From IMG/VR virus record IMGVR_UViG_2734482786_000008: a stretch of DNA of 10,009 nucleotides. One strand, written 5' to 3'. The position numbers were made by a program, and so were the translations under genes. This DNA is from a virus (taxonomy: Duplodnaviria > Heunggongvirae > Uroviricota > Caudoviricetes). Positions 1 through 10,009 of the stretch are shown here, piece by piece. Below the pieces are notes generated by a model. It was not told the origin of the DNA, did not search any database, and was given only the letters and a program-made list of their open reading frames with translations. Within the stretch, counting starts at the first letter, position 1. Each line of letters starts with the position of its first letter.

Positions 1-483
1 ATGACGAAGAAAAAAGCACATAAACCTGGTTCAGCGACCATCGCGCTTAACAAGCGCGCCCGTCACGAATACTTTATCGAAGAAGAGTTCGAAGCGGGAC
101 TTGCCCTGCAAGGCTGGGAAGTTAAATCCCTGCGCGCAGGAAAAGCCAATATCAGCGACAGCTACGTCCTTCTGCGTGACGGAGAGGCATTTCTGTTTGG
201 CGCTAACATCACGCCAATGGCCGTGGCCTCCACGCATGTGGTGTGCGATCCTACCCGTACCCGCAAGTTACTTCTCAACCAGCGCGAACTGGACTCATTG
301 TACGGTCGCGTCAATCGAGAAGGCTATACCGTAGTGGCGCTCTCCCTGTACTGGAAAAATGCCTGGTGCAAAGTGAAAATCGGCGTCGCCAAAGGTAAGA
401 AACAGCACGATAAACGTTCAGATATCAAAGAGCGCGAATGGCAGGTGGATAAAGCACGTATCATGAAAAACGCCCACCGTTAA
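1..483 (+). CDS. smpB: SsrA-binding protein SmpB
   Basis: 160-codon ORF starting at window position 1 (481-483 TAA). The translation is recognisable over its full length as enterobacterial SmpB, and it sits immediately upstream of a tmRNA gene, the conserved smpB-ssrA arrangement. Confidence 0.96.
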
Positions 484-674
484 ACCTGCACTCCAATTAT
501 TGACCAGTTCCTCACCGCGCCTCCCTCTCCGGCGGCGCGAATGAACATCTTATTGGCTATCACATCCGACACAAATGTTGCCATCCCATTGCTTAATCGA
601 ATAAAAATCAGGCTACATGGGTGCTAAATCTTTAACGATAACGCCATTGAGGCTGGTCATGGCGCTCATAAATC

Positions 675-683
675 TGGTATACT
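675..683 (+). promoter_or_regulatory. Candidate extended -10 element (TGgTATACT) of the ssrA promoter
   Basis: TG at 675-676 and TATACT at 678-683 lie about 7 nt upstream of position 691, where a short 5' precursor leader ahead of the mature tmRNA end (698) would start. No convincing -35 hexamer was found, which is common for extended -10 promoters. Assigned by sequence pattern only. Confidence 0.4.
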
Positions 684-697
684 TACCTTTACACATT

Positions 698-1060
698 GGG
701 GCTGATTCTGGATTCGACGGGATTTGCGAAACCCAAGGTGCATGCCGAGGGGCGGTTGGCCTCGTAAAAAGCCGCAAAAAATAGTCGCAAACGACGAAAA
801 CTACGCTTTAGCAGCTTAATAACCTGCTTAGAGCCCTCTCTCCCTAGCCTCCGCTCTTAGGACGGGGATCAAGAGAGGTCAAACCCAAAAGAGATCGCGT
901 GGAAGCCCTGCCTGGGGTTGAAGCGTTAAAACTTAATCAGGCTAGTTTGTTAGTGGCGTGTCCGTCCGCAGCTGGCAAGCGAATGTAAAGACTGACTAAG
1001 CATGTAGTACCGAGGATGTAGGAATTTCGGACGCGGGTTCAACTCCCGCCAGCTCCACCA
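698..1060 (+). ncRNA. ssrA: tmRNA (SsrA, transfer-messenger RNA)
   Basis: 363-nt sequence beginning GGGGCTGATTCTGGATTCGACGGG and ending GGTTCAACTCCCGCCAGCTCCACCA with an encoded CCA. The tag reading frame GCA AAC GAC GAA AAC TAC GCT TTA GCA GCT TAA is present at 787-819 (ANDENYALAA-stop). Recognised as the Escherichia-type tmRNA. Confidence 0.97.
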
Positions 1061-1070
1061 AATAAAACAA

Positions 1071-1103
1071 GGGGTTACGTGAAGGCGTAGCCCCTTTTTC
1101 TTT
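1071..1103 (+). terminator. Rho-independent terminator downstream of ssrA
   Basis: GGGGTTACG (1071-1079) pairs with CGTAGCCCC (1086-1094) as a 9-bp stem including one G-U pair, with loop TGAAGG, followed by TTTTTCTTT (1095-1103). Confidence 0.65.
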
Positions 1104-1242
1104 GGTAGTGGCGGCAAAATGGCGGCAGCCAATTTAATAGCATTGAGAGGACTTACGATGCTGCTGTACAGTTGTATCATATGGTGACTTACCAAATGCG
1201 CTACCGATCAGAAATCAGACCATTTGCCATTACGAGACTACT

Positions 1243-1959
1243 ATGAACATGGACTTAAAAAAAACACGCTTAGTTAATAGATTAGTTATAGTAATTGTTT
1301 TTTTGCTTTTAACATTCGCTACAATGGAGTTTATTTATCTCTACCTACGCTCTTTGAAGACTGCGCCAAACTATACAGGCACAGTTAGTGATATTTTGAT
1401 AGCAACAACCAATATTATTTTATCCTTATGCGCAGTTTTTGCGTTCAAAAACATATCAAGTCTATTCAAGGATAAAATATCTGATAGAGCTATAAACAAA
1501 ATAGATACTGCCTTGATGTTTCTTGATGAAAGCATTGAAAAAATTTCAAGTTTATACTTTAACTTGATGATTGCTAAAATTTATAAAAATGGCAGCAATC
1601 CTAAGGATCCTCAGTTAGACAAACAACTTAATGATGCATCAGATAACCTCAGTGGTGCTTTAGATGCAGCATACAAAGCAAAATCCGCTTTCGGATCATT
1701 AAGTCGTTGGAATATAAGTCTAGAGACAGAGCAAGGAAAGCGGAAAGTTAAGCTTGTCAATGATGTTTTTGAATTATGCATGAAATCAACTACTATGTAT
1801 TCTACCTTAATAAAGGAAATAAACCCCAATTCGACATTTATTAGCGATAAAACTTTTGAAACGCTATTTAATGAATTTGATGTAGAAAGGCAAAGACTTG
1901 AAGAAGAGAGTAAAGCTTTAAAGAACGTATCTATTCATCAAATCTTCACAATTAAATAA
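1243..1959 (+). CDS. Hypothetical membrane-anchored protein (238 aa) in an AT-rich cargo block; function unknown
   Basis: A 238-codon uninterrupted ORF in DNA of roughly 25-30% GC, where stop codons are frequent, so a chance ORF is very unlikely. Two hydrophobic helices are predicted by eye (about residues 10-36 and 49-68), followed by a roughly 170-aa hydrophilic K/D/E/N/S-rich domain. No recognisable catalytic or nucleotide-binding motif. The RBS is weak and the start could be M1 (1243) or M3 (1249). Confidence 0.75.
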   Translation: MNMDLKKTRLVNRLVIVIVFLLLTFATMEFIYLYLRSLKTAPNYTGTVSDILIATTNIILSLCAVFAFKNISSLFKDKISDRAINKIDTALMFLDESIEKISSLYFNLMIAKIYKNGSNPKDPQLDKQLNDASDNLSGALDAAYKAKSAFGSLSRWNISLETEQGKRKVKLVNDVFELCMKSTTMYSTLIKEINPNSTFISDKTFETLFNEFDVERQRLEEESKALKNVSIHQIFTIK

Positions 1960-2070
1960 ATCCTCAGTAATATTGTTATTTATGATGAGATTTATTTGAT
2001 AGCCTTCACTTTGATTTAAAAGTAGGCTTTATCACCAATGACTTACAACAATTAATTAGCAGAAGCGATA

Positions 2071-2099
2071 TTCAACAATAAAACCCGCCAGTGGCGGGT
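2071..2099 (-). terminator. Rho-independent terminator of ogr (minus strand only)
   Basis: Perfect 7-bp stem ACCCGCC / GGCGGGT (2083-2089 and 2093-2099) with a 3-nt loop. On the minus-strand transcript it is followed by UUUAUUGUUGAA (2082-2071). The stem starts at the ogr stop codon. On the plus strand the hairpin is followed by CAGUAUGC, not a U tract. Confidence 0.65.
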
Positions 2100-2314
2100 C
2101 AGTATGCAAACTGTTCCTGCATCCCTTTAGGATGCGGCGGAGCGTCACTAATTTTCTCGGGACGGCAAACAGAACGAACAAAGGTTTCATGCGTTACAAA
2201 CGTATGCCCGCACTCGATATTAGTGCACTGATTGTAACGCTCTTTGGTTTGAGAGGAGACTTGAAAACTACTGCGAGTATGTGCGGCCTGACCACACAAC
2301 GGACAATTCATCAT
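2099..2314 (-). CDS. ogr: Ogr/Delta-family zinc-finger late transcription activator
   Basis: 71-aa product MMNCPLCGQAAHTRSS...YNQCTNIECGHTFVTHE with the C-x2-C ... C-x4-C pattern and overall similarity to phage P2 Ogr (72 aa). SD GAGGAG (complement of 2324-2329) lies 9 nt upstream of the ATG. Position just downstream of gene D matches P2. Confidence 0.9.
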   Translation of the reverse strand: MMNCPLCGQAAHTRSSFQVSSQTKERYNQCTNIECGHTFVTHETFVRSVCRPEKISDAPPHPKGMQEQFAY

Positions 2315-2382
2315 TTATCAACTCTCCTCATCTTTGCTGCATCTACAATAATGATACACAATTATTCAATATTGAGAACCAT

Positions 2383-3483
2383 TTATTCCATTTCAAGATC
2401 ATCAATCTTCACTTCAAGTTCGATACTGGTCGTAAAACCGTTATCCGGGCTGACAGTATGTGTCAGAGTCGTAATGGTCCATTCCGCATCATCTATCGGC
2501 TGTTTAAAGCCACTGACTTTCACAGGCATTTCCGTGTAGAGATCTGCCCGCCCTTCCGCCAGTTGTAGCGAGAATGACGCAACGCCGCGTTGCAGGCGTT
2601 CCCACTGCATTTTCGCCGCTCGTTCGGCGTTGCTCCGGTTGGCATAAGTGCGATTAAGTACCAGCACGTTTTCATCCGTACCCACCAGGTAATCGCCCTG
2701 CTTCGCTTCCGGCTCTTTCTTCTGCTTCTTAGTCCTGCGCTTACGCTTCACCGTGGTGCTTTCTTTCTTCGCGGGTTCGCGGGTATGCAACCAGCTGGCA
2801 ATTACGCCCGTGTAGGCTCCGCGATCTGCCAGGGTAAAGCGGTGACTGTCGCCGTCCTTACGTGTGATAGTGATAACCGGTAGTGGTTTACCGCTGGCGC
2901 TTTTACCCTGTCCCTGCCGGATGAATAACAGATTGCCATTTTTAACCGACGCAATAGCACCGTACTGGCGCGCCAGCCGCATCAGAAAACTGCCGTCACT
3001 CTCATTAGTCTGGTCTATATGTTCCACGGGCTTATCCGACAGGTCTTTACCCAGTGCCATCTTCAGCTTGTGACGCGCGGCTATTTCCTTCACCACTTCC
3101 CCAACAGTGGTGTTATGCCACGATTTTTCACGGCGGGTATTCAGCGTTTCACGAAAATCAGCACTTCGCGCCCGAATAGTCAGGCGGTCCGGTGCGCCAG
3201 TGTGTTCAATCTCGTCCACCGTGAATGCTCCTTTCGGGAAAAGCGGCTGCCCCTTCCAGCCCAGCGCCAGCGTAATGACCGCACCACGGCGCGGCAGAAC
3301 GATTTTTCCGTCGGCGTCGTCCAGCTCCAGATCAAGCTGGTCCGCTTCAAAGCCCCGATTGTCCGTCAGCGTCAGACTCATCAGACGGTTATCCAGCACA
3401 GTAGTGATATCCCTGCCCTCAATACTGATGCTGAATGCGGGAGTTTTGTTGCCTTTGTTAAGCAGTTCAGAGCTGAAATTCAC
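2383..3483 (-). CDS. D: P2 gpD-like tail protein (late gene D)
   Basis: 366-aa ORF directly downstream of the U homolog and upstream of ogr, as in the P2 FETUD operon. The start as called is GTG (complement of 3481-3483), overlapping the U stop as GTGA, consistent with translational coupling; the exact start is uncertain. Confidence 0.88.
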   Translation of the reverse strand: MNFSSELLNKGNKTPAFSISIEGRDITTVLDNRLMSLTLTDNRGFEADQLDLELDDADGKIVLPRRGAVITLALGWKGQPLFPKGAFTVDEIEHTGAPDRLTIRARSADFRETLNTRREKSWHNTTVGEVVKEIAARHKLKMALGKDLSDKPVEHIDQTNESDGSFLMRLARQYGAIASVKNGNLLFIRQGQGKSASGKPLPVITITRKDGDSHRFTLADRGAYTGVIASWLHTREPAKKESTTVKRKRRTKKQKKEPEAKQGDYLVGTDENVLVLNRTYANRSNAERAAKMQWERLQRGVASFSLQLAEGRADLYTEMPVKVSGFKQPIDDAEWTITTLTHTVSPDNGFTTSIELEVKIDDLEME

Positions 3484-3965
3484 GACAGCAGCCCTCCCAC
3501 CGTTTTACTGATATCACTTAAGGCAGATGTTGCCGTGTCCTGCAGATTATTCAGCTGCGTACTGAGATCACCGAACATATCGGACAGGGATTCATCCACC
3601 CGTTTGAGCGACAGGGTGAACTCAATCCGGCGCGGCATACCGTCGCGGAAAAACTCCGTTTTAGTCTGATTCAGTCCCTCAATCACATACATGCCGTAAA
3701 TCGTGCCGCTGCCTTCAATCAGAGGCCATGCTTTCCCCTGTTCTGCCATCTGCTCCAGTGCCAGCAACGACAGCCTGCCGCCTGTTATCTCCGGCATAAG
3801 AACACCAGAAAGCGTCAGCATGTCGTTGTCCGGTCCCAGAAACTGCGTGGACGGACGACGATTTACCCGGCTGTTAGCCGCATGTCGCCAGCTGCGCTGA
3901 TACTGCAGTTCCTGATACGGCACGGTGCGCAGCATAAACACGTACAATCCAAGCACCATCATCAT
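3480..3965 (-). CDS. U: P2 gpU-like tail protein
   Basis: 161-aa ORF (P2 gpU is about 159 aa) between T and D. Its start overlaps the T stop as ATGA (3962-3965). Size and order match P2. Confidence 0.9.
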   Translation of the reverse strand: MMMVLGLYVFMLRTVPYQELQYQRSWRHAANSRVNRRPSTQFLGPDNDMLTLSGVLMPEITGGRLSLLALEQMAEQGKAWPLIEGSGTIYGMYVIEGLNQTKTEFFRDGMPRRIEFTLSLKRVDESLSDMFGDLSTQLNNLQDTATSALSDISKTVGGLLS

Positions 3966-6900
3966 GCGTCGTATCCCCCTTGATCGCTGTAGTTACTCCT
4001 GGCTTTTGCCTTCAGCCTGCGTTCACGTTCATCAAGCTGGCGTGCCACCTCCCGCGCAATATCCTGCGCACTTTGTCCTGGCTGCGTCTGAATGATGATC
4101 TGCGTCGGTGCCTCAATCCGTTGAGCGGGCGGCACAGTGGCTGCACGACTCACCATCGCTTCGCCGCCTTTCGCGGGAAGTGCCAAAGGATGTAACGGCG
4201 GAAGCTCTGCAGGCGCGGCAGCAACGCCCATCATTCCGGCAACAACGGCAGCCAGTGCAGCTGTATTTCTCCGACTGGTCACGTTTGCCGGACCGTTGAC
4301 AATTTCAGGCCCGTTTTCACCGACAATGCCGAACTGCCCGCGCGGGATATAGCCGCCGCTGTCATACATCCCCGCAAAGCCATATCCCCATGACGGAAAA
4401 CCACCCGATGGCATCATCACTTTACCGTCTGCATTCACCGTCGCAGGTTGCTGACGCGTCACGCTTTCCGGCAGTTTCGCCTTTGCAGCCTCTTTACTGA
4501 CAATACCGAGTTTCTCCAGCAACCAGGAAACGCCGGATTTCAGGGAGTCCAACGGATGCATGACCATATTCAGCCCTTCCGCCAGTGCCTCCCCGAATCG
4601 TCGCCCCATTGCCGCTGCGCTCTGCAGTTCGGCAGAGGTCGACTTAACAGGCGTCAGCAGATCAGTAAACCAGCCCCACAACGCCTGTACTTTGTCGCCA
4701 ATCCACTGGAACACGGGCTTAAGCGGTTCGAATGCAGCACTGATGGGACCTGCCGCCGCTTTGAATCCTTCCACCACGCCACCGAGAAATGCGGTGATGG
4801 GTTGCCAGTATTTCCAGACAACCAGCGCCACGCCCGCCAGTGCAGTAACCACAAGACCTATCGGACTGAGCAGAGCACCTAACAGACCAGATACGGCATA
4901 CAGGGCAACGCGCAGCATCGCCAGCGGACCGGATGCCAGCACTCGCAACACAGCACCTGCGGCAATCAGTCCACCACGTAGTGCTGCCAGTGGATTCATA
5001 AACATCACAGCAACTGCACGTAAACCGGATAATCCAGACCGCAACAGTGCAACCGGCGCACCTGCTACAGTTTTCAGAACATGTCCCGTCAGTGATGCCG
5101 TGCGGCGCAAAGACGACAACGGCGCAGTAAGTAAACCCGCAGCGTTGCCCGATGAAGCAAGCCCGCGTCGCAGCAGTGCCAGTGGTGCGCCAGCCAGCCA
5201 GGACAACGCGCTGCTGGTTCGAGTTACTGCTGCCGTAACGGAAGGTAACGTTTTGATACCCAGCACAGAGAATCCCAGACGGATGACTGCCAGCGGCCCC
5301 AGCACTGCAGCCAACATCACCGCCAGGGTGCCGAGGCCCACGGTAACCGCAGCCACCACAGCCGCTACTTTCATCAGTGTGCCCGTCAGTTCCGGGTTAG
5401 CTTCCACCCAACGACGCGACGCTCCCGTGACGCTTTTCACCATGTACAGAATATCCATCAGCGGCTGGCGCAGCGTTTCGCCCAGGCTGCTGAAGGTGTT
5501 CTGCGTTCCGGTTTTGACCAGCAACCACTGCGCAGAAAGTGAGTCCTTGTTAATGTCGGATTCTTTCTGCATGGAGCCGAGCGCATCATTGCCCGCAGTC
5601 AGTTTTAGCTGGCGCTGCAGTTCCGGCAGGTTGTTTGCCAGTTTCGCCGCGTCATCGCCAAACTCTTTACCAAACAACATGGTCATGGCAGACAGACGCT
5701 TGTCCTGCGGCAGTGCGTTCACCTTCTCCAGCACACGCTGGATAGTTCCCATCGCATCCTTCGTCATCTGCTTTTCAATCACTTCAGGATTGAGTTTCAG
5801 CAGATTCATCCCTTCAAAGAAACTCTTACTTTGCATGGTGGCAATGGACAATTCACGCACCATCGCGTTTGCTGCACTGGCAGCAACCTCCGGCGCAGCG
5901 CCCAGTGTCAGGAAGGTGGAACCCAGCGCCGCCGCTTTACGATAATCCAGACGATCTGCCACACCGCCCAGGCGTTGCATGACATCAATGATGTCTGACC
6001 CTTTCGACATGGCGTTATCATCCAGATAGTTCAGCGCATCACCGAGCTGTTCAATATTGCGGGTAGGGATTTTGTAGAGCTGGGCGATTTTCCCCAGACT
6101 TTCTGACAGTTCATCCGCTGGCAGCTCAAAGGCTGTTGCCGCCTTTGCTGCCGTGCTGGCGAAGGCCAGCAGGTCACGTTTCTGGTCTTCCCAGCTGTCG
6201 TCAGGATTTGCGACGTTCATGCGCGCACCACCTTCAACCAGTGCGGCAAAGTCCACAGCACCGTTTTCCATCGGCAACTGTTCGCTGGCAGCCTTGATGG
6301 CATCCTGCATTTCGTAAAAACGCGCAGTGCGGTTGCCATTATCATCACGCAGACCATTGACCTGCTTTGCCACACCTTTCATGGCATCTTCCATGCTGGT
6401 ATAGCTTTTTACTGCTGCCATCACTGGCGCACCCATTGCCAGCCCTGCAGCCGTGGTAGTGGCTCCGGCTCCTGCGATGCGATCGCGCACTTCAAGCCGT
6501 CTTGAGTATTGTTCTCTGGCAGCGTTCATCCGTGCCTGTTGTTCACCCAGACGTTTAAGTGCTTTTTGCTGGCCCTCCAGTGCCTGCCTTGTTTCTTCAG
6601 CATTTTTCTTAAGTTCTCGCTGGGCACTACTGAGTTGTCTGGTATCAATCCCTGATTCTTTAAGTGCCTGACGTTGTCTCTGGACCGCCCCCAACAAGCC
6701 GTTATAGGTCTGCTGAAGTTCCTGTACTCGTGTTTTGGCCTGACTGAATAACTTTGCCTGCGCGGCGGTTGGCCTGTTAGTGGCAGCAAATTGTGTGGCG
6801 AGTTTTGCCGCCTCTTCGCGGGCTGCGTTCAGGTTGTTGGCTGTTATGGCTAGTTGCGAGCGCGTCTTGCGAAATTCATCAATTCTGCCAGCCTGCTTAT

Positions 6901-7039
6901 TCAGTTCTTTGAGGCTGTTTCGGGTATTCTGAATTGCGCCAGCCAGCTCTTTCGAACTGGCCTGTGCAACACGGAATGGGCTGGTGAGTTTGTCAACCGC
7001 ATTAAGAATGACCTGCAGCCGCAGGTTGTTATCACTCAT
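3962..7039 (-). CDS. T: Tail tape measure protein (P2 gpT-like), 1025 aa
   Basis: Very long ORF directly downstream of the E/E' chaperone pair. It has an N-terminal Q/A/R/K/E-rich coiled-coil-like region, a central Gly/Ala/Leu-rich hydrophobic region with tandem repeats, and a C-terminal domain, all typical of tape measure proteins. Longer than P2 gpT (about 815 aa). Confidence 0.93.
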   Translation of the reverse strand: MSDNNLRLQVILNAVDKLTSPFRVAQASSKELAGAIQNTRNSLKELNKQAGRIDEFRKTRSQLAITANNLNAAREEAAKLATQFAATNRPTAAQAKLFSQAKTRVQELQQTYNGLLGAVQRQRQALKESGIDTRQLSSAQRELKKNAEETRQALEGQQKALKRLGEQQARMNAAREQYSRRLEVRDRIAGAGATTTAAGLAMGAPVMAAVKSYTSMEDAMKGVAKQVNGLRDDNGNRTARFYEMQDAIKAASEQLPMENGAVDFAALVEGGARMNVANPDDSWEDQKRDLLAFASTAAKAATAFELPADELSESLGKIAQLYKIPTRNIEQLGDALNYLDDNAMSKGSDIIDVMQRLGGVADRLDYRKAAALGSTFLTLGAAPEVAASAANAMVRELSIATMQSKSFFEGMNLLKLNPEVIEKQMTKDAMGTIQRVLEKVNALPQDKRLSAMTMLFGKEFGDDAAKLANNLPELQRQLKLTAGNDALGSMQKESDINKDSLSAQWLLVKTGTQNTFSSLGETLRQPLMDILYMVKSVTGASRRWVEANPELTGTLMKVAAVVAAVTVGLGTLAVMLAAVLGPLAVIRLGFSVLGIKTLPSVTAAVTRTSSALSWLAGAPLALLRRGLASSGNAAGLLTAPLSSLRRTASLTGHVLKTVAGAPVALLRSGLSGLRAVAVMFMNPLAALRGGLIAAGAVLRVLASGPLAMLRVALYAVSGLLGALLSPIGLVVTALAGVALVVWKYWQPITAFLGGVVEGFKAAAGPISAAFEPLKPVFQWIGDKVQALWGWFTDLLTPVKSTSAELQSAAAMGRRFGEALAEGLNMVMHPLDSLKSGVSWLLEKLGIVSKEAAKAKLPESVTRQQPATVNADGKVMMPSGGFPSWGYGFAGMYDSGGYIPRGQFGIVGENGPEIVNGPANVTSRRNTAALAAVVAGMMGVAAAPAELPPLHPLALPAKGGEAMVSRAATVPPAQRIEAPTQIIIQTQPGQSAQDIAREVARQLDERERRLKAKARSNYSDQGGYDA
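4895..5212 (-). repeat. Five tandem roughly 21-22-aa repeats inside the tape measure gene (motif [GA]-P-[LV]-x-x-L-R-x-G-L)
   Basis: In the T translation, APLALLRRGL, APLSSLRRTA, APVALLRSGL, NPLAALRGGL and GPLAMLRVAL recur at spacings of 21-22 residues (about aa 618-713). Checked against the DNA: the complement of 5161-5191 encodes GAPLALLRRG. Confidence 0.55.
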
Positions 7040-7468
7040 CGTTGGCCCCGCTTCTCTGAATCGCTTTATACCGCCATTCCAGCACCTCGGTCAGCGGCAT
7101 AACGTCAGTAACGGATGGCGGCCAGTGAAAGATGGTGGCGATATCAGCCACCAGATCGTCAACCGTCAGGCTGTCGGTAAACCGGCAAGCACCGACTTCT
7201 TCAACAAAAAAGTGACGACCTCAACCGACATGGCAGTGAGATCTGCCGGGTCCATCTCTGCAATTTCCTGTGCGGTCAGTGCCGGGCTGGAGATGCGGGG
7301 GATCACGGTCATCATCGCGTTCACATCCATATCCATAATGGCCTGCAGGCGTGTACCGCGCAGCGCACCGGACTGCGGTTTACGCAGCACAACTTCGGTG
7401 ATTTCTGTTTTACCGCGCTTGATGGGGGTATCCAGTTGAATGGTCTTTTCAGTCTGCTTATCGCTCAT
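7032..7468 (-). CDS. E+E' tail assembly chaperone fusion, made by programmed -1 frameshift (about 146 aa)
   Basis: After the slippery heptamer T-TTT-TTG (complement of 7205-7211), the -1 frame stays open for 58 codons (VEEVGACRFTDSLTVDDLVADIATIFHWPPSVTDVMPLTEVLEWRYKAIQRSGANDE) and stops at TGA (7032-7034), just after the T start codon (7037-7039). This mirrors the phage P2 E/E+E' arrangement. Confidence 0.75.
7166..7468 (-). CDS. E: P2 gpE-like tail assembly chaperone (zero-frame product, 100 aa)
   Basis: 100-aa ORF immediately upstream of T. An SD-like AGGA lies 7 nt upstream of the ATG (7466-7468). The slippery site sits 12 codons before its stop. Confidence 0.88.
   Translation of the reverse strand: MSDKQTEKTIQLDTPIKRGKTEITEVVLRKPQSGALRGTRLQAIMDMDVNAMMTVIPRISSPALTAQEIAEMDPADLTAMSVEVVTFLLKKSVLAGLPTA
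7205..7211 (-). promoter_or_regulatory. Programmed -1 ribosomal frameshift slippery heptamer T-TTT-TTG
   Basis: Plus strand reads CAAAAAA at 7205-7211; on the mRNA this is U UUU UUG in the E frame (codons ACU UUU UUG). It is the same heptamer reported for the P2 E/E' frameshift. Confidence 0.75.
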
Positions 7469-7522
7469 TTTGCTGTCCTTTAAATTGGGTTCTGGCGCGG
7501 TATCCCGCGCCGTTCAGATAGA

Positions 7523-8038
7523 TCAGAGGCCAAGTGCGTTGCGGTGCGCTTCCATCAGGTCCACACCGTCCACAATTTCCACCATATTGATCAGGTCCAC
7601 TTCATAGAGCACCTCACCATTGATGGTCAGCTTCGCGTAGCTGTTGGTACTGGTCACTTTGGTGGTGTTGCTTTCGCCCGTCTTCCACTCACCGGAATCC
7701 ACTTCTTTGTGACGTCCACGCACCACAAGCTCCACGGCCTGCACTTCCCCGGTATCGTCACGCTGGATAGAGCCGGTAAAGCGCAGCTGGATTCCATCCA
7801 CCGTAGCTTTGCCCATCTGTTTAAACAGCAGCAGTTCAGTACCACCAATGGAAAATTCTGTATCCAGCGCACTGTCATCAAGCCCCAGATCCACATCCAC
7901 CGCCCCCGGCATTCCGCCGCCGCGATACTTCTCATATTTGCGGGTGAATTTCGGCAGCGTCAGCGACTCAACGATCCCCTGCCAGTTGTTCCCGTCGTTA
8001 AACAGGTTCAGGTGTTTTAATTTGCGTGGTAAAGCCAT
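7523..8038 (-). CDS. FII: Tail tube protein (P2 gpFII-like)
   Basis: 171-aa ORF (P2 FII is about 172 aa) directly downstream of the sheath gene. SD AAGGGGA precedes the ATG. Order FI-FII-E matches P2. Confidence 0.93.
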   Translation of the reverse strand: MALPRKLKHLNLFNDGNNWQGIVESLTLPKFTRKYEKYRGGGMPGAVDVDLGLDDSALDTEFSIGGTELLLFKQMGKATVDGIQLRFTGSIQRDDTGEVQAVELVVRGRHKEVDSGEWKTGESNTTKVTSTNSYAKLTINGEVLYEVDLINMVEIVDGVDLMEAHRNALGL

Positions 8039-8047
8039 GTTGTCCCC

Positions 8048-9220
8048 TTACGCGCTGACCTGGCTGGCGAAATTCACCAGGTACTGATCGGTGATGCGCT
8101 GACGCAGCATCAGGTTTTCAAGTGGCGGCACTGGCGTGTAGTCGTAGTCGATAGTGAGTTTCCCGGCTTTCAGCGTGTCTTTGTCATTCACCGACTCGTC
8201 CAGCCAGCAATCACCACCAATGAGATACCCCTGACTGACCAGGCTGCGCATTTTGGCGCGGATACCTTCGATAATGTCGCGGGCCAGCGACGGATTCAGC
8301 GGTTTGTCCACTGCCCACATGTGCGCTTCTGCCATCGTGTCCATCAGTACCTGCGCCGTGCGGGTGTAGTTTTCGAAGGCAAAGAGCGGGTCATCACTCA
8401 GGCTGCGGGAACCCCAGAAGCGGAAACCGTCTTTACGCACAAGCGTGGTGACGTCGTTCTGGTTCAGCAGACCTGCATCGGTTGCCGGGTCCTGCAGATC
8501 CCAGAACACATCAGCAGAAATTCCGGTGACACCGTTCACGCCCACGTTGGACAGGCTTTTGTGCCATCCGGTCTGCTCGTCAATTTTGGCGCGCAGACCA
8601 AGCGCACGGGCGGTGGCATAAGCCGTTGCTTCGGCATTCAGCACCGTGTCCCAGCCAGTAAAGTCAGGCCAGATCAGCATCCCTTCGCGCTGGCTGAAGT
8701 TTTCACGGTAAGTGATTGCTTCCTGCACCGTCTTGCAACCATACGCTGACAGGTAGGCAAACCCACGCAGGCTTTGCGCCACGCTCAGCAACTCAGTCGC
8801 AACGGCTTTGTTATCGTGACCAGGTACGCCGAGAATGCGCGGTTTAACGCCGAGCTGTGACTGGGCAGATAGCAGGGCTTTCATGCCTGTTTTTTTACCC
8901 TCGGCGGTCACTGCGCCGATGATATTGGTTGTGGTTTCTTCTTCCGTTTCACCCTGCGGCACACGCACAACAACGGTCACGGGTTTTGCCTGGTCAGCGA
9001 TGGCGTCCAGCGAACGGGCCAGCGTGCCGGACTCACCCGCTTTACCGCTGGCAGTCAGCACATCAGTGATCAGCACGGGTTTATTAAGAGGAAACATTTT
9101 TGCATCGGCATCATCGCCCGTGCAGACCATACCCACGATGGCGGTGCTCACCGTGGTAATGGATCGGGTGCCTTCGTTGACTTCAACAACGCGCACCCCA
9201 TGGTGGTAATCCTGAGCCAT
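8048..9220 (-). CDS. FI: Contractile tail sheath protein (P2 gpFI-like)
   Basis: 390-aa ORF (P2 FI is about 396 aa) as first gene of the tail operon. A strong SD AGGAGG (complement of 9230-9235) lies 9 nt upstream of the ATG (9218-9220). Confidence 0.94.
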
Positions 9221-9296
9221 AGTGGCGAACCTCCTGATTGGATTAGGCTTCGCCCTATGTTGAAGTGATTGTGCCTGACAAACAGCTAAGCGCAGT

Positions 9297-9314
9297 TGTA
9301 CCGTTATTCACACA
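9297..9314 (-). promoter_or_regulatory. Candidate Ogr-dependent late promoter element (TGT-N12-ACA) upstream of FI
   Basis: TGT (9297-9299), exactly 12 nt, then ACA (9312-9314), matching the dyad described for P2/P4 late promoters centred near -55. The centre (about 9305) predicts a start near 9250, about 30 nt upstream of the FI ATG. -10/-35 elements were not confidently identified. Confidence 0.45.
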
Positions 9315-9361
9315 AAATGACGGTATTTGTCTGCTGCAGGGATAATCAAAATAATGCTGAT

Positions 9362-9928
9362 TCAGGGAGATTCATTGCTCTTATTTGCCGGAAATTTTCT
9401 ATAAATGGTAGAAACGCCTACATCAAAAATCAGTGCAATACGCTGTCTTGATTCTCCGGCCTCGAGTAAACGCCCAATCTGTGCCCACTGTTCGGTGGTC
9501 AACTTAGGACGGCGTCCACCTACTCTGCCTTTGGCACGAGCTGCAGCCAGCCCTGCCCTGGTACGTTCAACTATCAGTTCGCGTTCCATTTCAGCCAGGG
9601 CACCCATGACATGAAAAAAGAAACGGCCCATTGGGGTGCTGGTATCAATACTGTCAGTCAGGCTTCGGAAATTCACGCCTCGCTGACGCAACTCTTCTAT
9701 CAGCGTAACAAGATGCCGCATACTGCGCCCCAACCTGTCCAGCTTCCAGACAACCAGCGTGTCTCCTGCCGATAGTGTCCTGAGCAGTTTTTTCAACCCT
9801 GGTCTGTCGGACTTAGTGCCACTGATTTTATCCTCAAAAATCCGCTCACATCCCGCGCAGTTCAGTGCATTACGTTGCAAATCGGTGTTCTGGTCATTTG
9901 TTGACACGCGTACATAGCCAATAAGCAT
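9362..9928 (-). CDS. Serine-recombinase DNA invertase (Hin/Gin/Cin/Pin family)
   Basis: Translation from the ATG at 9926-9928 begins MLIGYVRVSTNDQ with the catalytic-serine motif and is similar along its length to Hin/Gin-type invertases (VVWKLDRLGRS, MGRFFFHVMGALAEMERELI, GGRRPKL, C-terminal HTH GVSTIYRKF). The track ORF extends to 9973 (203 aa), but AGGGGG (complement of 9935-9940) is placed correctly for the 9928 start, giving 188 aa. Confidence 0.92.
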   Translation of the reverse strand: MLIGYVRVSTNDQNTDLQRNALNCAGCERIFEDKISGTKSDRPGLKKLLRTLSAGDTLVVWKLDRLGRSMRHLVTLIEELRQRGVNFRSLTDSIDTSTPMGRFFFHVMGALAEMERELIVERTRAGLAAARAKGRVGGRRPKLTTEQWAQIGRLLEAGESRQRIALIFDVGVSTIYRKFPANKSNESP

Positions 9929-9929
9929 G

Positions 9930-9960
9930 ATCATCCCCCTGAATAAAAACCGGGGATGAT
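9930..9960 (-). repeat. 9-bp inverted repeat spanning the invertase ribosome-binding site
   Basis: ATCATCCCC (9930-9938) and GGGGATGAT (9952-9960) are exact reverse complements separated by 13 nt. In the minus-strand mRNA the 3' arm contains the SD and ends 1 nt before the ATG. There is no U tract after it, so it is not a terminator. Confidence 0.4.
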
Positions 9961-9983
9961 GCCAGTTAGCCATTATCTCTGCA

Positions 9984-10009
9984 TTTTCATAAACGTTGGT
10001 TTGGGAGAA
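9984..10009. other. Candidate invertase crossover site (hix/gix/cix-like 12-2-12 imperfect palindrome)
   Basis: TTTTCATAAACG-TT-GGTTTGGGAGAA. The right half-site complement, TTCTCCCAAACC, matches the remembered TTATCNAAAACC half-site consensus at 10 of 12 positions; the left half matches at 9 of 12. It lies about 55 bp upstream of the invertase start, where gix/cix sites sit relative to gin/cin, and abuts the window edge. Confidence 0.4.

Follow-up and report, generated by a model that had tools for sequence, protein, structure and literature searches.

Why do the late genes of a P2-like phage begin next to an intact tmRNA gene, and to which element does the AT-rich DNA between them belong? 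Both questions are raised by the 10,009-nt stretch of DNA analyzed here (the window), which a preliminary description had read as the ogr-side junction of a P2-like prophage in or next to ssrA. The order of elements given there was confirmed: behind ssrA come a terminator and 0.95 kb of AT-rich DNA, and after these the minus-strand genes ogr and D-U-T-E-FII-FI (Table 1). The phage genes (ogr-D-U-T-E/E'-FII-FI) stand next to the att site in P2 order, and every one of them has a Pfam match, all above the curated cut-offs; a GpE ORF is also annotated at the matching position in two related loci (L002 and L027). Taken as a whole, the sequence comparisons indicate that the window very probably contains the junction on the ssrA side (attL) of a P2-like prophage (Peduoviridae) of the Fels-2/SopEPhi type in Escherichia coli.

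Table 1. Coordinates of the features in the window
Feature	Position	Strand	Basis or remark
smpB, host gene upstream of ssrA	1..483	+	Pfam SmpB 1.5e-57
Candidate sigma-70-like ssrA promoter, TGGTCA-18-TATACT with extended -10 TG	654..683	+	Consensus scan only
ssrA (tmRNA), complete, encoded CCA	698..1060	+	ARAGORN, Rfam RF00023
att core (attL), 45 nt common to ssrA and phage attP	1016..1060	+	Second copy in sister lysogens
Intrinsic terminator right behind ssrA, phage-supplied	1061..1106	+	12-bp stem at 1069-1096 plus T-run
Direct-repeat pair TGGCGGCA, candidate arm-type Int-binding sites of the ogr-side att arm	1109..1127	+	11-nt period
AT-rich cargo cassette in the attP-ogr slot	1129..2081	+	Low GC; flanks kept, content varies
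Promoter-like site for the cargo gene, TTGAGA-18-TACAGT	1143..1172	+	Consensus scan only, weak
Cargo gene, 238 aa	1243..1959	+	ORF, conserved family
ogr terminator	2082..2100	-	dG -14, z -3.6
ogr, late-gene activator, zinc finger	2099..2314	-	Pfam Ogr_Delta 4.8e-22; phrog_603
gpD, baseplate hub / late control D	2383..3483	-	Pfam Phage_GPD 7e-28
gpU	3480..3965	-	Pfam Phage_P2_GpU 2e-44
gpT tape measure	3962..7039	-	Pfam PhageMin_Tail 1.2e-18
gpE (7166-7468) and E' frame (7032-7151), tail assembly chaperones	7032..7468	-	Pfam Phage_TAC_7 8.6e-19
gpFII tail tube	7523..8038	-	Pfam Phage_tube 8.8e-60
gpFI tail sheath	8048..9220	-	Pfam Phage_sheath_1 and Phage_sheath_1C

On the host side, ARAGORN and Rfam both returned the intact 363-nt tmRNA gene with an encoded CCA at its end that had been described, at positions 698-1060 (+) and with the tag ANDENYALAA; the match to RF00023 scored 295.8 bits over the full model. 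The smpB annotation upstream is present in all matching E. coli genomes. The sigma-70-like site between the two genes lies 15 nt upstream of the mature 5' end of the tmRNA, a position that would suit an ssrA promoter.

The last 45 nt of ssrA constitute the att core, and the sequence to be matched at the far end of the prophage is ATGTAGGAATTTCGGACGCGGGTTCAACTCCCGCCAGCTCCACCA. The core occurs once in the window, which stops at position 10,009, and the distal repeat and the integrase are known from sister genomes only. In E. coli ET665 (locus L002), which is 97.9% identical to the whole window over all 10,009 nt, an exact copy of these 45 nt lies 36,517 bp away. This copy stands about 115 bp beyond the point where a tyrosine integrase gene ends (3'), and past it come the native ssrA flank and ypjA. 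The integrase (341 aa, 95% identical to Fels-2 Int) has its 3' end toward the distal core, and the prophage, which has the same junction, is apparently complete at 36.5 kb and carries a lysogeny module of the 186 type (CI/CII/Apl/Fil). A second exact copy of the core beyond int is also found in TUM12355 (L001) and in locus L030. Thus, both the direct repeat of the ssrA 3' end and the integrase expected at the distal end were recovered, in ET665, TUM12355, and L030. The locus closest to the window (L028) is 99.4% identical to it, and none of the retrieved loci reaches 100%.

Alignment with unoccupied loci, the other check that had been proposed, placed the insertion point at the end of ssrA. 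With a chimeric query that joins the ssrA end to the distal flank and had to be covered to at least 80%, the empty attB was found in 2528 of the 5426 complete E. coli genomes, where a different native flank directly follows ssrA; among the matches listed, identity was 100% and the junction fell exactly after ...CCACCA. The last 161 nt of ssrA are identical between non-lysogens and the window, and the free phage Cartapus has a single copy of the 45-nt core, located in its int-ogr interval. The crossover would have taken place somewhere within the 45-nt core, the exact point not being locatable inside the identity. A junction-spanning query detected the true ssrA/arm junction in 230 of the 5426 genomes. 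The phage arm by itself (window 1061-1135) matches 527 of them, many of these matches being a backbone fossil near ypjCB, away from ssrA. This fossil in the E. coli backbone consists of an arm together with a degenerate ssrA 3' end.

The terminator behind ssrA had been described as the gene's own, a claim that did not hold up. The hairpin with its T-run at 1069-1096 is strong (dG -20 kcal/mol, z -4.1), and the 68 nt that follow the att core are the same in the attP of Cartapus and in Fels-2. Every lysogen examined keeps the terminator sequence, as do Fels-2 and the Cartapus attP, and the empty sites lack it; to judge from these comparisons, it is phage DNA. The suggestion that the 3' end of the tmRNA gene may be phage-derived was, in turn, borne out for all sequence 3' of the crossover inside the 45-nt identity, including this terminator. 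Copies of TGGCGGCA follow at 1109-1116 and 1120-1127, a pair that all related phages retain; across the 47.7 kb of locus L002, repeat pairs spaced 11 nt apart are confined to the two att arms. P2 has arm-type Int sites, and by analogy Int may bind the TGGCGGCA repeats. Homology between lysogens ends just past them, at about position 1128.

Together, these elements suggest how the junction could have arisen. In attP, the 45-nt counterpart of the ssrA 3' end runs in the direction of int and is situated just downstream of it; the other side of the core holds the strong terminator, the TGGCGGCA pair, an accessory-gene slot, and ogr reading toward the core. A tyrosine integrase would recombine the attP core with the identical 3' end of the chromosomal ssrA, joining the host ssrA body to phage DNA that consists of the identical 3' end, the phage terminator, the cargo, and ogr, and placing int 36.5 kb away, beside the displaced host 3' fragment. 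The tmRNA would remain intact, and the phage terminator would stop ssrA transcription ahead of the cargo. The fusion of ssrA to the phage, the distant int, and the intact tmRNA would thus all follow from the layout of attP.

The AT-rich block itself has a GC content of 0.27 to 0.38 over approximately positions 1130-2080, compared to 0.47 to 0.59 on either side and 0.50 to 0.59 in the phage core genes. It occupies a slot whose left edge lies at about 1128, after the arm repeats, and whose right edge is either the ogr terminator or the 3' end of ogr. Both flanks are conserved between lysogens, and the content is unrelated and exchangeable: the slot holds the 238-aa transmembrane protein of the window or its 60%-identical variant, elsewhere a 160-aa BRCT-like ORF (177 genomes), a retron-type reverse transcriptase (RT) with a 57-aa ORF, or a ParA-like ATPase, and in Fels-2 it is essentially empty (about 30 bp). 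In PADLOC, retron RT models pick up the RT cargo (RT_VI scoring best, at 6.6e-18), and the match between the BRCT-like ORF and the candidate PDC-S48 is weak, whereas the ParA-like protein and the 238-aa protein of the window have no match.

The cargo of the window would be a single gene, convergent with ogr, that encodes an inner-membrane hairpin joined to a cytoplasmic four-helix bundle. In the predicted protein, two transmembrane helices at the N terminus precede a four-helix bundle at the C terminus (AF2 pLDDT 80), and the predicted topology is N-in/C-in. A profile search of 1.84 billion representatives returned 4 homologous representatives at 50% identity, and a word-indexed homologue search returned 11 unannotated clusters at 90% identity; tblastn against 50,697 phage records gave no match. 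All members of the family have a GC content of 0.31 to 0.33 and were seen only in P2-like phage contexts, the closer relatives in the attP-ogr slot and the distant ones (31 to 36% identity) in the slot between gpS and gpV. A neighboring 246-aa ORF in L023 proved unrelated to the family. No Pfam, PADLOC, or PHROG family was assigned to the protein (Pfam TssR_C appeared only below threshold), and a Foldseek search of the AF2 model against the PDB gave no match at an E value of ≤0.001, the entries above this value being generic four-helix bundles, de novo designs, and chemoreceptor sensor domains. Neither by sequence nor by fold was the protein found in a described family of anti-phage defence or superinfection exclusion. 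It may be expressed in the lysogen, and the likeliest role is superinfection exclusion or anti-phage defence, a possibility that we rate well below even.

Are these sequences, then, what they appear to be? If the adjacency to ssrA were coincidental, the prophage would have inserted at another target nearby. We found no support for this, and it is conceivable only because the window is without the integrase end; in sister genomes each end of the prophage carries an exact copy of the 45-nt repeat, the unoccupied locus joins ssrA straight to the distal flank, and free phages contain the ssrA 3' end in their attP, all of which leaves it virtually no credence. A more substantial objection would be that the AT-rich block (1129-2081) is the leftover of an earlier element at ssrA and that the P2-like phage arrived later beside it. 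The site is a busy one, with tandem arrays and fossils: a CP4-57-type island stands behind the prophage in L001 and L030, the fossil arm near ypjCB retains its degenerate ssrA 3' end, remnants with only an arm, cargo, and the ogr terminator exist (L016-L018), and the composition of the block is sharply unlike that of the phage genes. However, a tandem arrangement predicts a second core between the block and ogr, and the window has one core, as judged by a scan that allowed up to 3 mismatches in 25 nt. Moreover, the phage terminator and the arm repeats lie between ssrA and the block as they do in the free-phage attP, another gene fills this slot in the genome of a free phage, and homologues of the cargo gene occur only in P2-like phages, including at the internal gpS-gpV slot. 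An earlier-element origin is therefore very unlikely. Because the terminator and the arm repeats precede the block and are contiguous with the core as in attP, the block would belong to the recombining unit. Its origin, which had been said to be impossible to decide from the window, is thus decidable: the arm repeats on one side and the ogr terminator on the other enclose it within the phage, and by this placement it is cargo (a moron) of the phage and not a remnant.

It could still be argued that the 238-aa ORF arose by chance in an AT-rich spacer, given that it has no family match, no clear Shine-Dalgarno sequence before the ATG at 1243, and a promoter match at the level of a consensus scan. 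Yet the ORF is conserved at full length in independent phages (31 to 84% identity), an 11-member alignment (53 to 100% identity) contains 70 invariant columns, the AF2 model is confident at residues 80 to 238, and the dN/dS of 0.13 to 0.25 places the gene under purifying selection, all of which makes a chance ORF highly improbable. A different concern is that, although the junction is real, this genome may carry a remnant that is defective and cannot be induced, not a functional prophage. TUM12355 has a deletion from portal to tape measure as well as IS elements, L030 retains only the cargo, ogr, and int, and L016 only the arm and the cargo; because these sisters are deleted remnants, the copy in the window may be defective beyond it. 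Within the window, by contrast, the late genes are all full-length ORFs with full-length Pfam matches, L027, L028, and L031 are intact over the stretch read, and ET665 combines the same junction with its apparently complete prophage, so we regard a defective element as unlikely, if a good deal less so than the preceding objections.

With the block placed inside the phage, it is tempting to speculate that the attP-ogr slot is a distinct, unnamed accessory-gene hotspot of Fels-2-type phages and that the 238-aa protein is a new exclusion or defence factor, a combination that we consider doubtful. No description of an ogr-att hotspot by that name was found in the literature, and the slot is absent from the P2 hotspots named in the portions of the literature examined. 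In a 2026 NAR survey, the core markers are only GpQ-L, int, and GpA, and a scheme of this kind would presumably pool the attP-ogr slot with the region "downstream of GpL." If the speculation is true, the hotspot would come to lie directly behind the highly transcribed ssrA after integration, insulated by a phage-borne terminator, and the 238-aa protein would be a factor restricted to P2-like phages that moves between the attP-ogr and gpS-gpV hotspots. Since its family is tiny and restricted to P2-like phages and the slot also hosts a retron-type RT, the cargo gene is a reasonable candidate for a phage-challenge screen. For the junction, the importance beyond correct annotation is small: the tmRNA gene of about 4% of complete E. 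coli genomes has a phage-supplied 3' end and terminator.

The late-gene order and the ogr-attP-int layout are those of P2, which also carries AT-rich accessory genes in fixed slots (Z/fun and orf30). The target of P2 is locI and that of 186 a tRNA-Ile gene, and neither phage is known to use ssrA; the likeness to 186 resides in the lysogeny module of the sister prophage in ET665. A further accessory slot of P2, old/tin, is located between gpA and gpQ according to PMC9122126. CP4-57-type islands, which have a P4 integrase, share the ssrA target, likewise leave that gene with a restored 3' end, and are found in tandem arrangement with this prophage. They differ in their integrase subfamily (Arm-DNA-bind_3) and in not being phages, and since int in the L030 island begins some 166 nt beyond the att core and is directed away from it, it lies at the ssrA-proximal end.

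A closer relative is Fels-2 of Salmonella Typhimurium LT2 (Felsduovirus; NC_010463), which, like its relatives SopEPhi and RE-2010, uses the ssrA 3' end as its target and shares the att core. Its ogr-side (right) arm is 96.7% identical over 90 nt (window 1040-1129), a match that includes the terminator and the TGGCGRCA pair. Its late genes, in contrast, share only 77 to 82% DNA identity with those of the window phage, the roughly 30 bp between its arm repeats and its ogr terminator stand against the 0.95-kb AT-rich gene here, and its host is Salmonella rather than E. coli. The gene order in Fels-2 is att, ogr, D, U, T, E, FII, FI, invertase ... CI, int, att, and the presence of ogr rather than int at the ssrA side, to which the preliminary description had drawn attention, is therefore the normal, published geometry. 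The arrangement is ordinary and already known, and the way in which a prophage is oriented at a tRNA-like gene is a simple consequence of its attP layout. PMC10107115 lists Fels-2, SopEPhi, and SpaX among the ssrA elements that have a P2 integrase and restore the full 3' end, and its table cites Williams 2003 and Pelludat 2003.

Also close in the late genes are Escherichia phage Cartapus (Elveevirus), with 96.9% DNA identity across ogr-D-U-T-E-FII-FI-invertase, and the predicted prophage "Escherichia phage 500465-1" (Wadgaonvirus), with approximately 95 to 97% across the same genes. Both share the attP core, the terminator, and the arm repeats with the window; unlike it, they hold the 160-aa BRCT-like ORF in the slot instead of the 238-aa membrane protein, and their ogr allele is a different one, so that homology picks up again only at window position 2184. 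The attP region of Cartapus reads int, a RES gene, arm repeats, the 45-nt core, the terminator, arm repeats, the 160-aa cargo, and ogr.

The part of the window spanning smpB and ssrA was matched in all 5426 complete E. coli genomes, and the gene for a 238-aa protein (the cargo) together with ogr-D was additionally covered in 9 of them. E. coli ET665, 97.9% identical to the window over its full length, carries a seemingly complete P2-like prophage that runs from ssrA through to a site-specific integrase; the terminal 45 nt of ssrA (ATGTAGGAATTTCGGACGCGGGTTCAACTCCCGCCAGCTCCACCA) recur without a mismatch ~115 bp beyond the integrase 3' end, where they are followed by a different flank and then ypjA, with 36,517 bp between the two copies. 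The same 45-nt repeat brackets a deleted version of the prophage in E. coli TUM12355 and, in a further locus (L030, 9794-16917), a mini-remnant reduced to cargo, ogr, and int. There, the two cores are 5.7 kb apart, and the order runs from cargo and ogr across the deletion to a Fels-2-type int, a gene for a 577-aa protein with a dCMP-deaminase domain, and the second core. A synthetic empty-site query, in which the 3' part of ssrA was fused to the distal flank of ET665, was covered to at least 80% in 2528 of the 5426 genomes, with 100% identity among the matches listed, so the insertion point falls precisely at the ssrA end, and the lysogen retains an unaltered ssrA sequence. Together, these comparisons identify the window as the junction of a P2-like prophage integrated in ssrA. 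This bears out the preliminary description, which had proposed such a junction and had named as checks an unoccupied ssrA locus, now found, and a distal repeat with an integrase, both of which are seen in the near-identical ET665.

The description of genes and features was likewise accurate according to ARAGORN, Rfam, Pfam, PHROG, and the GC profile. The Gin/Cin-type invertase beside the tail-fiber region implies an invertible host-range segment just past the end of the window. Tail-fiber content varies among the otherwise near-identical loci L027 to L031.

Features of the window and of the fossil arm outside it
Feature	Coordinates	Strand	Evidence or remark
smpB	1-483	+	Pfam SmpB, 1.5e-57
ssrA (tmRNA), complete, encoded CCA at end	698-1060	+	ARAGORN (tag ANDENYALAA); Rfam RF00023, 295.8 bits, full-length
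Strong intrinsic terminator	1069-1096		12-bp GC-rich hairpin plus T-run; dG -20 kcal/mol, z -4.1; starts 8 nt past ssrA
Repeat pair, candidate arm-type sites	1109-1127		Phage DNA
AT-rich block	~1130-2080		GC 0.27-0.38 vs 0.47-0.59 on flanks
One long ORF in AT-rich block, 238 aa	1243-1959	+	
ogr terminator	2082-2100	-	
ogr, D, U, T, E/E', FII, FI, then Gin-type invertase		-	Pfam or PHROG matches well over threshold
Gin/Cin-type DNA invertase	9362-9973	-	Resolvase, 2.9e-53; adjoins tail-fiber region, as in Fels-2
Fossil arm, locus L019	3470-3565		Outside window, ~6 kb past distal att site
Fossil arm, ET665 locus (L002)	4010-4090	-	Outside window, ~6 kb past distal att site
Fossil arm, TUM12355 locus (L001)	1694-1769		Outside window, ~6 kb past distal att site

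The unintegrated form of the attachment site is available from the free genome of Escherichia phage Cartapus, which is 96.9% identical to window positions 2184-10009 and in which the 45-nt core is present once, between int and ogr. On the int side, its attP reads int, a RES-domain gene, a TGGCGACA/TGGCGGCA repeat pair, an AT-rich spacer, and the core; on the ogr side, the core is followed by AATAAATCAAGGGGTTACGTGAAAGCGTAGCCCCTTTTTCTT, a TGGCGGCA/TGGCGACA repeat pair, a 160-aa ORF, and ogr. The terminator behind ssrA and the repeat pair at 1109-1127 of the window are therefore phage DNA, which refutes the assignment of this terminator to ssrA itself. Across the 47.7-kb ET665 locus, TGGCGRCA pairs spaced at 11 nt are confined to the two att arms, a distribution that fits candidate arm-type integrase sites, presumably of the kind found in P2. 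Within attP, the core is oriented like int and lies downstream of it, and ogr reads toward the core from the opposite side. Recombination with the chromosomal ssrA therefore joins the body of ssrA to the terminator-cargo-ogr side and leaves int next to the displaced host 3' fragment, so that ogr, not int, comes to lie beside ssrA. The placement of ogr noted earlier was correct, but it is not unusual, as Fels-2 has the same order.

The AT-rich block could be either phage cargo or the remnant of an earlier element at the same site, a choice that the preliminary description considered undecidable from the window. A tandem arrangement would need a second att core between the block and ogr, and none was found in the window, which argues that the block lies inside the phage. 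Moreover, the phage terminator and arm repeats separate ssrA from the block and directly adjoin the core, as in the free-phage attP; homology to other lysogens continues to position 1128, breaks there, and restarts at the ogr terminator, or at 2184 in the ogr 3' end for phages with another ogr allele. Comparison with lysogens and free-phage attP hence assigns the block to the phage, as a moron in an accessory slot between attP and ogr. A further line of evidence is that the slot varies across related elements: it is ~30 bp long in Fels-2 and otherwise holds a BRCT-like ORF of 160 aa (Cartapus, 500465-1, and 177 E. coli genomes), a ParA-like ATPase, or a variant of the window's protein (60% identity). 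In some E. coli lysogens (L008, 1169-2345), it holds a 257-aa retron-type reverse transcriptase (best PADLOC match, retron RT_VI, 6.6e-18), a 57-aa ORF, and ~260 nt of noncoding DNA, which may constitute a retron. At least three ogr alleles (window 2099-2184 and L003 to L009) differ chiefly in the C-terminal third; as each is linked to its own terminator and tends to accompany particular cargo, cassette exchange seems to take in the ogr 3' end.

The 238-aa protein had no Pfam, PADLOC, or PHROG family and no tblastn match in 50,697 phage records. Its family is tiny, with 11 clusters at 90% identity and 4 representatives at 50% identity among 1.84 billion. The 70 invariant columns in the 11-member alignment (53-100% identity) and a dN/dS of 0.13-0.25 show that the ORF is a real gene. 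According to AlphaFold2 (mean pLDDT, 80), the N terminus would form two transmembrane helices, linked by a short loop that is highly conserved (APNYTGTVSD), and residues 80-238 a four-helix bundle modeled with confidence; the charge distribution suggests an N-in/C-in topology with a cytoplasmic bundle. A Foldseek search of the model against the PDB returned nothing beyond generic helical bundles. Among the relatives examined, homologues were found only in P2-like phages, which likewise speaks for the block being phage cargo. Those at 53-84% identity occupy the same attP-ogr slot, and those at 31-36% are encoded antisense to the late genes in the gpS-gpV interval of other P2-like phages (L023, 2021-2749; L026, 3624-4295), seemingly a distinct accessory slot, which we take to be the orf30 position of P2. 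Their presence in both slots suggests that the gene family moves between P2 hotspots. From its context in a variable, AT-rich, prophage-borne slot that is also home to a retron-type reverse transcriptase, the most likely role, which we put forward only tentatively on guilt by association, would be that of a lysogen-expressed exclusion or defense factor.

Known P2 hotspots include gpA-gpQ (old/tin) (Rousset et al. 2022, PMC9122126) and the int-att, int-primase, and tail-gene ("downstream of GpL") sites of a 2026 NAR survey (PMC13586616); neither paper names the attP-ogr slot. Because the core markers of that survey exclude ogr and D, it would probably pool the slot under "downstream of GpL". 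The int-core side of attP is variable too, with a 401-aa "RES" protein in Cartapus (L004, 3911-5116), a dCTP-deaminase-domain gene plus thyX in TUM12355 (L001, 27151-28706), and a dCMP-deaminase-domain protein in L030 (13548-15281), which matches the int-att hotspot (PMC13586616). The ET665 prophage also carries accessory genes at known P2 slots (L002, 17498-21830 and 30260-32056): a P-loop NTPase and an HNH endonuclease, each followed by a hypothetical gene, between DinI and the portal gene, and an AAA ATPase between gpS and gpV.

A query across the true ssrA/arm junction was covered in 230 of the 5426 complete E. coli genomes (4.2%); the 527 genomes matched by a phage-arm query are inflated by fossil arm copies away from ssrA. 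In the assembly collection, the exact 238-aa protein was located in 318 index blocks, and at every place read it lies between smpB-ssrA and ogr. In many E. coli genomes, a fossil Fels-2-type ogr-side arm, consisting of the terminator and a decayed repeat pair preceded by a degenerate ssrA 3' end (TTCAGACACCGCCAGCTCAACA), is found between a recombinase pseudogene beside ypjA and ypjCB, which points to ancient tandem occupancy of ssrA and to an origin of the ypjA region itself in old island DNA. A tandem junction is also seen in L012 (4780-4900), where the end of a CbtA/CbeA/RadC island with a degenerate ssrA 3' end (TTCAGACTCCCCCAGCCCACCA) is fused directly to a Fels-2-type terminator, arm repeats, a cargo homologue, and the ogr of a decayed P2-like prophage. 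In another host (L016, 4790-5870; also L017 and L018), ssrA is followed by the phage terminator, arm repeats, and a cargo homologue at 72% identity, after which only the ogr terminator and a few ogr nucleotides precede unrelated genes, the prophage having been lost and the arm and cargo kept.

The closest known counterpart is Fels-2, whose reference record (LT2 prophage) reads att (1-23), ogr (139-357, minus), D, U, T ... CI, int (32527-33552, plus), att. Identity is 96.7% between its ogr-side arm and window positions 1040-1129 and 95% between its Int and the ET665 integrase; at 33.7 kb, Fels-2 is exceeded in length by ~8% by the ET665 sister prophage (36.5 kb in total). The Cartapus attP also matches RE-2010, SEN8, SopEPhi, and P2-like phages of Klebsiella and Yersinia. 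Fels-2, SopEPhi, and SpaX have been tabulated as P2-integrase elements at ssrA that restore its full 3' end (PMC10107115, citing Williams 2003 and Pelludat 2003). In L030, a CP4-57-like island stands in tandem behind the prophage, and its P4-type integrase starts 166 nt past the att core and points away, so that P2-type and P4-type placements are seen side by side at one locus. Given ogr-side elements of the Fels-2 type and int-proximal elements of the P4 type, the end at which int lies is thus a property of each element's own attP layout. The arrangement in the window is ordinary and already known, namely, the geometry of Fels-2 and SopEPhi, here in a group member from E. coli, to which our analysis adds a phage-borne terminator, the assignment of the AT-rich block as in-phage cargo in a variable slot, and an uncharacterized cargo family restricted to P2-like phages.

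Follow-up and report, generated by a model that had tools for sequence, protein, structure and literature searches.

By position, the closest described counterparts of the locus reported here are the exclusion genes of P2 (old, tin, Z/fun and orf30) and the hotspots of P2-like prophages, in which non-core cargo of foreign composition sits at a fixed position that has many alternative occupants, defence-type genes included. Recognisable defence systems occur in about half of P2-like prophages, and the vicinity of att and the region downstream of GpL were described as minor hotspots in a 2026 preprint (10.64898/2026.02.27.708500). Only the hotspot between gpA and gpQ was tested experimentally by Rousset et al., and not the slot between ogr and att (PMC9122126); the literature category "tail protein to CI regulator" covers the ogr-att slot only loosely. 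The usual interpretation of transmembrane proteins encoded in hotspots is that they are suicide effectors (PMC9122126), and the orf30 slot has been recognised as a place where horizontally acquired genes settle (PMC3091744). By architecture two groups of membrane proteins come closest, the abortive-infection effectors (lambda RexB and the 2TM effectors of CBASS, Pycsar and retrons), which have few transmembrane helices and polar intramembrane residues, and the superinfection-exclusion proteins (T4 Imm, P22 SieA and lactococcal Sie2009), which are small prophage-borne inner-membrane proteins. T4 Imm and P22 SieA block DNA entry without killing the cell. The gene described here encodes a protein of 238 aa and shares with the P2 cargo its foreign composition and its fixed position, but it lies in the ogr-att slot and not in the gpA-gpQ hotspot (PMC9122126). 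It has no sequence in common with Old, Tin or Fun or with any PADLOC model.

The window, that is, the whole stretch of 10,009 nucleotides that was analysed, starts with smpB (1-483), after which comes ssrA at 698-1060 on the plus strand, the tmRNA gene and chromosomal integration target of the prophage, as called by ARAGORN, by Rfam RF00023 (295.8 bits) and by the ssrA annotation of E. coli ET665. An identical locus is present in ET665, where the RefSeq order is ssrA, hypothetical protein, ogr/Delta-like protein, late control D and tail genes; the host element is a P2-like prophage inserted in ssrA. Positions 1016-1061 (plus strand), the terminal ~46 nt of ssrA, are the probable att core. Relatives have a second copy of this sequence at the far end of the element, with 100% identity in locus L014 (12076-12121) and 86% in locus L005 (16540-16581), in both cases beyond prophage remnants. 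The ssrA terminator, a hairpin followed by a T-run, lies at 1069-1096 on the plus strand (terminator scan: 12-bp stem, 6 GC pairs, tail TTTCTTTGGT); its sequence is common to all related prophage ends, and its place downstream of the att core makes the prophage its probable source. It is followed at 1097-1129 by the conserved prophage-end sequence TTTGGTAGTGGCGGCAAAATGGCGGCAGC, which is kept in filled and empty sites alike, has invariant columns in alignment A3 and forms the left boundary of the slot. The right boundary is a GC-rich hairpin terminating ogr at 2082-2100 on the minus strand (terminator scan: 8-bp stem, 6 GC pairs), and the two hairpins bracket the module. The ogr hairpin is kept in empty and filled sites, has left a remnant in an Enterobacter orphan locus and probably also ends the cargo transcript. 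The late-gene activator ogr itself is at 2099-2314 on the minus strand (ORF list; "ogr/Delta-like zinc finger family protein" in RefSeq, with PF04606 found beside homologues), followed on the same strand by gpD (2383-3483) and gpU (3480-3965).

The GC content was 0.329 over 1100-2080 versus 0.539 in the rest of the window, with minima of 0.27-0.28 in 200-nt windows of this trough. The sharp AT-rich island reported in the first-pass annotation was therefore confirmed, although the hand counts of 23-27% GC given there hold as local extremes and not as the average. All alleles of the cargo gene have the same foreign composition (0.31-0.33 GC versus 0.54 for the phage backbone). The trough contains one long ORF, 1243-1959 on the plus strand, which corresponds to WP_047662324.1 in ET665 (RefSeq hypothetical protein) and has full-length homologues; both the ORF list and the ET665 annotation agree with the earlier description of a single 238-codon frame convergent with ogr and the tail genes.

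The same prophage end without the 238-aa gene was found in E. coli EC96 (locus L003). Window positions 1000-1129 align with 3940-4069 of that locus at 97.7% identity and positions 2080-2400 with 4100-4419 at 90%, and the sole difference between the filled and the empty site is that 30 nt are exchanged for window 1130-2079. While the existence of the island proposed at 1100-2080 was upheld, its boundaries were not, and the empty site defines a single-gene cargo module of 950 bp at 1130-2079 (plus strand, GC about 0.33). Beyond the 238-aa gene, the plus strand of the module contains no ORF longer than 24 aa, and the flanks vary between alleles.

The contents of the interval were surveyed in 5,426 complete E. 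coli genomes, using the two slot anchors joined through random padding as the query. The spans recovered (anchors included) fell into discrete sizes, with an empty slot at about 420 nt, a 160-aa BRCT-like protein at 937 nt, the family of the 238-aa protein at 1291-1340 nt (13 genomes), the 937-nt state with an additional IS1 at 1714 nt and a ParA/AAA_31 ATPase at 1917 nt. The family occupies the slot in at least 13 of these genomes. In strain SCU-115 the slot held a 57-aa ORF and a reverse transcriptase which matched the PADLOC retron model RT_VI (6.6e-18) and Pfam RVT_1. The BRCT-like cargo gave only a weak PDC-S48 match in PADLOC and the ParA-like cargo none, so that recognised defence-type genes account for one of the four alternative occupants, a proportion which counts against an anti-phage reading of the locus. 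Because related prophages are empty or filled with different genes at the same site, the ogr-att interval is a variable cargo slot of ssrA-integrated P2-like prophages; its contents, which include the retron-type reverse transcriptase of SCU-115, give it at least one recognised defence-type occupant. That the 238-aa gene is single-gene accessory cargo (a "moron") and not a core gene is well supported. The first-pass annotation had placed a moron at the ogr-att end and had named both a comparison of the interval across syntenic prophages and conservation as a core gene as checks; the interval proved polymorphic, being empty or holding this family, a retron-type reverse transcriptase, BRCT-like or ParA-like genes or IS1.

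When 1.84 billion representatives at 50% identity were searched exhaustively with an HMMER profile, four proteins were found, all from Enterobacteriaceae; a database of 5.8 billion clusters gave 15 clusters. Members occur in Escherichia (E. coli), Enterobacter, Salmonella and Citrobacter and each is named "hypothetical protein"; the homologues are full length, close ones with 53-84% identity and distant ones with 29-38%. Five loci in IMG/VR contained family members. No member was found by tblastn in 72,556 plasmids or in 50,697 sequenced phage records, the latter result counting against the anti-phage reading. In close relatives the gene adjoins ogr in every case. Three distant members (29-35% identity to the 238-aa protein) occupy the gpV-gpS interval of P2-like phages, on the strand opposite to the late genes; this is the orf30 slot of P2. 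The gpV-gpS slot of the ET665 prophage holds an AAA_15/AAA_21 ATPase matching AriAB and GajA. Another distant member follows the tail-fibre genes of a lambdoid prophage and has an EcoRII restriction-modification system close by. In one distant branch a soluble ORF of 246 aa adjoins the family member; it was rejected as a relative (hhalign probability 0.3%) and had no Pfam or PADLOC match. The family is tiny, rare, orphan and mobile between cargo slots, and movement between the cargo slots of different phages is typical of conflict-related cargo.

Comparison of seven alleles gave a median dN/dS of 0.18 with saturated dS (>1), the ratio being 0.07 for residues 40-70 (loop and helix 2) and 0.19 for the bundle. 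The neighbouring ogr is about 90% identical (versus EC96) despite a dS above 1 between alleles of the cargo gene. Judged from these ratios, the 238-aa gene is under purifying selection, and its conservation together with the median dN/dS at saturated dS argues that it is not a chance ORF. The gene was intact in three independently degraded prophage contexts: a P2 remnant beside a CbtA/CbeA island, a remnant of ~6 kb with a D-T fusion, and an Enterobacter locus without ogr in which a remnant of the ogr terminator is left. A truncated copy (P0035, 127 aa) is present in at least one strain, which counts against the anti-phage reading.

The signals around the gene were scanned as well. A Shine-Dalgarno-like GAGA lies at 1234-1237 (plus strand), 5 nt 5' of the ATG, and the arrangement GAG[A/G]-N5-ATG is kept without change in six diverged alleles whose leaders otherwise vary. 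The promoter scan returned 6 sites in the region, which is no excess over shuffled sequence (4.6 +/- 2.3). The only sigma-70-like match upstream of the gene is the candidate TTGAGA-18-TACAGT at 1143-1172 on the plus strand, a weak one (9/12 matches) that is not conserved between alleles. Neither the scan nor the allele comparison revealed a convincing promoter in the upstream region, and this counts against the anti-phage reading. No Ogr-type late-promoter dyad was found upstream; as the gene is also on the strand opposite to the late genes, it is not a late gene. The C repressor and int genes of a relative point to the far att; circularisation of the phage would therefore place the cargo gene downstream of the int region and in the same orientation, and in the lysogen it would be downstream of ssrA. 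The gene is presumed to be expressed in the lysogen.

AlphaFold2 (AF2), run on the family alignment, gave a model with an overall pLDDT of 80. It contains two N-terminal helices (residues 5-40 and 48-76, pLDDT about 60), an antiparallel four-helix bundle (residues 81-238, pLDDT about 90; codons 81-238 at 1483-1956, plus strand) and a small beta-bridge that joins residues 157-158 to the C-terminus. The model for a member at 29% identity had the same architecture (pLDDT 84.6), and in it helix 2 and the first helix of the bundle form one continuous helix of 73 residues. The helical C-terminal domain described earlier was thus borne out over ~160 aa in place of ~170. Of the two hydrophobic N-terminal helices described with it, the first, transmembrane helix 1 (codons 14-36, 1282-1350, plus strand), is strongly hydrophobic (Kyte-Doolittle up to 2.48; Hessa-scale sums -1.3 to -6 across the family) and is modelled as a helix by AF2 in either protein. 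Helix 2 has only marginal hydrophobicity, and the topology is uncertain for that reason. Members carry 0-4 lysine and arginine residues at the N-terminus (13 of the 15 have 3-4), while the loop has 0-2 of them and the stretch immediately behind helix 2 has 2-5, a distribution that favours an N-in/C-in topology with the bundle in the cytoplasm. The product is accordingly predicted to be an inner-membrane protein with an N-terminal transmembrane hairpin, probably N-in/C-in, with its four-helix bundle probably cytoplasmic.

The most conserved segment of the protein is the loop APNYTGT with helix 2 (SDILIATTNIILSLCAVFAF), codons 41-70 at 1363-1452 on the plus strand. Invariant residues cluster in the loop (P42, T45, T47), in helix 2 (S49, D50, N57), all six of them invariant in alignments A2 and A4, and in the part of the bundle closest to the membrane, where K86-I87-D88 and R155-W156 are invariant and F235 is fully conserved in A2 and almost fully in A4. 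N57 is an invariant mid-membrane Asn, and such a residue is a classic driver of helix association. On the predicted structure, the membrane part would be the most constrained and linked rigidly to a helical bundle, with no enzymatic domain seen.

Although the 238-aa protein and 13 family members were searched against Pfam, NCBIfam and PHROGs, no significant match was obtained, and PADLOC-DB v2.0.0 had no family for the 238-aa protein, which counts against the anti-phage reading; for the 13 members the best PADLOC value was E 0.0013 in a single member, and none was significant. A profile search against PDB sequences returned only a designed helical bundle (E 3.7). The earlier statement that the protein has no recognisable motif therefore stands, and homology to a housekeeping or structural protein, which had been put forward as evidence against a cargo role, was looked for and not found. 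Pfam TssR_C matched five members (best E 0.0017, 18 bits, below the cut-off of 25.7) and was taken as helical-composition noise. Searching 13 members against Pfam at E values up to 10 yielded no SLATT, DUF4231 or other 2TM effector domain, and neither Pfam nor PHROGs gave a match to the superinfection-exclusion families Imm, SieA or Sie2009. Rfam identified no RNA in the cargo module; an isrK-like match (E 0.18) proved to be the ogr terminator. When alleles of the module were compared there was no second ORF or conserved flank hinting at a partner gene or antitoxin, and a literature search by protein accession found no mention of the 238-aa protein.

Structure comparison was equally uninformative. 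Foldseek found nothing in the PDB at E <= 1e-3, and a fold search of BFVD returned two uncharacterised Myoviridae proteins. The fold matches are generic four-helix bundles, among which de novo designs score as well as the sensor domains of chemoreceptors and kinases; they carry no functional information and count against the anti-phage reading. In 4HB_MCP receptors the bundle is periplasmic, lies between two transmembrane helices and is followed by HAMP and signalling domains. The 238-aa protein differs from these sensors (Tar, Tsr, PcaY, TorS) in that its bundle comes after the second helix, has a predicted cytoplasmic location and forms the end of the protein, and identification as a chemoreceptor-like sensor was rejected (7-12% identity, equal scores for designed bundles, no match to Pfam 4HB_MCP, PF12729).

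We tentatively read the 238-aa protein as a prophage-encoded anti-phage membrane protein that acts by abortive infection or by blocking injection, a possibility suggested by its location and architecture. What favours this reading is a variable slot with a retron-type reverse transcriptase among its occupants, mobility of the family to slots that hold defence genes, purifying selection, persistence in degraded prophages, a gene that is not a late gene, the hairpin-bundle architecture with its invariant residues in and near the membrane, and a lysine and arginine distribution that fits N-in/C-in. The single-gene module at 1130-2079 was acquired horizontally and fills the variable slot from ogr to the ssrA-side att, and the lysogen would most likely benefit through its action against other phages. 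In the scheme we envisage, the protein would oligomerise via the polar face of helix 2 (invariant Asn57, Ser49-Asp50), the cytoplasmic bundle would sense an infection cue, the signal would travel along the continuous helix, and the hairpin would then open or perturb the membrane so that the infection is aborted. Such a sensor-coupled membrane effector is preferred because a bundle that is large, conserved and probably cytoplasmic, a helix that runs on into it without a break and a conserved interface all suggest signalling to the membrane. With the abortive-infection effectors the protein would have in common the few transmembrane helices with polar residues, carriage on a mobile element and, plausibly, an oligomeric state; it differs from them in that the ogr-att alleles are single genes with no partner sensor or nucleotide cyclase. 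Injection blocking comes a close second to abortive infection.

A function outside phage defence, as a lysogenic-conversion or host-fitness moron (a membrane-stress, colonisation or envelope-modifying protein), we consider unlikely. It would suit a gene which was kept intact after prophage decay, including at the Enterobacter locus without ogr, which has its own putative transcription unit and an AT-rich foreign composition, and which occupies a slot whose other occupants are mostly not recognised defence genes. Against it, the family is very rare and patchy in the slot across the E. coli genomes surveyed, its alleles are highly diverged while the flanking ogr is not, and it moves between phage slots holding defence genes; rarity, allele divergence and slot movement together make a pattern more typical of conflict genes.

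Superinfection exclusion, in which an inner-membrane protein stops phage DNA or the tape-measure/ejection complex from crossing and the cell survives, is in our view rather unlikely. In its favour, conservation peaks in the short loop facing the periplasm and in the outer half of helix 2; the gene, judging from a relative, would lie just downstream of the immunity/int region of the circular phage in the same orientation, near the immunity/integration end of the genome; and small prophage membrane proteins such as T4 Imm and P22 SieA work by this mechanism. Against it, the residues exposed to the periplasm would number only about 7-11, and two thirds of the protein is a conserved, probably cytoplasmic bundle, a large extra domain compared with the known exclusion proteins and one for which an injection block has no obvious need; similarity to any known Sie or Imm family was absent in Pfam.

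It is quite improbable that the gene is an accessory of the phage's own lifestyle, for instance one that regulates lysis timing or the membrane, counters a satellite (anti-P4) or a defence system, or stabilises the prophage as a membrane toxin (addiction). A hairpin with polar residues does resemble holin- or toxin-like elements, one member had a sub-threshold match to a holin family (E 0.11), and the gene is always beside ogr in close relatives. Holins are typically about 70-150 aa and sit in the lysis cassette, and type I toxins are under 60 aa and pair with an antisense RNA. At 238 aa the protein is far larger than a type I toxin, the holin/lysis cassette of the prophage is located elsewhere, away from the gene (ET665 annotation), and the module contains neither an antitoxin ORF nor a conserved flanking or Rfam RNA, so that identification as a holin or type I membrane toxin was rejected. 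The strand opposite to the late genes, the missing late-promoter dyad and the fact that the gene outlives phage function also speak against a lifestyle role. Finally, a chance ORF or decaying remnant in AT-rich junk DNA, which the bare name "hypothetical protein", the lack of known domains and of a clear promoter might suggest, is effectively excluded by the conservation data, namely full-length conservation at 29-84% identity in four genera, a dN/dS of 0.18 with saturated dS and a conserved SD-ATG arrangement, and is opposed also by a confident, reproducible AF2 fold and a calculated chance of only ~5e-9 for a 238-codon open frame at 31% GC (stop frequency ~0.077 per codon).

Returning to the anti-phage reading, a defence function of the 238-aa protein is plausible on this analysis. 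It is more doubtful whether the protein would found a new single-gene anti-phage family and, through a transmembrane hairpin tied rigidly to a cytoplasmic four-helix-bundle sensor, abort or block infection at the inner membrane, and whether the ogr-att interval would be a further defence hotspot of P2-like prophages, exchanging cargo with the orf30 slot and the ends of lambdoid prophages. Prophage cargo slots are a productive source of new anti-phage genes, and this locus offers a clean minimal test case, being a single gene on 950 bp with natural empty-site controls, diverged alleles, a confident predicted fold and obvious targets for point mutation (N57, D50 and R155/W156). Were the protein inactive, it would be one more uncharacterised moron. 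If it is active, a membrane protein combining sensor and effector in one would be added to the defence catalogue, and attention would be drawn to the ogr-att interval, which has so far been outside the experimental hotspot screens.

Outside the 238-aa membrane protein, other cargoes were found between ssrA and ogr. In E. coli SCU-115 the interval contained, in place of the 238-aa gene, a 257-aa reverse transcriptase and an overlapping 57-aa ORF (L004 4109-5024, minus strand), and the reverse transcriptase matched both PADLOC retron RT_VI (6.6e-18) and Pfam RVT_1. This pair lies on the ogr strand, which was true of none of the remaining slot cargoes. Two of these, a common protein of 160 aa with a BRCT-domain annotation (L011 424-906, plus strand) and a 358-aa ParA/AAA_31 ATPase (L010 596-1672, plus strand), run in the ssrA direction. 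The BRCT-annotated protein gave a weak PADLOC match (PDC-S48 at 1.8e-7) and no match in the Pfam search, while the PADLOC search with the ParA/AAA_31 ATPase returned no match.

At two loci the family gene was intact beside ssrA with ogr and all other P2 genes absent (L012 6001-6717; L013 213-929). These copies belong to a cluster at 72% identity which includes named Enterobacter proteins. The sole trace of ogr at these loci was a remnant of its terminator hairpin, and the family gene was followed by unannotated ORFs of 203 and 372 aa. In E. coli TUM1887 (NZ_CP128963.1, hit H91) the family copy was truncated to 127 aa (P0035) and a prophage deletion had brought ogr next to the baseplate gene V, and therefore the 238-aa gene is not maintained in every case.

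The orf30 slot, between gpV and gpS, is occupied in other P2-like phages by distant relatives of the 238-aa protein. In the ET665 prophage this slot held a 598-aa AAA_15/AAA_21 ATPase (L001 34021-35817, plus strand; approx. 13 kb past the window end), which matched PADLOC AriAB (1.1e-25), AriA and GajA; it probably represents a defence gene of known type. The gpV-gpS slot of one distant branch contained, besides the family member, a soluble ORF of 246 aa that precedes it on the same strand at a distance of 34 nt (L022 1247-1987 and L023 1215-1955, plus strand). This ORF was without Pfam or PADLOC match and showed no similarity to the 238-aa family; the two genes may form a two-gene variant with the 246-aa ORF as partner.

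The att-proximal conserved sequence of the window contained the motif GTGGCGGCAAAA (1101-1127), which the empty EC96 site carries in two copies (L003 4041-4095). A 13-nt near-repeat, TTTGTTAGTGGCG / TTTGGTAGTGGCG, was also observed, with one copy in ssrA (946-958) and the other at 1101-1113. The motif and near-repeat may be binding sites of a recombinase or accessory factor, or may have arisen by chance.

At the opposite end of the window, directly past the tail sheath gene, a RefSeq 'recombinase family protein' (9363-9929, minus strand; mapped from L001 28303-28869) is located where P2 has its Z/fun slot and is probably a DNA invertase. Directly upstream of the minus-strand sheath gene, TGTACCGTTATTCACACA (9297-9314) conforms to TGT-N12-ACA, the dyad found in late promoters that depend on Ogr; matches to this dyad do not in total exceed chance across the whole window. 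TGTACCGTTATTCACACA is probably the P_F-type late promoter.

In related prophage remnants, the stretch from int to the far att carried a protein of approx. 580 aa that has a dCMP/cytidine deaminase domain (L005 14592-16334, L006 14672-16426 and L014 10147-11880, all minus strand). The int-far att interval is a further att-proximal cargo position.

Follow-up and report, generated by a model that had tools for sequence, protein, structure and literature searches.

Genetic setting of the prophage arm

The DNA analysed here (the window; 10,009 nucleotides) is the right arm of a P2-like (Peduoviridae) E. coli prophage integrated at ssrA, together with its chromosomal flank. It corresponds to bases 2–10010, reversed, of locus L012, which belongs to a 33,578-bp contig from an E. 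coli draft assembly (JUCG01000039.1, GCA_000798215.1) identified by an exact match to the tape-measure protein. Past smpB, the flank matches E. coli chromosomes with 100% identity, and the prophage lies at the 3' end of the tmRNA gene. After an orphan open reading frame, the phage genes follow on the minus strand in the order ogr, D, U, T, E/E', FII and FI, and an invertase gene and a crossover site occupy the far end. The features on which the analysis draws are:

1–483: smpB, in the chromosomal flank of the prophage end
698–1060: ssrA (tmRNA gene), encoding the tag ANDENYALAA
3962–7039, minus strand: tape measure gene T
7523–8038, minus strand: FII
8048–9220, minus strand: FI, the P2-type tail sheath gene (Pfam Phage_sheath_1, sheath_1C and Gp18_domIII_N), directly downstream of the invertase gene
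9362–9928, minus strand: serine DNA invertase gene of the Pin/Cin/Gin/Hin subfamily (188 aa, catalytic Ser9, C-terminal HTH)
9839–9910, minus strand: putative recombinational enhancer (gene nt 19–90), homologous to the annotated P1 cin enhancer
9844–9858, minus strand: distal Fis-consensus 15-mer GCGCGGGATGTGAGC (gene nt 71–85)
9892–9906, minus strand: proximal Fis-consensus 15-mer TGTCAACAAATGACC (gene nt 23–37)
9956–10009, plus strand: reading frame through the crossover site (…N V G L G E)
9984–10009, minus strand: 26-bp crossover site TTCTCCCAAACC AA CGTTTATGAAAA, organised as 12-2-12 with the core dinucleotide AA at 9996–9997

The invertase gene lies 141 bp upstream of FI. In P2, the slot between the tail-fibre genes and FI carries Z/fun. 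Between the invertase stop and the FI start, a TGT-N12-ACA dyad (TGTGTGAATAACGGTACA; 9297–9314, minus strand) has the motif of Ogr/Delta-dependent P2 late promoters; three such dyads occur in the whole window, which makes this one weak evidence. It faintly suggests that FI retains its own late promoter and that the invertase is a separate inserted module.

At the prophage end, the orphan open reading frame (1243–1959, plus strand) sits as a cargo gene between ssrA/att and ogr. It encodes 238 aa with a hydrophobic N-terminus and has a GC content of 31% versus 52% for the window. It had no match in Pfam, PADLOC or PHROGs, and none by tblastn among 50,697 phage records, and the closest relatives lack it, their alignment with the window beginning at 2165–2184.

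An intact serine invertase upstream of FI

Read from its first ATG, the open reading frame at 9362–9973 (minus strand) is 203 aa long. The ATG at 9928 (MLIGYVRVST..., 188 aa) is the start that matches Gin, Cin and PinE, and a GGGGGA stands 7 nt upstream of it. Calls of the invertase with an N-terminal extension of 15–27 aa are an annotation artefact (203 aa from ATG 9973; 215 aa, partial, in the source record), and the span 9362–10009 (the last 648 bases) given in a preliminary description of this DNA is such a partial gene call, running to the end of the source contig.

The translation contains the motif VRVSTNDQ with Ser9, and Pfam places a Resolvase N-terminal domain (2.2e-53) ahead of an HTH_7 domain (1.4e-15). 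The protein matches PHROG_125 DNA invertase at 8.8e-101 and the Gin structure 3UJ3 in the PDB at 7.9e-93 over residues 1–184, with gamma-delta resolvase at 2.1e-34. It is 100% identical to the protein of phage Cartapus, 83.5% to e14 PinE, 77.1% to P1 Cin and 73.9% to Mu Gin, and presumably about 66% to Hin. Both its size and domains and its greater closeness to invertases than to resolvases place it among the Fis/enhancer-dependent invertases. This exact protein is extremely common, being indexed in 9692 blocks of an assembly collection; a PADLOC search gave no match for it. Residues Q150/R153/L154 are equivalent to Q151/R154/L155 of Hin, with AQIGRLL in the window aligned with EQAGRLL of Gin; these Hin residues were proposed to contact Fis and are conserved uniquely in DNA invertases (McLean et al., PMC3798978). 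Together, the open reading frame, the Ser9 motif and the C-terminal HTH bear out the earlier claim of an intact serine invertase gene upstream of FI, while the Pfam, 3UJ3 and 74–84% Gin/Cin/PinE matches uphold its assignment to the Hin/Gin family.

A weak terminator-like hairpin followed by TTTATT is found at 9948–9967 (minus strand), between the crossover site and the invertase start. Upstream of e14 pinE this stretch is conserved in part; it might shield the invertase gene against read-through from the segment. A promoter scan returned no sigma-70-like promoter on the minus strand between the crossover site and the invertase ATG. The invertase promoter of Mu reaches into the segment, and that of the window may do likewise.

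A crossover site shared with e14

The crossover site lies upstream of the invertase gene, with 55 bp between it and the ATG. Its outer half-site, CGTTTATGAAAA, is turned toward the invertase, and the invertible segment begins with the 12 bp of its inner half-site, TTCTCCCAAACC. The preliminary description had proposed a 26-bp site of 12-2-12 form about 55 bp upstream of the invertase start, which is what is present at 9984–10009. The palindrome it had pointed to is there as well, but by arm match it does not rise above chance: the window holds 35 12-2-12 palindromes with 8/12 arm complementarity, against about 28 expected. The palindrome was accordingly rejected as evidence by itself.

We regard the site as real because three other lines of evidence coincide. 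First, of the 18 positions specified by the invertase half-site consensus TTNTCNNAAACC, it matches 17, compared with 12 for the next best 26-mer in the window. Second, when aligned with known sites it is identical at 26/26 positions to the pinE-proximal (pin) site of e14 in K-12, at 19/26 to cix and at 17/26 to gix. Third, it is kept at the same place with 0–2 mismatches in all 11 relatives examined (L001–L011; see below), and without change in Cartapus.

The plus-strand frame that crosses the site from 9956 would lead into the invertase-proximal, unexpressed C-terminal cassette of the tail fibre. Its ATG at 9956 is likely to be an artefact of annotation. An open reading frame of 126–366 aa with Collar or Gp53-like_C domains starts at the equivalent position in Cartapus and L002–L011. 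This frame, running from the ATG into the silent cassette, is labelled in the relatives as a separate 'tail fiber protein'.

A putative recombinational enhancer within the invertase gene

In the P1 GenBank record, the enhancer of Cin-mediated inversion is annotated at cin nt 19–90, and the equivalent region of the window is identical to it at 56/72 positions, ungapped. The degenerate Fis consensus KNNYRNNWNNYRNNM, reportedly that of Hübner and Arber, matches the same two gene positions in gin, cin, pin and the window gene. In the window, the proximal 15-mer is 97.5 bp centre-to-centre from the crossover site and 48 bp from the distal one, the register of the first Fis site being ambiguous by 1 bp. 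In hin, 47 bp separate the centres of the two Fis sites, and the native distance from hixL to the enhancer is about 100 bp, or 99 bp (PMC3798978). The DNA between the two 15-mers of the window includes the AT-rich ATTTG and TAATG, corresponding to the minor-groove contacts ATTTA and TAATG in hin. Both 15-mers fall within conserved coding sequence, and their conservation is thus not independent support for enhancer function. The enhancer that had been expected in the 5' part of the invertase gene appears, by homology, to be present, and Fis would be predicted to bind there.

Relatives carry the partner site and an invertible tail-fibre segment

We examined 11 relatives with an identical invertase, namely phage Cartapus (L001) and ten E. 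coli chromosomes (L002–L011). In every one of them, a partner site (TTCTC[G/A]CATACC TT GGTTTGGGAGA[A/G]) lies within the Phage_tail_fib gene, the homologue of P2 H; it is inverted and has an identical TT core. The distance from site to site ranges from 1557 to 3408 bp. The H-side site codes for Y L G L G E, read in the frame that also crosses the window's site. Either cassette would fuse in frame, since the tail-fibre frame reads G-L-G-E through the inner half-site at the invertase end as well as at the H end.

In most of the relatives, the segment contains the C-terminal end of H and a Caudo_TAP chaperone gene and then, in convergent orientation, another Caudo_TAP gene and another C-terminal cassette. 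Collar or Gp53-like_C domains are present in the cassettes. The exceptions are L006, whose segment has no called genes, and L005, L010 and L011, where one chaperone is reduced to a remnant of 62–65 aa. The segment of L010 (E. coli KO11FL, CP002970.1), 2852 bp long, has an IS element with HTH_Tnp_1 and rve open reading frames at 5846–6645.

Exactly two sites bounding one segment were found in 10 of the 11 relatives, and a nested second pair in L002 only. The preliminary description had placed an invertible tail-fibre segment beyond the window, and relatives that share both the invertase and the site support this. Its word for the system, 'shufflon', does not hold in the strict R64 sense: R64-type shufflons use the tyrosine recombinase Rci and have three or more crossover sites bounding several segments that invert independently, whereas the recombinase here is of the serine type, and those ten relatives have a single two-site segment.

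In L002 (GCA_003547705.1), the additional site-like pair is located at 4538–4643 and 7842–7945, about 80 bp inside each outer site. The site-like sequence reads …TT GGTTTAGGAGAA ACGATAAATCT…, written also as …TT GGTTTAGG[A/C]GAA ACGATAAATCT…. An ambiguous base (N) stands beside the core of one nested site, and the H gene of this genome is truncated at 378 aa. L002 may be a multi-site version that resembles the published EPEC case described below.

Both orientations occur among related genomes

Over 1220 bp, the segments of L010 and L011 are 99.8% identical and lie in opposite orientation relative to the invertase. The segments of L004 and L008 are likewise inverted with respect to each other (87.9% identity over 935 bp). 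On a wider scale, two alternative invertase-side junctions were found, one in 70 and the other in 355 complete E. coli genomes (coverage of 80% or more).

Coexistence of orientations has been documented experimentally in comparable elements. For e14 in K-12, both orientations coexist in culture, as confirmed by PCR (PMC4272514). In EPEC E2348/69, tail-fibre inversion takes place in two P2-like prophages, with coexisting variants seen by sequencing (Goldberg et al. 2014, PMC4272514). One of these prophages has three inverted repeats and four variants, for which PCR confirmation is stated and which the authors call shufflon-like; the other is a simple two-variant switch, documented in supplementary figures (PMC4272514).

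Two assemblies end at the crossover site

The source contig JUCG01000039.1 ends one base past the 26-bp site (window 10009 is L012 position 2). An independent Logan contig (SRR25448369, L013) stops at the same base (window 10009 is L013 position 2), so that two assemblies break at the branch point, indirect evidence for both orientations in the window's strain. The extra end base is a G on the plus strand of the window, and this is the last base common to the alternative cassette starts seen in the relatives (gcggc…, gccag…, ggctc… and ggtgc…). An exact 62-nt search for the window's own junction gave 0 matches in a collection with one genome per species.

Exact identity between the partner sites amounts to only about 15 bp, too short to break the assembly of a clonal population, and the break is therefore attributed to two read continuations. 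From this we infer that the contig break reflects the presence of both orientations in the sequenced cultures. Cassette DNA repeated elsewhere in the genome, in another P2-like prophage or in e14, offers a different and, in our assessment, unlikely reason for a contig to end here. It has in its favour that up to 6 places per E. coli genome match the region, that up to 11 match a cassette junction, and that the e14 site is identical at 26/26 positions. Against this, the short partner-site identity has just been given, and the break falls at the exact base of cassette divergence in assemblies from different pipelines. Repeated DNA would in any case bear on the contig-end argument alone, and leave the nature of the element as it is.

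A tail-fibre switch as the preferred reading

What is shown comprises the gene, the site and the enhancer homology in the window, the segment architecture in the relatives and the occurrence of both orientations among genomes. We consider it very likely (probability of about 0.9) that the far end of the window is the control module of a tail-fibre switch of the Mu G / P1 C / e14 P type, carried by a P2-like prophage. By extension from the relatives and the contig ends, we infer that the partner site and cassettes exist in the window's strain as well, and that inversion is active there.

Under this reading, dimers of the 188-aa invertase would bind the site at 9984–10009 and the inverted partner site in the tail-fibre gene H. 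Two Fis dimers would occupy the enhancer, which falls within the first 90 nt of the invertase coding sequence, and all these parts would come together in an invertasome. Four strands would then be cut at the central AA/TT, and one pair of subunits would turn through 180 degrees, inverting a segment of ~1.5–3.4 kb. As a result, the constant N-terminal part of H, ending …LGLGE, would be joined to one of two C-terminal receptor-binding cassettes, each with its chaperone gene, and virions would emerge with one of two host ranges.

A frozen relic would leave a similar trace: the window's strain could have kept the invertase and one site after the partner site or cassettes were deleted or disrupted, and inversion would have ceased. 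The contig ends at the site, with the rest out of view, and damage is seen in some of the relatives, where the segment of L010 carries its IS insertion and that of L006 is free of called genes across much of its length; stfE of e14 is, in addition, annotated as a pseudogene in K-12. These points are outweighed by the intact invertase open reading frame, site and (by homology) enhancer in the window, by the retention of both sites in 11/11 relatives, and by two independent assemblies that break exactly at the branch point expected from orientation heterogeneity. We therefore hold a relic to be quite improbable. A resolvase- or integrase-type recombinase unrelated to tail-fibre switching, standing beside a chance palindrome, would suit the Pfam domain name 'Resolvase' and an 8/12 arm match at chance level, but it can be dismissed given the 74–84% identity to Gin, Cin and PinE, the far weaker gamma-delta resolvase match (2.1e-34 vs 7.9e-93 for Gin), the 26/26 site identity with e14 and the conserved, invertase-specific Fis-contact residues.

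Implications of a probable tail-fibre switch

A tail-fibre switch at this position implies that virions of two receptor specificities are probably released from this prophage, and that a host-range prediction made from a single assembly orientation would be incomplete. Beyond annotation the importance is small. The right edge of the window becomes the boundary of a host-range switch, and the switch accounts for the stop of the draft contig and for two annotation artefacts, the extended invertase and the short 'tail fibre protein' open reading frame.

The 26/26 identity of the site with the e14 pinE site, taken with invertases that are 83.5% identical, predicts cross-action between co-resident systems. 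It is conceivable, although we would sooner doubt the two ideas jointly than accept them, that the invertase of the prophage and Pin-type systems resident alongside it may be active on one another's sites and that the contig-end coincidence may be a marker of actively inverting loci. If so, one such system could sustain inversion of the other's segment once the recombinase of the latter has decayed. There might also be occasional recombination between prophages, swapping tail-fibre cassettes or inverting large chromosomal intervals. Base-exact contig ends at crossover sites could provide a cheap genome-wide marker in draft assemblies.

Comparison with known systems

The system is an ordinary one and already known, and experiments have demonstrated that P2-like prophages of E. 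coli undergo inversion (PMC4272514). Nothing of substance is new, because this invertase already carries a Gin-homologue annotation beside tail-fibre genes in a RefSeq phage, the Gin/Cin/Pin/Hin mechanism is textbook knowledge and P2-like inversion is published. Two mildly useful extras are that contig ends coincide to the base with the crossover site, and that this site is identical to the one in e14.

The prophages of EPEC E2348/69, which are likened here by description and not by sequence, share with the window a P2-like E. coli background and invertase-driven tail-fibre inversion; they differ in that one of them has three inverted repeats and four variants (PMC4272514).

Mu G/Gin and P1 C/Cin have the same mechanism and layout, with the enhancer in the 5' part of the recombinase gene. 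The likeness to Mu extends to the gene order, S-U / U'-S'-gin, and to a site upstream of the recombinase gene. In P1, by contrast, cixL overlaps the 3' end of cin, and cin reads toward the segment. Both Mu and P1 have larger segments (3 kb and 4.2 kb) in other phage backbones. Salmonella Hin has in common with the window the 26-bp sites, a 5' Fis enhancer about 100 bp from the site and the Fis-contact residues. The hin gene lies inside its own segment and switches a flagellin promoter, not a tail-fibre coding fusion.

Phage Cartapus (Peduoviridae, Elveevirus, NC_070909) is 96.9% identical in its tail-region DNA over 7.8 kb, and its record lists a 'DNA-invertase, Mu Gin homolog' beside tail-fibre and assembly genes. 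It is a different isolate, and the inverted repeat shared by its cassettes is longer (75 nt at 79%).

The e14 P segment with PinE (K-12) has the order stfP-tfaP / tfaE-stfE-pinE, and thus the same arrangement of a constant part, a site, two convergent cassettes with chaperones, a second site and an invertase reading away. It also shares the pinE-proximal site and the gene positions of the Fis-consensus matches, with PinE as close to the window's invertase as stated above. The two differ in the partner half-site, which is CTCTCGAAAACC in e14 versus TTCTCGCATACC in the window's relatives, and in their setting: e14 is a defective lambdoid element, whereas the window's module belongs to the prophage of a P2-like myovirus, where it is placed between tail-fibre genes and FI.
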